Assembly (NCBI GenBank): GCA_963707305.1 | Contig: CAVPPZ010000012.1 | Location: forward strand, 378,370-442,369 | DNA length: 64,000 nucleotides | Direction of reading: 5' to 3' | Source of the DNA: an uncultured Candidatus Rokubacteria bacterium | Lineage (GTDB): Bacteria > Methylomirabilota > Methylomirabilia > Rokubacteriales > CSP1-6 | Part shown: positions 1 through 64,000 of the stretch, piece after piece | Layout of the letters: the number at the start of each line of letters is the position of its first letter | How positions within the stretch are numbered: position 1 is the first letter of the stretch | Notes under the pieces: model-generated | The model's input: only the letters and a program-made list of their open reading frames with translations | The model's database searches: none | Told to the model about the DNA's origin: nothing | Program-made: the position numbers and the translations under genes

Positions 1-23
1 GCTCGCCCCTGAGGAGGACCGCG

Positions 24-1325
24 GTGGCCAGTCCGGAACGCTCGCGCCCAGGCCGGGTCGTCTTCATCACCGGCGCCTCCTCCGGCATCGGCGCCGCCCT
101 CGCGCGCGAGTACGCGCGGCGCGGCGCCGACCTCGCGCTCGCCGCGCGCCGCACCGACCGCCTGGAGGAGCTCGCACGCGAGCTCACGTCGCGCGGGCGG
201 CGCGCGCTCGTGCTCGCCTGCGACGTGACCCGCGACGGCGATCTCGAGACCGCCGCCGCGCGCACGCGCGAGGCGTTCGGCCGGATCGACGTCGTCGTGG
301 CCAACGCCGGCTTCGGCGTGGTCGGCCCCGTCGCGCGGCTGCGGCTCGACGACTTCCGCCGCCAGTTCGAGACCAACGTGTTCGGCGTGCTGCGGACGAT
401 CTACGCGACGCTGGACGACCTCAGGCGCTCGCGCGGCCACCTCGCCATCCTGGGCTCGGTCAGCGGTCACCTCGCCACGCCGGGCGGCGCCCCGTACGCG
501 ATGAGCAAGTTCGCGGTGCGGGCGCTCGCCGAAGCGCTGCGCCACGAGCTGCGCCCCGCGGGGGTCGGCGTCACGCTCATCAGCCCGGGGTTCGTCGAGA
601 GCGAGATCCGTCTCGTCGACAACCAGGGGACGCTCCGGACCGAGGGACGCGACGCCGCCCCGGCCTGGCTGCGGATGGACGCGAACACGGCGGCCCGGAA
701 GATCGTGCGCGCGATCGAGCGTCGCAAGCGCGAGGCGGTCATCACCGGGCACGGCAAGGCGGCGGTCTTCGTGCAGCGCCATCTGCCCGGCGTGATGAGC
801 GCGCTGGTCGGCCTCTCGGGCTATCGCGGCCGGCACGAGCCAGCGAGGCGCCACTCGCGCCGCGGGAGCTCAGCCGCAGCGCGATCGATCGGGCACGTAC
901 GCCGGGAACACGCTGCGCAGCACGTCGGGCGCGGCGACCGACAGAAATCCCGCCACGAGCTTGCGGGCCGCGCCGCGCACCGCGACGAAGGTGATGGCCG
1001 CCGTGGCGACGAGCGTCCCCGCGTCATCCCACGCGGAAATTGCGGTGTCCCAGTACCGAGGATCGTCGGGCCGCTGGTGCACGTCAGCGCGGCGTCCCTC
1101 GACGACGAATGCGCCGCGCCGAACGCGACCGGCGCGTGCAGAGCAATCCGCAGATCGGTCGTCATCCCGGATTCGCCGGACGCTGCCGCCCCGAGCCAGA
1201 ACGCCGCTTCGTCGAGCAGGGCGGTGAGCGCAACCGGCGCGAGCGTCCCGTCGGCGCGACGCAGAGCGTCGAGCGGCGTCCATGTTCCGCCGATGACGTC
1301 GTCGTCGATCGTGAGCCGAGCGTGA
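24..1325 (+). CDS. short-chain dehydrogenase/reductase (SDR); only ~24-850 looks like genuine SDR sequence
   Basis: Rossmann motif VVFITGASSGIGAALA, NAG, catalytic Y-x3-K (PYAMSKFAV). GTG start at 24. ORF tail 850-1325 is Arg/Ala-rich and antisense to a thioesterase gene, so the true stop is probably lost to an indel near 830-870. Confidence 0.75.
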   Translation: MASPERSRPGRVVFITGASSGIGAALAREYARRGADLALAARRTDRLEELARELTSRGRRALVLACDVTRDGDLETAAARTREAFGRIDVVVANAGFGVVGPVARLRLDDFRRQFETNVFGVLRTIYATLDDLRRSRGHLAILGSVSGHLATPGGAPYAMSKFAVRALAEALRHELRPAGVGVTLISPGFVESEIRLVDNQGTLRTEGRDAAPAWLRMDANTAARKIVRAIERRKREAVITGHGKAAVFVQRHLPGVMSALVGLSGYRGRHEPARRHSRRGSSAAARSIGHVRREHAAQHVGRGDRQKSRHELAGRAAHRDEGDGRRGDERPRVIPRGNCGVPVPRIVGPLVHVSAASLDDECAAPNATGACRAIRRSVVIPDSPDAAAPSQNAASSSRAVSATGASVPSARRRASSGVHVPPMTSSSIVSRA

Positions 1326-1385
1326 AGCCCAAGCGGATTCTCTGTCCCGCACGCGAAGCACGATCTTCGCGAGCGGCAGGATCAT
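870..1385 (-). CDS. PaaI-type hotdog-fold thioesterase, frame broken at least twice
   Basis: Pieces from three frames join: CFACGTENPLGLHARLTIDDDVIGGTWTP...ALLDEAAFWLGAAASGESGMTTDLRIALHAPV then FVVEGRRADV...YWDTAISAWDDAGTLVATAAITFVAVRG. Breaks near 1360 and 1110. Confidence 0.6.
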   Translation of the reverse strand: MILPLAKIVLRVRDRESAWASRSAHDRRRRHRRNMDAARRSASRRRDARAGCAHRPARRSGVLARGGSVRRIRDDDRSADCSARAGRVRRGAFVVEGRRADVHQRPDDPRYWDTAISAWDDAGTLVATAAITFVAVRGAARKLVAGFLSVAAPDVLRSVFPAYVPDRSRCG

Positions 1386-1400
1386 CGACTCGCGTGATGT

Positions 1401-1552
1401 CGCGGGAGGCACGGCGGCGGAGGCGGGCGGGGCCGGCGGGGGTGTGCCGCGGACATCAGCAGGTCGGGAGTGGGCGAATGCCCACTCCCGACATCGCAGG
1501 CCGCGGAACACCCCCGCCGGCCCCGCCCGCCTCCGCCGCCGTGCCTCCCGCG
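1401..1552. repeat. 152-bp nested palindrome (perfect 45-nt arms plus inner 13-bp hairpin)
   Basis: 1401-1445 is the exact reverse complement of 1508-1552. Inner hairpin gtcgggagtgggc (1463-1475) / gaat / gcccactcccgac (1480-1492). Core shared with the repeat at 55635-55759. Confidence 0.9.
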
Positions 1553-1843
1553 CCGCCCGGGTCGTCGATGGTCCCGTCGACGAGAAGCGTGCTTCTGTCG
1601 GACAGATGAAACCGCGTGGCATCGCGCGAGACGACGAGCTGGAGCGGCGTGGCGAGGGGAACGCGCCGACGATAGGTGCCGGCGAGAACGCGAGGCCGGC
1701 ACGCGGGCGCGAGCGCGTCGAAGAGCGCGAGGACGGTGCCGCCGTGCGCGGTGTCGGGCAGACCCTGGAAACGAGGGTCGAGCGGTGACGGTGCCGTCGC
1801 CGGTCGCGCAGCGGCGGAGGATCTCGTCGGTGGGCGTGGTCAT
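1456..1843 (-). CDS. hotdog-fold thioesterase-like protein, frameshifted; 3' end runs into a palindromic repeat
   Basis: MTTPTDEILRR..GDGTVT continues in another frame as LDPRFQGLPDTAHGGTVLALFDALAPA...LQLVVSRDATRFHLSDRSTLLVDGTIDD (break ~1783). The stop at 1456-1458 lies inside the repeat. Confidence 0.5.
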
Positions 1844-1864
1844 GGTCGCGTGAGATAATCGCGC

Positions 1865-3049
1865 GTGCAGGACATCTTGGCCAACCCGGCGTTCCTGCGG
1901 GCGGCCCTCACCAGCTTTTTCTTCTTCTTCAGCCAGAACGCGTTCGTGCTGCTGCCGCTCCACGTCAAGCAGCTCGGCGGCACCGAGCTCGAGATCGGGC
2001 TCGTGATGGGCGTCTACAGCGCCGTCGGCATCGTCACGCAGCCGCTGCTCGGACCATGGGTCGACGCGCTCGGCCGGCGTCCCTTCATGCTGGCCGGCAT
2101 CGCCTGCGTGTTCGTCGCGTCCATGCTCGCCGCGCTCGCGCCCAGCGTGCCGCTCCTCGTCGCCGTCCGCGTCCTGCAGGGCCTCGGCTTCTCCGCCTTC
2201 TTCGTGGCGAACCTCTCGTACGTGATCGATCTCGTCGAGCCTTCCCGCCGCGGCATGGCGCTCGGCATCTACGGGATCTCGGGCTTCGCGTCGACCGCGC
2301 TCGCGCCGCCGGTGGCCGAAGGCGTCGCGCGGCAATGGGGATTCAGCACGCTGTTCATCGTGAGCGGCCTCGTCGTCCTCCTCGCGGCCGTCCTCACGTG
2401 GCAGGTGCGCGAGAGCCAGCGGGCCGAGCTGCGCTACGTCCGCGGACTGCGGTGGGCGCAGGAGATCGTCGCGGACGTCTTCCACCCGCACATGGCCGTG
2501 GCGTTCTTCTTCGGGCTCGGCACCGGCACGCTCTTCGCGTTCGTGCCGACGTTCGCCGAGGACTTGAAGGTGCGCACGGTCGCGCTCTTCTACACGGGCT
2601 ACGCGCTCTCCGCGATCGCCGTGCGGCTGGTGGGCGGACGCCTCATCGACACGCGCGGCCGGCGTGCCGTGATCGTGCCCTCCATGTTCGTCTTCGCCGC
2701 GGCGCCGGCGCTGCTCGCGGCCGCGGGGTACACGGCGGCCCGTTACCCGAGCGTGCCCGTCCTCGGCGCGATCGTCCTGACGGGCCTCGTCTCCGGGGCG
2801 GCGCACGGCTTCGTCTATCCGGCGCTCGCCGCCCTGGTCGCCGACGCGGCGCCGCCCGCGCGGCGTGGCGCGGTCGTCGGCGTGTTCAGCGCGCTGTTCC
2901 TGTGCGGGCAGGCGGGCGGCGCGCTGGCGTTCGGCGTGTTCGCGCACGCGCTCGGCTATCCGGCGATGTGGCTGGCGCTCGCGGCCTCCGTCACGGTGGG
3001 CGCGGCCGTGAGTCTGCGCCTCGCGCGCCCGGCGGGTGCGGCGGGCTGA
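1865..3049 (+). CDS. MFS transporter
   Basis: Intact 394-aa ORF, multi-TM hydrophobic profile, MFS loop motif GPWVDALGRRPFM. GTG start divergent from the thioesterase gene. Confidence 0.85.
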   Translation: MQDILANPAFLRAALTSFFFFFSQNAFVLLPLHVKQLGGTELEIGLVMGVYSAVGIVTQPLLGPWVDALGRRPFMLAGIACVFVASMLAALAPSVPLLVAVRVLQGLGFSAFFVANLSYVIDLVEPSRRGMALGIYGISGFASTALAPPVAEGVARQWGFSTLFIVSGLVVLLAAVLTWQVRESQRAELRYVRGLRWAQEIVADVFHPHMAVAFFFGLGTGTLFAFVPTFAEDLKVRTVALFYTGYALSAIAVRLVGGRLIDTRGRRAVIVPSMFVFAAAPALLAAAGYTAARYPSVPVLGAIVLTGLVSGAAHGFVYPALAALVADAAPPARRGAVVGVFSALFLCGQAGGALAFGVFAHALGYPAMWLALAASVTVGAAVSLRLARPAGAAG

Positions 3050-3139
3050 CGTATACTCGCCGACAGCGGGCGCAGCGAGGCAGCGGAGCGGGTGGACGAC
3101 GGCGCGGACGCCCGGGCCGCAGGGAGGCGGGGCGATCCC

Positions 3140-3673
3140 ATGAAGCGTGTCGCACGGATCACGGTCGTCGTGCTCGTCGTGGGGGCGCTCACCGGTGGCG
3201 CGAGCGCGCGCGACCGGGCCGAGGTCGATGCGCCGCGTGCCGGCACCACGCAGGAGGCGAACGTGGTCGCCGTGCTGATGGACCAGGCGTCCCAGACGCC
3301 CGTGATCGTCCTCGAGGGCAAGCGCGACCACCGGCGGCTCCTGATGTCGATCGGGCTCGCGGAGGCGACCGGCATCGCGATTCCGCTCCAGGGCGTCACG
3401 CCGCCGCGGCCGCTCACGCACGACCTCTTCCTCACGATGTTCGGCCGCCTGAAGGTCGCCCTGAACCGGGTCGTGATCCACGACTTCCGCGACAACACCT
3501 ACTTCGCGACGGTGCACCTCACGGCGAACGGGACCGCGATGACGCTCGACTCGCGGCCGTCCGACGCGATCGCGCTGGCGATTCGCGCCAAGGCGCCCGT
3601 GCTCGTCGAGGACCGCGTGTTCGAGCGCGGGAGCGCGCCGGCGCCGCCCGGCGGGCCCAAGCCGGCGATCTGA
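3140..3673 (+). CDS. bifunctional nuclease family (DUF151) protein with signal-like N-terminus
   Basis: Core VVAVLMDQASQTPVIVLEGK..MSIGLAEATGIAIPLQGVTPPRPLTHDLF..DSRPSDAIALAIRAKAPVLV. Start chosen at MKRVARITVVVLVVGAL; the ORF opens at 3092. Confidence 0.7.
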   Translation: MKRVARITVVVLVVGALTGGASARDRAEVDAPRAGTTQEANVVAVLMDQASQTPVIVLEGKRDHRRLLMSIGLAEATGIAIPLQGVTPPRPLTHDLFLTMFGRLKVALNRVVIHDFRDNTYFATVHLTANGTAMTLDSRPSDAIALAIRAKAPVLVEDRVFERGSAPAPPGGPKPAI

Positions 3674-3674
3674 G

Positions 3675-4619
3675 ATGGCGACGCGAGACACCGACGGCCT
3701 GCAGTGGGCGCTCCAGCGCAGGCTGGAGGACGTCTTCGCCAAGCTCGGCGAGAAGTACGGCGACCTCACCGGCCGCGTCGAGATGCGCATCCGCCCCGAC
3801 GTCTCGTTCGACGAGGTCGGGGGGCTGCCGCACGCGAAGGCCGCGCTGCAAGGCTTCGCCACCGCGCTCTCGCATCCCGAACGCTATCTCGAATGGGGCA
3901 TCACCCCGCCCAAGGGCATCCTGCTGTACGGGCCGCCCGGCACCGGGAAGACGACGCTCACGCGCGCGCTCGCGGCCGCGGCCGGCGCCATCCACTACCA
4001 CCTGAAGCTCTTGAACCTCACGTCCAAGTTCGGCGCGAACACCGGCGAGATCCTGCAGGAGTCGCTGCGCATCGCCACCGGCGAGAAGCCGGGCGTGCTG
4101 TTCCTGGATGAAGCCGACGCCCTCTCGCTCGACCACCTGCTGCCGCCGCCGCAGGCCCGCGAGTCCAGCGCGCGGCTGGTGGCCGCGCTGTGCGAGAAGC
4201 TCGACGCGATGGACGCGGCCACCGGGGGCGTCCTGGTGGTGGCCGCCACGAGCCGGACGGACGTGATCGATCCGTCGCTCGTCGCGCCGGGCCGCCTCGA
4301 TCACCTCGTGGAGGTGCCGCTGCCCGATCCGGCCGGCCAGGAAGAGATCCTCGGCCTCCAGCGCGCGAAGCTCGAGCGCAAGGCGGGGCGCCCGCTCTTC
4401 GGCGAGATCGACCACGGCAAGGTGCTGCCGCTCATGGGCGGGCTGAGCGGCGGCGACATCTCGGACATCCTCCGGCGCGCGCTCGAGGCGAAAGTCCACG
4501 GCGACGCCGACGGGGGACCGCACGGCGTGGTGAGTACCGAGGACCTCCTCCAGGCGATCGAGACCTACAAGCGCGTGCGCGGGGTCGTCGAGAAGATCCG
4601 CTATGGTCAGTACCTGTAA
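3675..4619 (+). CDS. AAA-family ATPase (single classic AAA module)
   Basis: Walker A GPPGTGKT, Walker B VLFLDEAD, second region of homology ATSRTDVIDPSLVAPGRLD. Confidence 0.85.
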   Translation: MATRDTDGLQWALQRRLEDVFAKLGEKYGDLTGRVEMRIRPDVSFDEVGGLPHAKAALQGFATALSHPERYLEWGITPPKGILLYGPPGTGKTTLTRALAAAAGAIHYHLKLLNLTSKFGANTGEILQESLRIATGEKPGVLFLDEADALSLDHLLPPPQARESSARLVAALCEKLDAMDAATGGVLVVAATSRTDVIDPSLVAPGRLDHLVEVPLPDPAGQEEILGLQRAKLERKAGRPLFGEIDHGKVLPLMGGLSGGDISDILRRALEAKVHGDADGGPHGVVSTEDLLQAIETYKRVRGVVEKIRYGQYL

Positions 4620-5007
4620 GCTCCGCGTCCGCTACAAGGACACGGACTGCATGAAGGTCGTCTACTACGGCAACTACCTCACGTACTTCGAGGTGGGCCG
4701 CGTCGAGTACCTGCGGCAGCACGGCCTGGCGATGTCGGACGTGGACCAGAAGGTTCACCTGCCCGTCGTCGAGGCGGTGGTGCGGTACCTGCGGCCGGCC
4801 TATCTGGATCAGCTCCTCGACGTGCGCTGCTGGATCAGCGAGCGCAAGCGCGCGAGCTTCCGGTTCGCGTACGAGATCGTCAACGAGGCGGGCGAGCGCA
4901 TCGCCACCGGCTCCACCCAGCACGCCTGCTGGGACCCGCAGACCAGCAAGATGATCGCGGTCCCCGACTGGTTGCAGACCGCGATGCCCGTCGTCACGGC
5001 GCAATGA
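4603..5007 (+). CDS. YbgC/4HBT-type acyl-CoA thioesterase
   Basis: RVRYKDTDCMKVVYYGNYLTYFEVGRVEYLR signature; 134 aa; overlaps the AAA gene end. Confidence 0.8.
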   Translation: MVSTCKLRVRYKDTDCMKVVYYGNYLTYFEVGRVEYLRQHGLAMSDVDQKVHLPVVEAVVRYLRPAYLDQLLDVRCWISERKRASFRFAYEIVNEAGERIATGSTQHACWDPQTSKMIAVPDWLQTAMPVVTAQ

Positions 5008-5017
5008 CCGGGAGACG

Positions 5018-5045
5018 TTGAGCCGTCCGCACGTGCGTGTATAAT
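5018..5045 (+). promoter_or_regulatory. sigma-70-like promoter candidate (TTGAGC-16 nt-TATAAT) for the ABC operon
   Basis: -35 at 5018-5023 and perfect -10 at 5040-5045, 18 nt before the ATG at 5063 (very short leader). Confidence 0.45.
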
Positions 5046-5062
5046 CTGCCGTCGTCCGCGTC

Positions 5063-6067
5063 ATGATTGAAGTCCAAGGGCTGACCAAACACTACGGGGC
5101 GTTCACCGCGATCCGCGACGTCACGTTCAACGTGGCGCCGGGAGAGATCGTCGGCTTCCTCGGCCCCAACGGCGCCGGCAAGTCGACGACGATGCGGATC
5201 CTCTCCTGCTTCATGCCGGCGAGCGGGGGCACCGCGCGCGTCGCGGGCTACGACGTGTTCTCGCAGTCGATGGAGGTCCGCCGGCGCATCGGCTATCTGC
5301 CGGAGAGCGTGCCGCTCTACACGGACCTCCGCGTGGCCGCGTACCTGGACTTCGTGGCCGAGATCAAGGGCGTGCCGCGCTCGGCGCGCAAGCGCCGCGT
5401 GGCCGACGTGATGGACAAGTGCCTCATCGCCGACGTCCAGAACCGCCTGATCGCCCGGCTCTCGAAAGGGTACCGGCAGCGGGTCGGCCTCGCGCAGGCG
5501 ATCATCAACGACCCGCACGTGCTGATCCTGGACGAGCCCACCATCGGCCTCGATCCGCGGCAGATCACCGAGATCCGCGCGCTGATCAAGTCGCTCGCGG
5601 GCGCGCACACCGTGCTCGTGTCCACGCACATCCTGCCCGAGGTCTCGATGGTGTGTAACGGCGTCATCATCATCAACAAGGGCAGCGTCGTCGCGCAGGG
5701 CCCGATCGATCAGCTCGTCCAGCAGTTCTTCCCCAACAGCCGGGTCCAGGTGGAGCTCGACGCGCCGGCGCTCGCCGCGCGCGAGGCGCTGCGCGGCATC
5801 CCGGGCGTGCTGGAGGTGCGCGACGTCCTCACGGGCGAGGGCACGGCGGCCTTCGCCGTCGAAGCGGCGCGCGACCGCGACGTGCGCGGCGAGATCTTCC
5901 AGCTCGCCACCGAGCGGCGCTGGCGGCTGCTCGAGCTCCGGCGCGTCGGCATGACGCTGGAAGAGGTGTTCATCCGGATCGTCGCCGGCGAGGAGACGGG
6001 AGCGGACGAGCTCGAGAAGGACGTCCCGGTCGCGCCCGTGCCGGCGGACGAGGACGACCGGCCATGA
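5063..6067 (+). CDS. ABC-2 type transporter ATP-binding protein (GldA-like)
   Basis: Walker A GPNGAGKST, signature LSKGYRQR, Walker B VLILDEPT. Confidence 0.9.
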   Translation: MIEVQGLTKHYGAFTAIRDVTFNVAPGEIVGFLGPNGAGKSTTMRILSCFMPASGGTARVAGYDVFSQSMEVRRRIGYLPESVPLYTDLRVAAYLDFVAEIKGVPRSARKRRVADVMDKCLIADVQNRLIARLSKGYRQRVGLAQAIINDPHVLILDEPTIGLDPRQITEIRALIKSLAGAHTVLVSTHILPEVSMVCNGVIIINKGSVVAQGPIDQLVQQFFPNSRVQVELDAPALAAREALRGIPGVLEVRDVLTGEGTAAFAVEAARDRDVRGEIFQLATERRWRLLELRRVGMTLEEVFIRIVAGEETGADELEKDVPVAPVPADEDDRP

Positions 6068-6831
6068 AGATCTGGCCGATCATGAAGAAGGAGCTGCGGC
6101 TCTACTTCACCACGCCCGTCGCCTACGGCGTGATGTTCTCCTTCCTGCTCGTGATGGGGTACTTCTTCGCCCAGATCTTCTCGTTCTACACGATGGCCTC
6201 CATGCAGGCCGCGATGAACCCGCAGATGGGCCGCGATCTCAACGTGACGGACAGCGTGTTGCGCCCGCTCTTCTCCAACATGAGCGTGATCCTGCTCCTC
6301 CTCATGCCGCTCGTCACCATGCGGCTCTTCGCGGAGGAGCGGCGGTCGGGCACCATCGAGCTGCTGCTGACGTACCCGGTCCGGGACGGCGCCGTGCTGC
6401 TCGGCAAGTACCTCGCCGCGGTGATGCTGTTCGTGGTGATGCTGCTCCTGACGCTGCTCTATCCGGCCATGGTCATGTACTTCACCCGCGTCGAGTGGGG
6501 GCCGCTGCTCACCGGCTACGTCGGCCTCCTGCTCATGGGCGCCACCTTCATCGCGGTGGGCGTGTGCATCTCGTCGTTCTTCGAGAACCAGATCATGGCG
6601 GGCACCGTCACCTTCATGGTGCTGCTGATGTTCTGGGTCATCGGGTGGAGCGCGGACGCCGCGGGCGGGATCTGGAAGACGATCCTCAGCGAGCTGTCGA
6701 TCATCGAGCACTTCGACACCTTCGCCAAGGGCATCTTCGACACGAAGGACGTCATCTACTACCTGAACTTCACGATCCTCGCGCTCTTCATCGGGCTCAA
6801 GTCGCTCGAGGCGCGACGGTGGAAGGGCTAG
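6064..6831 (+). CDS. ABC-2 type transporter permease (GldF-like)
   Basis: ATGA start/stop overlap with the ATPase gene; six hydrophobic segments. Confidence 0.8.
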   Translation: MKIWPIMKKELRLYFTTPVAYGVMFSFLLVMGYFFAQIFSFYTMASMQAAMNPQMGRDLNVTDSVLRPLFSNMSVILLLLMPLVTMRLFAEERRSGTIELLLTYPVRDGAVLLGKYLAAVMLFVVMLLLTLLYPAMVMYFTRVEWGPLLTGYVGLLLMGATFIAVGVCISSFFENQIMAGTVTFMVLLMFWVIGWSADAAGGIWKTILSELSIIEHFDTFAKGIFDTKDVIYYLNFTILALFIGLKSLEARRWKG

Positions 6832-6832
6832 G

Positions 6833-8355
6833 ATGAGGCGGTTCGGCGACTGGGCGCTCTACGCCGCGATCGCGGTGCTGGCCGCGGCCGTGCTGCTTCC
6901 GTTCGCGCTGCCCGCGCAGGCGCAGTCTCCGCTGGTGGCTGCTGGCCGCCGGCGTGCTCCTCGCGATCGCGTCGTTCCTCGTGCGCATCGGCGACTACAA
7001 GAGCGTGGTCACCCATCGCAACACACGCTACGGCCTCAACACCGTCGTCACCGTGCTCCTGGTGCTCGGGGTGGTGGGGTTCGTGGAGGCGATCTCGGCC
7101 CGGCACAGCGCACGGGTCGATCTCACGGAGAACCGCCGCAACAGCCTCTCGCCGCAGACGATCCAGCTCCTGAAGGCCCTCAAGACGGACGTCCACGCGG
7201 TCGGCTTCTTCCGGACCGATCAGCCGGGCAAGCGGGTGGCCGAGGATCTCTTCAAGCAGTACGCGCGGTACGCCGGCGACAAGTTCACCTGGAAGGTGGT
7301 CGACCCGGACCGCGATCCGAACCTCGCGCGGCGCTACGCCGTGGAGGCGTACGGCACCGTCGTGCTCGAGACCAAGACCAAGTCCGAGAAGGTCACCGAC
7401 GCCGAGGAAGAGAAGCTCACCAACGGCCTCGTCAAGGTGACCCGCGAAGGCAAGCGCGCGATCTACATCGTGCAGGGCCACGGCGAGCACGAGATCACGA
7501 ACACGGAGCGTTCCGGGTTCAGCGAGGCGAAGGGCGCGCTCGAGCGTTCCAACTACGAGGTGAAGCCGCTCGCCCTCGCGCGCGAGGGCAAGGTGCCGGA
7601 CGACGCGGCGGTGGTGATCCTCGCGGGCCCGCGCACGGACCTGTTCGCGCCGGAAATCGACGCCCTCGACGCCTATCTCGGTCAAGAACGGCAAGCTTCT
7701 CGTGATGGTGAACCCGTTCCAGAACGAGGGCATGAAGAAGTGGCTGGTGAAGTACGGGTTCGAGCTGGGCGACAATCTCGTCGTCGAGCCGAATCCGATC
7801 GGCCGGCTCTTCGGCATCGGGCCGGAGGTGCCGATCGTCCAGCAGTACGAGAGTCACGCGATCACGCGCGACATGGGCGGCGTCACCACGCTCTTCCCGC
7901 TCACGCGCAGCGTGGCGGCGGCGAAGGCGCCCGCGCAGGGCCTCACCGTCCAGCTGCTCGCGCGCACGAGCCCGCAGAGCTGGGGCGAGACCAATCGCGA
8001 CGCGCTCCAGCGGGGCGAGGCGCAGCCCGATCCCCAGGATCCGCGCGGCCCCCTGGGGGTGGCGGCGGTGGCCACCAAGGACAAGGCGCGGATCGTGACG
8101 TACGGCACCTCGAACCTCGCGTCCAACCAGTTCCTCAACCTGCAGGGCAACCGCGACTTCTTCCTCAACACCGTGAGCTGGCTGGCCGAGGAAGAGGACC
8201 AGATCTCCATCCGGCCGAAGGACGCGCGACAGTCGCCGGTGTTCCTCACCGCCCAGCAGGGCCAGGCGGTCTTCCTGCTGCCCGTGGTGGTGCTGCCCGC
8301 GCTCGTGCTGGGCGGCGGCATCGTCGCCGTCGTTCGCCGTCGCTCGTCGAAGTAA
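6833..8355 (+). CDS. GldG-like ABC transporter auxiliary protein, frame broken twice
   Basis: MRRFGDWALYAAIAVLAAAVLL / WWLLAAGVLLAIASFLVRIGDY..HAVGFFRTDQPGKRV..YIVQGHGE / KNGKLLVMVNPF...FLNLQGNRDFFLNTVSWLAEEEDQISIRPK, C-terminal TM. Breaks ~6925 and ~7685. Confidence 0.75.
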
Positions 8356-8358
8356 CAC

Positions 8359-10125
8359 GTGCGCTGGCAGACGACGCTCGTCGCCGCCATCCTCCTCGCG
8401 CTCGTCGGGGGCTTCTACTACGTCTACGAGGTCCGCCTCGGCCCCGACCGGGAAAAGGGCGAGGCCCGCAAGGGCCGCGTCTTCGCGACGACCGAGACGA
8501 CCGACGTCACCGCGGTCGAGCTCAAGCGGCCCGACGGGGTCGTGAGGGCCACGCGCGACGGCGAGAGCTGGCAGCTCCTCGAGCCGGTGAAGGCGCGTGG
8601 CGACCGCGGGCCGATCGAGGAGACGCTCACCACGGTGGTGACCGCCAAGATGGACCGGGAGATCGACGCCGCGCCGAAATCGCTCGACGACTTCGGGCTC
8701 GACAAGCCGGCGGCGGAAGTGGATCTGACGCTGAAGGACGGCAAGCGCGTGGCGCTGCTCCTCGGCGGCAAGAGCCCGACGGGCGTCTGGGTCTACGCGA
8801 AGGAGCGCGACAAGCCGAACGTCTTCGTCGTCGGCGAGAGCGTGCTGCGCGACGCCACGCGCCCCGCCAGCGACTTCCGTGACAAGACCGTGCTCGCCTT
8901 CTCCCGGACCGACGTCACCGGCATCGAGATCGTCACCGCCGCCGACACGATCGCGCTCGAGCCCGAGGACCAGGCCTGGAAGATGACGCGGCCCCTCGCG
9001 CGTCCCGCCGACAACGCCATCGTGAACGAGCTGCTCGACAAGCTCGGCGCCGCGCGCGTGAAGGAGTTCGTCGCCGAATCGCCGCCGTCGCTCAAGCCGT
9101 TCGGCCTCGACCGTCCGCTCCGCGTCGTCCTGCACGTGGGCAAGGAAAAGGACCGCGCGTCGCGCACGCTGCTGCTCGGCGACGTGGACCAGGGCAAGAA
9201 GGGCGTCTACGCGATGCGCGCGGGAGAGAGCAGCGTGCTCCTCGTGCCCGAGGAGACCTGGAGGGCGGTGCCGCAGACGGCGGCCGCGCTCCGCGACAAG
9301 ACCGTGGTCGCCTTCGACCGCGAGAAGGTCACGCGCGTCGACATCGAGAGCCCCAAGGGACAGGTCACCGTGACGAAGGAGAAGGACGCCTGGAAGATCA
9401 CGGCGCCCGAAGCCCTGGCCGCCGACCAGGTCGAGGTCGGGGCGGTCCTGAGTCGCCTGCGCGAGCTCCGGGCGCAGGCGTTCCTCAGCGACGACGCCTC
9501 GGGCATCCCGCGCTACCTGGCCAAGCCCGAGGTGAAGGTCACCGTCCATCAAGCGGGCGCGCCGGCGCCGACCATCGTGCTGCTCGCCCCGTCCCCTGAC
9601 ACGCGCGGCGGTCAACCCACCGTGTACGCCGCCGTCGCGGGCAAGGGCCCGGTCGTGCTCGTCGACGGCAAGGCCATCGAGAACGTCGGCCGGACCTCGC
9701 TCCAGCTCCGGGATCGGCGGGTCTTCGCGGGGCTCGAGCCGAAGGACGTCAAGCGCATGCGCGTGAAGGCGGGCGGACAGAGCGCGGTCCTCGAGCGGAG
9801 CGGTGACTCCGAGTGGAAGCTCGTGGAGCCGACCAAAGGCGCCGCGAAATCCTCGAAGGTCGAAGACCTCCTCTACACCCTGCGCGGGCTCAAGTGGGAC
9901 GACATCGCTGCCGATAAACCGGAAACACCCGCGCGCTGGGGGCTCGACGCGCCCGCGTTCGAGGTGACCCTGTTCAAGGCCGATGGCGGAGAAATCGGGA
10001 CCCTGGTGGTCGGCAAGCGCGACGGTGAGCGCTACTTTGCGCGCACCGCGGGGGGACCGGTCTACGCGATCGGTGCGCGGGCGATCGGGGAGCTTCCCAA
10101 GGTCCCGGACGACTTCAAGGGCTGA
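8359..10125 (+). CDS. DUF4340 domain protein (usual partner of GldG-type systems)
   Basis: Intact 588-aa ORF, N-terminal TM, repeated beta-rich modules; position directly after the GldG-like gene. Confidence 0.65.
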
Positions 10126-10146
10126 GCCCCTGTCGGGGCGGCCGGC

Positions 10147-11406
10147 ATGAGCACGCCGGCGCCCGGCAACCTCCGGATCAAGCTGAAGGCGCTGCGACGG
10201 CGCGTCGCGGCGAGCGCGAGGCCCGGCGCGCGGCCGCCGACGCGCACGCGCACCTGGAAGAGCAGCTCCGTCAGTCGCAGAAGATGGACGCGATCGGCCG
10301 CCTGGCGGGCGGCGTCGCCCACGACTTCAACAACCTCCTCACGGTCATCACCGGCCGCACGTCGCTGCTCCTCGACCTGGCCGCGCCCAGCGACCCCGCG
10401 CGCCGCGATCTCACCCTCGTGCTCGAGGCGGGCGAACGGGCGGCCGCGCTCACGCGCCAGCTCCTCGCGTTCAGCCGCAAGCAGATCCTGCAGCCGCGCG
10501 TGCTCGACCTCACGCGCGTCATCGAGGGGCTCGCGCCGATGCTGCGGCGGGTGATCCGCGAGGACGTCGAGCTCTCGATCGTCTCGCGGGGGGCGGGGAG
10601 CGGCGTGCTCGCGGATCCGGGCCAGCTCGAGCAGGTCGTCATGAACCTCGTGGTCAACGCGCGCGACGCCATGCCGCGCGGCGGCCGCGTCACCATCGAG
10701 ACCGCCAACGTCGAGCTGGACGAGGCGTTCGCGCGCGAGCACGTCGGCGTCCGGCCGGGGCCGCACGTGCGGCTCGCGGTGAGCGACACGGGGATCGGGA
10801 TGGACGCCGCGACCCGGGAGCGGATCTTCGAGCCGTTCTTCACGACCAAGCCGGAAGGCCAGGGCACCGGGCTCGGCCTCGCCACGGTCTTCGGGATCGT
10901 CACGCAGAGCGGCGGCACCATCTGGGTCGACAGCGAGCCGGGCCGCGGGACGACGTTCACGATCTACCTGCCGCGCGTCGAGGACACCACGACGCCGGCG
11001 GCGCCGGCTGCCGCGGGCCGGACGCCGCGCGGAACGGAGACGATCCTGTTCGTGGAGGACGACGACGGCGTGCGATTCGTCGGCGAGGACTCCCTGCGGC
11101 GCACTCGGGTACACCGTGCTCAGCGCCCGGAGCGGCGAGGAGGCGCTGCGGGTCAGCGCCGCGCACGCCGCGCGCATCGCGCTCCTCGTGAGCGACATCG
11201 TCATGCCGGGGATGAGCGGCCCGGACCTGTACGCGCAGCTCGCGCTGGCGCGGCCCGAGATGAAGCTGCTGTTCCTCTCCGGGTACGCGCCCGACGCCGC
11301 CGTGCGCCACGGCGTGCTCGATCCGTCGGTCGCGCTGCTCGAGAAGCCGTTCGGCCCGGACGCGCTCGCGCGCAAGGTGCGCGCGGTCCTCGACGCGCCG
11401 GCCTGA
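10147..11406 (+). CDS. hybrid sensor histidine kinase / response regulator, frame broken twice
   Basis: H-box [12 protein letters not shown]-box [11 protein letters not shown]1 DTGIGM, G2 GTGLGLA, then REC ([27 protein letters not shown]). Breaks ~10215 and ~11085. Confidence 0.8.
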
Positions 11407-11428
11407 GCGGCCGGGCGCGCGGAGCGCG

Positions 11429-11895
11429 CTAGAGCGAGCGCTCCATGTACACGGTCCCGGCCACGGGACTCGGATAGTAGGCCGGGATGCGCGTGAACCC
11501 GAGCGTCTCGTACAGCGCGATCGCTTCCTTCATGCTCGGGCAGGCTATCGAGGCGCATCGCACGATACCCGATGGCGCGCGCGTGATCGATCACCCGCTG
11601 CGCGAGCGCGCGCCCGGCCCCTCGTCCGCGCAACGAGGCGCGCAGGTACAGTCGCTTCATCTCGCACAGATCTTCGCCAAGCGGCCGCAGCGCCACGCAC
11701 CCGGACGCGTCGTCCCCGTCGAAGGCGATGAACGAGCGCCCCGCGCGGCGGCGCGTACGCTCCGGGCAGCGAAGCGACTTCGTCGCCGAACCCTTGATAC
11801 TGAAGATCGACCCCGAGCGACCGTTCGTACTCGAGAAACAGCGCGCGTACGAGCTCGATGTCGTCCGGGCTCACAGCGGGAACGATGCTCAGCAT
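11429..11895 (-). CDS. GNAT family N-acetyltransferase, frame broken twice
   Basis: [31 protein letters not shown].. / ..[43 protein letters not shown] / [21 protein letters not shown]. Breaks ~11735 and ~11540. Confidence 0.7.
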
Positions 11896-11989
11896 GGTGG
11901 GGATGTCATCCGCTCGAGCAGTTTACCCATTTCCGATCGTGACCAGCGAGCGAGCGGCAGAAGTAGGCGTGTGTTTCTGCCTGGGGGGT

Positions 11990-12019
11990 ATCGGGGGGAG
12001 CGGGCTCGCTCCCCCCGAT
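11990..12019 (-). terminator. G/C-run hairpin 10 nt downstream of the diiron gene stop (no U-tract)
   Basis: atcggggggagcg / ggct / cgctccccccgat, 13-bp perfect stem. Confidence 0.4.
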
Positions 12020-12029
12020 GTCAACCGAT

Positions 12030-12995
12030 CTAGGCCAGCAGTCCGATCTCCCGGTAGCGCGGCGCGATGCGCTCTGAGATAAGTCCGAGTCGCACGAGCC
12101 GAGGCATCAAGTTTTCGCCGAAGAGAAAACTATTAAAATGCTTCGTCGTCTGTGAGTTCGCCACCGTATCCCGCCAGATCTTGTCCGCGTCCCAGCCCAT
12201 CTCCGTCCACACCTGCTTGATCGACTGGAACCCCGTGCGCTCGTCGCGGCCGTAGAGGAGGTCGCACGCCTTGAAGCAGAAGTCCTCGAGGTACTCGCGC
12301 TTGGCCGCGTCCATCGAGGGGATCGCGCGCCGCAGCGCGAAGTACCCGAAGTTGACGTGCCGCCCTTCGTCCTGCATCACGTAGTCGAGCAGCGTGGAGA
12401 GGGTCGGGTCCGCCGTCTGCTTGCGCATCACGTTGAAGGCCGCGATCGCCAGGCCCTCCACGAGCATCTGCATGCCGACCAGCTTCAGCTCCCACAGGTT
12501 GGTCGCGAGGATCTCGTCCAGGAGGGCCTTCAGCAGCGGGTCGACGGGATAGATCTTGTGGAGCTTCTTGACGTACCGCTCGAACACCTCGACGTGACGG
12601 CCCTCGTCGACGACCTGCGTGGAGGCGTAGAGCTTGGCGTCCAGCTCGGGGATCGAGTTCACGAGCTGGCCGCACACGACCAGCGCCCCTTGCTCGCCGT
12701 GCAGGAACTGCGAGAGCCGCCAGGCGGAGATGCGGATCTCGATCTCCTTCTGCTCTTCCGGGCTCAGCCGCGTGAAGAAGTTCGTGCCGGCGAACGCGAG
12801 CGAGGTGTTGAGGACGGGGCCTTCGGTCCCGATGGGCTTGCTCCAGTCGATCGCGATGCTGCCGTTCCACTGGTTCTTCTTGGCCGTTTCGTACAGCGTG
12901 TCGAGCTCCTCGTGCGTCGGCTCGTAGTCGAAGTCCCACAGGGTGTCGAGCTGGTACGAGACGCGACGCGCGGGCGCGGCGGTGGAGGTCGTCAT
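12030..12995 (-). CDS. ferritin-like diiron oxygenase (AurF-like family suspected)
   Basis: Two E-x-x-H motifs (DEGRHVE, DEGRHVN) plus upstream carboxylates (HGEQGA, LVEGLA). Start chosen at MTTSTAAP with GAAGGGG upstream; the ORF extends to 13070, which would overlap the divergent gene. Confidence 0.65.
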   Translation of the reverse strand: MTTSTAAPARRVSYQLDTLWDFDYEPTHEELDTLYETAKKNQWNGSIAIDWSKPIGTEGPVLNTSLAFAGTNFFTRLSPEEQKEIEIRISAWRLSQFLHGEQGALVVCGQLVNSIPELDAKLYASTQVVDEGRHVEVFERYVKKLHKIYPVDPLLKALLDEILATNLWELKLVGMQMLVEGLAIAAFNVMRKQTADPTLSTLLDYVMQDEGRHVNFGYFALRRAIPSMDAAKREYLEDFCFKACDLLYGRDERTGFQSIKQVWTEMGWDADKIWRDTVANSQTTKHFNSFLFGENLMPRLVRLGLISERIAPRYREIGLLA

Positions 12996-13015
12996 CAGGC
13001 GTGCCCCTTCTGACT

Positions 13016-13035
13016 GAATGAATGGTCGTTCATTC
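13016..13035. promoter_or_regulatory. inverted repeat GAATGAA-N6-TTCATTC in the divergent intergenic region (operator candidate)
   Basis: Lies between the diiron gene start (12995, -) and the MBL gene start (13069, +), followed by TATAGCCT (13041-13047), a -10-like box. Confidence 0.35.
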
Positions 13036-13068
13036 GGATTATAGCCTGACGGCGACGCGTGGAGTACC

Positions 13069-13773
13069 ATGACGCCCGTGAGTGAGAACGCGATCTATCT
13101 CAAGCAGATGGAGCTCGGGCCGATGCAGAACTTCGTCTACCTGGTGGGGGACCCCGTCGCCCGCCAGTGCGTGGTCGTCGACCCGGCCTGGGAGATCGAC
13201 ACGATCGTGGACACGGCGGCCGCCGACGGGATGACCATCACCGGCGCGCTGGTCACGCACACCCACCAGGACCACGTGGGCGGCAGCCTCGAGTCGTGGG
13301 GCATGCCCGGCCGGATTCCCGGCGTCGAGGAGCTGCTGGGCCGCGTGCCGCTGAAGGTGTACGTCCACAAGGCGGAGCGCGAGTTCCTGCGGGGGTTCGG
13401 CTCCGACCTGGTGAAGGTCGACAACCACGACACCCTGCCCGTCGGGCGGCTCACGCTCCAGTTCCTCCACACCCCGGGGCACACGCCGGGCTCCCAGTGC
13501 TTCCTCGTCGACGGGCGGCTGATCTCCGGAGACACGCTGTTCATCGGGTCGTGCGGGCGGACGGACCTGCCGGGCAGCGACCCGGCGGAGATGTACTACT
13601 CGCTCACCCAGCGGCTCGGCGCCCTGCCCGACGACACCGTCCTGCTGCCCGGGCACAACTATGGCGGGGAGGCCTCGACCATCGGGCGCGAGAAGCGGCA
13701 GAACCAGTTCATGCAGTTCCCGTCGCTGCACGACTTCCTCGGCGTCATGGGCGGCAAGCGCCTGCGGCTCTGA
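13069..13773 (+). CDS. MBL-fold metallo-hydrolase (glyoxalase II-like)
   Basis: H-x-H-x-D-H motif THTHQDHVGG; later HTPGHTPGS and D..FIGSCGRTD. Confidence 0.85.
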   Translation: MTPVSENAIYLKQMELGPMQNFVYLVGDPVARQCVVVDPAWEIDTIVDTAAADGMTITGALVTHTHQDHVGGSLESWGMPGRIPGVEELLGRVPLKVYVHKAEREFLRGFGSDLVKVDNHDTLPVGRLTLQFLHTPGHTPGSQCFLVDGRLISGDTLFIGSCGRTDLPGSDPAEMYYSLTQRLGALPDDTVLLPGHNYGGEASTIGREKRQNQFMQFPSLHDFLGVMGGKRLRL

Positions 13774-13821
13774 CGCCACTATTCTTGACGCTCCGCGAGA
13801 GCGTGTGCTGTGATCGCTTGA

Positions 13822-14421
13822 ATGTCCCGCCTCGAGAATTGGCTCAAGTCGCGCTTCATCGCTGGCTTCTTCTTCACGGTCCCGGTGGTCGCCACCGCGT
13901 GGCTCCTCTGGAAGTTCTGGGCGGGCATCGACGACATCTTCGGGCCGATGTACGAGCGGATCGTCGGCCGGCCGGTCCCGGGGCTCGGCTTTCTCACCGC
14001 GATCGGCGTGATCCTGCTCATGGGGATCATCGCGCGCAACGTCGTGGGGCGGCGCGTGCTCGCGCTCGGCGACCAGATCCTCCTGCGCGTGCCGATCTAC
14101 CGGCGGCTCTATCCCTCGGTCAAGATGCTGATCGACTCGTTCTCGCCCGAACGGCGGAGCGCGTTCCGGGCGGTGGTGCTGATCCAGCACCCGCGGCCGG
14201 GTGAGTACGCGTTCGGCTTCGTCACGAGCGAGGTCACCGTGGAGACGCCCGAGGGCAAGCGCGAGATGGTCACCGTGTTCATCCCGAGCAACAACCTCTA
14301 CCTCGGCGACATCACGGTCGTGTCGCGCACCGATGTGATCGCGACCGGCCTGACCGTGGAGGAAGGCGTGCGCATCATCCTCTCCGCGGGGACCGCGACG
14401 CCGCCACGCCTTCCGCGCTAG
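13822..14421 (+). CDS. DUF502 family membrane protein
   Basis: FFFTVPVVATAWLLWKFW..GLGFLTAIGVILLMGIIARN..LLRVPIYRRLYPSVKMLIDSF, typical DUF502 layout. Confidence 0.7.
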   Translation: MSRLENWLKSRFIAGFFFTVPVVATAWLLWKFWAGIDDIFGPMYERIVGRPVPGLGFLTAIGVILLMGIIARNVVGRRVLALGDQILLRVPIYRRLYPSVKMLIDSFSPERRSAFRAVVLIQHPRPGEYAFGFVTSEVTVETPEGKREMVTVFIPSNNLYLGDITVVSRTDVIATGLTVEEGVRIILSAGTATPPRLPR

Positions 14422-15069
14422 GCGGCCGCGCCGCCCGCCACCGCGCGCGCCCACGCGCCGACGATCTCCCCCAGCGGGAACAGCTTGCCGAAGAAGAAAT
14501 GATCGGCGCCCTCCACCGTGCGCACGGTCGCGTGGGGGACCGTGCGCCCCAGACGCTCGAGCGCGTCGCGCGGACAGTAGGTGTCCGCCGTGCCGGCGAC
14601 GAGCAGCAGGTGGCCCTTGACCGCCGCGAGGTCGCCGAGGTCGGCCAGCGCCGGCATCGCGAGCGCCGGGGCGATGAGCGCCACGCCGGCGAGCGGGCGC
14701 CGCATGGCGACCCGGGCCGTGACGGCCGCGCCGAACGAGTAGCCGGCCGCGGCGAGCGCGGCGCCCGGTGGAAGCAGGCCGGCCAGGTGATCGAGCGCCG
14801 CGCGGAGGTCGTCCTGCTCGCCGCGCCCCTCGTCGTGGCCGCCCGTCGAGCCGCCCACCCCGCGGAAGTTGAAGCGGAGGGTGGCGAGCGCCGCCTCGCG
14901 GCAGACTTCCGCGGCGCGGATCACCACGGGGTTGTCCATGTCGCCGCCGTACAAGCGGATGAGGATGGCAGAGCGCGACGCCGCCAGCGGCGCCCGGGGG
15001 GATCGCGACCTGCGCTTCGAGCTGGATGGTGGGGCCAACGGGCACGGTCACGGGCCGTTCGTTTATCAT
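14418..15069 (-). CDS. alpha/beta hydrolase, one frame break
   Basis: MINERPVTVPVGPTIQLEAQVAIPPGAAGGVALCHPHPL / YGGDMDNPVV..; nucleophile elbow GYSFGA; C-terminal ..GADHFF. Break ~14950. Confidence 0.7.
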
Positions 15070-15113
15070 CGCCGCATGAGAATACCGGCGGGGTGGTGGG
15101 CCGTCCAACGGGC

Positions 15114-15698
15114 GTGTTGACCTGCTACAGAGCTCGCAAGCGGCTGGGCGCCTACCTCGACGGCGCGCTCGGCGAGGGTGACGTCCGCTGGACGGAGCGT
15201 CACCTCGCCGCGTGCGCCGCCTGTCAGGCCGAGGTCGGCCAGCTGCGCCAGATCAAGGCGCTCGTCGCCGAGGCCGTCGCGGTCCCCGAGCCCGACTGGA
15301 CCGGCTTCTTCCCCGGCATCGTGCGCGGGATCCAGGACGAGCAGCGCGAGCAGGCGTCCGCGCCGGCCCGGCCCGGATGGCGCTGGTGGCCGCAATGGGC
15401 CATGGGCGGCGCCGCGGTGGCGACCGCCGCGCTGGCGCTGGTGCTGTGGCACGGCGGCCGCGTCCCGCTGCCCGCGGAGGCCAGCGTCCGGGTCCATGCC
15501 GCCGACACGGAGGATCCCGGCGCGACGGTGATGGTCTATACGTCGGCCGAGAAGGACCTCGCGGTGGTCTGGCTCTTACACGGATTCGACAGGGGAGCTC
15601 CAGGCGGGCCCCCCCGCCTCCGCTGCAGGAGCTCTTCAGCGTCGTCAGGCGGTCGCGGGCGAGCGGCGTCTCTTCGGCCTGCGGGAAGTTGTCGATGA
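15114..15698 (+). CDS. zf-HC2 anti-sigma factor-like membrane protein (3' end uncertain)
   Basis: H-x3-C-x2-C motif ERHLAACAAC, then TM WWPQWAMGGAAVATAALALVLW. The ORF tail overlaps the convergent ybgF end and crosses a C7 run. Confidence 0.55.
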   Translation: MLTCYRARKRLGAYLDGALGEGDVRWTERHLAACAACQAEVGQLRQIKALVAEAVAVPEPDWTGFFPGIVRGIQDEQREQASAPARPGWRWWPQWAMGGAAVATAALALVLWHGGRVPLPAEASVRVHAADTEDPGATVMVYTSAEKDLAVVWLLHGFDRGAPGGPPRLRCRSSSASSGGRGRAASLRPAGSCR

Positions 15699-16505
15699 GG
15701 TACTCGCAGGCGCTGCTTGCGCGAGCGCCGGCTGCTTCAGGTCGATCAGCGCGAGCGCCTCCTTGAAGAGCGCCGCCGGCACCTTCTCGCCGCGCGGATA
15801 GTTCCTCGACACCAGCTGGAACTCGGTCACCGCCTGCTCGAGCGCCTCGCGCGCCCGATCCGGCTGGTTCTGGTTCGCGTGGCTCCGGGCCAGGCTGAAG
15901 TGCGCCTCGCCGATCCAGTACTGCGCGTTGCCGGCCAGCTCGTGGTCCGGGAACCGGCGGAGGAACTCGCGGAACCCCGCGATCGACAGCGCGTAGCTCC
16001 CCTTGCTGAAGTCGAGGTACGCCGCCTGATAGATGTCCTGCGGCTGCAACGACCCGGTCGTGGGCCGCGAGGTGACGGCCGGCGGTGGCGCCGGGGCCGG
16101 CGCCGCGGCGGCCGGCGGAGCGGCCCCGGGTGCGGGCGGCGCGCCCGTGCGCGGCGGCGCGCTGCGAAGCTGGCGGTTCAGCGCTTCCACGCGCGTGCTC
16201 ATCTCGTCGACACGCCCCGAGAGGGCGACGACCGTGGACGAGAGGGACTCGAGGCGCTGCGTGAGAGTCGCGAGCTGTCGCTCGGCGGCGGTGGTGTGCT
16301 CGCGCGCGCGCCGCTCGCTCTGGGTGGACGCCGCCTCGTTCTCGCTCTTCGCTCGCTGGAGGGCGAGCTGCAGCGCCGCCACGTCCGCGCGGAGCTGCAT
16401 CAGGTCTTGCTGGGTGGCGGTGCCGGTCACCTCGGCGGCCGCCGCGCAGCCACCCAGCGAAACGAGAAGGGCGAGGAGGAGGAGCCCGCAACTGCGGACC
16501 CCCAA
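15576..16505 (-). CDS. ybgF: Tol-Pal system protein YbgF/CpoB (3' end approximate, frame break ~15715)
   Basis: Signal/lipobox LVSLGGC, long coiled coil, Pro/Ala linker, TPR-like YQAAYLDFSKGSYALSIAGFREFLRRFPDHELAGNAQYWIGEAHF. Last gene of the tol-pal cluster. Confidence 0.75.
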
Positions 16506-16532
16506 ACCCCCTCGCCCTGAAGTCAGCCGACG

Positions 16533-17136
16533 TTAGCGGGGCTTGACGAGGAACTGGGCGCGACGATTCTTGCTCCAGCACTCTTCGTTCTTCTGGGTGC
16601 AGACGGGCCGCTCTTCACCGTAACTGATGATGGTGATGCGGCTGGCCTGGACACCCTGCGAGACCAGGTAATTCATCGTGGACTTCGCGCGCCGCTCGCC
16701 CAGCGCCAGGTTGTACTCGTTGGTGCCGCGCTCGTCGCAGTGGCCTTCGATGAGGACCAGCTGCTCGGCGTTCGACTTCAGCCACTGGGCGTTGGCGTCG
16801 AGGACGCTTGCGCGTCGGCCGGGCGGATGTCGTACCGGTCGAAGTCGAAGTAGATCGGCTTCAGCTCGGGGATGGCCGTGAATTCCTTCGGCGTCGGCCG
16901 CGCCGCCGGCGCGGGCGTCGCGGGGGCCGCCGTCGCGGGAGGAGTCGGCCGGCTGCTGCGGCGCGAGCGCCGGCGGTTGCGCCGCCGCTGCCTCCGGTGC
17001 TCCCGGTGGCGGTGGCGGCGCCGGTGGGTGCGGGCGCGGCGGCCGCGGTGGTTGCGGGCCGCTTGGCGCAGCCGGCGAAGAGCGCCGTGCCGATCACCAA
17101 TGTCGCAACAAGCAGGTGAGAACCGCGGGTCACCAT
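16533..17136 (-). CDS. pal: peptidoglycan-associated lipoprotein Pal, frame broken
   Basis: AAGGAGG RBS; lipobox LFAGC; OmpA-like C-terminus [47 protein letters not shown]. Breaks ~16960 and ~16810. Confidence 0.8.
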
Positions 17137-17189
17137 GACTCCTCCTTTTCGCACTCTCAGCGTGGGTTTCACAGCGACGGCCAATCCTA

Positions 17190-18525
17190 TCACGGCAGTC
17201 GAGGCGACCACGAAGGACTGGTGCTTCCGTCGATCCGCGCGTGACCGGAGTCTGCGCCGATCCGTCGCCGAGCATCGAGAAGATCTGCCAGCGCGCCGAG
17301 CCGGTTCGTCTGGAACATCAAGTGACGGCCGTTCGGCGCCCACGTGGGTCCCTGGTTGTCGCCCGGACCGGACGTGAGCCGGCGGGCATTCGAGCCGTCC
17401 ACGTTGACCGCCCAGATGTCGTGCGTGCCCTGGCGCATCGTGTAGACGATGACGTCGCCCTTCGGCGACCAGCGCGGCTGCGTGTGGACGTCCTCCGGAC
17501 GTCAGTGGCCGCACGCCGGCGCCTTCGGCGTCCATCACGTACACGTGCGGCGGGCCGCTCCGGTCGGAGATGAAGGCGATCTCGCGTCCGGAGGGCGACC
17601 ACGTCGGCTCGGTGTCGATGCCCGCGTGCCGCGTGAGGCGTCGCAGCGTGCCGGTGGCGACCGCGAGCACGTAGATCTCCGGGTTCCCGTCCTTGGACAG
17701 CGTCAGGGCGACGTTCTTGCCGTCCGGGCTCCACGCGGGCGAGCTGTTGATGCCGTTGTACGCGGCGAGCGTCTGCGCGGGCCGGCGCTCGAACGGGAAG
17801 GCGCGATAGAGGTCCGGATACCCTTGCACGAACGACGTGTACGCGAGCGAGCGCGCGTCGGGGCTCCACATCGGCATGAGATTGATCGAGCCGTTGCGCG
17901 TCACGGGCGTGGTGCCCGCGCCGTCGTAGTCGGCCATCACGATCTCTTTCTGGCCGGTGCGCCCGGAGACGAACGCGATCTTCGTGTCCGCCACGCCCGG
18001 CTCGCCGGTGAACTGCAGCACCACGTCGTCGGCGATCTTGTGCGAGAGCCGGCGCCACTGCGAGGCGGGCAGCTGGAACTTGCGCGTGGCGATCTGGCGG
18101 TGCTCCGGCGTGGTGAGATCGTAGAGCCGCATCTCGGTCTCGGTCTGGTCGCCGCGGAAGCTGACGAGCCCGTGCAGGCCGGCATGCGCGCCGGCGGCCG
18201 CGAACTCCGTCCACGACTGCTTGAGCGCGGCCGGGTTGTTCGCGGGGATCGCGCCCGACGCCGCCACGACGGAGAACATCTGCGAGAAGGTGAGGTCGTC
18301 GCCGGTGACGCTCGCGAGCTGTTTCGCGAGGCCGCCGGTGTCGGTGCCGGCCACCACCGTGAACTCCGGGATGGCGATGTTGAGCTTCTTCGTGCCGCCC
18401 GCGGTGACGTCCACCCACACTTCGGTGGGCTTCTGCGCGGCGAGGCGCGGCGGGTGCGCGACGGACAGCAGCACAGCGAGGACCAGCGCCCCCGCCACGG
18501 AAGCGGTCATGCTCAGGCGTCTCAC
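17190..18525 (-). CDS. tolB: Tol-Pal system beta-propeller protein TolB, frame broken
   Basis: Signal peptide, N-terminal TolB domain, repeats SPAWSPDGKNVAL, PTWSPSGREIAF, GPTWAPNGRHLMF. Breaks ~17515 and ~17290. Confidence 0.85.
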
Positions 18526-18529
18526 GTCA

Positions 18530-19399
18530 TTACCCTCGCGTTCCGGCGTAGTTGAAGCCGAGATGGACCTTGAGGAAGGAGTCCTTGAAGTCGTCGGGGA
18601 GCGGCGGGAGCGGCGCGGCGTCGGTGATCGCGCGCAGCGCGGCCTGGTCGTAGAGCGGGTTGCCGGAGCTCCGCTCCACCTTCAGCCCGGTGACCTTGCC
18701 GTCGCGCCCGATCTCGAACACGACCTGCGGCTGGCTGCCATCGCGCGCCTGGCCTTCCCATTTCTCGCTGATCTTCCGCTGCACCTGGCGCAGGTACCAC
18801 GCGAACGGAAAGTCGCTCGCGTTCAGCGTCACCGCGCCGACGCCCTGTGGCGAGCCCGTGGGGAGCCCGCGGGGCGGCGGCGGAGGCGGCGACGCGGGCC
18901 GGCTGACGGGTCCGGCACTCGGGGGCGCCGGCGTCGTGCTCGCGACGCGCGGCAGCTCTTTCTCACCGGGGCGCAGCGCCGGCGCGGGCGCGCGCGTGGG
19001 CAGCGAGCGATCCGGCAGAGCCACGCTCTCGCGGGGCGCCGGCGCCCGATCGGGAAGCTCCGTCGGGCGCGAGGCCGTGCGCTCCGGGGCGCGCGTCGTC
19101 TCGCGTTCGGGCAACGCCGGCGGCGCGGTCGGACGCGGATCGGCCGTCTTGGGCGGCGTCGGCTCGGGCGCGCGCGTGCGGCCCTGCGGCGAGCCGACCG
19201 CCGCGATCGCGGGAACGAGGTTCACGACGTACGCCTTCGGTTGCGTCGTGCGCCAGACGTAGCTCGAGACCACGATGATCGCGATGAGCGCGGCGTGCAG
19301 GGCGACGGAGACCGCGAGACCGCTCACGGGGACGCGCCGGCGCTCCAGGGCGGGGCCGGGGCGTGGACGCAGGCGCAGCGTGGCGGTCACCACCGCCAT
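18530..19399 (-). CDS. tolA: TolA / TonB-family energy transducer
   Basis: N-terminal TM, Pro-rich spacer, TonB_C-like end YLRQVQRKISEKW..VVFEIGRDGKVTGLKVERSSGNPLYDQAALRAI. Context between tolR and tolB. Confidence 0.75.
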   Translation of the reverse strand: MAVVTATLRLRPRPGPALERRRVPVSGLAVSVALHAALIAIIVVSSYVWRTTQPKAYVVNLVPAIAAVGSPQGRTRAPEPTPPKTADPRPTAPPALPERETTRAPERTASRPTELPDRAPAPRESVALPDRSLPTRAPAPALRPGEKELPRVASTTPAPPSAGPVSRPASPPPPPPRGLPTGSPQGVGAVTLNASDFPFAWYLRQVQRKISEKWEGQARDGSQPQVVFEIGRDGKVTGLKVERSSGNPLYDQAALRAITDAAPLPPLPDDFKDSFLKVHLGFNYAGTRG

Positions 19400-19830
19400 C
19401 AGCGCTCCCGGATCGGCTCGGTGACCATCCCCAGGCGTTCGATGCCCGCGCGCCGCACACGATCCATCGTCTCGATGACCGCTCCGTAGGACAGACCGGC
19501 GTCCGCCTTGAGGTAGAGCGTGCTGTCCGTGCGGCCCTTGAACGCCTCGCGGAGCTGGGTGTCCAGCGACGTCAGGGGCACGGGCTTGTCGTTGAGGAAG
19601 AGCGCGCGGTCCTTGGTGACGGTGAGGATCATCCGCTCTTCGACGGCCGTGGGCCGCGCCGCGGCCCTGGGCAGGTTCACGTCGATGCCGCGGTACATCA
19701 TCGGCGCCGTCAGCATGAAGATGAGGAGCAGCACGAGGACGACGTCGACGAGCGGGATGATGTTGATCTCGGCGAGCGACGTGCCGACGCGCCGGCTGTC
19801 GCCGCCTCCCGCGTCGAAATTAAAGGCCAT
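19399..19830 (-). CDS. tolR: TolR (ExbD/TolR family)
   Basis: EINIIPLVDVVLVLLLIFMLTAP motif; ATGA overlap with the tolA start. Confidence 0.85.
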   Translation of the reverse strand: MAFNFDAGGGDSRRVGTSLAEINIIPLVDVVLVLLLIFMLTAPMMYRGIDVNLPRAAARPTAVEERMILTVTKDRALFLNDKPVPLTSLDTQLREAFKGRTDSTLYLKADAGLSYGAVIETMDRVRRAGIERLGMVTEPIRER

Positions 19831-20552
19831 CTTTGGCCGGTCGCGCGAGCTTCGCCACGGGGCGGGCCGACGAGGTTCAGGAGATCGAGCGTGAATCCCT
19901 CCATCTCGGTGGCCCAGTGCCGGACGCGGTTGACGAAGTAGTTGTAGCCGATGACCGCGGGGATCGCCGCGGCCAGGCCGAACGCGGTCGCGATGAGCGC
20001 TTCCGAGATACCCGGCGCGACGACGGCGAGGTTCGCGGAGCCTTGCTGGCCGATGCCGTGGAACGAGGCCATGATGCCCCACACGGTGCCGAACAGCCCG
20101 ATGAACGGCGCGGCGCTGGCCGTCGTGGCGAGGAACGGCAGATACCGCTCGAGCCGCGCGATCTCGAGGCCGGAGGCGCGCCGCATGGCGCGATGCACCG
20201 CATCGAGCCGCTCGCCGCTCAGTCCGTCCTCGTTGTCGTCGATCACGTGGTCCACGACCTCGGAGATGCCGGACACTTCCTGATGCGCGGCGATGTACAG
20301 CGCGGCCAGCGGACTGTCGCGCAGCTTTCTCGCCGCCGCGAGCACGACGGACGGCCGCCGCCCCTCACGAAACGCCCGGAGGAACGCCACCGTGTTGGTC
20401 CGGACACGACGCATCTGCCACCACTTGTCCGCGATGAGCGCCCAGCTCACGATCGAGAACACCACCAGCAGCCCCAGCACCGCCTTGGCGACGGGCCCGG
20501 CCTGCCAGACGAGATCGAGGACGTTGCTACCGAGGGCGTCAGAGGTGGGCAA
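19820..20552 (-). CDS. tolQ: TolQ (MotA/TolQ/ExbB channel), frame break near 3' end
   Basis: LATTASAAPFIGLFGTVWGIM..LAVVAPGISEALIATAFGLAAAIPAVIGYNYF. TTG start with AAGGAG RBS. Break ~19865; the corrected frame stops at 19820-19822. Confidence 0.85.
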
Positions 20553-20664
20553 CGCGCACTCCTTTTCCTTCGATCATGATAGCCAAGATAGCCAACGCCG
20601 TCTCGGGGTGTCAACTTTTTGGCTGGAAAATCAAGGCCTTTCCCGTATAACGGGTCGCGTGAGG

Positions 20665-21406
20665 ATGCCGCGGGCCGCCCTCGTCGTCGGCGTGCTGGCC
20701 GCCCTGGCCGGCGTGGCCGGCGCCGCGGAGCCGCGGGCGGCGCTCGAGCGCTTCCTCGCACGCACCGCGGGCACGACGCTGCGCGACCTCACCCTCGAAC
20801 AGGATCTCACCGTGTTCAATCCGGAGGGCCGCGCGGCGTTCGCGACCGGGACCCAGCGCCTCGTGGTGAGGTTTCCGGACCAGCAGCGCGTCGAGCAGGT
20901 GGTCGAGGGCCGGAGCGAAGTGCGCTTGACCGTGCGCGGTCGCACGTGGCGGCGCGGTCCCGACGGCCAGCGTGACGACGCTGCCGACGGAGCGCGCGCA
21001 CGCGATCGCCCTCGCGGTGCCGCCCCAGCGCAGCGCGGACGAGGTCCTGGCGGAATGGCGCACCCTCGGCATTCGCGACGACCGCTCGCATGAAGCGCGG
21101 CTGTCCGGACGCCTCGTCACGGTGATCGGCGCGCAGGAGGGGGAGCGCGATCGCCCCGCCGCGTGGCTCGATCCGGAGTACGGGATCATGCGCTTCGTCG
21201 CGCGCGAGCCCGCGGACGCCGGCAGCGTGTTCACCGACATCTCGTTCTCGGATCATCGGCCGCTCATCGGTCCGGTGTTCTTCCCGTACCGCCAGGAGAC
21301 CTTCCGGTCCGGCAAGCTCATCGTCCGCTTGATCGTCCGCTCCGCCCGGGCGAACACGGCGCCGCCCGATTCGCTCTTCGATCCCACCGCGCTCGCTGCC
21401 CGCTGA
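20665..21406 (+). CDS. hypothetical exported protein (LolA-like fold suspected), one frame break
   Basis: Signal peptide MPRAALVVGVLAALAGVAGAAEP; two ORF pieces join near 20965; no recognised catalytic motif. Confidence 0.45.
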
Positions 21407-21415
21407 GAGGGGGCG

Positions 21416-21989
21416 TCAGCGGGAGACGTGCGGGTCGCCGGCGATCCAGAACCGTGAGCGGCAACGAGCGCGAGCGGGTGATGCCGATCCTCGGGCCACG
21501 CGCGATGCGGAAGTCGCGCGGACCGTCCGGGGGCTCGATCGTGAGCGATCCCGTGACGAGATCCGCGCCGTTGTCGCGCAGGCTCACGCCGAGCGCGCGC
21601 GTGACGTTCCCGGGACCGCTCGCGAGCCGCGGCGAGCCCGCCACGACGCCGCGGCGTCGCGCCATCGCGCGCAGGCCGGCCACCGGCGCGAGCGCGCGGA
21701 TCAGCACGCAGCCCGGCTGTCCCGCGCGCCCCGCGATCGCGTTGAGGCACGCGTGGAGTCCGTAGGCCGGGAACACGTAGGCGATGCCTCCCTCACCATA
21801 GAAGAGGTGGTGGCTGCCGGGCCGGAACGCGGCGTGCGAGGCTTCGTCCTCGGGCCCGAGATACGCCTCGGTCTCCACGATGCGCCCGGCGGTGACGGTG
21901 CGGCCGCGACGCGAGATCAGCACGCAGCCGAGCAGGTCGCGCGCGACGGCGGGCGCCCGGCGGAGATAGAACCGGCGCGGCAGGGTCAC
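21416..21989 (-). CDS. DNA-3-methyladenine glycosylase (Mpg/AAG family), one frame break
   Basis: FYLRRAPAVARDLLG..GRIVETEAYLGPEDEASHA..FYGEGGIAYVFPAYGLHACLNAI..PGNVTRALGV. Break ~21470; corrected C-terminus RFWIAGDPHVSR. Confidence 0.8.
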
Positions 21990-23233
21990 TAAACTGCCAG
22001 CCGCTCCTTGACGAGGCGCCGGAGGCTCTCCATGTCGAACGCGCGCGCCTCGCGGGACGGCGCGGCGGCCTCGGTCTTGAGCCCCGTCTCGGTGATCACG
22101 ACGCAGAACCGCTGCGCGGGATCGATCCGCCGCTCGTCGAGCAGCCGCGCGAGGACCGCGAGCGCCGCGACGCCGGTCGGCCCCGCCCACACCCCTTCGA
22201 CGCGCGCGAGCCGCCGCTGCATGGCGAGGATCGCGTCGTCGTCCGCGTCGGCCGCGTCGCCACCGAGCTCGCGCAGCAGGCGCAGCGCCCACGCTCCCTT
22301 CCGGCCCGGATCCCCCGCCGCGAGGCCCTCCGCGACCGTGTAGCCGATCGTGAGCGGCGTGATCGCGCCGCCGGATCGGAACGCGCGGACGACCGCGTTC
22401 GCCTGCGTGGCTTGCGCGGCCACCATCCGCGGCGCGCGCGCGATCCAGCCCGCCTCGGCCATCTCGCGGAAGCCGCGCGCGGCCGCGATGAACGTCTCGC
22501 CCACGGCGAGCGGCGCCACGACGACGTCGGGCACGGTCCAGCCGCTCTGCTCGGCGATCTCGTACGCGAGCGTCTTCTTGCCCTCGTGCTTGTACGCGTT
22601 GCGCGAGGCGCCGCCGTCGAAGAACCAGTGCTCGCCGACGAGCGCGTCCCACAGCGTGATGAGGTCGTCGTACACGCCCTCGTAGAGCACGAGGTCCGGC
22701 GTGGTGGCGGCCATGTGCAGCAGCTTCGGGGCGGCGGCGCGCGCGTACGCGAAGATGAGCGTGCGGAGGCCGGCCCGGGCGCCGTACGCGGCGATCGAGG
22801 AGCCCGCGTTCCCCGAGCTCACCACCGAGATGGCGTGGAAGCCGAACTGGAGCGCGGCGGCGACCGCGGTCACGGACGATCGATCCTTCACGGTGCCCGT
22901 GGGATTCGGTCCTTCCAGTTTCAGCGCGAGCGCACGCACGCCGAGCTCGCGCGCGAGCCGCGGGCAGTCGAGGAGCGGCGTGTCCCCTTCGCCCAGGGTG
23001 ATCCGATGGGCAGGGTCCGCGATCGGCAGCACCGGCGCGTAGCGCCAGAGTCCGCGGCCTTCGAAGAGGCTGGGACCGTGCCGTCGCATGGCCGCCAGGT
23101 CGTAGCGCAGCTCGAGGAGCCCGCGGCAGGCCTCGCACTCGAGGCGATACCCGAGCGCGTGCTCACGGCCGCAGTCGATGCAGGTGAGCGTCGTGGCCAG
23201 CGACTCAGTCATTTGACGGCCATGGGACGTCAA
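21989..23233 (-). CDS. threonine synthase-like PLP enzyme with N-terminal zinc ribbon
   Basis: CIDCGRE..CEACRG; PLP-lysine block NPTGTVKDR; SSGNAG. Intact 414-aa ORF. Stop overlaps the mpg GTG start by 1 nt. Confidence 0.75.
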   Translation of the reverse strand: MTSHGRQMTESLATTLTCIDCGREHALGYRLECEACRGLLELRYDLAAMRRHGPSLFEGRGLWRYAPVLPIADPAHRITLGEGDTPLLDCPRLARELGVRALALKLEGPNPTGTVKDRSSVTAVAAALQFGFHAISVVSSGNAGSSIAAYGARAGLRTLIFAYARAAAPKLLHMAATTPDLVLYEGVYDDLITLWDALVGEHWFFDGGASRNAYKHEGKKTLAYEIAEQSGWTVPDVVVAPLAVGETFIAAARGFREMAEAGWIARAPRMVAAQATQANAVVRAFRSGGAITPLTIGYTVAEGLAAGDPGRKGAWALRLLRELGGDAADADDDAILAMQRRLARVEGVWAGPTGVAALAVLARLLDERRIDPAQRFCVVITETGLKTEAAAPSREARAFDMESLRRLVKERLAV

Positions 23234-23243
23234 GATTCAACGG

Positions 23244-24233
23244 TCATCCGCGTCCGAGGCGATCGCGCATCGCCGCGATCATCTCTTCGAGGCGGTGGCG
23301 GACCGTGTGTTCCGCCAGCGCGCGGCGCCGGGCGTTCTCGCCGATGGCGCGCGCTTCGTCGGGATGCGCGAGGTAGTAGATGAGCTGCCGCCGCAGCTCC
23401 GGAAGATCGCGGTACGCGACGACCTCTTCGCCGGGCTTGAAGAGATGGGGCAGCTCATCCTTCAGATCCACCACCTGGCAGGCGCCCGCCGCCGCCAGCT
23501 CGAACGTGCGCGTGTTGACGCCGACGACGTCGTTCATGGGGTGATGCGGGTTCAGCGAGAGCGTCGCCCCGCAGTAGATCGCGAGCTTCTCCCGGCCATC
23601 GACGTAGCCACCGGCCACCATCGACCCCAGCGCGGGGTCACCGCGGCGCCAGCCGGGCCCCCAGATCCGGAGGGGATAGTCCGACAGCGCGCGCACGAGC
23701 CGCTCCCGCGACGGATAGCGCGCGCCGACGAGGGCCACGATCCCGCTGAGCGCCGCGGCCTCCACGGCCTCGAGGGGCACCGGGTGGTGGAGCGACGGCA
23801 CGCAGTACATCGGGAGATACCAGAGGTTGTCCAGGCCGACGATCTCGAGCTGCCGCAGCGCGTAGCGCTCCTTGGTGAAGAAGATGTCGTACGGCTCGAT
23901 CTGCTCGAACGGCATCATCCACAACGGATTGTCGGGGAAGACATTGAGCAGGACCGCGCCGGTGTCGCTCTTCACGCGCCGCAGGACGTCCGGCCCGATC
24001 GGGCCGCCCTTGACGACCAGGACCACGTCGGGGCGCGCGTCGTGGCAGCGACGCTCGAGCTGGCGGTTCAGCGCGCGCTGGTAGGCGCGCTTCGTCGACT
24101 TGTTCTTGTAGAGGACGTTGTCCCGCCGATACGCGAAGGTCTCCACGTCGTGACCGAGCGCGCGGAGCTCCTCGGCGAAATCCATGCCCATCAGGCCCGC
24201 GCGCACGTACGGCATGACGACGAGCCACCGCAT
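23244..24233 (-). CDS. CgeB-like glycosyltransferase (DUF3880 / GT1-type C-terminal domain)
   Basis: Intact 329-aa ORF; C-terminal ..VNTRTFELAAAGACQVVD..FKPGEEVVAY, typical of CgeB-family proteins. Confidence 0.6.
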   Translation of the reverse strand: MRWLVVMPYVRAGLMGMDFAEELRALGHDVETFAYRRDNVLYKNKSTKRAYQRALNRQLERRCHDARPDVVLVVKGGPIGPDVLRRVKSDTGAVLLNVFPDNPLWMMPFEQIEPYDIFFTKERYALRQLEIVGLDNLWYLPMYCVPSLHHPVPLEAVEAAALSGIVALVGARYPSRERLVRALSDYPLRIWGPGWRRGDPALGSMVAGGYVDGREKLAIYCGATLSLNPHHPMNDVVGVNTRTFELAAAGACQVVDLKDELPHLFKPGEEVVAYRDLPELRRQLIYYLAHPDEARAIGENARRRALAEHTVRHRLEEMIAAMRDRLGRG

Positions 24234-24271
24234 GGCGCGATTAGCCTAGCATGCGGTCGGAAGCGGGAGAG

Positions 24272-25468
24272 CTACCGGACGGTCTGCTTGGAGCGCCGGC
24301 TCTTCGACGGCTTCGCGCGCCGGCTCGGCCGGCGCACGACGTCTTGCGGGGACGCCGAACGAGCGCGCGGGGTCGGGCTCGCGCCGTTCGTCGGCACGGG
24401 CGCGCCCTCCGAGGGTTTCGGCGTCGCCGCCTCGCGGAGCCGCGCCGCGAACGGCGGATCGACGAGCGCCGCGGTGCTCACGAGCACGGCGTCGGACCCC
24501 TCGTGCAGCAGGTGCAGCGCTCGCTCGGTCGTGGTGATGCCGCCGACCGCGAGCACCGCGCGGTCCCACGCCCCGGCCTTGCGCCACGCGAGCATCTCCT
24601 CGACCTGGCGCGCGCACACCGGGAACGTGTCGGCGCCGACGACGTCGGCGAGATCGCGCCCGAGGCCCTCGAAGGCCGACTTGCCCTCCTCGTCGGTGAC
24701 GCGACGGAGCACGCCGTGCACGAGCACGAAGCCGCTGGTCCACGGGGCGAGCTTCGTCGCGGTCTCGTGCAGCAGGCGCGGGGACCGGAACATGCCCACC
24801 TTGGCGAGGATCGGCTGGCCGATGCTCGTCCGGACGCGGTAGAGGATCTGCGCGGACAGGGGCACGTTCTCGAAGATCATCTGGGCGTGCTCGGCGAAGG
24901 GATCGGGCACCGCGAGGTGCACTTCGATCGCGTCGGCGCCGGCCTCCGCCGCCCACACCGCGCAGCGCGCATAGTCGGCGATCAGCGCCTCGTGGTCGCC
25001 GCCGGGCGGCAGCGTGCCGGCCACGCTCACGATCAGCAGCTGGCCCGTGGTGAGCGCGTCCTTCGCGCGGCGCACGTCCTTGCGCCAGACGTCCGGCTCC
25101 ATCGACGGCATGCCGAGCGACACGGCGAGCGTGACGCTGCCGTCGACGTGGGGACGCCGCAGCGCCACCGCGGCGTGCTCGCGGCTCTCGACCTGGCGGA
25201 TGTTCGGCAGCGGGTACGCCGGACGGAACGTGGAGGTGACGGTCGCGTACGTCAGCACGTCGTAGCCGATGCGCGCATAGCCGGCGACCCACTTCGAGTT
25301 CATGAGGGGACCGGCGGCGATGCCGAGACGTGAGGTGACGTCGTGATCGAACAGACGGCCGGGGGCCGCGGGCGGGAGGCGCCGGCCGCGGGGCAGCGCG
25401 GGCGCGTGGCCGTAGTTCCATGCGTACGACCGATCGACGCGGTACACCGTCTGGGGGATCGCGACCAC
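24272..25468 (-). CDS. dihydroorotate dehydrogenase-like TIM-barrel flavoprotein with basic C-terminal tail
   Basis: LGIAAGPL..., ..DAIEVHLAVP.., ..LAVGGITTTERALHLL..GSDAVLVSTA pattern of the DHO_dh family. The last ~50 aa are Lys/Arg/Ser/Pro-rich. Confidence 0.6.
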   Translation of the reverse strand: MVAIPQTVYRVDRSYAWNYGHAPALPRGRRLPPAAPGRLFDHDVTSRLGIAAGPLMNSKWVAGYARIGYDVLTYATVTSTFRPAYPLPNIRQVESREHAAVALRRPHVDGSVTLAVSLGMPSMEPDVWRKDVRRAKDALTTGQLLIVSVAGTLPPGGDHEALIADYARCAVWAAEAGADAIEVHLAVPDPFAEHAQMIFENVPLSAQILYRVRTSIGQPILAKVGMFRSPRLLHETATKLAPWTSGFVLVHGVLRRVTDEEGKSAFEGLGRDLADVVGADTFPVCARQVEEMLAWRKAGAWDRAVLAVGGITTTERALHLLHEGSDAVLVSTAALVDPPFAARLREAATPKPSEGAPVPTNGASPTPRARSASPQDVVRRPSRRAKPSKSRRSKQTVR

Positions 25469-25581
25469 TCCTTCCGTTTGCCTGAGCCCTTTGCGCTCCG
25501 ATTCCCCGGAACTCCGTTGGCAAACGACAGTATATCACGCACTTACGGTCGGCGATCCCTTTGGTATGACCTAACGAGGCT

Positions 25582-26572
25582 CTAACGAAACGCCGGGAGC
25601 ACCTCCTTCGTGAGCAGTTCGAGCTCTCGCATGATGTGCGCGTGGGGCATTCCGGGGAAGAACGTCCGGCAGATCAGGTGCGTCATGCCGTACTCGTCGA
25701 TGAATTTCCGGATCTTCGGGATCGACCTGATCGGGGCCGCCGATGATGAAGCGGTCCTCCATCAGCTTGTCGAGGTCGGTGGCGATGCTCGCGTCGATGA
25801 AGGGATGCCGCCAGCCGCCCGCGTACTCCTTGCGGTAGCTGATCATGATGTGCTGCTCGGCGAGCTCCCGCGCTTTCGCGTCGGTCTCGGCCACGATGAC
25901 GTCCCGCGTGAGCGGCCACTCCGTGATCGACGCGGTCCGGCCGGCGGCGGCGCGGTTCGCGAGGAACTGCTTCTTGCCCGCCAGGAGCCGCTTGAGGTCG
26001 GCCGTCGGCCCGGGGATCCAGTTGTCGGCGAGGGTCGCGGCGCGCCGGAGGGTGATGTCCCCCCATCCCCCGATCCAGAGCGGCGGATGCGGCTTCGCGA
26101 CGGGCTTCGGCTCGATGCGCCCCTCGACCGTGTAGTACGTCCCCTTGAAGCTGACCTTCTCCTGGGTCCACAGGCCCTTCATGATCGCGAGCTGCTCCTC
26201 GAAGCGGGCGCCGCGCTTCTCGAGGTCCACCCCGTACAGCGCGAACTCGTCGGGCTTGTAGCCGATCGCGATCCCCAGCACCGCGCGGCCGTTCGACATC
26301 ACGTCGAGCATGGCCACGTCCTCGGCGAGGCGCACCGGGTGGTGGAACGCCGCCACGACGATGTCGGTGCCGAGGATCATCCGCGACGTGCGCGTGGCGT
26401 AGCCCGCGAGCACGGTGAGCGGAGACGGCCAGTAGTGGTTGGTCACCGCGTGGTGCTCTTCCATCCAGACGGAGTCGAACCCGAGCTCCTCGGCGCGCGT
26501 GACCTCGTCCAGCGACTCCTTGTAGTAGTGCCCGCCCTCGATGGGGATGAAGCCGATCTTCAGTCTCGCCAT
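25582..26572 (-). CDS. LLM-class (luciferase-like) flavin/F420-dependent oxidoreductase, one frame break
   Basis: MARLKIGFIPIEGG..AEELGFDSVWMEEHH..LGIAIGYKPDEF..PPLWIGGWG. Break ~25735; corrected end ..HIMRELELLTKEVLPAFR. Confidence 0.8.
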
Positions 26573-26631
26573 GTCGCCCATTGTCCTACACCGTGCGACC
26601 GCGCTACGCTGCCCCACCACAGGAGGGTCCC

Positions 26632-26998
26632 ATGCCGGTCATCGCGGGCTTCGAGACGCTCACGCATCTTCCCGAGGAGAAGATCTCCGACCAGATCTCG
26701 CGCCGGGTGCTGTCGGGGGACAAGAGCATGATCGTCTGGTGGTCGATGAAGGCGGGCGCGCACGCGGCCGCGCATCAGCACCCGAACGAGCAGGTCTTCT
26801 GGGTCACGTCGGGATCGATGGACATCAGGATCGGCAGCGATCGCCGCGTCTGCAAGGCCGGGGACATCGGCGTCATCCCGGGCGGCGTCGAGCACGAGGC
26901 GTGGTTTCCGACGGACTGCGAAGTCATCGACGTGTTCGCGCCGCCGGCGCGAGGACTTCCTGACCGCGGAGGCCCCGGCGTACATGCGGAAGGGGTAG
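26632..26998 (+). CDS. cupin domain protein, one frame break near 3' end
   Basis: Cupin motifs AAHQHPNEQVFWVTSG and GVIPGGVEHEAWF. Break ~26945; corrected frame stops at TAG 26996-26998. Confidence 0.7.
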
Positions 26999-27033
26999 CA
27001 CAACGCGGTTCACCCCAGCGAGGAGGCACGGCC

Positions 27034-28140
27034 ATGCAACCAGGTTGGCTCAAGGAGTACTACCACCAGCACGTCATCGGCGAACAGGAGCATGGCGAAC
27101 AGGCGACGGCACCCTCGGACGGCGACGTCTCGCGACGTGACTTCGTCAAGACCGGCTTCGTGACCGGGATGGCGGCGGGCATGGCGGTCGCGCAGGCGAC
27201 GAGCGGCGCAGCGCCGGCCGCGGCGCAGCCAGCGACGAACCCGCTCTCGAACCAGTGGTGGCCGTCGCCGTTCGGCGCGCAGGACGAGCAGGGCGCCGGC
27301 CGCCGGATCACGCCGGCGAAGGTCCTCGAAGCCGCGAAGCTCATCAAGACCGGCAAGGTCTATCCGCTCGGCCGCGTTCTGGAGAAGGGAATCCCCGTGT
27401 TCGGCGAGCGGCTCGGCGCCCACGTCGTCATCCCCGGCACGCCGACCGGGGGCCCGTTCGGCAAGCACGGCTGTACTACCACGACGAGCTCTTCGTGGGT
27501 GAGATCGGGCAGGCGGGCTCGCAGTTCGACGGCCTCGGCCACATCGGGATGACGGCTGGCGACGGCAAGATCCGCTACTACAACGGGCTCACGCAGGAAG
27601 AGGTCGGCTCGCGCGTACGGCCTGAAGAAGCTGGGCGCCGAGCACCTGAAGCCGTTCTTCACGCGCGGCATCCTGCTCGACGTGCTCGCCCTCAAGGGCG
27701 GCGAGCGGCTCCCGATCAACTACGTCATCACCGTCGACGACATCGTCCAGACGCTGCGCCGCCAGAACATCAAGGAGCCGGGCGAGGGCGACGCCGTCAT
27801 CTTCAACACGGGCCACGGGAAGCTCTGGAAGAAGGACAACGCGGAGTTCAACAAGGGCTGCCCCGGCCCCGGCCTGACGGCCGGGCGCTGGCTCGCCGAC
27901 AAGAAGATCTGCGTGGTCGGCGCCGACACGTGGCCGGTCGAGGCGGTGCCGGGCGAGAACCCGGACCTGATCTTCGGCTGCCACGCGCTCTGGATCACCA
28001 TGAACGGCATCCACATCAACGAGAACCTCTTCACCGAAGACCTGGCGAAGGACAAGGTGTACGAGTTCGCCTGGTCGTTCAACCCGCTCCCGCTCAAGGG
28101 CGCGACGGGCTCGCCGGGGAACTCGGTCGCCATCGCGTAG
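27034..28140 (+). CDS. Tat-exported cyclase-family protein (kynurenine formamidase-like), frame broken twice
   Basis: AGGAGG RBS; twin-arginine motif SRRDFVKTG; GSQFDGLGHIG.. and ..ICVVGADTWPVEA... Breaks ~27470 and ~27615. Confidence 0.7.
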
Positions 28141-28164
28141 CCCTCGGAGGGGGGCATCGCCGAG

Positions 28165-28193
28165 TCGGAGGGGGCCTCGACGGCCCCCTCCGA
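28165..28193 (+). terminator. G/C-run hairpin downstream of the cyclase gene (no U-tract)
   Basis: tcggagggggcc / tcgac / ggccccctccga, 12-bp stem, 25 nt after the stop at 28140. Confidence 0.4.
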
Positions 28194-28261
28194 AACCTCC
28201 CCCAGGACGGATTGCGCCGGCGGAGCCGGCGCTCGAACCAGCGGGTGATATAAGGAAGCGG

Positions 28262-29843
28262 ATGGGCGATCAGTTCACGGCCGACGAACGCGCCCGGCTC
28301 GCTCCGCATTTCACGGATCTCGACGGGCCCGTCTTCGCGCTCACCGACCTTCCCGAAGTCGTCAAAGGCGCCTTGTTCGCGCGGTACTCGCGGTCGCCGA
28401 AATCGCTGCGGCGGTTGTGGCTCGACGAGTTCGGCGGCGAATACCGAAGCTGCGGGCTCGGCTGCCGTCGTCGACACGCGGCGCGCGGAGCAGCTGTACG
28501 AGAAGGTCTTCGTCGAGTACGGCGACGACTCCGTCGCGCAGCTCGGTGGCGTGCACCTCGCGGTCGAGGGCGCGTCGAACCTGCTCACCAAGGTGCTCGA
28601 GTGGGGCCGCCTCATGGCCTACCTCGAGCAATCGACGCGCTACATTCCGTACGACGATCGTCCCGACGGTCGCTGGCGCTACCACATCCCCGCGGAGCTG
28701 ACGGGCGCGCTGCGCGAGCGGTACGTGACCACGCTCGACGCGGCCTTCGCCACGTACGCGGCGTGGCTGCCGCGACTGCGCGAGTTCTTCACCGCGAAGT
28801 TCCCGCGCGCCGACGGCGACTCCGAGTCGGCGTACCGCATGACGATCCGCGCGAAGGCGCTCGACACGCTCCGCGGGCTCCTCCCCGCGGCGACGATCTC
28901 GAACGTCGGCATCTACGGCACCGCGCAGGCGTACGAGCAGCTCTTGCTCCGCATGCGCGCGCATCCGCTGGCCGAGGTCCGGACGTGCGCGGACGCGATG
29001 CTGCGCGAGCTGCGCAAGGTCATTCCCGCCTTCCTCAAGCGCGTGGACGCGCCCGACCGCGGCGTCGTGTGGTCGACGTACCTGGCGGAGACGCGCGCGG
29101 CGGTGGCGGACGTCACGCGAAGCGTGCTCACGGGTGTCGGCGCGGAGCCACGCGACGAGGTGACGCTGACGGAGTTCGATCCGGACGGCGAGGTGAAGGT
29201 GGTGGCGGCGGCGCTCTACGCGGCGTCGGCGCTGCCGGACGATCAGCTCCTCGCGATCGCGCGGCGGCTCACCGAGGCCGAGCGCACGGCCGTGCTCGAG
29301 GCGTACGTCGGCAAGCGACGCAACCGGCGCCATCGCCCCGGCCGCGCGCTCGAGCGCACCGCCTACCGCTTCGACATCCTGTCCGACTACGGCGCGTTCC
29401 GCGACCTGCAGCGCCACCGGCTGCTGAGCCTCGAGTGGCAGCGCCTGACGCCCGCGCACGGCTACGCGATGCCGGACGCGGTGAGCGAGGCCGGCGCCGC
29501 TGACGATTTTCGGCGCGTGATGGACGAGGGCGCCGCGCTCCACGACGCGATCGCCGCGGCGGGCCTGCCCGACGTCGCGTCGTACGCGGTGTCGCTGGCG
29601 TACCGCGTGCGCTTCTACATGGCGATGAACGCGCGCGAGGCGATGCACGTGATCGAGCTCCGGAGCGCCCCGCAAGGGCATCCCGCGTACCGGCGGATCG
29701 CGCAGACGATGCACCGCCTGATCGCCGACCAGGCGGGACATCGCGCGCTGGCCGCGGCGATGACGTTCACCGACCACTCCGCCGTCGACCTCGAGCGCCT
29801 GGAGGCCGAGCGCGCGGCCGAGCGGCGCCGCACGACGCGCTAG
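28262..29843 (+). CDS. thyX: FAD-dependent thymidylate synthase ThyX, long (~525 aa) form, one frame break
   Basis: ThyX motif RHRLLS (FRDLQRHRLLSLEWQ); N-terminal ALFARYSRS; break ~28445. Confidence 0.75.
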
Positions 29844-30378
29844 GACTCCTTCTTCACGATCACGCCGCACGCGATGCGGCTGCCGCTGTTCCCCGTGGGA
29901 TCGGTCTTGAAGTCGTCCGGCGCCGCGTGGATGACGAGCGCGCTGCCGTCGGCGTCGAAGAGCGACGTCGCTCCCGCGCCGAGCGCGATGCGGTCGGTCG
30001 CGGACTCCATCCGCCCGCTGCCGTCGGCCGCGATCGTGATGTTCGGCAGGTCCCCCGCGTGCGGGCCCTGCGGATTCATCATCCCGTGTTCCTTCTTCCC
30101 GGGATTGAAGTGGTCGCCCGCCGACGTGAACTGCGGCCCTTCGCACGTGCCCACCGCGTGGACGTGCACGGCCTTCGCGCCGGGCGGGAGCCCTTTCACC
30201 TCCACGACGATCCGGACGGTGCCGGAGACGTCGGTGAGGGTCGCGGTGCCGACGGATTGACCGGTCGCGTTCTTGAGGTCAGCGGTGGCCGAAGAGCCGG
30301 CGCCCGTCGGCTGCGATCACGGTGGCGCACCCGGCGAGCGACACGGCCACCATCGCACACAGCGAGCAGTCGGTGCAT
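29840..30378 (-). CDS. sodC: Cu/Zn superoxide dismutase lipoprotein, N-terminus frame-broken
   Basis: HVHAVGTCEG..AGDHFNP..HAGDLPN..ALVIHAAPDD..GNSGSRIACGVI. Lipobox SLAGC in the corrected N-terminus. Breaks ~30350 and ~30300. Confidence 0.85.
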
Positions 30379-30431
30379 GATCGCGGTCCTCCTCCTGCCA
30401 CGGTTGCGCATGTCGCGTGCCAGGGACGACG

Positions 30432-31325
30432 TCAGTGCCCGCGGCGCTGGTGGTGTCGGACGACGTGCTGGCCGGTTCGTTCGTCGTCGGTCAGCTCCGG
30501 CGCGCGACCGATCGACGCGACGTAGTACGCGAGGTCCCACAGCTCCGCGTCCTCGAGCACGAGGTGGTAGGACGGCATCGGCGTGCCGTCGAGCCCGGTG
30601 AGCAGGGTCCGCACGACGTCCGCGGGTCGAGGACCGCTCTTGAACGGCCGGCGCGTGAGGTCCGACGGCTTGATCTTGAGGTCCTTCGCCGATGGGCCGT
30701 CACCGCGGCCTTCGCGGCCGTGACACTCCCGACATTCCGCTTTCTCGTACACCGCGCGGCCGCGCGCCACCGCCTCCGCGCTCGCGGGCGGCGCCGGCGG
30801 CATCGGGATCGGGGCCGCGGGCGACATCGCGGTGAAGCGTGGCGAGAGCGTCTTGAGGTACGCGATCACCGCGTCGACCTCGGCCGGCTTCAGGTGATCG
30901 TTCGGCACCATGCCCGTGCCCGGAATCCCGCTCACGATCGTGCGGCGCAGATCCTCGTCGGTGGGCAACTGTCCGGAGGGCGTCGAGCGGAACTTGAAGC
31001 GCCCCGTGGTGAGATCGCGGGGCGCGCTCGCGAAGTGATGCGCGGCGTGGCCCTTGCCGTCGGCGCGCTCGCCGTGGCAGATGGCGCAGGTGTCCTCGTA
31101 CACCCGGCGGCCGAGCGCGGAGTCGCCGGCGGGCTGGGCGAGGGCCGCGGCTGCGAAGATCACCGCGGCCCCGCCCGCGAGCGCGAGGACGGCCCGGCAG
31201 TCGCGGAGCGGCCCGGCTTTGCCGGGCCGCGGAGTGCGGGGGCATGGGGGGTGCGTCCGTACCCCCCATGTCGCTAGTCGAGCACGAGGAGCTGGCCGAC
31301 CACGTGCGCGGGATGGAGGTGGCAC
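30432..31325 (-). CDS. di-haem c-type cytochrome (start uncertain)
   Basis: Two CxxCH sites (CAICH, CRECH). The only in-frame ATG (31325) overlaps the upstream gene by 52 nt. An ATG at 31245 in another frame suggests one more frame break. Confidence 0.7.
   Translation of the reverse strand: MPPPSRARGRPAPRARLATWGVRTHPPCPRTPRPGKAGPLRDCRAVLALAGGAAVIFAAAALAQPAGDSALGRRVYEDTCAICHGERADGKGHAAHHFASAPRDLTTGRFKFRSTPSGQLPTDEDLRRTIVSGIPGTGMVPNDHLKPAEVDAVIAYLKTLSPRFTAMSPAAPIPMPPAPPASAEAVARGRAVYEKAECRECHGREGRGDGPSAKDLKIKPSDLTRRPFKSGPRPADVVRTLLTGLDGTPMPSYHLVLEDAELWDLAYYVASIGRAPELTDDERTGQHVVRHHQRRGH
31243..31270 (-). other. 10-bp-stem hairpin between the cupredoxin and cytochrome c genes
   Basis: catggggggt / gcgtccgt / accccccatg immediately after the cupredoxin stop (31274-31276). 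Confidence 0.5.
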
Positions 31326-31633
31326 TTGATCGGGAAGATCCCCGACTTGTCCGCCGTGAAGCGCACGTCCTTCGTCTTGTTGCCGTCCACCACTTCCTTG
31401 ACGTTGAAGGCGGCGATCTCGTAGCCGTGCTCATCGGCGTGCCGGTTGATGAGCTTGAGCGACACCGTGTCGCCCTTCTTCGCGACGAGGGAGGGCGGCT
31501 CCCAGATCTTCACCCCCTGCGGCGTCTCGATGTTCACGACCGTCAGCGTCACTTCCCCCGCGCTTCCGGGGATCGCGAGCCCCGTGATGCCGATCACCAG
31601 CGCGATGAGCAGGAGCGGGCGTCGAATCATCAT
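31274..31633 (-). CDS. cupredoxin-domain protein (exported)
   Basis: Signal peptide MMIRRPLLLIALVIGITGLA; ..NRHADEHGYEIAAF..GIFPIKCHLHPAHVVGQLLV (Cys/His copper-site-like pattern, no Met at the usual axial position). Confidence 0.65.
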   Translation of the reverse strand: MMIRRPLLLIALVIGITGLAIPGSAGEVTLTVVNIETPQGVKIWEPPSLVAKKGDTVSLKLINRHADEHGYEIAAFNVKEVVDGNKTKDVRFTADKSGIFPIKCHLHPAHVVGQLLVLD

Positions 31634-32806
31634 CCGTGGCCTCCTTGGAACTCCTCCTTCGCCTTCTTCACGAGCGCGGGGTCGGCGAGCAGGTCGTACG
31701 TCGTGCGCGCCATGACCTTCGCGGCCTGCAGCGTGCCCGTCCGCGCGAGCGGCGCGGCGGCCGCCGCCTCGAACGCGCGCGAGTGGATCGGGGTTCCCTC
31801 CGGCGCGATCTTCATGAGCGGCTGGATGCACGGCACGACCTGGCTCACGTTGCCGACGTCCGAGGAGCCGAGGCGGTCCTTCACCTCGGGCGACTCCGTC
31901 GCGCCGATCGCGTGGAGATTGGCGCGGAACGTCTCGAGCAGCGTCGCGTTCCGCTTCAGCGGCTCGTACGCGCTCTCGCCGTAGTCGATCACCTTCAGCG
32001 TGCGTGCCCGTGGCCTTCGCCGCGCCCTCCGCGCACGCGATCACGCGGCGGTGCAGGTCCCACATGTACGCGAGCTCCGCGGCGCGCACGTAGAAGAGGC
32101 ACGACGCGAACTCCGGGATGATGTTGGCGGCGGCGCCGCCGCTGGTGACGATGCCGTGAATGCGCGAGCTCGGCTTCACCTGCTGGCGGAGCATGCTGAC
32201 GTTGTTGAAGGTCTGGATGACCGCGTCCAGCGCGTTCACGCCTTCCCACGGATCGGCGGCGGCGTGGGCCGCCGTGCCGGTGAACTCGAAGGCGACGCGC
32301 ACGATGCCGAGCAGGTCCTGGTGGAGGATCCACTGGTCCCAGCCGTGACACATCATCGCCGCGTCGACGTCGCGGAAGACGCCGGCCTTGATGAGCTTGA
32401 CCTTGCCGCCGCCGCCTTCTTCCGCCGGCGTGCCGATGACCTGCACGCGGCCCTTCGGGAGCTGGTCGCGGACGGCGGCGAGCGCCGCGCCCGCGCCGGC
32501 GCCCGCGGTGGCGATCGCGTTGTGCCCGCAGGCGTGCCCGATCGCGGGCAGGGCGTCGTACTCGCACATGATCGCGATGGTGGGACCGACGCCGGTCTCG
32601 ATCGTGGCGCGGAAGGCGGTCTCGACGCCGCCGACGCCGCGCTCGACCTTGAGCCCCCGGCCGTCGAGGAACTCCGTGAGCCAGCCCGCCGCTCTGACTT
32701 CCTCGTACGCGAGCTCGGGGTTGGCGTGGATGGTGAGGGAGAGCTTCTCGAGGTCGTCGCCGAGACGGTCGACGGCCTGGTCGATGAGATCTTTCACGGC
32801 GCTCAT
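31630..32806 (-). CDS. M20-family amidohydrolase/peptidase, one frame break
   Basis: EYDALPAIGHACGHNAIA, GTPAEEGGGGK, ..GTAAHAAADPWEGVNALDA. Break ~32000. Confidence 0.8.
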
Positions 32807-33017
32807 GGGGTTCGCTCCGGGGGTCGTAGTGCCGCCGAGTATACTTCGGCCGGTCCACGGCGGGCGACGCCGGAGGGTGTAGGCTGAAATCCTCCTCGCT
32901 GTCGCCCTCCAGGTGGCGCTCCAGGCGCCGGGACTTCAGTGACACGAGTCGTTCGCCACGCTCGACACGTCGAAGGGTCCGTGCCATTCGGGCGGCCCGC
33001 GCAGGAAGGAACGACGA

Positions 33018-33482
33018 ATGACGACACGTACCTCGACGTGCACGAAGCGGCATGGAAACCACGGCGAATCCTGTGGAGGCGAGATCCGGCCTTCCTACAT
33101 CGGCGGGACGATTCTCGGCGAGCCACGAAAAGCCAGGGCCGATGACGTTCACCCGGCGCAGTGCCAGCGATGTGCCGCGGAATACGCCGACATGGTCTCG
33201 GTGCCGCTGACGCCGGCGGATCTCGCGCTGATCGGCGACCGGATGTCCGAGAGCACACGGCAAGGACTGAAGGCCGCCGCCACCGAGGGTGAACCCGGGG
33301 GCTACGCGATCGAGATGACGGAGGCCGCCGCCCGTGACCTCGCCGCCAAGACGGCGAATCTCGGCCTCACGGCGATCGCGGCCAAAGTCCGCGAGGAGTT
33401 GAACGGCCTCACGAGCCAACGCCGCCAGCGAAAAGGCGTGTCTGTCCTCGACAGCCTGGGAGCGGCGCCCCTGCTCGACTGA
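33018..33482 (+). CDS. hypothetical protein (possible Cys4 ribbon near N-terminus)
   Basis: 154-aa ORF in a lower-GC stretch, preceded at 32876 by GGTGTAGGCT. Cys pattern C-x10-C...C-x2-C. No recognisable domain. Confidence 0.35.
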   Translation: MTTRTSTCTKRHGNHGESCGGEIRPSYIGGTILGEPRKARADDVHPAQCQRCAAEYADMVSVPLTPADLALIGDRMSESTRQGLKAAATEGEPGGYAIEMTEAAARDLAAKTANLGLTAIAAKVREELNGLTSQRRQRKGVSVLDSLGAAPLLD

Positions 33483-33507
33483 CCCCGCCCATCCGGCGCA
33501 ACGGGCT

Positions 33508-33571
33508 GGTGTAGGCTCGGTGCCCACGCGCCCGTAGCTCAGTTGGATAGAGCGTCGGACTTCGAATCCGA
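33508..33571 (+). repeat. copy 1 of a 64-bp direct repeat (promoter-like GGTGTAGGCT plus tRNA-Arg positions 1-44)
   Basis: Matches 35130-35193 with 2 mismatches, both in the 20 nt upstream of the tRNA part. Confidence 0.9.
33528..33571 (+). pseudogene. tRNA-Arg(TCG) 5' half (acceptor 5' strand, D arm, anticodon arm); no T arm or 3' acceptor strand
   Basis: 44/44 identity to 35150-35193, then diverges into an unrelated hairpin (GGATAGAGCG 33545-33554 pairs with CGCTCTATCC 33582-33591). Confidence 0.85.
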
Positions 33572-33770
33572 CGAGGTTCGTCGCTCTATCCGTCAGCAGA
33601 TCATGTTCTCCATGTTCGACGAGTCGATGGACCACCTTGCGTGAACCATTGGGGTGAGAGCACCGCTTGACACGGCCTGACCCTCCTCCTAGATTGCCAC
33701 CCATCGTGGGCGGTACGGGGGCCGCGTCGCGACCACCAACCGGATCAGCAGGCACCGAAGGAGAACGGCC

Positions 33771-35016
33771 GTGATCAGACGGATTCTCGCATCGTCCATG
33801 GCCATCCTGATGACGGTCGCCGGCGCCCCGGCCTGGGCCGCGGACTGTGGCGACAAGGCGGGTGCGGGCGGCACGCGGGTCGCCTGCGCCTGCGGTGACA
33901 CGGTCATCACGAATGCCACGCTGAAGAGCGGCGATCCCGTGGTCAACGCGGTGTGCGCCGGGGTCGGGCTCAGCATCGGGGCCAACGACATCACCCTGAA
34001 CTGCAACGGGCGCGAAATCAGCGGCGACCCGGACGAGACCGGGATCCTGCTCGTCGACCGTACCGGGGTCACCGTGCGCACCTGCCGGATCAACGGCTTC
34101 TTCCATGGCATTCGGCTCTTCTCGAGCAGCGGCAACACGTTGCTCTCCAACACGATCACCCCCTTCGTCTTCGGGATCACTCTCGAGGTGGACAGCGACG
34201 ACAACCTCGTCAAGTCCAACCGCGTGGTGGCGCCCGGATTGGACGCCATCAACCTCGGATCCGCGAGCGGGAATCGGATCGTGAGCAACATCCTCGACGG
34301 CGCCGGCAGCGGCGGAGACGGGATCGACCTCGACGGCCTCGCGACCGGGAACACGGTGAAGGGCAACCAGGTCACGGGCTTCCTTGGCACGCGGGATCGA
34401 GCTGGACTTTGGGGGAGGCAACGTGGTCACCGAGAACGTTCCAGTGGCAATGGCATCGGGATCCGCGTTTCAACACTTGACGCCAACACCATCGAGCGCA
34501 ACACGACGGACAACAACGAATCCGAGGGTATCGAGGTCTTTGGTAACGGCCACACGATTGACAGGAACCGCGCCAGACGGAACGGCTTCAACGGCATCAC
34601 GGTGTCAGGGAACGGCAACACCGTCACGCGCAACACCACGGACTCCAACTCGGGGGCCGGGGATCGCCGTCGACGGTGACGACAATACTGTTGACCAGAA
34701 CCATGGGGAGGAGAACGGCTTCAGCGGCCTCGAGGTCGTCTTCGGGACCGGCAACCTCATCATGCGCAACACCTTCGACCGCAATTTTGAGGACGGTATC
34801 CACGTCTCCGCTGATGGCGGCACCATCGACGGGAATCGTGGCCGGAATAACGCCGATGATGGCCTCGAGGTCTCAGGGGCCGGCATCACCGTCTCGAACA
34901 ACACCTTTGACAGCAACGCCGACTGGGGGATTTGCGTCGTCATCGGCAACACGGACGGCGGAGGCAATCGCGCGCAGGGGAACGGCGGCGGCCAGACGAC
35001 CTTCGACTGCCTCTGA
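33771..35016 (+). CDS. secreted right-handed parallel beta-helix repeat protein (NosD/CASH-like), frame broken three times
   Basis: Signal peptide MIRRILASSMAILMTVAGAPAWA. About 22-aa repeats such as GNTVKGNQVTG, GNGHTIDRNRARRNGFNGITVSGNGNTVTRNT, GLEVSGAGITVSNNTFDSN. Breaks ~34385, ~34440, ~34660. Confidence 0.7.
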
Positions 35017-35129
35017 TCGGGGCTCCGTCAGGGTCCGCAGGCGCGGGCGAGGCGCGCCACGCTGAGGCCGGGGTACGCAGGCGGAATCGCACGTTGGTCA
35101 GGACGGGGAGCCGGCTGCGGGAGCCGCGT

Positions 35130-35193
35130 GGTGTAGGCTAGGGGCCCACGCGCCCGTAGCTCAGTTGGATAGAGCGTCGGACTTCGAATCCGA
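35130..35193 (+). repeat. copy 2 of the 64-bp direct repeat
   Basis: See 33508-33571. Confidence 0.9.
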
Positions 35194-35226
35194 AGGTCGG
35201 GGGTTCAATTCCTCCCGGGCGCACCA
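35150..35226 (+). tRNA. tRNA-Arg (anticodon TCG), CCA encoded
   Basis: Hand-folded cloverleaf: acceptor GCGCCCG/CGGGCGC, D stem GCTC/GAGC, anticodon arm TCGGA-CTTCGAA-TCCGA, T arm GGGGG-TTCAATT-CCTCC; 77 nt. Confidence 0.9.
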
Positions 35227-35257
35227 CGACATACGACCAGGCCTGGCCGCCGGTATC

Positions 35258-35924
35258 ATGGCGCTCGCCATGATCCAGCGTGCCTACCGACGGCTGACCA
35301 GTCTCCTCGCGCTCGTCCTCATCCTCGTCGTGCTCGACCGGGCGTCTTCCCGGTCGCGCCCGCGTTCACGCGCCTGCTGGTCGTCGCAGAGCCGCCTCGG
35401 CGCGCCGACGCGATCGTGGTTCTCGGCGGCGGCGTGCACGATGCCCAGACCCTGTCCGGCGACCACGACCACACGCCTCGTGCACGGCCTCCGGCTGCAT
35501 CACCGTGGGTATCGCGCCGGTCGTCATCCTCACCGGCGGCAACCCCGTCGATCCGTCGGTGCCCGAAGCGACCGTGATGGCGCTCGTGGCCGAGGAGGTG
35601 GGAAGCAAGCCCGGCGTCCTCGTCGTCGAGCGGACGGCCGCGCGCACGTTCACCCAGGGCGAAGCGGTCGCGCGCATCGCGCGCGAGCGCGGCATTCGCA
35701 GCATCCTGCTCGTCACGTCGGCGGAGCACTCGTATCGCTCCGTGCGTGTCTTCAGGAAGACCGGGCTCGACGTGATCTCCACGCCGGTCGTCGCCGCAGC
35801 GCCTGCCGCGGCTGTCGATCGTGCTGGAGCCTCAGGTACGTCTTCGCGCGCGTGTGCGCGCTCGCAGGGCGTCGCGTACGAGTCCGTCGCGCTCGCGCTC
35901 TACTGGTGGCGCGGCTGGCTGTGA
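35258..35924 (+). CDS. YdcF/DUF218 family protein, frame broken several times
   Basis: N-terminal TM; ..ADAIVVLGGGV.., ..PVVILTGGNP.., ..ILLVTSAEHSYRSVRVFRKTGLDV.., C-terminal YESVALALYWWRGWL. Breaks ~35340, ~35470, ~35800. Confidence 0.6.
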
Positions 35925-37066
35925 GCGGCGGCGCCGGCTGACACGGCGCGGGCGATGCGGCGGTCGATCGCGGGATGGGAGTAGAAGAGCCATTCCTTCA
36001 GCCGGTGGGGCCGTCGCTCGGCGAGGTTGAGGCGCGCGAGGCGTTCCATCGCGCCCACGAACCCGTCCGGATCGCCGGTGACACGCAGCGCGAAGTCGTC
36101 CGCTCGCCGCTCGATCCATCGCGAATAGGCGTTGCCGAGCGGCACGGCGATGAGCCCGACGCCGCCGAGCACGACGGCGAGCCACGGCAATCCCGCCGGG
36201 TCGGCGATGCCGTGCAGTCCCCACCACGCCACGCCGGCGTTCAGCGCGACACTCGCGACCGCGAAGCTCACGAGCGTCAGCGCGGCCTGCGCCGAGAGTC
36301 CGCGCCACATGTCGTGATGCACGTGATGGCCGAGCTCGTGCGCCAGCACCGCCTCGACCTCGCGGGGCGCGAAGTCGAGCATCGTGTCGAAGAGGAGGAT
36401 GCGTCGCGTGCGGCCGAGCCCCACCACGGCGGCGTTGGCGGTGCGGCTCTTGCGTGATTGATCCGCGACCCAGACGCCGATGACCGGCGCGCCGACGCGC
36501 GCCGCGAGTGCGAGCAGGCGTGTGCGGAGCGTCTCGTCGGCGAGCGGTGTGAGGCGATAGAAGAGCGGGACGATCCACACCGGCAGCACGACGGCGAGCG
36601 CGACGTACAGCGCGATGAAGACGAGCGCCGCCGCCAGCCACCACCACGCGGGCGTCGCGCGCAGCAGCGCGTAGACCACCTCGATGCCCGCGAGACCGAG
36701 GAGCGCGGACAGCGCGGCGGCCTTCCCCTGATCGACGAGCCAGGACGCGAGCGACTGGTGCAGGAGTCCGTAGCGCCGCGGCAGCCACCACCCGCGCACC
36801 CACGTGAGCGGCGCGACGAGCACGCGGTGGCCGGCGCCGAGGGTCGCCGCGACGAGCGCGACGTGCGCCCACCACGGCCACGCGGGGACCGCGCGTACGA
36901 TCATCGACGCCACGCCGCCGACGAGGACCGCACCGATATAAAGGACGCCGAGCGCGAACCCGCCGAGGCCGAGGACGAGCTGCACACGGTGGTAGCGCAC
37001 GGCGCGCCCCTCGTCCGGGGACCCCATGCCTCCATTGTGCGCCAGTGAGCTACAATGAACCGGCAT
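35900..37066 (-). CDS. M48-family (Ste24/HtpX-like) zinc metallopeptidase, membrane-bound
   Basis: HELGHHVHHD (HExxH) after multiple TM segments; alternative start at 37027. Confidence 0.8.
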   Translation of the reverse strand: MPVHCSSLAHNGGMGSPDEGRAVRYHRVQLVLGLGGFALGVLYIGAVLVGGVASMIVRAVPAWPWWAHVALVAATLGAGHRVLVAPLTWVRGWWLPRRYGLLHQSLASWLVDQGKAAALSALLGLAGIEVVYALLRATPAWWWLAAALVFIALYVALAVVLPVWIVPLFYRLTPLADETLRTRLLALAARVGAPVIGVWVADQSRKSRTANAAVVGLGRTRRILLFDTMLDFAPREVEAVLAHELGHHVHHDMWRGLSAQAALTLVSFAVASVALNAGVAWWGLHGIADPAGLPWLAVVLGGVGLIAVPLGNAYSRWIERRADDFALRVTGDPDGFVGAMERLARLNLAERRPHRLKEWLFYSHPAIDRRIARAVSAGAAAHSQPRHQ

Positions 37067-37095
37067 TCACAAAGCGTAAGGGGAGCCGACAAGAC

Positions 37096-38018
37096 ATGTT
37101 TCAGTCAGTCGAGGAGGTCCAGCAGCGGTTTCGCGACGCCAAGTACATCGCCACGCGGCGCATCTCGACCGTGGTGTACCTGGCGTCGCGCATGGGGCGC
37201 CCCGTGCTCATCGAGGGGCCGGCCGGCGTCGGCAAGACCGAGCTGGCCAAGACGCTGTGCCGAGATCTCCTCGCGCCCGCTGATCCGCCTGCAGTGCTAC
37301 GAAGGGCCTCGACGAAGGCAAGGCGCTCTACGAGTGGAAGTACGCCAAGCAGCTCCTCTACACGCAGCTCCTGCGCGAGCGCATCGGCGAGCTCGTTGCC
37401 GGCGCGCCGTCGCTGCCGGACGCGGTCGACAAGATCGCCGGGCAGGACGACGCGTTCTTCTCGTTCCGCTTCCTCTCGCCGCGGCCGCTGCTGGCGGCGA
37501 TTCTCGCGGAGAAGCCCACCGTGCTGCTGATCGACGAGATCGACAAGGGCGAGCCGGAGTTCGAGGCGTTCCTGCTCGAGGTCCTGTCGGACTTCCAGGT
37601 GTCGGTGCCCGAGCTCGGCACCATCCGCGCGCGGCACATCCCGTTCGTGGTGCTCACCTCGAACAACGCGCGTGAGCTGTCCGACGGCTTGAAGCGACGC
37701 TGCCTGCACCTCTTCATCGACTTTCCGGCGCCGGCCGAGGAGCTCGAGATCATCCGGCTCAAGGTGCCGGAGATTCCCGAGAAGCTCGCGGAAGCGGTCG
37801 TCGCGGCGGTCGGCAAGATCCGGGCCCTGGATCTGAGAAAGCCGCCGTCGATCTCGGAATCGCTCGACTGGGCGCGGTCGCTCGTGATCCTCAACGCCAA
37901 GCAGCTCAACGCGGAGCTGGTGGAGTCCACGCTGACCATGCTCGTGAAGTACGAGAAGGACCTGGAGCGGGTGAAGGGCGCGATCGACAAGGTGCTCGCC
38001 GACATCCCGCAGGCCTGA
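37096..38018 (+). CDS. MoxR-family AAA+ ATPase (CoxD-like), frame broken twice
   Basis: Walker A GPAGVGKT, Walker B VLLIDEIDK, ..FVVLTSNN... Breaks ~37258 and ~37305. Confidence 0.8.
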
Positions 38019-38019
38019 C

Positions 38020-39434
38020 GTGGACGAGCGCATCCTCGAGTTCATCGGCGACCTCCGCCGCGCGGAGGTGCGCATCTCGCCGTCGGAAGCGCTCGACGCC
38101 CTTGGCGCCACCGCCGAGATCGGGCTCGAGGACCGCGAGACGTTCAAGGCCGCCCTCGCGTCGACCCTCGTGAAGGAGGCCCGCGACCAGGCCACGTTCG
38201 ACCGCATCTTCAACCTCTACTTCCTCGACCTCGAGGCGCTCGGCGAAGGGCCTCAAGAAGGCGCTCGGGCCCGAGGACCCGAAGATGCAGCAGATGCTGG
38301 ATCAGCTCGCGAACGAGACCGACAACATGGATCTCGACGAGATGACCGAGCTGCTCCTGCGCGGGCAGGGGAGCGAGATGGAGATGGCCATCCGCTCCGG
38401 CAGTCAGAACGCGGGCCTCGAGCGCCTGATGTACTTCCTCCAGGTCGGCTACTTCTCGCGACGCATCCAGGACCAGTTCGACTGGTCGGCGATGGAGCGC
38501 GACCTCGAGAAGATCCTCCAGATGCTCGAGGCGAAAGGCCTCGACCCCGGCCAGCTCGCGCGCATTCGCAACTACCTGGAGCTGCGGCTCGAGGCGTTCC
38601 GCCGCATGATCCGCCAGCACGTCGAGCGCGAGCTCGAGCGTCGCGCGTGGCGGCAGGGCGAGAAGCTCACCCGCGAGGTGCTCGCCGACAAGCCGCTCTT
38701 CGCGCTGTCGCCGGACGAAGTGATGCAGATGAAGACGGTGGTGGCGCGGCTGGCCCGGAAGATCAAGGACGCGCTCGCGCTGCGCCAGCGCCAGGAGGAG
38801 AAGGGCCGGATCGACGCGCGGCGGACGATTCGCAAGAGTCTCCAGTACGGCGGCATACCGATGGAGGTCGTGCTGCGCCGGCGGCATCGGGAGAAGCCGC
38901 GGCTGGTCACCATCTGCGACGTCTCGGACTCCGTGCGCAACGCCTCGCGCTTCATGCTGCAGCTCGTGTGGAGCCTGCAGGAGTGCTTCAGCCGCGTGCA
39001 GTCGTACGTGTTCGTATCCGAGATCGCGGAAGTGACGCAGGCGTTCTCGAGCCTGCCGGTGGAGCGCGCGATCGAGTGGGCGCTCAAGGGCGCGCCGGTG
39101 GACTTCCACTGCCGGTCCGACTTCGGCTACGCCTTCAACCGCTTCGTGCGGACCGAGCTCGAGCGTCTCGACCGGCGCACGACCGTGATGATCCTCGGCG
39201 ACGCCCGCAACAACTACAACGACCCGCAGGCGTGGGCGATCCGCATGATCCGCGAGCGCGTCAAAGGCATCATCTGGCTCAACCCCGAAGGCCAGTGGGG
39301 CTGGGGCATCGGCGACTCCGTCATGCCGCTCTACGCCCCCCACTGCAACTTCGTGCGGGAGTGTCCGCACCATCGCGCAGCTCGGCGAAGCCGTCGACGG
39401 GCTCGTCCACCAGTGGTGGCGGCGAGGGCGGTAG
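38020..39434 (+). CDS. VWA-domain protein (CoxE-like partner of MoxR), frame broken twice
   Basis: MIDAS-like start LVTICDVSDSV; ..TVMILGDARNNYNDP... Breaks ~38250 and ~39370; corrected frame stops at TAG 39432-39434. Confidence 0.7.
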
Positions 39435-39629
39435 ATCTCACGGTGGCGGCGGGCCGACGATAAGGGCCCATCTGCGTCGTCAGCTCGTCGGGCCACTCCC
39501 TGCGGCGTACCGGAGTACGCCTCAGTCGGGCCGCTCCTCGCTTCCTAGCATCTGGACCCTTCTCGTCGACCCGGTCTCGCGTGTGCGGTGTCGGGGATCC
39601 TGGCGCTGGGATTGCAACTCAGTCGCTTC

Positions 39630-40307
39630 ATGAATGCCTCGCGCCTCGCTTCGCTCGGCGCATCGTGCGCGATTGGAATCGTGCTCCTCGGCGGCGCTGG
39701 CATCACCTCGACGGCGCAGGAGCAGTGCGTTGCCGTCGACGATTTCTCCAAGGCGGCTCTTGGAGAGTTCCCTGTCGGGTGGAAAGCGCGGAAGAACGAG
39801 GGGAAGAACGTCTACAAGGTCGCCGAGAACGACGGGCACCGGTTCCTGCGCGCGGACGCCAAGGACGCCGGCGTGCAGGCGGCGAAGCCGTTCGCGTGGG
39901 ATCTGAAGGAGTTTCCCGTGCTCACGTGGGCATGGCGGCCGCAGGAGTTCCCCGCCGGGGCCGACGAGCGGACCAAGAAGAACGACAGCTCGCTCGCCGT
40001 GTACGCGGTGTTTCCCCACTCGCCCGTGTCCGTGAAGTCCGTGAAATACATCTGGAGCGAGAAGGTGCCGCAAGGGACCCACCTTCCGCAGACGAACGGG
40101 AACACCCAGGGCGTGGTGCTGCGGACGGGCGGTGAGGTCGGGGGCGCGTGGGTCGAAGAGCGAGTGAACGTGCTCGAGGACTACAAGCGCTACTTCAAGA
40201 CCGACGACGCCCCGAAGCCGGAAGGCATCGGCGTCCTCACCGACAGCGACGACACGTCGAGCCGCGCCCGCGGCGACTACGCCCGCTTCCGCGTCTGCCG
40301 CGGCTGA
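39630..40307 (+). CDS. DUF3047 family exported protein
   Basis: Signal peptide; ..FPVGWKARKNEGKNVYKV..RFLRADAKDAGVQAAKPF.WDLKEFPVLTWAWR..NDSSLAVYAVF..VKYIWSEK. The ORF opens at 39588. Confidence 0.65.
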   Translation: MNASRLASLGASCAIGIVLLGGAGITSTAQEQCVAVDDFSKAALGEFPVGWKARKNEGKNVYKVAENDGHRFLRADAKDAGVQAAKPFAWDLKEFPVLTWAWRPQEFPAGADERTKKNDSSLAVYAVFPHSPVSVKSVKYIWSEKVPQGTHLPQTNGNTQGVVLRTGGEVGGAWVEERVNVLEDYKRYFKTDDAPKPEGIGVLTDSDDTSSRARGDYARFRVCRG

Positions 40308-40328
40308 GCGGGCGCGCGCCGGCGCGGC

Positions 40329-40835
40329 CTACCCGCGGAGCTTCCAGACGCGACCCTGGTCGGGCTCGCCGCTGAGCGTGAACTGCGGCAGCGCCATGTG
40401 GTCCGCGAGGTCCTGGAAGACGACGCGCACGCGCTTCCCGATCGCCACCTTCGCGGGGTCCTCGAACGACAGATCCGGCTTCACGAGGTTGGCGATGATG
40501 CGCAGGCCCTCATCCGCCGTCGGCGCGCCGCGCTGCTCGTCCATCTCGACGAGGACGGTGACGTACGGCGTGGCGTCCTTGAACCCGGGCTGGATGGCGT
40601 GATGGACGACCTCGTACGAGTAGACCGTGCCCGTGCCGCTCAGCTCCTGCCACGTCCACGCGAGGTCCATGCACCAGGGGCACGCGTGCAGGGCCGGATA
40701 GCGCATGAGGCCGCACGCCTTGCACTTGCGCACGACGAGCCTGTGCGCGCGCGCGTGCTCGTAGAACTCCTTCCACTCGCTGTCGTTGTCCGGAACGATC
40801 AGCGCCATGCCGCGGTAGGTGACCGGCTGGGGCAT
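40329..40835 (-). CDS. Zn-ribbon OB-fold protein (DUF35)
   Basis: CKACGLMRYPALHACPWC ribbon followed by an OB fold; directly downstream of a thiolase-like gene, the usual pairing. Confidence 0.8.
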   Translation of the reverse strand: MPQPVTYRGMALIVPDNDSEWKEFYEHARAHRLVVRKCKACGLMRYPALHACPWCMDLAWTWQELSGTGTVYSYEVVHHAIQPGFKDATPYVTVLVEMDEQRGAPTADEGLRIIANLVKPDLSFEDPAKVAIGKRVRVVFQDLADHMALPQFTLSGEPDQGRVWKLRG

Positions 40836-40839
40836 CGAG

Positions 40840-42058
40840 CTATCTCCTCATGATGAGCGAGCTGCCGGTGGCAGGCATCGCCCAGCCCAGGTTCATCGTG
40901 ATCTCGGCATCCTTCACCTGGCGGCACTTGCCGGGCGAGTAGTCGTAGGTGTGCTTGCCCTCGGCGGCGCCGGGGCAGTAGTCGTCGACGGTGCCGCGCA
41001 GCTGGCGCACGTTCTCGACGACCATCGCCATGCCGTGCGTGTAGCCCTCGCAGAGGTGGCCGCCCGAGGTGTTGTTCGGCCGCTTGCCGCCGAGCTCGAT
41101 GATCCCGCTCGACACGTAGTGGCCGCCCTCGCCCTTCTTGCAGAAGCCGTACTCTTCGAGCTGCAGCATCGTCGTGAACGTGAAGGCGTCGTACGAGCCG
41201 GTGACGTGGACGTCCTCGGGCGTGATGCCGGCCTGGCCGAACACGATGTCCTTCGCGTAGTAGCCCGGCCACGCGCGAGATCGGGCCGTGCGCCCAGTGG
41301 AAGTCGACGCGCGGTTTGCTGACGCGTCCCGCCACGCCCATGATGTACGCGGGCCGCTGCTGCAGGTCCCGCGCGCGCTCCGCGGACGTCACGATCACGC
41401 AGGTCGCGTTGTCGGTCTCGAGGCAGCAGTCGAGCAGGTGCAGCGGCTCGCAGATCCAGCGGGAGTTGACGACGTCCTGCACCGTCACGCGCTTCTTCTC
41501 GAACGCCTTCGGGTTGTTCGAGGCGTGCTTGCTGTGCGCCTGCTTCACGTGCGCGACCTGCTCGGAGGTCGTGCCGTAGTCGTACATGTGGCGCATGAAC
41601 GTCAGCGCGAAGTTCTGGCCGGCGCTGCGCATGCCGAACGGCACCTGCGCGAGGTCCGCCGCGCGCACGGGCGCCGCCGAGCGCGCGCCGGTGCCGCCGA
41701 TGCGGAACTCGGTGTAGCCGTTCATCGAGCGGAACAGCGCCACCGTCTTGCACATGCCCGCTTCGATGGCGCCCATCGCGAGGCCGATGAGCGCCTCGGT
41801 GGACGAGCCGCCGCCGACCACGTCCATGTAGAAGTTCAGGCGGATGCCGAGGTCCGGGCGCCACGAACGGCGCGAACGTGGAGTCGCCGTTCTGGTAGCT
41901 CATCATGCCGTCGACGTCCGAGGCTTTGAGCCCGGCGTCGAGGATCGGCCTTGCGGACGGCCTCCACGGCCATCGCGCGGGTGGTGCGCCCCGAGTTCTT
42001 GCGAGAACTCCGTCTCGCCGACGCCGACGATGCAGTACTTGTCCTTGAGGTTGGCCAT
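40840..42058 (-). CDS. thiolase-like lipid-transfer protein (SCP-x type), frame broken at least four times
   Basis: MANLKDKYCIVGVGETEFS / KNSGRTTRAMAVEAVRKA / ILDAGLKASDVDGMMSYQ.. / ..VGGGSSTEALIGLAMGAIEAGMC.. / ..NTSGGHLCEGYTHGMAMVVENVRQLRG. Breaks ~41998, ~41945, ~41860, ~41280. Confidence 0.7.
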
Positions 42059-42102
42059 GCGGGAGGTTATACCGCGGAAACGGCGTCGCGTCCGGCCCAC
42101 TC

Positions 42103-42800
42103 CTAGATACCGAGCAGGGTCCCGGTCACGTGGGCCGAGCGCTCGGAGGCCAGGTGCGCGATCGCGTCGGCGACCGCGGTGACCGGCACCCACGTCTTCG
42201 GATCGGCGTCGGGCATCGCCGCGCGGTTGGCCGGCGTGTCCATCGTGCTCGGGAGGACGGCGTTGACCGTGACGCCGCGCCCGCGCGTCTCCGCCGACAG
42301 CGCCTGGACGAACGCGATCACGGCCGCCTTCGAGACCGTGTAGGCGATCATGCCGCCCGTCGGCGGCACCACCGCGCGCGAGGCGATGGCGACGATGCGC
42401 CCGGATCCCTGCGCCAGCATGCGCGGCAGCGACGGCGCGGGCGGCGACGTACTGCGTGGTGAGGTTCAGCGTGAGCATCGCGTCCCACTGCGCGCGGTCG
42501 GTGTGGACGAGGTCGCCCATCGCGAAGCCGCCGACGGCGCCGACGAGGACGTCGACGCGGCCGTGCGCCGCCGCGATGCCGGCGACGAACCGCTCCATCG
42601 CGGCGTCGTCACTCACGTCGCAGCGTTCGAGGTGCAGGCGTCGCCGCGTCGCGGCGTCTACTGAGCGCTTCGAGCCGTTCGCGCTCGCGGTCCACGACCC
42701 AGGGCACGGCCACGAGCGCGTCCTCGTCGAGGAAGCGCTGCGTGATCGCCTGTCCAAGAGCGCCGCTCCCACCCGTGACGATGACGACCCGCGAGGCCAT
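42103..42800 (-). CDS. SDR family oxidoreductase, frame broken twice
   Basis: VVIVTGGSGALGQAI..; ..YTVSKAAVIAFVQAL.. (Y-x3-K). Breaks ~42665 and ~42440. Confidence 0.75.
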
Positions 42801-42863
42801 GGCCGAGTTATACCGTATCGCCGCGTACAATGGGGCGATCCATCACCGGCTGAGGTGACTCGC

Positions 42864-43670
42864 ATGTTCAAGGCGCTGACGTTCCTTCTGCTGTTCGGCC
42901 TGCCCGGCTTCGCCGCCGCGGCCGAGCTGCCGATCTTCGACGCCCACGTCCACTACAGCCACGACGCGTGGACGGTGGTGCCACCGAAGGAGGCCGTCGC
43001 CCTCCTGAGGAAGGCCGGTGTGAAGCGCGCGCTCGTCTCCAGCTCGGACGACGAAGGGACGCAGAAGCTGATCGCGGAAGCGCCCGACATCATCATTCCG
43101 GAGCTCCGCCCGTATCGCCGGCGCGGCGACGTCAGCACGTGGACGAAGGACGAGGACGTGCTGCGCTACGTCGAGGAGCGGCTCAAGAAGCACACGTACG
43201 TCGCGATCGGCGAGTTCCACCTGTACGGCGCCGACGCCGACCTGCCGATCCCGCGCCGCATCGTGCAGCTCGCGAAGCAGTACGGGCTGCTTCTCCATGC
43301 GCACTCCGACGCGGACGCGGTCGATCGCATCTTCCAGCAGGACCCGAGCGCGCGGGTGCTGTGGGCGCACTCGGGCTTCGAGAGCCCCGGGAAGGTTCGG
43401 GACATGCTGCGCAAGCACAAGAACCTCTGGGCCGACCTCGCGTTTCGCAGCGACCAGGGCTCGGGAGGCAAGGTGCCGCCCGAGTGGCGCGAGGTCTTCA
43501 CGGAGTTCCCCGACCGCTTCATGGTGGGCACCGATACCTTCGCGCCGGAGCGGTGGCACTACGTCGTCGATCACGCCACGTTCTCGCGCGAGTGGCTCGC
43601 CGACCTGCCGCGGGACCTGGCCGAGCGCATCGCCTGGAAGAACGGCGAGGCCGTCTTCGGACGCAAGTGA
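42864..43670 (+). CDS. exported amidohydrolase-family (TIM-barrel metal hydrolase) protein
   Basis: Signal peptide MFKALTFLLLFGLPGFAAA; IFDAHVHY..; ..HAHSDAD..; ..WAHSG..; ..VGTDTF. Confidence 0.7.
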   Translation: MFKALTFLLLFGLPGFAAAAELPIFDAHVHYSHDAWTVVPPKEAVALLRKAGVKRALVSSSDDEGTQKLIAEAPDIIIPELRPYRRRGDVSTWTKDEDVLRYVEERLKKHTYVAIGEFHLYGADADLPIPRRIVQLAKQYGLLLHAHSDADAVDRIFQQDPSARVLWAHSGFESPGKVRDMLRKHKNLWADLAFRSDQGSGGKVPPEWREVFTEFPDRFMVGTDTFAPERWHYVVDHATFSREWLADLPRDLAERIAWKNGEAVFGRK

Positions 43671-44068
43671 GGGCGGCGCTCGGCGCGCTCCTCGTCGCCG
43701 GCGCCGTCGCCGGCGGCGCGAGGCGTGCGAGGTGCCGGCCGGTTTCACGCCGCTCGGACGCGTGGAGGCGCCGGGGGTCGTGGTCGTCTTCCGGACGTTG
43801 CCGCCGACGATCGAGATCGGCCGTCACTTCGCGGTGGACACGCTCGTGTGCGGCGACGGCGCCGCGCCGGTCCTCACGCGCGTGGACGCGACGATGCCGG
43901 AGCACCGTCACGGCATGAACTACCGGCCCACGCTCGCGGCCAAGGGCGGCGGCCGCTACGTCGCCGAGGGCCTGCATGTTCCACATGCCGGGCCGCTGGG
44001 AGCTGTCGTTCGACGTCGAGAGCGGCGGACGCCGGACACGGCTCGCGACGGACGTGGTCATCGAATGA
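43667..44068 (+). CDS. small periplasmic protein (YtkA/FixH-like fold suspected), frame broken twice
   Basis: GTGA overlap with the upstream stop; signal-like VRAALGALLVAGAVAGGA; ..VDATMPEHRHGMNYRP..GRYVAEGL / MFHMPGRWELSFDV. Breaks ~43720 and ~43975. Confidence 0.45.
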
Positions 44069-45256
44069 CGAGGGCTTGAAGGCTGCTGCTGATCGTCGCG
44101 CTCGTCGTCGCTCCTCGCGACGCCCGCGCACGCGGCAGCGCTCCTCGACCTCGACGACACCGAGGTCCGGCGTCTCCTGGCGCACGGGCCGTGGCCGGCG
44201 GCGGCGACGCGCGATCCGAGCAACGCGGTGTCGGGGCATTCGGCTGCCGTCGCGCTCGGCCAGCGCCTCTTCTTCGATCCACGGCTCTCCGGCAACGGCC
44301 GCGTCGCGTGCGCGACGTGCCACGTTCCCGCGCGCGGCTGGACCGATGGCCGCGCGCGCGCGCAGGGCCTCGCCGACGTCGATCGCAACACGCCGACGGT
44401 GCTCGACGTCGCGCTGCATCGCTGGTTCTCGTGGGACGGCCGCGCCGACAGCCTGTGGTCGCAGAGTCTCAAGCCGATCGTCGATCCGCGCGAGATGGGC
44501 GCGTCGGCGGCGCACGTCGCCCAGCTCTTGCGCGGGGACGCGACGCTCGCGTGCCTCCACGCGAAGGCGTTCGGCGCGCCGGTCCCCGCGCGAGCCCGAG
44601 CGGGCGCTCGTGCACACGGGCAAGGCGCTGGCCGCCTTCGCGGAAACCGTCCGCTCGGGACGCACGCCGTTCGACGACTTCCGGGACGCGCTCGCGCGCG
44701 GTGATGCCGCGGCCGCCGCTCGCTACCCGGCGGCTGCGCGTCGCGGCGCGCGGCTCTTCGTGAAGAGCCAGTGCAACGTCTGCCACGTCGGCCCGGCGTT
44801 CACCAACGGCGAGTTCCACGACGTCGGCGTGCCGTACGCGTTGCCCGGCGGCCGCGTGGACGCGGGACGCTCGGGGGGATCAAGCAGCTGCGGGCCGACC
44901 CCTTCAACCTGCTGAGCGCCTGGAGCGACGACCGCAGCGGAACGGCGGCGGTGAAGACGCGTCACGTCGAGGCGAACCACGCGAGCTTCGGCCAGTTCAA
45001 GACGCCGTCGCTCCGGAACCTCGGCCACACCGCGCCGTACATGCACGACGGACGCTACGCGACGCTGCGCGAGGTCGTCCGGCACTACTCCGAGCTGGAC
45101 ATGGAGCGGATCCACACGCACGGCGAGCAGCTCTTGCGGCCGTTGAAGCTCTCGGCGTCGGAGACGGACGACCTCGTGGCGTTCCTGGAGTCGCTCACCG
45201 ATCCGAGTGCTGCGCGCGCGCCATCGCCACCCGCCGCAGTGGCCGGCTGCCCGTAG
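44065..45256 (+). CDS. di-haem cytochrome c peroxidase (CCP/MauG family), frame broken about four times
   Basis: Haem sites CATCH and CNVCH; ..NTPTVLDVA..WDGRADSLW.., ..FKTPSLRNLGHTAPYMHDGRYATLREVVRHY. Breaks ~44075, ~44125, ~44590, ~44870. Confidence 0.8.
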
Positions 45257-45262
45257 CCCGTC

Positions 45263-45820
45263 TTAGTTATTGCAGCGCACCGGGTACGTCAGGATGAGGC
45301 GGTCCGTCGCGTAGGCTTGCTTTGGGTCGAAGCAGCCTCGAGTAAAGGGAAGCGGATCTACCTTTCTCCCGTGCACCCGAAGCTCCCAGTGGACGTGCTC
45401 GTACCCGGTCGTCTGAATGGGGGGGCGGGTCCAGCCGGTTGTCCCGATATAGCCAACGGTCTGTCCACGCTTGACCGTCTCGCCAGTCCTGACCGCCTGC
45501 TCTCTCAGATGACAGTACCGTGTCTTCGGTTCGTAACGGAAGCCTTCCATCTCCACTGTTTGGTCATGAGCCACCGCGACATACTTGCCGCACGATACGC
45601 CGCCCTCTTCTCCGACGTCTTCCACGCGACCATCGGCCGATGCGAGGACAGGGTCGCCAGGATTGCCCCAGACGTCCACGCCACCGTGGGGGCCGGTTCG
45701 AGATTTACCCTCACCGTCACGAAGGTCGCCAAAGCCCGAAATCACACGTGCACCTGACGCGCATCCCGATAGCAGCAAGGCAACGAGGAGCGACGTGGTT
45801 CTGCGGTCGACGCGGATCAC
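45263..45820 (-). CDS. M23-family peptidase lipoprotein
   Basis: Lipobox LLLSGC; HGGVDVWG.., ..YCHL.., ..HVHWEL (M23 H-x3-D and H-x-H pattern). Intact ORF in a noticeably lower-GC stretch. Confidence 0.75.
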   Translation of the reverse strand: MIRVDRRTTSLLVALLLSGCASGARVISGFGDLRDGEGKSRTGPHGGVDVWGNPGDPVLASADGRVEDVGEEGGVSCGKYVAVAHDQTVEMEGFRYEPKTRYCHLREQAVRTGETVKRGQTVGYIGTTGWTRPPIQTTGYEHVHWELRVHGRKVDPLPFTRGCFDPKQAYATDRLILTYPVRCNN

Positions 45821-45841
45821 TGTTTGCCGCCGAGCAGGCGA

Positions 45842-46721
45842 CTACGCCGGTCCCACGAAGCCGATGTACGCGCCGCAGGCGTGCGGCGGCGTCGACCAGC
45901 ATCGCCTGCTCGCCGGTGTTGCGGACGCCGCGCGCCGGCGGCGGCATGCCGTGGTCGGTCATCCACTTCGCGGCGGCGTCCATGCCGCTCGTGCGGTACA
46001 GCACCTGGAAGGGGCCGGGGCCGCGCCGGGCGAGCGCCTCGGCGGCGGGACCGGGCTCGGCCGGCTGCGCGATCGTCAGCTCCGGTCGGGCCGAGGTCGA
46101 ACACCGCCATGTCGGCCTTGATCACGGCGCCGCGCTGCATCTTCGGCACGGGCATCGCCGAGCACCGTGGCTGTAGGTCTTCGCGCTCGCGTTCACGTCG
46201 GTCACGGTGATGTAGACGCGGTCGACGCGGAGGGCGCCGTTCGGATGCTCTCCGGCTGCGGCGCCGCGCCGCTCGGCCAGCGGCGTGAGGTGCTGGATGA
46301 AGAAGATCGGCAGCGCGTTGCGCGGGCCGAGCGTCGCGCTCGTCCACCGGAGCTCCTGGCCGCTCGGCGTGCGCCGTCCGCCCGCGACGGGATCGCTGAC
46401 GTCGACGCCGCGCGCCGCGCATGGCGGCAACGTCGGCCGCCAGGTCGTCGCTCTGCACGGCGACGAAGCGGAACCCGCCGCCTTTCGCGAGGAAGTCCAG
46501 GAGGCCGCCGCCGCGCGCCCGCGGCCTTCCGATACTCGTCGGCGTCGCGCACGCTCATCAGCTCGATGTAGTCCTCATCGAGGAACGCGATGGCGTTGTG
46601 CGTCCCGCGGCCCGGGATGGACACCGCCCGGCCGCACGTCGAAGCCCATGCGCGTGTAGGTGTCGACGGCCTGCTCCAGGTCCGGCACGCAGATCATCAC
46701 GTGATCGATGCGGGTCAGCAT
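45842..46721 (-). CDS. two-domain VOC (glyoxalase/bleomycin-resistance fold) protein, frame broken repeatedly
   Basis: MLTRIDHVMICVPDLEQAVDTYTRMGF..GTHNAIAFLDEDYIELMSV..; later ..LPIFFIQH.. and ..VDRVYITVTDV... Breaks ~46520, ~46440, ~46150, ~45870. Confidence 0.6.
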
Positions 46722-46733
46722 GGCTCGCTCCGT

Positions 46734-47378
46734 TCAGCGCTGGCGGGGCGCGACCGGCATCCCGGCCGGCATCTCCATCTTCTTGTAGTCCGCGGGCGGC
46801 GTGAAGAGCGCCGCGTCGAGCCGCTTCGGCTCGATCTTCGTCACTTCCATCATGGTGCCGGTGCCGGCCTTCGACACCTTCAGCGGGAAGCCGCGCTGCT
46901 CGCGGAAGACGCCGGTCCACGAGGCCTCGCGACCCGGGGCACCCATCGCGAACGCGCCGAGCCCGGTGGCAACGCACGCGTCCACGTCGCCGGTCGCGTC
47001 CTTGACCAGCCAGTGCTCGCACTCGTAGCCCGCGATCTTTTCCTTCCGGCCGGTCCGCACCACTTCCGGCGCGGGCCGCTGCGTCTCGGTGCCAGCGCCC
47101 TGGACCATCGGCATCACCATGTACATGCGGCGCTGCGGCATGAGCATGTAGCTGGTCTTCGCCGTGGGATCGACGATCATCACGGCCGCGGCGTCGCCAC
47201 GGTTCATCTCCATCCGCATCACGCCCTGGCGGAGCAGGTACTGGACTTCCATCGGCTCGCGGCCGCCGTCGGGCATGAGCTTCGCGCTGACGGCGCCTTC
47301 GAACGTCTGCGCGGCGGCCGGCGTGACGGCCGCCCCGGCCACGAGCAGGAGGGCGACGACGATGAGCCCGCGCCGCAT
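46734..47378 (-). CDS. DUF4412 family exported protein
   Basis: Signal peptide MRRGLIVVALLLVAGAAVTPAAA; Met-rich beta-type sequence; ..KIAGYECEHW... Confidence 0.55.
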   Translation of the reverse strand: MRRGLIVVALLLVAGAAVTPAAAQTFEGAVSAKLMPDGGREPMEVQYLLRQGVMRMEMNRGDAAAVMIVDPTAKTSYMLMPQRRMYMVMPMVQGAGTETQRPAPEVVRTGRKEKIAGYECEHWLVKDATGDVDACVATGLGAFAMGAPGREASWTGVFREQRGFPLKVSKAGTGTMMEVTKIEPKRLDAALFTPPADYKKMEMPAGMPVAPRQR

Positions 47379-48857
47379 CAGCGGGCCGCCTGCGCGGCCG
47401 AGCGGCCGGCGATCCGGCCGAACACCGAGCCGGCCATGAGCCCCGCGCCGCCCGGGTAGTTGTTGTAGAAGAGCCCGCCCACCAGCTCGCCCGCGGCATA
47501 CAGGCCCGCGATCGCGCGCCCTTCGTTGTCGAGCACGGCGCCGGCCTCGGTGATGTGCAGGCCGCCGAACGTGAACGTGATGCCGGTCGTCACCGCGAAG
47601 CCGTAGTAGGGCGGTGTGTCGAGCGGGTTCGCCCAGTTCGACTTCGGCAGCCCGAGCCCGCGGGTGCCGCGGCCGTCCTTCACCGCGGGGTTGAACTTCG
47701 TCTCCCGCATGCACCGAGGCGTTGAAGTCGTTCACGGTCTTCACGAAGCCCGCCACGTCGATCTCCAGCTTGGTGGCGAGCTCCTCGATCGTGTTCGCCT
47801 CCGCCTTCGTCACCTCGCGGATGCGGTACTCCTCGCGGCACAGCTCGATGACCTTCTGGTCGAAGATCTGGAACGCGGCGCGGCGGGGCTGCTTGATGAC
47901 CTCGCGGCCGTACTTCACGTAGGTGTAGTTGCGCATGTCGGCGCCTTCGTCCACGAAGCGCTCGCCGTTCACGTTGACGATGATGCCGAGCGGATAGCTG
48001 TGCTTCTGGAAGTTGTCGCCGACCTTCCGGTCGCCGTGCCAGGGCGCGTTGTAGTCCCACTGCACGGCGTGGCAGCCGCTCCAGTGGCCCCACGGCTGCG
48101 CGCCGACCTCGAGCGCCATGCGGATGCCGTCGCCGGTGTTGTAGGGCGTGCCGCGCACGCGCGCGAGGTCCCAGTTGGGGCCCAGGTAGCGCGTGCGCAT
48201 CTCGATGTTCGCCTCGAAGCCGCCCGACGCGAGCACGACGGCCTTCGCCTCGATGGTCTCGACGGTGCCGTCCGCCTTGCGGATCTCCACGCCGGTCACC
48301 CGGTTGCGCGCGTCGGTGACGAGGCGCTGCGCCTTCGCCTCGAAGCGCACGTCGATGCCGACCTTCTTCGCGGACTCGTACTCCATGTCGATGAGCCCCG
48401 GTCCGCCGCCCACGGCTTCGAGGATGAGGTTGCCGAAGAACGTGAACTTGCCGCCGACCTTGTACGCCTGGCGGCCGAACATCGGGATCCAGCGGATGCC
48501 CTGCGCCTTCATCCACTTCATCGTGGGCTGCGACTCGCGCACGAGCGTGAGCGCGAGGTCGGCGTCCGACAGGTCCTCGGTGACGCGCATCAGGTCGTCG
48601 TAGTAGGCGTCCTCGGTGTAGAGCGGGATGTCCATCGACGCCCGCTCTTCGTCGGAGAGGTCACCCACGAGGTCGCAGACCTCTTCGAAGCTCTTGAAGG
48701 CGAAGCGGAAGCCGCCCGCGGTGAAGAAGCCGTTGCCGCCGCGCCACGCCTCCGGGGCCTTCTCCAGCACCAGCACGCGCGCACCCTGCTCGCGCGCGGA
48801 GAGGGCCGCGCACATCGCCGCGTTGCCACCACCCACCACTACGACGTCGTAAGCCAT
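47378..48857 (-). CDS. FAD-binding dehydrogenase (TcuA / fumarate-reductase flavoprotein-like), one frame break
   Basis: Dinucleotide fold YDVVVVGGGNAAMCAAL; C-terminal ..GLYAAGELVGGLFYNNYPGGAGL. Break ~47715. Confidence 0.8.
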
Positions 48858-48877
48858 TGGCCTCTCCTCGATTGAAC

Positions 48878-48902
48878 TTGGGGGGCTCCGGGCGCCCCCC
48901 AA
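48878..48902 (-). terminator. G/C-run hairpin downstream of the uvrA stop (no U-tract)
   Basis: ttggggggc / tccgggc / gccccccaa, 9-bp stem, 17 nt from the stop at 48919. Confidence 0.4.
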
Positions 48903-48918
48903 GCCCCCCAACATCGAT

Positions 48919-51693
<2,775 letters not shown>

Positions 51694-51732
51694 GAACGAC
51701 CCATGTTAACCGAGTGTTATCATTGACGCCAC

Positions 51733-53107
<1,375 letters not shown>

Positions 53108-53223
53108 GCAATTTGTCCTGAGTCCTGGGAGATCCTCCCTGCGACAGGGACGTCCTCCCATTGACCCGGTCGTTGCGATTCCTTCAACCCAAGCAAATCC
53201 TTCCGCTTACAGCCCACGGCGCG

Positions 53224-53238
53224 TGGCACCTACGTTGC
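53224..53238 (+). promoter_or_regulatory. sigma-54 (-24/-12) promoter TGGCAC-N5-TTGC
   Basis: tggcac ctacg ttgc, exact match to the consensus core, 18 nt before GGAAGGA-N6-ATG (53256) and 117 nt after the NtrC-type gene. Confidence 0.7.
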
Positions 53239-53255
53239 CCCTTGGAAGGAGCGCA

Positions 53256-53660
53256 ATGAATAACCCTCTGTCCGGGCCCCTGCGCGACCTCGACACCCCG
53301 AAGAAGAACCTCCGTAGCCGGCCGTCTCCGATCGTGTTGTGGCGGCCCGAGATCGTCCTCCCCGAACGCCCCATCGCCCACCGTCCGATCGTCATCCTGG
53401 GAGAGCCAACGCTCCGCCCCGAGGCGACGCGCGCGCAGCTCGACAGCACCCGCACGGCGCTCGACGCGCTGGCCGAAAAGCGTGAAGCGCTGAGCACGCG
53501 TGTGGCATTCGCCGAAGCGCGCGTGCGCGGCGCGGCCACGGAGCAAGAGCGGGTGACGGCCATGTTCGAGACGTACCGAGTGGAGTCGGCGCTCGACGAC
53601 GTGCTCACCGGAACCATGAGGGAGTTGACCTCGCTTATGAAAGCTCGGGGACTGCGATGA
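53256..53660 (+). CDS. hypothetical protein (Pro-rich N-terminus, coiled-coil-like C-terminus)
   Basis: ATG with GGAAGGA RBS just downstream of the sigma-54 promoter. The GTG at 53223 would place the promoter inside the gene. Confidence 0.45.
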   Translation: MNNPLSGPLRDLDTPKKNLRSRPSPIVLWRPEIVLPERPIAHRPIVILGEPTLRPEATRAQLDSTRTALDALAEKREALSTRVAFAEARVRGAATEQERVTAMFETYRVESALDDVLTGTMRELTSLMKARGLR

Positions 53661-54115
53661 ACGTGTATTACCTGCCGACCCGCGGGCAGACCATGAACGA
53701 GACGCCGGAGTTCCCGGCGGCGTCGCCCTGGTCGGTGCTGCGGGCGCGCACGTATCGCGCCTGGTGGCGGCTACGGCTCACGGTCAGCGAGGTCTGTGCG
53801 GTGATCCGCCGGGGCGGCGCGCGCAATCCGTTCGAGGATCACATCTGGTTCGCCGCGGAGCCGCCGGCGCCGCGCCGCCGCGCGCTCGGCCCGGCGCGCA
53901 TCATCGATCTCGACGCGGCTCGATCGCGGCGTGATATCGGGGGGCCCGAGACGGGCCCCCCAGCCCCCGCTCCGCGGCGCGGCAACGCCGTGCCGCTGCG
54001 CGACTGCCGATACGCACAGCGGTCGTGCCCACCACCGGCGCGGGCGGGCGAAGCCCGGGAGCCCGCGCCTTCAATTGACAGACTCGACGCGGCGCGACTA
54101 GAATCGCCGCCGTGA
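53657..54115 (+). CDS. hypothetical protein (3' part may be non-coding)
   Basis: ATGA overlap with the preceding ORF. The last ~40 nt contain the promoter of the next operon. No recognisable domain. Confidence 0.3.
   Translation: MNVYYLPTRGQTMNETPEFPAASPWSVLRARTYRAWWRLRLTVSEVCAVIRRGGARNPFEDHIWFAAEPPAPRRRALGPARIIDLDAARSRRDIGGPETGPPAPAPRRGNAVPLRDCRYAQRSCPPPARAGEAREPAPSIDRLDAARLESPP
54075..54104 (+). promoter_or_regulatory. sigma-70-like promoter TTGACA-18 nt-TAGAAT for the Fur-family/rubrerythrin operon
   Basis: Perfect -35 at 54075-54080 and -10 at 54099-54104, ~27 nt upstream of the ATG at 54131. Confidence 0.55.
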
Positions 54116-54130
54116 TCGGGTTTGTTGAGA

Positions 54131-54580
54131 ATGATTCCTAAGAAGCTCGCGCCCGCGGAGACGCTGCGCGCGCGCGGGCTGCGGCTCACCGAGCCGCGCC
54201 GGGTCATCCTCGAGGCGGTGCGCGCCACCGACGCGCACCCTTCGGCGTTCATGGTCTACCGTCGCGTGCGCCGCCGGCTCCCGCGCGTCAGCCTCGCCAC
54301 CGTCTACCGCAACCTCCGCCGGCTCGCCGCGGAGGGCTTCCTGCACGAGCGCAGCGGCGCCGACGGATTGCGGTTCGACGGCAACACCGGCCGCCACGAC
54401 CACTTCACGTGTCTGGCCTGCCGGCGCATCTTCGACGTGCCCCCCGCGAGCCACGCGGGCGCGCGGCGGCGCGTCGCGGCGCGCACGGGCTTCGAGGTGC
54501 TCGATCACCGCGTCGAATTCTATGGCGTCTGCGCCGCGTGTCGCGGCCGCCGGATCCGTCGCGCCCCACGAACAGTCTGA
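54131..54580 (+). CDS. Fur-family transcriptional regulator (PerR-like by context)
   Basis: ..[14 protein letters not shown].., ..[14 protein letters not shown].., C-terminal CAAC. A TTG alternative start lies at 54122. Confidence 0.8.
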
Positions 54581-54595
54581 GAAGGAGGAGAGCAC

Positions 54596-55045
54596 ATGGC
54601 AGGGAAGAGCCTCAAGGGCACGAAGAGCCTCGACAACCTCAAGGATGCCTTCGCGGGCGAGTCGCAGGCGAACCGGCGCTATCTCTATTTCGCGCGGATC
54701 GCGGACATCGAGGGCTTCCCGGACATCGCGGGCCTCTTCAAGGACACCGCGGACGCGGAGACGGGCCACGCGTTCGGCCACCTCGACTTCCTGAAGCAGA
54801 TCGGCGACCCGGCGACGGGCGAGGCGATCGGCAAGACCGAGCTGAACCTCAAGGCCGCCGTGGCCGGCGAGACGTACGAGTACACCCAGATGTACCCGGG
54901 CATGGCGAAGACGGCGCGGGAGGAAGGCTTCCCGGAGCTCGCCGAGTGGTTCGAGACGCTCGCCAAGGCGGAGAAGTCGCACGCCGGCCGCTTCAACAAG
55001 GGCCTCACGCAGGTCGCGGGCAAGGAGCCGGCCGAAGCGATCTGA
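54596..55045 (+). CDS. rubrerythrin-family diiron protein without a rubredoxin domain
   Basis: [16 protein letters not shown].., ..ETGHAFGH.., ..AVAGETYEY.., ..[12 protein letters not shown] (E and E-x-x-H ligand pattern); GGAGGAG RBS. Confidence 0.85.
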
Positions 55046-55116
55046 TCGCAGCAGACAAGGTCGAGCCGTGATGGGGCCGGACGGGCGAGACCGTCCGGCC
55101 CCTCACCGGTGAGTCC

Positions 55117-56457
55117 ATGAATACCTTCGACATCCGCAAGCCCGAGTTCTGGGACCGGAACGACGTCGATGGCGAGCTGAGGCGCGTCTACGACATCTGT
55201 AACGGGTGCCGGCGCTGCCTGCCGCTGTGTCCGTCGTTCAAGGTCATGTTCGACCGCATCGACGCCGACGTCGTCGACGGCGACGTCGAGAAGCTGCCGG
55301 CGAGCGAGGTCAAGGAAGTCGTCGACCTCTGCTACCAGTGCAAGCTCTGCTACAACCACTGCCCGTACACGCCGCCGCACCGGTGGGCGGTGGACTTCCC
55401 GCGGCTCATGCTGCGCTCGCGCGCGTCGGAGGCGAAGGCGAGTGGCGTGAGCCTGCAGGATCGCATGCTCGGCAACACCGATCTCGTCGGCACGATCGGC
55501 AGCCTCACCGCGCCGCTGTCGAACTGGATGAACGAGTTCAGCGCGCACCGCGCGCTGCTCCAGGCCGTGGCCGGCATTCACAAGGACCGCGAGCTCCCGC
55601 GCTTCCATCGCGAGACCTTCAGTAAGTGGTTCGCAGAGAGCCAGCGCCGAGGGGCGGGGCGGCGAGGGGTCACCGCCTTGCGAGCGGGACGGGCGAAGCC
55701 CACTCCCGACCGCAGACGCGGCGCCCCACGCAGCCCGCCGCCTCGGCGCGTGGCTCTCTTCGCGACGTGCACGGTCGAGTACAACGATCCCGCCATCGGG
55801 CGCGCGGCCGTCGGCGTGCTCGAGAAGAACGGGATCGACGTGAGCCTGCCCCAGCAGCGCTGTTGCGGGATGCCGTACCTCGACGGCGGGGCCATCGACG
55901 AGTGCCGGGCGCTCATGCGCGACAACGTGAAGACGCTGGCGGCCGCGGTGCGCGAGGGGTGCGAGATCGTGTCGCCGGGGCCCACGTGCAGCTACATGCT
56001 CAAGCAGGAATATCCCTGGCTCGACGGCTCGGAGGACGCGAAGCTGGTCGCGAGCCACACCAAGGACCTGTTCGAGTACCTCGCGGGTCTGCACGCGGCC
56101 GGCGCCCTCGACACCCGGTTCCCGCGCGCGCTGGGGAACGTCACGTACCACGTGCCGTGCCATCTCCGCGCGCAGAACATCGGCACGAAGTCGGCCGACA
56201 TCCTGCAACTGGTCCAGGGGACGAAGGTCGACGTGGTGGAGCGATGCTCCGCGGTCGACGGCACCTGGGGCTTCAAGAAGGAGTATTTCGAGTTGTCGAT
56301 GAAGGTCGCGAAGCCACTGTTCGACGCGGTCCGGCAGGGCGGGCCGGTCGCGGCCACCGATTGTCCCCTCGCCGCGTTGCAGATCGGGCAGGGAACGGGG
56401 CAGAAGGCGCGTCATCCGATCCAGCTCCTCGCGCAGGCGTACGGGCTCGAGCCGTGA
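55117..56457 (+). CDS. (Fe-S)-binding protein, GlpC / heterodisulfide-reductase-related (2x4Fe-4S plus CCG domains)
   Basis: CNGCRRCLPLCP and CYQCKLCYNHCP clusters; CCG-type motifs ..TCTVEYN..CCGMP.. and ..YHVPCH... Intact ORF carrying an Arg-rich insert at aa ~174-214. Confidence 0.8.
   Translation: MNTFDIRKPEFWDRNDVDGELRRVYDICNGCRRCLPLCPSFKVMFDRIDADVVDGDVEKLPASEVKEVVDLCYQCKLCYNHCPYTPPHRWAVDFPRLMLRSRASEAKASGVSLQDRMLGNTDLVGTIGSLTAPLSNWMNEFSAHRALLQAVAGIHKDRELPRFHRETFSKWFAESQRRGAGRRGVTALRAGRAKPTPDRRRGAPRSPPPRRVALFATCTVEYNDPAIGRAAVGVLEKNGIDVSLPQQRCCGMPYLDGGAIDECRALMRDNVKTLAAAVREGCEIVSPGPTCSYMLKQEYPWLDGSEDAKLVASHTKDLFEYLAGLHAAGALDTRFPRALGNVTYHVPCHLRAQNIGTKSADILQLVQGTKVDVVERCSAVDGTWGFKKEYFELSMKVAKPLFDAVRQGGPVAATDCPLAALQIGQGTGQKARHPIQLLAQAYGLEP
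55635..55759. repeat. ~125-bp imperfect nested palindrome related to the 1401-1552 repeat, inside the Fe-S gene
   Basis: Outer arms agagagccagcgccgagg / cctcggcgcgtggctctct; centre cgggacgggc-gaa-gcccactcccgac. Shares gggcgaa, gcccactcccgac and cgcag with the first repeat. Confidence 0.75.
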
Positions 56458-57035
56458 AGCCGGTCACGCACGACGAGCTGCTGAACCTCCACGAGTACGA
56501 GAAGGTCCGCGAGGCGCGACGGCAGGCGATCATCGCGCTCAAGCGCCGGCGGCGCGTGCAGGTCGGGCGCTACCTCTCGTTCGTCTTCGAGAACCACGCC
56601 ACCGCGTGGTTTCAGATCCAGGAGATGATCCGCGCGGAGCGTATCGTCGACGACGCCAAGGTCGCCGACGAGCTCAGCGTGTACAACGATCTCCTGCCCG
56701 GTCCCGGCGAGCTGGCCGCCACCATGTTCATCGAGATCGGCGACCCGGCGGCCATCAAGCCCGTGCTCGACGCGCTGCTCGGCATCGACACCCGCGACTA
56801 CGTGCGCATGGAGGTCGGCTCGCACGTGATCGTCGGCCGCTTCGAGAGCGGCCACTCCGACGAGGAGCTCGGCAAGCTCAGCGCGGTGCACTTCGTCCGG
56901 TTCGCGCTGCCGCCGGCGGCGCGCGCCGCCTTCGCGACGTCGGAGGTCGTGCTCGTGGTGGACCATCCCAACGAGCGCGCGCGCACGGTCCTGTCCCCGG
57001 AGACGAGAGGGAGCCTGGCCGAGGACCTCGCGTGA
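56454..57035 (+). CDS. DUF3501 family protein
   Basis: GTGA overlap with the Fe-S gene; ..LSFVFENHATAWFQIQEMIRAERI..; typical rubrerythrin/Fe-S/DUF3501 gene neighbourhood. Confidence 0.7.
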   Translation: MKPVTHDELLNLHEYEKVREARRQAIIALKRRRRVQVGRYLSFVFENHATAWFQIQEMIRAERIVDDAKVADELSVYNDLLPGPGELAATMFIEIGDPAAIKPVLDALLGIDTRDYVRMEVGSHVIVGRFESGHSDEELGKLSAVHFVRFALPPAARAAFATSEVVLVVDHPNERARTVLSPETRGSLAEDLA

Positions 57036-57356
57036 CCGTCGGCCGTCCGACGGTCCTGGCGATGATCGCGCTGGGACTCACGGCCGGCTGCTCGCAAGGC
57101 GAGAAGCTCAGCCCCGAGGCGGAGCGTGGCCGTCAGATCTATCAGGCGCAGTGCATCGCCTGCCACAACCCGACCCCCGCGCAGCCCGGCGCGCTCGGCC
57201 CTGCGCTGAAGGGCTCATCGGAGGAAGCTGCTCCGCGCGAAGGTTCTCCAAGGCACCTACCCGCCGGGCTACGCGCCGAAGCGTCCGACCAAGGTCATGC
57301 AGCCGATGCCGCAGGTCGCCAGCGACATTCCCGCGCTCGCGGCGTACTTGCGCTGA
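57032..57356 (+). CDS. mono-haem class I cytochrome c lipoprotein, one frame break
   Basis: Lipobox LTAGC; haem site CIACH; GTGA overlap with DUF3501. Break ~57225; corrected end ..MPQVASDIPALAAYLR. Confidence 0.7.
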
Positions 57357-57371
57357 CGCGGCCCGCGTCGC

Positions 57372-57878
57372 TCACCGCGTACCGGTGAACACGCGCTCCA
57401 TCACGAGCACGTCGACCCACTTCCCATCCAGCAGGCCCTGTTCTCGATAGACGCCCACGGTGGTGAAGCCCAGCCGCTCGTAGAGGCTGACGCCGGCGGG
57501 GTTGAAGGGAAACGCGGCGAGCACCATCTTGTGGTAGCGGAGCTCCTGCGCCAGATCCACGAGCGCGGTGAGCAGACGCCGTCCGACGCCGCGCCCCCGC
57601 CAGTCGCGCTCGATGTAGATCGAGAAGTCCGCCACGTGGTCGTACGCGGGCCGCGGGTTGAACCGGTTCAGACTGGCCCAGCCCGTCACGAGACCATCGA
57701 CCTCGGCCACGAGCACCGGATGGCGCGGTCCGCGCGCCGCCAGCCACTCCGCACGCTCCTCCGGCGTGCGCAGCTCCGTCTCCAGCGTGGCCAGCCGGTC
57801 CTCGATGCCCTGGTTGTAGATCGTGGCGATCGCCGCGATGTCGGTCGTCTCGGCCCGTCGGACGTGGATGGTCGTCAC
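57372..57878 (-). CDS. GNAT acetyltransferase (phosphinothricin acetyltransferase-like)
   Basis: ..IATIYNQGIEDRLATLETE..; ..IYIERDWRGRGVGRRLLTALV... GTG start chosen at 57878; the ORF opens at 57944. Confidence 0.75.
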   Translation of the reverse strand: MTTIHVRRAETTDIAAIATIYNQGIEDRLATLETELRTPEERAEWLAARGPRHPVLVAEVDGLVTGWASLNRFNPRPAYDHVADFSIYIERDWRGRGVGRRLLTALVDLAQELRYHKMVLAAFPFNPAGVSLYERLGFTTVGVYREQGLLDGKWVDVLVMERVFTGTR

Positions 57879-57954
57879 GTTCTCTACTCTCGTCGGCCGG
57901 CGGCGATTCGTGAAATGAATTGTCGGAATCACGACGATTCGCAATACTGGGGCG

Positions 57955-58860
57955 ATGGACGTCGAGCTCGCGCACCTGCGGACGCTCGCCGAGATCGCGC
58001 GGCAGCGCAGCTTCTCGCGCGCCGGTGAGCTGCTGCGCCTGAGCCAGCCCGCGGTGAGCCATCACATCCGCCACCTGGAGGCCGCCGCCGGCCTTCCGCT
58101 CCTCGAGCGTCTCGGCAAGAGCGCGGTGCTGACGAAGGCGGGCGAAGTGCTGCTCGAGCACGCGCGCCGCGTGTTCCGCGAGCTGGAGGTCGCCGGTCAG
58201 AGCGTCCAGCGGCTCCGGGGGGTGGTGAGCGGCCGCGTGCGCATCGGCACGGGGGCGACGGCGAGCATCTACCTGTTGCCGGGACTCCTGAGACAGCTGC
58301 GGCGGCAGTATCCGGACGTCGAGCTCGTCGTGGTCACCGGCAACGCCCCGGACATCGCGGCCGGCGTGATCCGGTCCGAGCTGGACGTCGGCATCGTCAC
58401 GCTCCCGGTGTCCGAGCGTCGCCTGCACGTCTCGGCGTTCACGCGCGACCCGCTGGTGGCGATCACGCCGCCGACCCGGGAATGGCGCGGGCATCGCGCG
58501 CTGACCGCCGCGGACCTGGCGCCACACCCGTTGATCCTCTACGAGCGCGGCGGCCTCATCCGCACGGTGATCGACGGCTGGTTCCGGGCCGCGCGCACGC
58601 GTCCCCGCATCGCGATGGAGCTGGGCAACGCGGAAGCGATCAAGGAGATGGTGGCCGCCGGCCTGGGCGTCTCGATCACGTCCGCGATCACGGTGGCCGC
58701 CGAGGTCCGCCGCCGCTCTCTCCTGTCGATCCCGCTGACCCCTCCACTCCAGCGCGATCTCGGCATCATCCGAAGACGCGGCAAGTCGACGACTCCCGCG
58801 CTTCCGGCGGTGCTCTCAGCGCTGGAGTCCTTCGACGCCCCACCGGTCCGCCGCCGCTAA
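57955..58860 (+). CDS. LysR-family transcriptional regulator
   Basis: N-terminal HTH LRTLAEIARQRSFSRAGELLRLSQPAVSHHIRHLE; divergent from the GNAT gene. Confidence 0.9.
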   Translation: MDVELAHLRTLAEIARQRSFSRAGELLRLSQPAVSHHIRHLEAAAGLPLLERLGKSAVLTKAGEVLLEHARRVFRELEVAGQSVQRLRGVVSGRVRIGTGATASIYLLPGLLRQLRRQYPDVELVVVTGNAPDIAAGVIRSELDVGIVTLPVSERRLHVSAFTRDPLVAITPPTREWRGHRALTAADLAPHPLILYERGGLIRTVIDGWFRAARTRPRIAMELGNAEAIKEMVAAGLGVSITSAITVAAEVRRRSLLSIPLTPPLQRDLGIIRRRGKSTTPALPAVLSALESFDAPPVRRR

Positions 58861-58961
58861 CGCGCTACGGAAGATCCCGACGAGCGCGATCGAAGGATCA
58901 CCGCGCAGGTTCGAGCGCGGGCTTGCCCGCGCAATCCGATTCCTGGGGGGAGGCAGTCGAA

Positions 58962-58988
58962 AAAGGGCGAGCCAGAGGCTCGCCCTTT
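58962..58988. terminator. bidirectional rho-independent terminator between convergent genes
   Basis: gggcgagc / cagag / gctcgccc flanked by A5 (5' side) and TTT (3' side). On the minus strand the stem is followed by TTTTT. Confidence 0.6.
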
Positions 58989-59026
58989 CGCTCGTAGGAT
59001 GGGGGGCGAAGCCCCCCTCCGAGGTT

Positions 59027-59744
59027 CTAGGTGAGGATCTCGATCGCCAGGTACAGGATCGCGCTGAGGACGAAGCCGCCCCAGAAGGTGCCGTTCAGCG
59101 TGCTGAGCATCTTCTTGCCCGCGCCCGCCGTTCCCACCATCGCGTTGTACTCGGCCGCCGCCATCACGACGAGCAGGACGATCAGCAACCAGAGCTTGGC
59201 GCCGCCCGTGACGGCCGTGAAGAGCGGGAGATGCGACGCCGCGCCCATGAAGAACAGCATCGGGATCGAGAGCATCGTGTTCGTGCGCGAGGCGAATCCC
59301 GCGCGCTGGCCGCGCGGCCGCCGCCTCCGGAATCGCCTGGCCGCCGCCCTTCACCTGCTGCGCCGAGGCCATGACGACCTGCTGCGCGGGCCAGATGACG
59401 AACCACACGTTGAACCACATGAGGCTGCCGAGCATGCCGCCGATGAAGATCGCCCAGCCGTACGAGGTGTCGAAGAACGGGCCCATGCCCATCGTCCCCA
59501 TCCGGTGGAAGAGGATCAGCCAGCCGGTGATGAACGTGATCATCGCGCCCCAGCGGAACCACCAGAGCGCGCGGTTCAGCAGGCCGCCCGCCACCATTCC
59601 GGTGCGCACGGGAGCTTCCACCGTCGCGAAGAATGGGACCTGCACGAAGTTGAAATAGTAGAGCATCCCGATCCACGTGATGCCGGCCAGGAAGTGGAAC
59701 CACCGCAGGATGAACAGCCAGCCTTCTGCTGTGAACAGTGCCAT
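59027..59744 (-). CDS. PuuD-like (urate hydroxylase N-terminal domain type) membrane protein, one frame break
   Basis: MALFTAEGWLFILRWFHFLAGITWIGMLYYFNFVQ.. typical N-terminus; several TM segments. Break ~59325. Confidence 0.5.
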
Positions 59745-59789
59745 CGTCAGCGCCCCCCTTGCCGTGAGGGAATCGTGCGTGAGCGGCCG

Positions 59790-60116
59790 CTACTCCTCCT
59801 CGTCCTCCTCCTCGTCGTCATCATCGTCGAGATCGTCGTCCTCCTCGTCGTCGTCGAGGTCCGCCTCGTCCTCCACGTCCTCGTCTAGGTCGTCGATCTC
59901 GTCGTCGTCCTCGTCGTCCTCATCCTCGTCCTCGTCATCGTCGTCGAAGTCGTCGGCGTCGAAGTCGTCGTCATCATCGTCATCGAGGTCGTCGTCGTCC
60001 TCGTCAGCGTCCTCGTCGACGTCTTTGTCTTCTGCCTCTTCGTCGCCGTCGAGATCCTCATCACGGGCGCGACGAAGGTCGGCGTCGTCATGCCAGGGAC
60101 GTGCACGGAACTGCAT
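59790..60116 (-). CDS. hyper-acidic Asp/Glu-rich small protein
   Basis: ATG at 60116 with a GGAGGA RBS. 108 aa; after residue ~20 almost only D/E with scattered L, A, V, F, I, K, G. Followed 46 nt later by the PuuD-like gene. Confidence 0.55.
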   Translation of the reverse strand: MQFRARPWHDDADLRRARDEDLDGDEEAEDKDVDEDADEDDDDLDDDDDDDFDADDFDDDDEDEDEDDEDDDEIDDLDEDVEDEADLDDDEEDDDLDDDDDEEEDEEE

Positions 60117-60150
60117 GTGAAGGTTCCTCCGGAATCGCGGCAAGGCACGA

Positions 60151-60178
60151 TTGAAAAGCTCGGCGCGAATTATATAGC
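60151..60178 (+). promoter_or_regulatory. possible promoter TTGAAA-16 nt-TATAGC upstream of tRNA-Met
   Basis: AT-richer island in the 60117-60243 intergenic region. The distance to the tRNA 5' end (~66 nt) is long, so weak. Confidence 0.25.
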
Positions 60179-60243
60179 AAATGGCCGAAGTCAATATTCT
60201 GTCGTACACTCGCCTTCGCCTTCGGGCGAACGCCTCCTGGCTC

Positions 60244-60318
60244 GGCGGTGTAGCTCAGCGGCAGAGCAGGGGTCTCATAAGCCCCGTGTCGGAGGTTCAA
60301 TTCCTCCCACCGCCACCA
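60244..60318 (+). tRNA. tRNA-Met (anticodon CAT), elongator type, CCA encoded
   Basis: Hand-folded: acceptor GGCGGTG/CACCGCC (1:72 paired), D stem GCTC/GAGC, anticodon arm GGGGT-CTCATAA-GCCCC, T arm GGAGG-TTCAATT-CCTCC; 75 nt. A lysidine-modified Ile2 identity cannot be excluded. Confidence 0.85.
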
Positions 60319-60339
60319 TTTCCCCTCGTGGAGGGACCC

Positions 60340-61122
60340 TTGAGCGACGTGCTCGTCGAGCGTGAGGGTGCCATCGCCACGGTCGTCTTCAACCGACCTC
60401 GCCTGCGGAACGCCATCAGCCTGACGATGTGGACCGACATCGCGCGCGTCACCCGCGAGCTCGGTGAGGACGAGGGCGTGCGGGCGGTCGTGTATCGCGG
60501 GGCGGGCCGGCAGGCCTTCGCGTCGGGCGCCGACATCTCGGAGTTCGAGGAACAGAGGAAGGACGCGGCGAGCGCGCATCGCTACGGCGCGCAAACCGAA
60601 GCGGCGTATTCCGCGATCCGGCAGTGCGCGAAGCCGACGGTGGCCATGATCTTCGGCTACTGCATGGGCGGCGCGATGGCGGTGGCCATGGCCTGCGACC
60701 TGCGGTTCGCCGCGGAAGGCTCGCGCTTCGGCATCCCGGCCGCCAAGCTGAGCATCGTGTATCCCCCGAGCTCGGTTGGCCAGCTCGTGGACCTCGTTGG
60801 TCCCGCCTCGGCGAAGGACATCCTCTACTCCGCGCGCGTCGTCGACGATCGCGAGGCGCTCGCGATGGGGTTCATCCAGCGGCTCGTCCCCGTGGACGAC
60901 CTCGAGCGCGTGACGTACGAGTACCTGCGCACCGTCGCCGACAACGCACCGCTGTCCGTGAGCGGCAGCAAGGCGACCATCGAGTCCTACCTCGAGGGCA
61001 TGAACGAGGAGCACCGCCGCCGACTCCGGGAGCTGTCGCGGGAGGCGTCGGAGAGCCAGGACTACAAGGAAGGCACGCGCGCGTTCCTCGAGAAGCGGCC
61101 CCCGCGCTTTCAGGGACGGTAA
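60340..61122 (+). CDS. enoyl-CoA hydratase/isomerase family protein
   Basis: ..ATVVFNRPRLRNAIS..VVYRGAGRQAFASGADISEF..IFGYCMGGAMAVAMACD... TTG start after GGAGG; the longer ORF start would overlap the tRNA. Confidence 0.8.
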   Translation: MSDVLVEREGAIATVVFNRPRLRNAISLTMWTDIARVTRELGEDEGVRAVVYRGAGRQAFASGADISEFEEQRKDAASAHRYGAQTEAAYSAIRQCAKPTVAMIFGYCMGGAMAVAMACDLRFAAEGSRFGIPAAKLSIVYPPSSVGQLVDLVGPASAKDILYSARVVDDREALAMGFIQRLVPVDDLERVTYEYLRTVADNAPLSVSGSKATIESYLEGMNEEHRRRLRELSREASESQDYKEGTRAFLEKRPPRFQGR

Positions 61123-61124
61123 GC

Positions 61125-62193
61125 CTGCGCATCGCCGTCCTCAGCTCCACGCCGCCCAGTCCCACCGAGGGCAGCGGGACGTTCGTGGCGCTCGACGGTC
61201 TCGTCCGCGGCCTCACCGCCCTCGGCCACCACGTCGAGTTCCGCCCGCTGCGCCGCCGCTCCGGCGTTCACACGTTCGACCGCTGGCTCTACAACGCGAC
61301 CGTCGCGGCCGATCCGCCGCGCGCCGACCTCGTGCTCGGCGTGGACCTCGATGGGTTCCTGTGGGCCCGGCGCCGTCGCGGCGGCGCGCGCACGTACGTC
61401 GTGGCGCTCAAGGGCATCATCGCGGACGAGCTCCGGAACGAGCGCGGGATCGTGCGCGTGCTGCTCGGCATCCAGGCGCGATGGGAGCGGCGCAACACCG
61501 AGCGGGCGGATCGCGTCATCGTGCCGAGCCGCTACTCGGCAGGCATCGCCGCCGCCCTCTACGACGTGCCCGACGCGCGCATCGCCGTGGTGCCCGAGCC
61601 GATCGATCTCACGGAGTGGCGCCGGCGCTTCGACGCGGCCCGCGCGCCGCGAGACAGCCGGGCGTCCGACCGTGCTCACGGTGGCGCGCCTCTATCCCCG
61701 AAAGCGGGTGGAGGACCTGCTGGAGGCGGCCGCGCTCCTCCGGACGCGAATCGCGGATGTCCAGGTCCGCATCGTAGGGGAGGGGCCCGAGGGCGCCCGC
61801 CTGCGCGCCGTGCATGCGCGCCTCGGCCTCGGGGATTCGGTCGCCTTTCTCGGCCACGTGACGCGCGACGCGCTGGCGCTAGAATATTCGAGGGCGCGCT
61901 GCTTCTGCCTGCCCACGGTGCAGGAGGGCTTCGGCCTCGTCTTCGCCGAGGCGATGGCAGCCGGCCTCCCGGTGGTGGCATGTCGGGCGGCGGCGGTTCC
62001 TGAGCTGGTGCAAGACGGCGAGACCGGCCTCCTCGTCCCACCCCGCACGCCGGCCGCGCTCGCGGCGGCGCTGGAGCGGATGCTCGGCGACGACAGCCTG
62101 AGGAAGGAGATGGGCATGGCAGGACGCATCCGGGTCGAAGCGCTCGATCTCGTTCCGGTGGCGCGCCGGTTCCTGGAGGCCGTGTCGGCGTGA
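61125..62193 (+). CDS. GT4-family (group 1) glycosyltransferase, one frame break, start unclear
   Basis: LRIAVLSSTPPSPTEGSGT..; C-terminal ..LPTVQEGFGLVFAEAMAAGLPVVA..E..V.DGETGLLV. Break ~61655. No canonical start codon near the LRIAVLSS N-terminus. Confidence 0.7.
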
Positions 62194-63005
62194 ACGGCAT
62201 CGCCTATAGCAGCCGTCGCTTCACGTTCGCGGCGGCCCATCGGTACTGGGTCGATGCCTGGTCCGCCGCCGAGAACGAGACGTTCTTCGGTCGCCTCACC
62301 GTCCCCCACGGGCACAACTACGCCCTCGAGGTGACCGTGCGCGGCCCGATCGATCCGCAGACGGGCATGGTGATCAATCTCACCGACCTGAAGGCGATCG
62401 TGCACGACACGGTGGTCGAGCGATTCGACCACGCCGATCTGAACGCGGACGCGCTCTTCCGTGGCCGCGTGCCCACCACCGAGAACATCGCGATCGTGGT
62501 GTGGGGCCTGCTCGTCGCCAAGCTCGGCGCCGATCGGCTCTGGCAGGTGCGCGTGTGGGAAGACGAGACGCTGTTCGTCGACTACCGCGGCGAGGAGTCG
62601 ATGATCGAGATCACGCGCGTCTATCACTTCAGCGCCGCGCACCGGCTCGTGAGCCCGCGCCTCACCGCCGCGGAGAACGCGGCGCTCTACGGCCCGTGCG
62701 CGCGTCCCCACGGGCACAACTACTACGTGGAGGTCACGCTGGCCGGCGTGCCGGATCCCGTCACCGGCATGGCCGTCGATCTCGGGCTCGTCGACGCGAC
62801 GGTGAGCGAGCGTCTCCTGCAGCACGTCGATCACCACACGCTCGAGACGTCGCCGGCGCTTCCCGGCGTCATCACGACCGGGGAAGGGCTCGCGCGCGCG
62901 TTCTGGGACGTGCTGGCGCCGGCGCTCCCGGCGACGTCGCTGCGCCGCGTGCGCGTCGTGGAGACCGCGAAGAATCGCTTCGAGTATCGGGGGGAAGCCG
63001 CGTGA
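62190..63005 (+). CDS. queD: tandem-domain 6-carboxy-5,6,7,8-tetrahydropterin synthase (QueD/PTPS family)
   Basis: Two PTPS-like halves: [17 protein letters not shown] and [22 protein letters not shown]. Only the second keeps the C-x3-HGH QueD motif. Confidence 0.75.
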
Positions 63006-64000
63006 TCGAAAAGCTCGTCGAACAGCTGTTGAAGGAGCTCGGAGAGGATCCGCATCGCGAAGGTCTCCAGAAGACGCCGGAGCGCGTGGCGAAGGCGCTG
63101 GAGTACCTGACGTCGGGCTACGACAAGAACGTCGACGAGGTGCTCAACGACGCGCTGTTCGTCGAGGACTACGACGAGATGGTGGTCGTCAAGGACATCG
63201 ACTTCTTCTCGCTGTGCGTGCCCAGCAAGCAGATCGTCAACGCCGTGGATGGCGCGAAGCCTGCGCGACTGGTGAACGTCGGTGACCGACTGTGGACCCT
63301 GCACCAGGGATTCATGAAGGAAACGACGGTCACGTCGATCACGGCGCGGAAAACGCGGGAGATCGTCGAGGTCATTACGTCCGGTGGCGTCTTCCGTCTC
63401 ACGCCCGATCATCCGCTCATGACGGCCGAAGGCTGGCGTGAGGCACGAGATCTCAAGCCGGATGACCAGGTCGAGTGGATCAATCCGAAGTCGCTGTGTC
63501 GCGAGCGCTATCGTCCGCAGCCGGGCTACGCGACGGGATACGTCATTGGCGCCGTGGCGGCTGACGGCAGCATCCAAGACGGCCGCCGCATCGCGGTCGT
63601 CATCAAGAGCGAAAGCTTCGCCGAGAAGTACTGCTCCATGCTTACTCAGGCGTTTCCCCCCTTGGCTCCCTCGATCGAGCGCGTGAAAGTGCCGTCCGGC
63701 TTCCATGGGCACGAGATCCCCATGTTTCGTGTCCGCACGGTGTCTCGGTCGATCGGCGAGAAACTCTGCCGCTGGCTCGGAGTCTCGGAGGAAGGTTCGC
63801 GAAGCAAGACGAGGACGTTCCAATTTCCTGATGTCGTGACGTCCTCGCAGGAAATGATGCAGGGTTTCCTCGATGGGTACTGCGACGGCGATGGATCGAA
63901 GGACACGCGACGGGGCGCGCGCATCTTCAGCGCGAATCATGAGTTTGCTTCGAAGCTCGGCCACGCCCTCGGCGTAGCAGTTGGGCGTCATGGAGACTAC
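63002..64000 (+). CDS. folE: GTP cyclohydrolase I (FolE) N-extein followed by an intein; partial, runs off the window
   Basis: GTG overlapping the queD stop. [51 protein letters not shown] matches FolE up to the S-x-CEHH block, then intein sequence. Not in the ORF track because there is no stop before 64000. Confidence 0.8.
63215..64000 (+). mobile_element. intein with LAGLIDADG homing-endonuclease domain (N-terminal ~260 aa visible)
   Basis: Cys1 at 63215; block B-like [10 protein letters not shown] (~63401); LAGLIDADG motifs [13 protein letters not shown] (~63536) and [13 protein letters not shown] (~63860). Confidence 0.75.

Follow-up and report, generated by a model that had tools for sequence, protein, structure and literature searches.

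A genus-restricted hairpin repeat of Rokubacteria with a conserved centre and long arms unique to each copy

A nested palindrome in the linker of a thioesterase-like gene

The window, i.e. the whole stretch of 64,000 nt that was analysed (C12:378370-442369), is part of a 5.63 Mb assembly of 29 contigs with 70% G+C (G000), the host of which is an uncultured soil bacterium of the Methylomirabilota/Rokubacteria. Two members of the same genus served as close relatives, 'Candidatus Rokuibacteriota bacterium M_DeepCast_50m_m1_133' (G001) and 'Ca. Methylomirabilia bacterium OBJ_0618_7090110_167' (G002), and all compared genomes are metagenome-assembled genomes (MAGs). A long palindrome occupies a thioesterase-like ORF of the window, and a degenerate relative lies in an Fe-S oxidoreductase gene (Table 1).

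Table 1. Coordinates of the palindrome, its parts, its host gene and related elements (window positions unless a locus is named)
Feature	Position	Strand	Description
Host gene, thioesterase-like ORF	870..1843	-	4HBT match in N-terminal half
Full imperfect palindrome	1374..1579	.	79-nt arms, 85% complementary
Palindrome base	1379-1389 (GGATCATCGAC) vs 1564-1574 (GTCGATGGTCC)		host coding sequence in mirror image; exactly the same register as the perfect arms
Left outer arm	1401..1445	.	G-rich, 45 nt, perfect complement of 1508-1552
Right outer arm	1508..1552	.	C-rich, pairs with 1401-1445
Family-conserved asymmetric core	1429..1525	+	covariance model R1: 99 bits (+) vs 65 bits (-)
Conserved stem within core	1438-1445 (GGGGGTGT) / 1508-1515 (ACACCCCC)
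Inner stem within core	1447-1452 / 1501-1506		CCGCGG
5' unpaired motif	1452..1462	+	GACATCAGCAG; family consensus GACATTAGCG
Apical hairpin	1463..1492	+	GTCGGGAGTGGGC / GAAT / GCCCACTCCCGAC
3' unpaired motif	1490..1500	+	GACATCGCAGG; consensus GACATAGCAGG; near direct repeat of 5' motif
Degenerate family member	55635..55759	-	in frame (~41 aa), between 4Fe-4S (Fer4) and CCG domains of ORF 55117-56457
G002 MITE loci	L034, L042, L046, L055, L057 (e.g. L042:5080-5290); also L017 (G002:C175)

Recomputation reproduced the inverted repeat of the original prediction exactly, as 1401-1445 is the reverse complement of 1508-1552 in 45 of 45 nt. The second perfect hairpin that had been described in its centre was also recovered (1463-1475 / 1480-1492; 13 nt, 100%, 4-nt GAAT loop), and in the inverted-repeat search the outer repeat extended to 1374-1452 / 1501-1579 (79 nt, 85%). 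Folding of 1370-1585 yielded -199 kcal/mol compared to -118 +/- 5 kcal/mol for shuffled sequences (z = -16), and none of 200 shuffles was as good, in agreement with the claim that the repeat is far beyond chance. The 13-mer GCCCACTCCCGAC was found three times in the window (at 1463 on the minus strand, at 1480 and 55698 on the plus strand) where 0.33 occurrences were expected, demonstrating that the proposed link of the element through its core to the one at 55635-55759 is real.

An E-value scan of 1300-1650 against Rfam 15 gave MIR1858 as best match on both strands, with 63.5 bits compared to a gathering score of 137. This match was discarded as a generic similarity to a long (plant miRNA) hairpin. 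With respect to an intrinsic terminator, no T-tract follows the hairpin on either strand, and the sole terminator-like site in 1250-1700 is located at 1629-1612. A target-site duplication was not seen at the window copy.

The element had been placed at the junction of two thioesterase genes, where it was thought to cover the stop codon of an upstream hotdog gene (1456-1843). This context had to be revised. The interval 1456-1843 is not a multiple of three, and the ATG at 1843 is out of frame with the stop at 1456-1458. In G001, the orthologue of the window locus is one ORF of 286 aa, of which the N-terminal half matches 4HBT and the C-terminal half is conserved without a Pfam match. The window element therefore lies within the internal linker of a single gene and is not intergenic.

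In G000, the ORF at 870..1843 is interrupted; indels lie close to 1362, at 1461 and towards the N-terminus (~1790-1843). Base 1461 (A) is extra relative to both the family consensus and an independent contig (X8, see below), and the minus-strand TGA at 1458..1456, which is in frame, results from it. Without this base, the N-terminal frame reads through the whole element (...DDPGGAGGTAAEAGGAGGGVPRPAMSGVGIRPLPTADVRGTPPPAPPASAAVPPATSRESMILPL...) into the C-terminal half. The consensus of the family core is open in four of six reading frames and thus readable as a Gly/Ala/Pro-rich peptide. Because of this read-through and of the open frames, the supposed upstream stop codon most likely stems from an indel, due either to misassembly or to a mutation of recent date. 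With base 1461 discounted, and only then, the window element is an in-frame linker insert like the element at 55635-55759. The latter element is contained in the uninterrupted ORF 55117-56457 of the Fe-S oxidoreductase gene; its core runs opposite to the gene and no longer has the TAATGT loop with its stop. The congeners also carry a palindromic insert at this position of the Fe-S gene.

Contigs from X8, an independent public sequencing run of a relative with ~88-90% identity, reach across the left arm into the beginning of the core at the window locus and stop short of the right arm (1522-1558). Relative to the window, they show differences in 5 of the 45 nt of the left arm (1410, 1411, 1414, 1415 and 1421) and at 42 positions over 342 nt of the flanks, which is about the same rate. 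The window arm has not mutated unusually fast, yet the two arms in G000 are still complementary at 45 of 45 positions. The X8 contigs are without the extra A at 1461 and show an indel relative to the window at 1362; in all, two of the G000 indels are absent from them. The window itself was contained in none of the indexed sequencing runs (all shares ≤0.09).

Single-base indels are frequent in the G000 assembly and break conserved genes, among them the thioesterase-like gene and GAPDH (C9:~205,000), and they probably explain the completeness estimate of 68% for a 5.6-Mb assembly of 29 contigs. These errors are what could be cited for an assembly or fold-back read artefact. Such an explanation has virtually no probability, as the core is common to 27 loci of the same architecture, related palindromes occur in two congener MAGs assembled from short reads, and the independent X8 contigs cover the left arm and the core start at the same locus.

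A family of 27 oriented copies with a co-varying core

Searching the whole G000 assembly with the 13-mer GCCCACTCCCGAC, as had been suggested, yielded 21 exact matches at 12 loci, and with a profile HMM (nhmmer) and a covariance model built from the copies 27 loci were identified (family 1). The repeat is hence not limited to the two copies of the window. A palindromic repeat family of REP/MITE-like appearance had been postulated, and the 27 loci together with their presence or absence at orthologous sites of congeners bear this out. At each locus one strand scored 40-50 bits above the other with the covariance model, showing that the element is asymmetric and oriented.

The core consensus comprises ~95 nt (window 1429-1525) and reads GGGGGTGTGACGCGG-ACATTAGCG-GTCGGGAGTGGGC-GAAT-GCCCACTCCCGAC-ATAGCAGG-CCGCGGAACACCCCC. 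Two unpaired motifs, GACATYAGCG and GACATAGCAGG, are its best-conserved positions; they flank a co-varying apical hairpin, which is bordered by the near direct repeats GACATTAGC / GACATAGC, and a short conserved stem encloses the whole. In the alignment of the core 96% of the cells were paired and double changes were detected in 20 of 33 pairs, while slid controls were ~45% paired and none of 500 shuffles reached the observed score. Within the apical hairpin, compensatory double changes across copies affected 6 of the 13 pairs, and subfamilies have compensatory pairs in common. A hammerhead-like CUGAUGA box on the minus strand was considered and rejected, since its position differs among copies.

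Most copies are intergenic and several are located within genes at inter-domain linkers. Many adjoin the TAG/TAA stop codons of convergent genes, and the stop codons beside the elements are mostly TAG or TAA. The heptamer GTAAGCG, of which only 79 occurrences exist in the 5.6 Mb of G000, is yet found at the boundary of at least 12 palindromic elements, e.g. at the left boundaries of C7_58252, C11_31500, C12_322054, C12_447734, C25_199127 and C25_504876; at many of its other occurrences smaller hairpins come next. It may represent a preferred stop-codon context or a target motif. The occurrence of TAG/TAA and GTAAGCG at element boundaries fits a preference for TA targets as well as the survival of only those insertions that are adjacent to stops, and proves neither.

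The arms are specific to each copy

For all 27 copies, the only BLAST match of an arm in 5.6 Mb was its own partner arm. From ~15 nt beyond the core outward, copies are no more identical to each other than their base composition predicts, and in the window the part of the left arm outside 1429-1445 is found in this copy alone. The palindromes have a total length of 135-280 nt with 36-111 paired nt and perfect runs of up to 52 nt. A descent of the arms from a common ancestral arm was rejected, as no positional identity above base composition and no cross-matches were detected.

Mismatches within the arms are distributed evenly between G:T and A:C (47 vs 52 in family 1, and 56 vs 51 in family 2, a second palindrome family described below). 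The lack of a wobble bias indicates that complementarity is a property of the DNA rather than of one selected RNA strand; as neither strand showed an excess of G:U, selection of the arms at the RNA level was rejected. These data also bear on the proposal that the repeats are structured RNAs, i.e. cis-regulatory 3' elements or sRNAs under RNA-level selection rather than mobile DNA. Strong covariation with conserved unpaired loops, the location of copies at gene 3' ends and a GCGAAGC/GNRA-like loop in some copies would agree with it. We regard it as improbable, because no Rfam family is matched, the arms are Watson-Crick perfect on both strands without wobble bias, copies lie in either orientation to genes and also inside coding regions, and they are present or absent among congeners.

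A derivation of the arms from the local sequence of the empty site was also considered; it applies to five loci, and there to no more than the outermost 7-36 nt. At the sites of C25_40053 and C6_84941 the congener genes abut, leaving no spacer that would be able to supply arms. Host coding sequence is mirrored at the palindrome bases of C11_8809, C6_131714, C7_58252, C25_390886 and the window copy. In these cases, host coding sequence conserved in congeners makes up the outer end of one arm, and the other arm carries it inverted. The mirrored stretch amounts to 13 nt (GCTCCTCGACGTC) from the N-terminus of an OppF-like gene at C11_8809, ~36 nt from the C-terminus of the right-hand gene at C6_131714, ~18 nt at C7_58252 and CGCGTAG at C25_390886; in the window copy 1379-1389 and 1564-1574 correspond in exact register.

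Whichever strand is read, the arm on its 5' side is rich in G and the one on its 3' side rich in C (26/27 and 28/31 copies). A polarity relative to the core, with the left arm of the core being the G-rich one, was rejected, as the bias is a property of the palindrome itself and independent of core orientation. The G-rich 5' arm is not accounted for by a template-switch model of arm maintenance and is counted against it.

Occupied and empty sites in congeners

At five sites, namely C25_40053, C6_84941, C25_390886, C11_8809 and the window locus, the whole palindrome is absent in G001. In three of them (C25_40053, C6_84941 and C25_390886) the convergent genes of G001 abut or overlap their stops, e.g. 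in CTAG, and the window locus measures 44 nt in G001 vs 168 nt in G000. In G002 the whole palindrome is absent at C25_296073 and C25_504876. The copies are thus polymorphic among relatives, be it by insertion or by deletion. CTAG...CTAG flanks were found at C25_40053 and C6_84941; CTAG is self-complementary, which makes these flanks indistinguishable from a part of the palindrome. Other element flanks are inverted (TTAG...CTAA, CTGA...TCAG).

Other sites are shared between the genomes and have differing arms and lineage-specific cores (C14_104856, C21_291999, C25_383483 and the Fe-S gene); C14_104856 and the Fe-S gene are occupied in all three genomes. In the linker of the CobB-like gene at C21_291999 the cores of G000 and G001 are in opposite orientations. 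The orthologue of C21:291999 in G002 (L029, G002:C177, ~1963-2041) shows a perfect 16-bp hairpin, GCGACGGCGCTCGGG CTGCCGT CCCGAGCGCCGTCGC, without the family core. Unrelated palindromes occupy the sites of C14_229117, the window locus (hotdog-gene linker) and C25_504876 in a congener. The arms at orthologous loci of G000 and G001 were no more alike than those of random pairs, so that what speaks for vertical inheritance of the copies at shared sites is their common position.

Related palindromes and their distribution

With the covariance model of family 1, G002 yielded ~10 divergent copies and G023 a single one, and 38 further genomes of the family and order yielded none. A search of 185,579 GTDB species genomes and of JGI metagenomes for the exact pattern of the apical stem, TCKGGAGTGGGCNNNNGCCCACTCCMGA, came back empty. 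A looser motif, GACATYCGCAG..CGAGGACAGGA, was multi-copy only in the two congeners, and the ~8 single matches elsewhere look like chance. A variant core that lacks the apical hairpin (GACATCCGCAG-N6-9-CGAGGACAGGA) is present in G001 at least 13 times, again with copy-specific arms, and of the six variant loci that could be mapped four carry family 1 in G000.

A genome-wide scan of G000 returned only 62 long palindromes, 23 of which are family 1 while most others belong to family 2. The latter has a conserved, non-palindromic core of ~130 nt (...GACATATTTCCATCGA...; ...CCCCGACAGTGTTTGGCGCGGTCCTGCGCTGACATATTTCCATCGAACTCGCGAGCACGTACCGAACCCGGTGCGGGGGACGG...) with 31 motif matches genome-wide, and its copy-specific G-rich/C-rich arms often start right at TAG/CTA stop codons. 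Both families are confined to the genus. Examples of family 2 are C14:174867, C25:258559 and C28:88835, and none was seen in the window; a third, small palindrome family (...CCCCCTCTGGGGGTTAGGGGG...) is also present in G000.

In G002 a classical MITE of ~200 nt was found in at least 10 copies (Table 1), with conserved terminal repeats (GCCTGGATTATTCATGAGC... / GCCTGGATTATTCATGAGCGGGG..) and TA target duplications, mostly at CTAG. Its centre, GACATCCGCAG..CGAGGACAGGA, is the same central motif as in the variant core of G001, and two inverted halves of this motif form an internal loop in its stem, so that the MITE looks like one element nested inside another.

Taken together, these comparisons bear on the main rival of our preferred reading, according to which only the ~95-nt core with its short GGGGGTGT/ACACCCCC ends is mobile and integrates specifically at the dyad centre (apex) of hairpins already present. 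In that case the unique arms would predate the core, as hairpins of the site or as earlier elements, and the nesting would arise by repeated invasion of the apex. Several observations agree with this: the same sites carry different or oppositely oriented cores in G000, G001 and G002; the CobB-like linker has an arms-only 16-bp hairpin in G002 compared to cored palindromes in G000 and G001; the split inverted motif halves of the G002 MITE enclose, as an internal loop, a newer central core; the apical hairpin of family 1 lies between near direct repeats (GACATTAGC / GACATAGC); and the compensatory pairs common to subfamilies imply that cores spread recently relative to the divergence of the arms. 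However, at no fewer than five orthologous sites the congeners lack arms and core alike, uncored long hairpins are almost absent from G000, as nearly all of the 62 long palindromes are cored, and an enzyme for such a reaction is neither known nor was one found. We therefore consider mobility of the core at hairpin apices unlikely.

Search for a mobilising enzyme

A RAYT gene elsewhere in the genome had been named as a possible companion of the repeats. Domain searches for RAYT/IS200-type Y1 transposases (PF01797) gave no match in G000, G001 and G002, with the G000 and G002 assemblies being incomplete, while 6 of 14 control genomes were positive. The absence of PF01797 from three genomes alongside positive controls argues that family 1 is not a classical REP-RAYT system. 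A conserved GTAG head as in REP is absent as well, the hairpin being flanked by ..TAGCG and ATAGCAGG. Conserved terminal inverted repeats were not detected either, since the outer termini differ in 27 of 27 copies and only the internal stem GGGGGTGT/ACACCCCC is kept. From the REP/MITE-like character initially assigned to the element, the existence of a family was upheld, whereas a classical REP-RAYT system and conserved terminal inverted repeats were not, the former for want of PF01797 and the latter as arms are copy-specific.

That these repeats are classical REP/REPINs mobilised by a RAYT (Y1 HUH transposase) is largely refuted and very improbable. Their palindromic nature, their mostly extragenic location just past stop codons and tens of lineage-specific copies would suit it; PF01797 is missing from all three genomes despite 6 of 14 positive controls, there is no GTAG head, the centre and not the arms is conserved, and the elements are 135-280 nt long.

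IS630-type transposases (DDE_3, PF13358) had no match in G000 or G002. G001 harbors an IS630-family element at L066:938-2075 (G001:C21) with a DDE_3 match of 98 bits and 27-nt terminal inverted repeats (AGCTAATGAATCTCGCGGAATAAGTTA), in at least four copies in G001 and in none in G000 and G002. It was examined as cognate element and rejected because its terminal repeats (AGCTAATGAATCTCGCGG...) are unrelated to family 1. The PF01797 and DDE_3 searches thus revealed no autonomous element with matching ends.

Discussion

The element at 1401-1552 is real and securely placed in a genus-restricted family of nested palindromes that are present or absent between relatives. It is equally secure that the family tolerates in-frame positions within genes and that it is neither a REP-RAYT system nor a known RNA family. 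It is one of at least 27 copies of a hairpin repeat that had not been described before, with conservation of the centre and long arms that no two copies share.

The explanation that we favour, and hold to be probable, is that 1401-1552 is a genus-restricted, non-coding hairpin repeat akin to MITEs, REPs and RPEs, the arms of which are kept perfect by template switching at the DNA level. Dispersal would be carried out by a trans-acting enzyme. The sister family in G002, with its conserved terminal inverted repeats and its TA duplications, resembles elements that IS630/mariner-type transposases mobilise. Many copies are probably old and vertically inherited. Complementarity of the arms would be kept by intramolecular template switching or by hairpin-templated correction of DNA and presumably not by selection on an RNA stem, and the same DNA-level process could sometimes extend arms into the flanking gene ends. 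That cores are alike within a genome and different between congeners would be due to gene conversion or to re-invasion of the palindrome centre. Intergenic copies are probably strong bidirectional 3'-end hairpins with a putative role as transcript-end stabilisers or insulators, and genic copies are probably tolerated passengers.

We put forward tentatively a further possibility, namely that only the central core is inherited or homogenised, and that the arms are made, or rewritten time and again, locally by fold-back/template-switch copying around the core hairpin or captured when a hairpin apex is invaded; the repeats would then form a new class of bacterial palindromic element. If so, palindromes would grow outward up to the terminal codons of the neighbouring genes and at times overwrite them, and the cores would evolve in concert in each genome with chromosomal sites staying constant across species.

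Interspersed palindromic repeats such as REP, ERIC, Correia elements and RPE are known mainly from Proteobacteria, and our literature search retrieved nothing relevant on such repeats in uncultured Rokubacteria. REPs and REPINs with their RAYT transposases have been described for Pseudomonas and Enterobacteria (PMC3116915, PMC3337134). Like these, family 1 consists of short palindromic interspersed repeats that lie mostly just downstream of stop codons in tens of copies and are lineage-specific, apparently long-lived and vertically inherited. In contrast to REPINs, in which the arms (REPs) are conserved and the loop is variable, family 1 has a conserved centre and unique arms; it is also without a RAYT gene, spans 135-280 nt and lies with some copies in frame within genes.

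A second group for comparison are the TA-targeting MITEs of the IS630/Tc1-mariner type, e.g. the Correia elements of Neisseria. These share with family 1 that they are palindromic, non-coding, 100-200 nt long and present or absent between relatives. Moreover, family 1 adjoins TA-containing sites (TAG/TAA stops), and its sister family in G002 has terminal inverted repeats and TA duplications. Family 1 itself differs in that conserved termini, a clear target-site duplication and an IS630-type transposase are lacking.

The Rickettsia palindromic elements (RPE) of ~100-150 bp can insert in frame in protein-coding genes, where they are read as an extra peptide. They are mentioned in PMC1779305 and PMC1458961. 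The element at 55635-55759 resembles them in being in frame, as does 1401-1552 once base 1461 is discounted. RPEs differ in being unrelated in sequence and host phylum, and the present repeats are mostly intergenic and have arms specific to each copy.

Template switching of the polymerase between the arms of an inverted repeat homogenises and expands the arms and inverts the spacer (PMC8604942, PMC13100816, PMC8794818), and such quasipalindrome mutation both creates and maintains hairpins (PMC8794818, PMC8604942, PMC13100816, PMC7202029). Homogenisation of arms, outward expansion into the flanks and inversion of the spacer are all present in our data. As a mutational process, however, template switching leaves the conserved core and its dispersal unexplained.

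Family 1 inverts the usual pattern of conservation, as its centre is conserved and its long perfect arms are unique. Shared sites with lineage-specific cores and mirrored coding bases constitute a natural data set for the origin and upkeep of long perfect bacterial palindromes, e.g. by template switching or hairpin-directed correction, for the concerted evolution of dispersed repeats, and for the reshaping of gene ends and inter-domain linkers by such elements. On the practical side, the elements break short-read MAG assemblies, and in long-read assemblies that are prone to errors they cause genes to be called as split by mistake. In G001, short-read contigs terminate within palindromes at L033 (C58), L032 (C80), L054 and L060, indicating that the elements fragment MAG assemblies. 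At the element in the Fe-S oxidoreductase gene, two G001 contig ends overlap by 25 nt.

Follow-up and report, generated by a model that had tools for sequence, protein, structure and literature searches.

Palindromic repeats that are read in frame as part of intact proteins are already documented in Rickettsia and other bacteria, and the case reported here is a fresh example from Rokubacteria. The Rickettsia palindromic elements RPE-1 to RPE-10 (Ogata et al. 2000, Science 290:347; Ogata et al. 2002, Genome Res 12:808; reviewed in PMC10969869) are dispersed palindromes of ~100-150 bp, which occur between genes as well as in frame within unrelated intact genes, where the encoded peptide is found at positions compatible with the protein fold. 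Intragenic copies are likewise known for the GTAG/CGTC-tagged REPs (Di Nocera, De Gregorio & Rocco 2013, BMC Genomics 14:522, PMC3733652). REP units, imperfect palindromes of 20-40 nt, are preferentially located just 3' of ORFs and between convergent ORFs, carry G-T pairs in their stems, which suggests that they are transcribed, and occasionally lie in frame inside genes, contributing 20-80 extra residues; the REP/REPtron system has a RAYT transposase (Y1, PF01797) with the repeats on its flanks. Finally, in-frame fusions are made by MITEs (ERIC, BOX, Correia, Nezha and others; PMC10969869), which are small, non-autonomous and of inverted symmetry, with terminal inverted repeats around a unique centre.

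We studied a 64,000-nt stretch of DNA (the window) from an uncultured Candidatus Rokubacteria bacterium, whose genome (G000) comprises 5.6 Mb with 70% GC in an assembly rated 68% complete. An imperfect palindrome of 125 nt at window positions 55635-55759 lies in frame with a GlpC-like Fe-S oxidoreductase gene. The initial annotation had regarded it as a relative of a palindromic repeat at 1401-1552 that had landed in a permissive interdomain linker, and we consider it about 80% probable that the palindrome is a degenerate copy of that repeat family, inserted into the linker. All window features described below are on the forward strand.

Genome-wide nhmmer searches placed the family at 26-27 loci in G000. 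Its elements measure 135-258 nt, with the palindrome ends set by arm-to-arm alignment in place of MFE-based delimitation, which is unusable here because spurious pairing reaches the ends of the folded segment in GC-rich DNA. The reference copy at 1401-1552 is palindromic over 152 nt (fold z -15.2), has perfect arms of 45 nt and contains a conserved, asymmetric core that measures ~85 nt. Throughout the family the outer arms are locus-specific and perfect around the conserved asymmetric core, in which four of the six reading frames are open. Most copies lie no more than ~100 nt from gene 3' ends and several are situated between convergent genes (as judged from GC3-based ORF calls); at C25:40030 the palindrome reaches from stop codon to stop codon. 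This preference is shared with REPs, as are the occasional in-frame intragenic copies with 20-80 extra residues and the G-T pairs in the stems, which suggest transcription here as well (G-U 26 versus A-C 5, an excess expected for a transcribed hairpin). The family differs from REPs in the length of its elements and in its motif, GTAAG(CG), which 8 of 26 copies have next to their left end. It differs further in that a six-frame search of the 68% complete assembly for a RAYT/IS200 Y1 transposase, with PF01797 as its single profile, gave no match (a control search was positive in 6 of 14 control genomes).

The site of the 1401-1552 palindrome is empty in the congener G001 and occupied in a second congener, G002, by a different palindrome, whose outer arms have no significant homology to those of G000 (an equally high score was reached by 189 of 3000 shuffles). 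G001 also has no palindrome at C25:40030 and C6:84934, where the element is missing as a whole and the flanks abut, with 4 and 12 nt between them. In G000, CTAG flanks the palindrome on both sides at these two loci, the two examined; the empty sites of G001 have a single CTAG at C25:40030 and none at C6:84934. To judge from these flanking sequences, the pattern at C25:40030 looks like a 4-bp target duplication. Small size, non-autonomy and inverted symmetry are features in common with MITEs, whereas the arrangement as one long hairpin with arms that vary by copy is not. As a general account of the variable arms, a model in which the core enters an existing hairpin at its apex is not supported at the two intergenic loci, where G001 has neither arms nor core; for the GlpC-like linker it may hold, arms without a core being present in L044, L042 and P0003.

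Among 183 genomes of the order, the family core was found in G000 only, plus one match with two mismatches, and a related subfamily copy is present at G002:C535. No family core was found in viral contigs, and an Rfam scan of the window returned two tRNAs only, with no match for the palindromic family. The family is a lineage-specific, non-autonomous palindromic repeat and is not a described RNA; an enzyme or mechanism that moves it presumably exists.

Clear in-frame copies account for 2 of the ~27 family loci. The second one, at C18:186028-186138, was identified with 88.9 bits in the linker of an ABC-F ATPase, between ABC_tran and ABC_tran_CTD, where 12 ABC-F orthologues have a clean gap of ~30-40 aa. 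In contrast to the insert in the GlpC-like gene, this copy is undegraded.

The GlpC-like gene (55117-56457) is an uninterrupted ORF of 446 aa, as first reported. The N-terminal portion of its product consists of a 2x[4Fe-4S] ferredoxin and a helical region, and the C-terminal portion is an HdrB/LutA-like CCG module. The Pfam positions (Fer4 dicluster at residues 27-84, CCG domain at 212-296) place the insert directly N-terminal to the CCG domain and behind the helical region (residues 94-183), which agrees with the interdomain position proposed before. A PDB sequence search gave no match for the protein, and a subsequent Foldseek search with the C-terminal half matched LutA (TM-target 0.78) and HdrB. 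In heterodisulfide reductase, HdrC and HdrB are separate subunits, and the insert site is the counterpart of this HdrC/HdrB-like domain junction. We use the name 'GlpC-like' since the protein scores above the cut-off of NF008369 (287.2 bits; cut-off 278) and below that of TIGR03379 (181.8 bits; cut-off 279.9), and since its gene has Fur, rubrerythrin and DUF3501 as neighbours and no glpA or glpB. Downstream of the gene lie DUF3501/cytochrome c genes.

The palindrome codes for residues 174-214, which read ESQRR...RRVAL as the initial annotation gave them. Its arms are 92% complementary at 55632-55643/55751-55762 and 81% at 55644-55669/55724-55749, and the RNA fold reaches -103.5 kcal/mol, compared with -75.8 ± 4.2 for shuffled sequences (z -6.6; 0 of 200 shuffles as good). 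The left outer arm (55635-55652), translated as (A)ESQRR, repeats the native RRVALF codons in inverted orientation. The right outer arm (55741-55759) consists of these native, conserved codons themselves, P-R-R-V-A-L-(F), which open the CCG domain (strand 210-214); RRVALF or RKVALF is found in orthologues that have no insert at all. The boundaries originally assigned to the insertion need one correction: the last 19 nt (55741-55759) do not belong to it, and the lineage-specific expansion of the linker is located at 55633-55740 (residues 173-208, AESQRR...RSPP). At 55622-55626, 8 nt to the left of the palindrome, the rare motif of the family recurs as a GTAAG pentamer, which encodes S-K of FSKWF; GTAAG occurs 216 times on the forward strand of the 5.6-Mb genome and its position beside the palindrome may be a coincidence. 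AlphaFold2 models residues 184-209 as coil with a pLDDT of ~40 (below 50 for residues 182-205), flanked by a helix (168-183) and a strand (210-214) whose 10-residue blocks have pLDDT values of 83 and 85. The insert is therefore predicted to form a disordered loop between two confident elements.

The link to the family is provided by the apex hairpin CGGGACGGGCGAAGCCCACTCCCGAC (55685-55710, translated GRAKPTPD), which is centred in the palindrome exactly as the core is in family copies. In a local alignment (CGGGA-CGGGCGAA-GCCCACTCCCGAC) it matches the family core at 25 of 28 positions with a score of 37, which exceeds all 9000 controls: shuffles scored 16 ± 2.2 with a maximum of 27 (n=3000), and random genomic windows reached 31 at most (n=6000). 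The 13-mer GCCCACTCCCGAC occurs 21 times in the genome, namely in 20 family copies and in the insert. A profile HMM of the family core gave the insert 7.8 bits, rank 4 of 20,001 windows, and genome-wide nhmmer at E<=10 does not recover it. The similarity, which is limited to ~26 nt at the apex, is short and degenerate, yet the relationship to the 1401-1552 core withstands formal alignment statistics. On these sequence grounds, we regard the insert as a degenerate family copy.

Linker length in the orthologues is hypervariable. Across Rokubacteria it ranges from 10 to 73 aa, and 68 of 118 distinct linkers measure 10-18 aa, compared with 39 aa in G000. The predicted gap in orthologues without the repeat is therefore present, but the size of ~40 aa is not: the closest relative with a short linker has 10 aa there, and compared with it the extra DNA amounts to ~87 nt, or 29 codons. 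No homologous linker of similar length and sequence was found in genomes without the repeat family. P0001, the nearest orthologue for which a sequence is recorded (88% identity, from a metagenome), reads TLAVGSGRMPTPDTAGG at the insert site, where the translated family consensus in frame +0 reads TLAVGSGRMPTPDIAGR; 15 of 17 residues match, which indicates a bona fide family copy in a near relative, known from the protein alone. Together with the in-frame ABC-F copy, this peptide supports the notion of a repeat in a permissive linker. The congeners G001 and G002 have linkers of 40-42 aa at the same site (that of G001 pieced together from two contig ends with a 25-nt overlap), with mostly different sequences; a single old insertion, several independent ones and a rapid turnover are equally possible. 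Contigs from ~94%-identical relatives (public runs X1 and X6) track the gene to 55634, continue into a similar G-rich arm and break at the palindrome. A single metatranscriptome contig, from a relative with <90% identity, spans 55750-55842 and is unlike our sequence further upstream. None of the public runs contains this exact genome (best word share 0.19).

According to the mechanism that we propose, a family copy would have inserted, in the ancestor of G000 and P0001, into the linker that joins the ferredoxin/helical half to the HdrB-like CCG half, its frame-keeping length leaving the ORF intact. The insert would be read as a disordered loop, Gly/Arg-rich where the G-rich arm is translated and then Pro/Arg-rich from the C-rich arm, and it is probably both translated and tolerated. 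As a member of a dispersed family, in frame in an intact gene that has no insert in most orthologues, and in a predicted linker, it fits the class of RPE-like inserts, as far as sequence comparison can tell. The family and the RPEs have in common that they are dispersed palindromes of similar size, in frame in unrelated intact genes and between genes, with peptides at fold-compatible positions. This likeness is one of architecture, and no sequence relationship is expected. RPE hosts are reduced intracellular genomes, whereas the present host belongs to the free-living soil Rokubacteria and has a 70%-GC genome. The family is also set apart from RPEs by its small share of in-frame copies, by a conserved, asymmetric core whose outer arms are perfect and specific to each locus, and by the fact that at the GlpC-like site an outer arm is host coding sequence.

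The left arm has changed together with the host codons. In G000 the conserved segment is encoded by GTG GCT CTC and the left arm is AGAGAGCCA, while G001 has GTC GCG CTG and the left arm CAGCGCGAC; hence the left arm mirrors each species' own synonymous choices in the RRVALF codons, and arm-to-arm copying must have taken place at this site after the species diverged. This copying may have proceeded by template switching at the hairpin, by gene conversion from one arm to the other or through the palindrome forming anew. In quasi-palindrome template-switch mutagenesis (the Ripley model, and work in E. coli by Lovett and colleagues), one arm of an imperfect palindrome serves as template for the other, which becomes its complement. 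This process fits the mirrored synonymous sites and, to judge from sequence patterns, may have acted here; it is a mutational mechanism, whereas the repeats are a family of elements. A more far-reaching idea, which we put forward tentatively and hold to be rather doubtful, is that the family represents an undescribed self-extending palindrome, in which a conserved, asymmetric ~85-nt core, preserved through compensatory changes, gains locus-specific and perfectly complementary arms by fold-back or template-switch copying, and in which, inside genes, host codons are copied in inverted form (RRVALF to AESQRR).

The co-varying arms could also mean that the hairpin is selected for a function of its own, either in the mRNA, where it would delay ribosomes as they pass from one half of the protein to the other (e.g. 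timing Fe-S cluster insertion or folding), or as a DNA/RNA element acting on the DUF3501/cytochrome c genes, with the peptide as a by-product. The palindrome (z -6.6 to -8.4) is indeed far better kept than its sequence similarity to the family suggests, and the G-U excess in the family stems points in the same direction. Moreover, the 10- and 15-aa linkers of the close relatives L044 and L042 are hairpins on the RRVAL anchor (z -7.2 in L042), and phylum-wide 14-23% of expanded linkers have z<-3, compared with 0% of control segments from the same genes. However, most orthologues have no hairpin at the site (median z about -0.4 for 13-aa linkers), most long linkers are without significant structure, and in the G002 linker the palindromy is largely gone (-41 kcal/mol). 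Neither a T-run nor another terminator feature follows the hairpin at 55635-55759, and template switching at quasi-palindromes explains the arm co-variation equally well. We therefore consider a selected hairpin unlikely.

Another alternative is an origin without any mobile element: the RRVALF codons would have been duplicated locally in inverted form, by template switching, with slippage in a linker that is GC-rich and of low complexity, and the likeness at the apex would be a coincidence or convergence on the stable GCGAAGC mini-hairpin. The outer arms demonstrably are an inverted duplication of host codons, the linkers of other genera contain tandem or slippage-type expansions (39 nt repeated in tandem in L018; ASAAGVAPARVPAA units up to 3-4x), and the profile score is low (7.8 bits). 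Yet the 13-mer is, outside family copies, confined to the insert, none of the 9000 controls exceeds the alignment score of the apex, P0001 has 15 of 17 residues of the translated family consensus at the same site, and the apex occupies the centre of the palindrome as in family copies. This local origin is disfavoured and in our estimation very improbable. A pseudogene, or an insert produced by a palindromic mis-join in the assembly, is scarcely credible: although palindromes do break and confuse assemblies (G001 contigs end inside both the GlpC-like and the ABC-F linker) and no public run holds reads of this genome, the ORF is intact with a GC3 of 0.92, the invariant Cys and CCG residues are all kept, the operon order Fur-rubrerythrin-GlpC-like-DUF3501 is preserved, and independent data sets (P0001; the X1 and X6 contigs) have homologous inserts at the site.

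With this finding, the range of in-frame 'protein-coding palindromes' includes Rokubacteria, a soil phylum that is widespread, uncultured and high in GC. The initial annotation's description of such an insertion as an unusual route to new linker sequence was overstated, as in-frame palindromic repeats are documented (PMC10969869, PMC3733652). For genome analysis it is of note that palindromes split short-read MAG assemblies inside genes, as in both affected genes of G001, and truncated gene calls at such sites are therefore artefacts. The junction of the HdrC-like and HdrB-like halves in GlpC-type Fe-S proteins accommodates 10 to >70 residues, which can help in parsing domains and engineering proteins. 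The left arm, being conserved codons in reverse complement, provides a concrete case in which a process at the DNA level, the maintenance of a palindrome, dictates new amino-acid sequence. If the family is a self-extending palindrome, newly gained protein sequence would depend on synonymous sites in a conserved segment, and linkers of the HdrC/HdrB-like junction type would become places where copies land repeatedly and perhaps in a targeted manner (GTAAGCG or CTAG motifs).

The GlpC-like Fe-S protein gene at 55117-56457 (+ strand) of the window, which corresponds to C12:378370-442369 of a 5.6-Mb, 70%-GC genome in 29 contigs, is an intact ORF of 446 aa, in which a linker lies between a ferredoxin part with 2x[4Fe-4S] (residues 27-84) and a CCG domain (residues 212-296). 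The initial annotation had read residues 174-214 as the translation of an imperfect palindrome of ~125 bp; the translated ORF contains these residues as claimed, and 55635-55759 indeed forms one long imperfect hairpin. Its RNA fold has a free energy of -103.5 kcal/mol (z -6.6); dinucleotide shuffles give -75.8 +/- 4.2, with 0/200 as good. Its arms are 81-92% complementary. The 1401-1552 element is far more strongly palindromic (z -15.2).

An nhmmer search of the genome seeded with 1401-1552 (one iteration) yielded a dispersed family of 26-27 loci. Aligned copies share a conserved core of ~85 nt, GGGGGTGTGACGCGGACATTAGCGGTCGGGAGTGGGCGAATGCCCACTCCCGACATAGCAGGCCGCGGAACACCCCC, with asymmetric internal loops at fixed places, and the whole palindromes span 135-258 nt. 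The outer arms (the left one G-rich, the right one C-rich) vary between copies, yet are near-perfectly self-complementary inside each copy; judged from these alignments, the combination of a conserved core with copy-specific arms is an unusual architecture. Covariation in the stems is strong, with at least two Watson-Crick types in 26 of 39 consensus pairs and all four in one inner-stem pair, and G-U exceeds A-C (26 vs 5). The majority of copies lie less than ~100 nt downstream of gene ends, several of them between convergent genes. Among 183 species of the order, a 22-mer from the core was confined to this genome, apart from one match with two mismatches; it was not found in viral contigs, and no family in an Rfam scan matched the element. 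A copy of a related subfamily is present at one contig end of the congener G002.

The likeness of the insert to the core of 1401-1552, also proposed in the initial annotation, withstood formal alignment: the family consensus matches the insert at 25/28 positions (CGGGA-CGGGCGAA-GCCCACTCCCGAC, score 37), a score attained by 0/3000 dinucleotide shuffles (maximum 27) and 0/6000 random genomic 125-mers (maximum 31). Of the 21 genomic occurrences of the 13-mer GCCCACTCCCGAC, 20 fall in family copies and the remaining one in the insert. The matched stretch lies exactly at the palindrome's centre, a placement shared with the family copies. The copy is degenerate, judging from its family-profile score of just 7.8 bits (4th among 20,001 windows) and from the genome-wide nhmmer search, which did not retrieve it. 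The strongest link between this site and the family is P0001, an orthologue of 88% identity found in a JGI metagenome and known from its protein. Its linker reads ...ATLAVGSGRMPTPDTAGGA..., where the protein of the present genome (G000) has ...TALRAGRAKPTPDRRRG..., and agrees at 15/17 residues with frame +0 of the family consensus (TLAVGSGRMPTPDIAGR), which points to an undegraded family copy at the same site, in the same orientation and frame. At the level of sequence, the insert is thereby identified as a degenerate family copy, carried in frame in a hypervariable linker of an intact ORF; it would be translated and tolerated. We put the probability that it arose by insertion at roughly 0.8.

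The hypervariability of the linker is evident from 118 distinct Rokubacteria linkers (delimited as WF...VALF), which range from 10 to 73 aa. The gap expected in relatives at the insert site is present, since 68 of the 118 measure only 10-18 aa (e.g. DRRKPARFEPQAR), while the flanks are invariant among 47 aligned homologues (W171 F172 ... A213 F215 T217 C218). In other genera the same linker carries one to four units of a different hairpin, GCGGGCGTGGCGNNAGCCCGGGTGCCCGC, coding for (D)RASAAGVAPARVPAA (loci L003, L004, L018, L019, L071, L090, L142 and L180), of which more copies occur elsewhere in those genomes; that of G022, from another Rokubacteria genus, holds a 39-nt tandem array (GQTGARASAAGVA repeated) at a contig end. 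Structure propensity is elevated (z<-3) in 14-23% of expanded linkers vs 0% of control segments from the same genes. Strong palindromes are a minority of expanded linkers, the extremes being G000 (z -8.4) and the close relative L042 (z -7.2).

An AlphaFold2 model built with 47 sequences (mean pLDDT 71, pTM 0.72) predicts a helix at 168-183, coil at 184-209 and a strand at 210-214, with pLDDT values of 83, 40, 43, 57 and 85 in successive ten-residue blocks through the insert, a predicted disordered loop. In Foldseek searches the C-terminal half matched LutA (TM-target 0.78) and HdrB (5odc_B, 8rwn_B), and the whole chain loosely matched EtfD. These matches make the linker the fusion point of HdrC-like and HdrB-like modules, which could plausibly explain why insertions are tolerated there. 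The protein is called 'GlpC-like' here: it scores just above the cut-off of the NCBIfam GlpC model NF008369 (287 vs 278 bits) and misses the TIGR03379 cut-off, and its gene is flanked by Fur, rubrerythrin and DUF3501 genes instead of glpA/glpB. The order Fur - rubrerythrin - GlpC-like Fe-S protein - DUF3501 (54122-57035), shared by the close relatives P0002 and P0003, where a cytochrome c gene lies downstream as well, points to a module for oxidative stress or electron transfer and not to a glycerol-3-phosphate dehydrogenase.

The interpretation of the palindrome as an inserted repeat is supported, with its boundaries corrected: the right arm (CCT CGG CGC GTG GCT CTC T, 55741-55759) consists of native conserved codons, P-R-R-V-A-L-(F), that start the CCG domain, and the left arm (AGAGAGCCAGCGCCGAGG, 55635-55652) is an inverted copy of it, translated as (A)ESQRR. 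In the congener G001 the gene is split between two contigs whose ends share an overlap of 25 nt; joined through it, they give a linker palindrome with 42-nt perfect arms (CAGCGCGACGCGCCG.../...CGGCGCGTCGCGCTG), in frame and likewise anchored on RRVAL. Synonymous codons differ between the two species (GTG GCT CTC in G000 vs GTC GCG CTG in G001), and in each the left arm matches its own species' choice at 3/3 synonymous sites. As read from these codons, the arms contain host sequence and follow its synonymous changes, and we infer that their identity is kept up or re-created through template switching or arm-to-arm conversion. Short hairpins with the same anchor and without the core occur in the close relatives L044 and L042 (linkers of 10 and 15 aa), that of L042 being perfect over 20 bp. 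P0003 and P0004 (429 aa) have an arm-like RRGGGG...PPPPRR, again without the core, and contigs of relatives from the public runs X1 and X6 end in a matching left arm. The net excess of the G000 linker over L044 is 87 nt, and the family core measures ~85 nt; either the core entered the apex of a hairpin already present, or cores were lost from the centre in the core-less lineages.

At two intergenic loci, C25:40030-40163 and C6:84934-85040, the whole palindrome is missing in G001 (L232 and L228), where the flanks adjoin with 4 and 12 nt between them; since arms and core are missing jointly, the arms here would have arrived with the element or formed at insertion. CTAG borders both palindromes on either side in G000, and G001 has a single CTAG at the C25 locus only, where two convergent genes use it as their overlapping stop; the C25 pair looks like a 4-bp target duplication. 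The intergenic site of 1401-1552 harbours different palindromes in sister species: G001 has just 44 nt and no long hairpin (C35 ~33821-33866), and in G002 the site holds a palindrome of its own, ~170 nt long and built on another core, GCAATCCGAACGGCAAGCACGGATTGC (C120, L211 ~1970-2240), whose arms show no significant homology to those of G000. In 8/26 copies a rare motif, (A)GTAAG(CG), precedes the left palindrome end at a distance of 0-8 nt (e.g. the left flanks C12:447818+, C7:58350+, C25:199112- and C11:31503-), against a background of 216 GTAAG on the + strand of the genome. GTAAG likewise precedes the palindrome in the GlpC-like gene (55622-55626), and the linkers of G001 and L044 start with AGT AAG CGG (S-K-R), AGT being a rare codon in this GC3-rich genome. 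The motif may mark a target or an element end, or its placement may be coincidental. Two copies have GACTAGTA at their right end.

Four of the six reading frames of the core are open, which makes survival in frame easy. A second in-frame case in the same genome is the ABC-F ATPase gene at C18:184355-186520, outside the window, with a high-scoring copy in opposite orientation (C18:186028-186138, 88.9 bits) that separates the second ABC domain from the coiled coil at the C-terminus (PF16326). Its translation, ...PAMSGVGIRPLQTADVRV..., is frame -2 of the consensus. The copy adds ~40-55 residues, 12 orthologues show a clean gap of ~30-40 aa at this place, and the G001 gene has a contig break at the same spot. 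Elsewhere, the copy C7:58241-58350 occupies the expected place of the stop codon of an adenosylhomocysteinase gene, and the stop-to-stop frame C7:57793-59334 contains the C-terminal end of AhcY (...YIGVHEGRPVQAGALPVLV) and continues across the copy into the next gene, of the PEP mutase family, without meeting a stop. A truncated-haemoglobin-like ORF (C11:66776-67519, minus strand) extends at its 3' end into the copy C11:66808-66896, read in the -2 frame, as is the ABC-F copy: PPPAMSGVGIRPLPTADV.

The RPEs of Rickettsia are established in-frame palindromic repeats (Ogata et al. 2000, 2002, as reviewed in PMC10969869), and so are the intragenic GTAG/CGTC REPs of several species (PMC3733652). The present family resembles the latter in its location after ORFs, in G-T pairing in its stems and in inserts of 20-80 residues; it departs from the REP definition in its size and tag, and a search of the G000 assembly for a Y1/RAYT transposase found none. 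As a MITE it is at most a candidate. The family adds a Rokubacteria case to a known phenomenon, and the parts worth following are the coupling of arms to host codons and the unusual architecture of the family.

Follow-up and report, generated by a model that had tools for sequence, protein, structure and literature searches.

The window, i.e., the whole 64,000-nucleotide stretch of DNA that was analyzed (GC content of 69.9%), ends inside an interrupted folE gene for GTP cyclohydrolase I. Upstream of folE and on the same forward strand are a gene for a GT4-family glycosyltransferase (61351..62193; NCBIfam GT4 matches) and a two-domain gene of the PTPS/QueD family (62190..63005; 271 amino acids), which is matched by Pfam PTPS in two stretches with an E value of 6e-64. 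The stop codon of the glycosyltransferase gene and the start codon of the PTPS gene overlap, and the sequence GTGA at 63002-63005 combines the start codon of folE with the stop codon TGA of the PTPS gene, which is probably co-translated with folE. The folE frame opens with GTG 63002 and extends over 333 codons until the window ends at 64000. Because no stop codon is reached before the window end, the frame is missing from the list of open reading frames, just as a previous reading of the letters alone (hereafter the sequence-only reading) had explained. The same region is spanned on the opposite strand by an ORF of 386 amino acids (62831-63991) that has no family match and appears to be a shadow frame of high-GC DNA.

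Residues 1-71 of the folE frame (63002..63214, forward strand) are the N-extein of FolE, as identified with Pfam PF01227, NCBIfam FolE models and alignments with GTP cyclohydrolase I (GCH1) chains of the PDB. The Pfam profile GTP_cyclohydroI (PF01227) aligned amino acids 2-72 to its positions 1-71 of 179 with an E value of 4e-19. Three NCBIfam FolE models also matched this N-terminus, with scores that were under the NCBIfam cut-offs because the window covers only profile positions 1-71 of 179. The alignments with the GCH1 chains ended at ...DIDMFSMC, and residue 72 of the window ORF was aligned to index 87 of the 196-residue chain 1fb1_A. If this chain spans residues 55-250 of human GCH1, index 87 is Cys141, which is a zinc ligand.

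From residue 72 onward the frame reads as an intein (63215..64000, forward strand), of which the window holds the first 262 of ~334 residues before its edge. This portion includes the N-terminal HINT region and most of a LAGLIDADG endonuclease domain, and its identification draws on motifs, profiles, PDB matches and complete homologs. Block A (CVPSKQ..., amino acids 72-84) is at 63215..63253 and begins with Cys1, which is encoded by TGC at 63215-63217 (codon 72), while block B with the T-x-x-H signature T134-P-D-H137 is at 63395..63436. The two LAGLIDADG motifs follow on the same strand at 63536..63574, with the catalytic Asp D188, and at 63860..63898, with the catalytic Asp D297; the best stretch of Pfam LAGLIDADG_3 (amino acids 286-323) coincides with the latter. 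LAGLIDADG_3 scored 31.2 bits in the window ORF vs. a cut-off of 22.5, and the matches of Pfam Intein_splicing (E = 6e-5) and PT-HINT were under their cut-offs in the window ORF and stronger in its relatives. Weaker matches were also obtained with several NCBIfam intein-containing models, and chains of the Mtu RecA intein in the PDB matched amino acids 76-158. The profile searches thus identified the insert as an intein and its endonuclease as one of the LAGLIDADG type. The sequence-only reading had described a normal FolE N-terminus up to codon 72, followed by Cys1, a T-x-x-H block and two LAGLIDADG motifs; each of these features was recovered by the profiles and alignments, and the positions given for them were accurate to the base.

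The window ends before the C-terminal part of the intein, for which complete homologs were obtained. When 5.8 billion clustered proteins, whose sources included JGI, ENA, NCBI and Logan, were searched, more than 110 relatives were obtained at full length (521-547 amino acids; 64-89% identity to the window ORF), the closest being P0002 (89%) and P0001 (88%). By tblastn the intein of the window was 88% identical to that of P0002. All inserts examined among the full-length relatives end with ...TFLVAGHLTHN, after which the frame continues with CEHHLLPF... and the complete C-terminus of FolE. Residues C72, T134, H137, D295-G296-D297, H404, N405, C406 (i.e., the +1 residue), H408, H409 and C477 are invariant in 114 full-length relatives, as is G189, while D188 is kept in at least 90% of them. 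Cys1 is also invariant across 12 inteins from three phyla. After in silico splicing, the relatives span the whole FolE profile, and the zinc-ligand residues C406, H409 and C477 are invariant. The last 72 intein residues of the gene in the window, the His-Asn pair, the +1 Cys and the C-extein lie past position 64000, and we infer them from these relatives; neither the last 63 nucleotides of the window nor the 32-nucleotide junction had an exact match in the metagenome contigs scanned. The sequence-only reading had also claimed that the insertion lies directly before the zinc-ligand Cys, and it had proposed a check for a His-Asn end with CEHH and the remainder of FolE after it. Both were borne out in the relatives that are 88-89% identical to the window ORF, in which ...GHLTHN is joined to CEHHLLPF... 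and the FolE C-terminus, i.e., the junction is HN/CEHH with an invariant C406(+1), and by the alignment of Cys1 with index 87 of 1fb1_A.

We consider it very likely from these sequences that folE carries a canonical class 1 intein of ~334 residues with a LAGLIDADG homing endonuclease, that this intein is located between Leu71 and the zinc-ligand Cys of CEHH, and that it splices and homes. In the proposed mechanism, the translation product would be a precursor of ~521 amino acids whose FolE fold is interrupted. Cys1 would undergo an N-S acyl shift aided by the Thr and His of block B, and the resulting thioester would be attacked by the +1 Cys. The terminal Asn would cyclize with the help of the penultimate His, which would release the intein, and an S-N shift would rebuild the peptide bond, yielding an ordinary FolE of ~187 amino acids in which the +1 Cys serves as a zinc ligand. 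The endonuclease of the freed intein would presumably cut intein-free folE at the conserved sequence ...TTCTCGCTG/TGCGAGCATCAT... (the slash marks the insertion point), and repair templated on the intein-containing copy would copy the element into the empty gene (i.e., homing). Such homing would explain two observations described below, the patchy distribution of the element and the near-identical inteins of Nitrospira genes that are themselves diverged.

Two other classes of HINT-containing elements were considered and ruled out. Class 3 inteins have no N-terminal nucleophile and carry a Trp(B:12)-Cys(F:4)-Thr(G:5) triad. Against a class 3 intein are the presence and invariance of Cys1, the Leu, Val or Ile at position 12 of block B, and the Ser at position 4 of block F, with the block positions numbered according to our own alignment to the textbook blocks. 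In the same alignment, this Ser occupies a position where Asp is usual, a minor deviation, and an invariant block F Cys is found three positions after it. Bacterial intein-like (BIL) domains are HINT domains of variable and often secreted proteins, in most cases with neither a +1 nucleophile nor an endonuclease. Against a BIL domain are the conserved enzyme host, the location at its catalytic site, the invariant +1 Cys and the endonuclease.

Occupied and empty alleles of folE were compared in a scan that covered one genome per GTDB species. The intein is present in 23 folE genes of ~1560 nucleotides from Candidatus Rokubacteria/Rokuibacteriota, Nitrospira and Actinomycetota (including Rubrobacteraceae), and 57 folE genes of 561 nucleotides, nearly all from genomes labeled Rokubacteria/Methylomirabilota, are without it; genomes of the two kinds are interleaved. 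The junctions are codon-exact: occupied sites read ...S[LM]/C[VI]P[SG][KR]...HN/CEHH and empty sites read ...S[LMIV]/CEHH. The last 9 kb of the window are collinear with the intein-containing locus L081 (83.4% nucleotide identity over 59051-63994) and with the intein-free locus L025 of a Rokuibacteriota metagenome-assembled genome (82.2% nucleotide identity), and the homology with L025 ends twelve bases short of the insertion point, at 63202. Synteny, sequence identity and the GC content of 69.9% place the window in a Rokubacteria-type genome and its bacterium in Candidatus Rokubacteria (phylum Methylomirabilota). The empty site of L025 reads ...TTCTCGCTG/TGCGAGCATCAT..., and comparison of the syntenic L081 and L025 loci revealed a clean insertion of 1002 nucleotides. 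The nearest neighbors of the exteins of intein-containing alleles are often intein-free, such as L003 (with intein) and L047 (without), which are 97.3% identical, and P0001 (with) and L024 (without), which are 95.7% identical. Thus, presence of the intein is patchy among close relatives. FolE has a single insertion site for this old and diverse intein lineage.

Two Nitrospira alleles, L014 and L015, document a very recent horizontal transfer. Their inteins are 98% identical at the nucleotide level with a dS of 0.05, while their exteins are 85% identical with a dS of 1.19. In sliding windows, the identity is 96-100% over nearly the whole intein (6211-7227), compared to 81-87% in the exteins and 70-90% in the neighboring genes. 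This island bears the signature of a recent horizontal transfer in which only the intein was copied. The exteins of L014 and L016 are 80% identical and their inteins only 61%, and distinct intein lineages therefore circulate. Between phyla, the identity of the inteins is at least that of the exteins (63 vs. 62%, 51 vs. 50% and 51.5 vs. 46%), whereas within groups the intein evolves faster (70% identity vs. 79% for the extein). For most pairs of Rokubacteria, the intein is also more diverged than the extein, which fits old or multiple intein lineages and would by itself be no proof of ongoing homing in the genome of the window.

Base composition and substitution patterns are informative as well. 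GC3 of the intein is lower than that of the extein in 9 of the 9 genomes tested, with values of 76 vs. 90 in the window. The dN/dS ratio ranges from 0.05 to 0.23 for the intein and, in all pairs except L014/L015, from 0.04 to 0.18 for its endonuclease domain; the near-identical L014/L015 pair, with few substitutions, has a ratio of 0.36. By these ratios, the endonuclease domain is evidently under purifying selection. The exteins of intein-containing alleles have dN/dS ratios of 0.03-0.19. Given that these exteins are under purifying selection, the host gene is functional, which requires splicing. Two of the 23 intein-containing alleles, L017 and L021, have a frameshift or a deletion in the C-extein, and the pairs that include them are unreliable in the all-pairs comparison because their C-exteins are frame-shifted.

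Searches for a viral carrier of the element gave negative results. A tblastn search with the intein against 50,697 phage records yielded no match other than one of 23% in a tape-measure gene, the best 80 of 142 FolE loci in IMG/VR were all intein-free as judged by their length, and a scan of IMG/VR with the intein profile returned no match.

A HMMER pass with the intein of the window over 1.84 billion representatives yielded 329 matches at E values up to 1e-3, and ~60 of the top 90 matches, with E values down to 1e-76, have FolE exteins. The full FolE-intein forms are 511-556 amino acids long with identity down to 28%, and all of them are interrupted at the same profile position. Their +1 residue is always Cys, while the +2 residue varies (E, V, Q, S, A or P), and the more distant FolE inteins end with KN or AN and retain the +1 Cys. 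Shortened FolE inteins of 158, 190 and 227 residues are found at the same site. As they are without a LAGLIDADG match, they are mini-inteins. The nearest relatives outside FolE are inteins of ribonucleotide reductase, DnaE, a PIF1-like helicase and the phage terminase large subunit (E values of 3e-8 to 4e-6; 27-35% identity over up to 245 residues). Like the FolE intein, these are full inteins in which both LAGLIDADG_3 and Intein_splicing domains are present; they differ in their host proteins and insertion sites, and the FolE inteins form a group of their own well above them.

Among proteins of solved structure, sequence relatives of the FolE intein are limited to a BIL domain and the Mtu RecA intein, the latter in its N-terminal part. 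The Mtu RecA intein (PI-MtuI; PDB 2in0, 2imz, 3ifj and other entries) shares the class 1 layout, Cys1 and the block B T-x-x-H with the FolE intein, and its N-terminal splicing region is the best PDB sequence match, with an E value of 2.5e-5 for the window ORF and ~3e-6 for the intein profile. It also has a +1 Cys. The two differ in host, and their likeness extends over no more than ~80 residues in the N-terminal half of HINT; the Mtu RecA chains of known structure are engineered mini-inteins without an endonuclease, and sequence and profile searches of the PDB detected no similarity between the C-terminal half of the FolE intein and the Mtu RecA intein. The BIL chain 2lwy gave a weak N-terminal profile match to the FolE intein.

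P0002 was modeled with AlphaFold2 from the alignment of 114 sequences, and the model has a mean pLDDT of 80, with mostly at least 89 in the endonuclease core and less than 50 at the poorly modeled C-terminal junction (residues 397-409). Foldseek searches of the PDB with this model retrieved the endonuclease-bearing VMA inteins 7qsu, 7qss and 7qst (E values of 1e-16 to 8e-13), and GCH1 structures aligned across the split (TM-scores of 0.86-0.92 on the target; rmsd ~1.8 Å). As modeled, both exteins would form one FolE fold into which the intein is inserted as a module. The VMA inteins of Thermococcus litoralis (Tli) and Pyrococcus horikoshii (Pho) have in common with the predicted FolE precursor a HINT domain with an inserted LAGLIDADG endonuclease. 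They differ in their archaeal V-ATPase host, in sequence (16-18% identity) and in a global TM-score of 0.23-0.36, which is low because the query includes FolE and because the domain orientations differ.

The FolE intein could alternatively be a domesticated regulatory element, in which conditional splicing, governed by a disulfide bond between Cys1 and the +1 Cys or by zinc at the +1 Cys, switches FolE activity post-translationally and is the reason why the element is kept, and in which the endonuclease is irrelevant or inactive. The sequence-only reading had raised a related idea, i.e., that splicing would gate the supply of 7-deazaguanine and folate precursors. This explanation is unlikely in our view, although several observations speak for it. 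Both Cys1 and the +1 Cys are invariant and the latter binds metal in the mature enzyme, purifying selection extends over the whole intein, and the element persists at one site across three phyla. Other inteins are known to splice in a redox- or zinc-sensitive manner. For instance, the inteins of Pyrococcus abyssi MoaA and Mycobacterium SufB, which reside in non-replicative enzymes, have a Cys1/Cys+1 pair whose disulfide bond can render splicing redox-sensitive. This pair of Cys residues is also present in the FolE intein; no sequence relationship with the MoaA and SufB inteins was found. Since the +1 Cys is a zinc ligand and pairs with Cys1, splicing could be blocked by oxidation or zinc, and there is a small chance that the FolE intein is a conditional switch that ties the supply of pterin precursor to redox or metal status. 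If so, the precursor supply for folate, preQ0 and biopterin-type cofactors in soil bacteria would depend on redox or metal status through conditional splicing. Because the intein is located directly before a metal-ligand Cys, it lends itself to studies of splicing that is conditional on zinc or redox status. On the other hand, closely related species are without the intein, which is therefore dispensable, the element is found in a recent horizontal transfer island and has a deviant GC3, the catalytic Asp residues of its endonuclease are conserved, and mini versions without the endonuclease exist. All these features point first to the pattern of a selfish homing element. It should be noted that the regulatory and selfish explanations are compatible and do not exclude each other.

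It is far less probable that the insertion is splicing-dead, i.e., that a decayed intein or a non-splicing domain has turned folE into a pseudogene whose activity is provided by another gene, such as folE2. The damaged C-exteins of L017 and L021 and an apparent frameshift in a neighboring gene of the window would be in line with such decay. The splicing residues are, however, all invariant in the 114 relatives, the frame in the window is open over 333 of 333 codons, and the low dN/dS of the exteins of intein-containing alleles is sensible only if mature FolE is made. Moreover, insertion before a +1 Cys in a conserved catalytic site does not fit the pattern of BIL domains, and no second folE is present within the 64 kb window. 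A chimeric assembly or an error of gene calling that fused folE to an unrelated endonuclease gene, to which the end of the window within the element and its probable source in a metagenome assembly might point, has a negligible probability and is refuted by codon-exact junctions and by the same in-frame architecture in more than 110 independent protein clusters (JGI, ENA, NCBI and Logan), on contigs of up to 180 kb and in a complete genome of 4.07 Mb.

The class 1 homing intein that we favor is an ordinary, textbook type of element, and what is new is its FolE host. FolE is outside the top 15 bacterial intein hosts that are ranked in a 2015 survey (PMC4760082), and our full-text searches found no literature that links inteins with FolE/GTP cyclohydrolase or with Rokubacteria; a listing in a supplementary table or a registry is possible. 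The sequence-only reading had not counted FolE among the well-known intein hosts either. A coenzyme-biosynthesis enzyme thus joins a list of intein hosts that is dominated by proteins of replication, repair and nucleotide metabolism. The full inteins, the mini-inteins, the empty sites of sister species and one very recent transfer provide a natural series for the intein life cycle in uncultured bacteria of soil and groundwater. Where databases give a name to the intein-containing proteins, they label them plain "GTP cyclohydrolase I," and these proteins are therefore under-annotated. Gene callers and pathway predictors may also misjudge FolE proteins of 521 amino acids.

The genes around folE bear on the pathway that it serves. 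In the window and its relatives, the gene order is GT4 glycosyltransferase, PTPS, PTPS, FolE (with the intein), SDR oxidoreductase, Fe-S assembly protein, MoaD/MoaE and TilS, and several start and stop codons in the folE cluster overlap. The two PTPS genes are separate in the relatives and are fused in the window by a 4-nucleotide indel; by eye, a CxxxHGH motif is found only in the second PTPS domain. The sequence-only reading had placed folE in a queD-folE pair that would supply 7-deazaguanine and folate precursors. The presence of an upstream gene of the PTPS/QueD family stands, but the pair and the role in 7-deazaguanine supply are not established by a fused double PTPS in a glycosyltransferase-PTPS-PTPS-FolE-SDR cluster. 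No sepiapterin reductase model was among the 25 matches listed for the SDR protein, none of which reached a curated cut-off and which were to generic SDR-type models only. The cluster looks like one for a pterin pathway (biopterin-type and possibly glycosylated) at least as much as one for queuosine, and because the SDR protein matches only generic models, the pterin-pathway reading is a lead only. The product of FolE is the shared precursor of the folate, preQ0 and biopterin-type routes.

The inteins in the folE genes of two Nitrospira genomes, L014 and L015 (Nitrospira sp. CR1.3 and NFB02), shared 96–100% DNA identity (L014, positions 6211–7227), whereas the identity outside the intein was 81–87% in the flanking exteins and 70–90% in the neighbouring genes. 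This island of high identity has sharp bounds, which indicates that the intein was transferred very recently. Besides Cys1, two internal Cys residues, at intein positions 95 and 319 (alignment A4), are invariant in inteins from three phyla. The first, encoded at nt 63497–63499, corresponds to C166 in the window ORF and lies within the sequence SLCR, where the N-terminal splicing region ends; the second belongs to block F, within F[KT]CEP.

Variant alleles were also identified. In two groundwater Rokubacteria MAGs, the intein-bearing folE alleles (L017, 5605–7042; L021, 6001–7504) had a frame change in the C-extein, alongside which ~37 and ~15 C-extein residues, respectively, were missing. These alleles may be decaying or may reflect MAG errors. 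The inserts in the FolE proteins P0183, P0157, and P0171 were far shorter (158, 190, and 227 residues, respectively) and were found at the unchanged site; they are mini-intein derivatives. No LAGLIDADG match was found in P0183, P0171, P0163, or P0144.

The folE gene is part of an operon with the gene order GT4 glycosyltransferase, PTPS, PTPS, FolE, and SDR (window 61351–64000, + strand; 6336–10288 in the syntenic relative L081). The arrangement looks closer to a pterin pathway, of the biopterin type and possibly with glycosylation, than to a queuosine pathway. For the SDR, the matches listed were confined to generic SDR-type models, all scoring under their respective cut-offs, and included no sepiapterin reductase model. 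Directly upstream of folE, relatives have two PTPS/QueD-family ORFs of 137 and 134 aa that overlap by 4 nt, while in the window a 4-nt indel joins both genes into a single ORF of 271 aa (62190–63005, + strand; junction near 62600), with the junction sequence GAGGAGTCGATGATC vs. GAGGCG----TGATC of L081. Either the two genes are naturally fused in this genome or the indel arose during assembly. Its CxxxHGH motif is found only in the second half.

Near 59–60 kb of the window, a gene for a Urate_ox_N-like membrane protein (59042–59744, − strand) is broken across two reading frames near 59311–59337, while its L081 orthologue is a single ORF of 242 aa. This split is a frameshift, whose source is either pseudogene formation or a sequencing error. 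A further feature is a ~250-nt array of imperfect (TCG/TCC)n trinucleotide repeats at 59797–60045, which encodes an extremely acidic, Asp/Glu-rich ORF of 139 aa (59790–60209, − strand) for which no family match was found. A tRNA-Met gene (60244–60318) adjoins the array and the acidic ORF.
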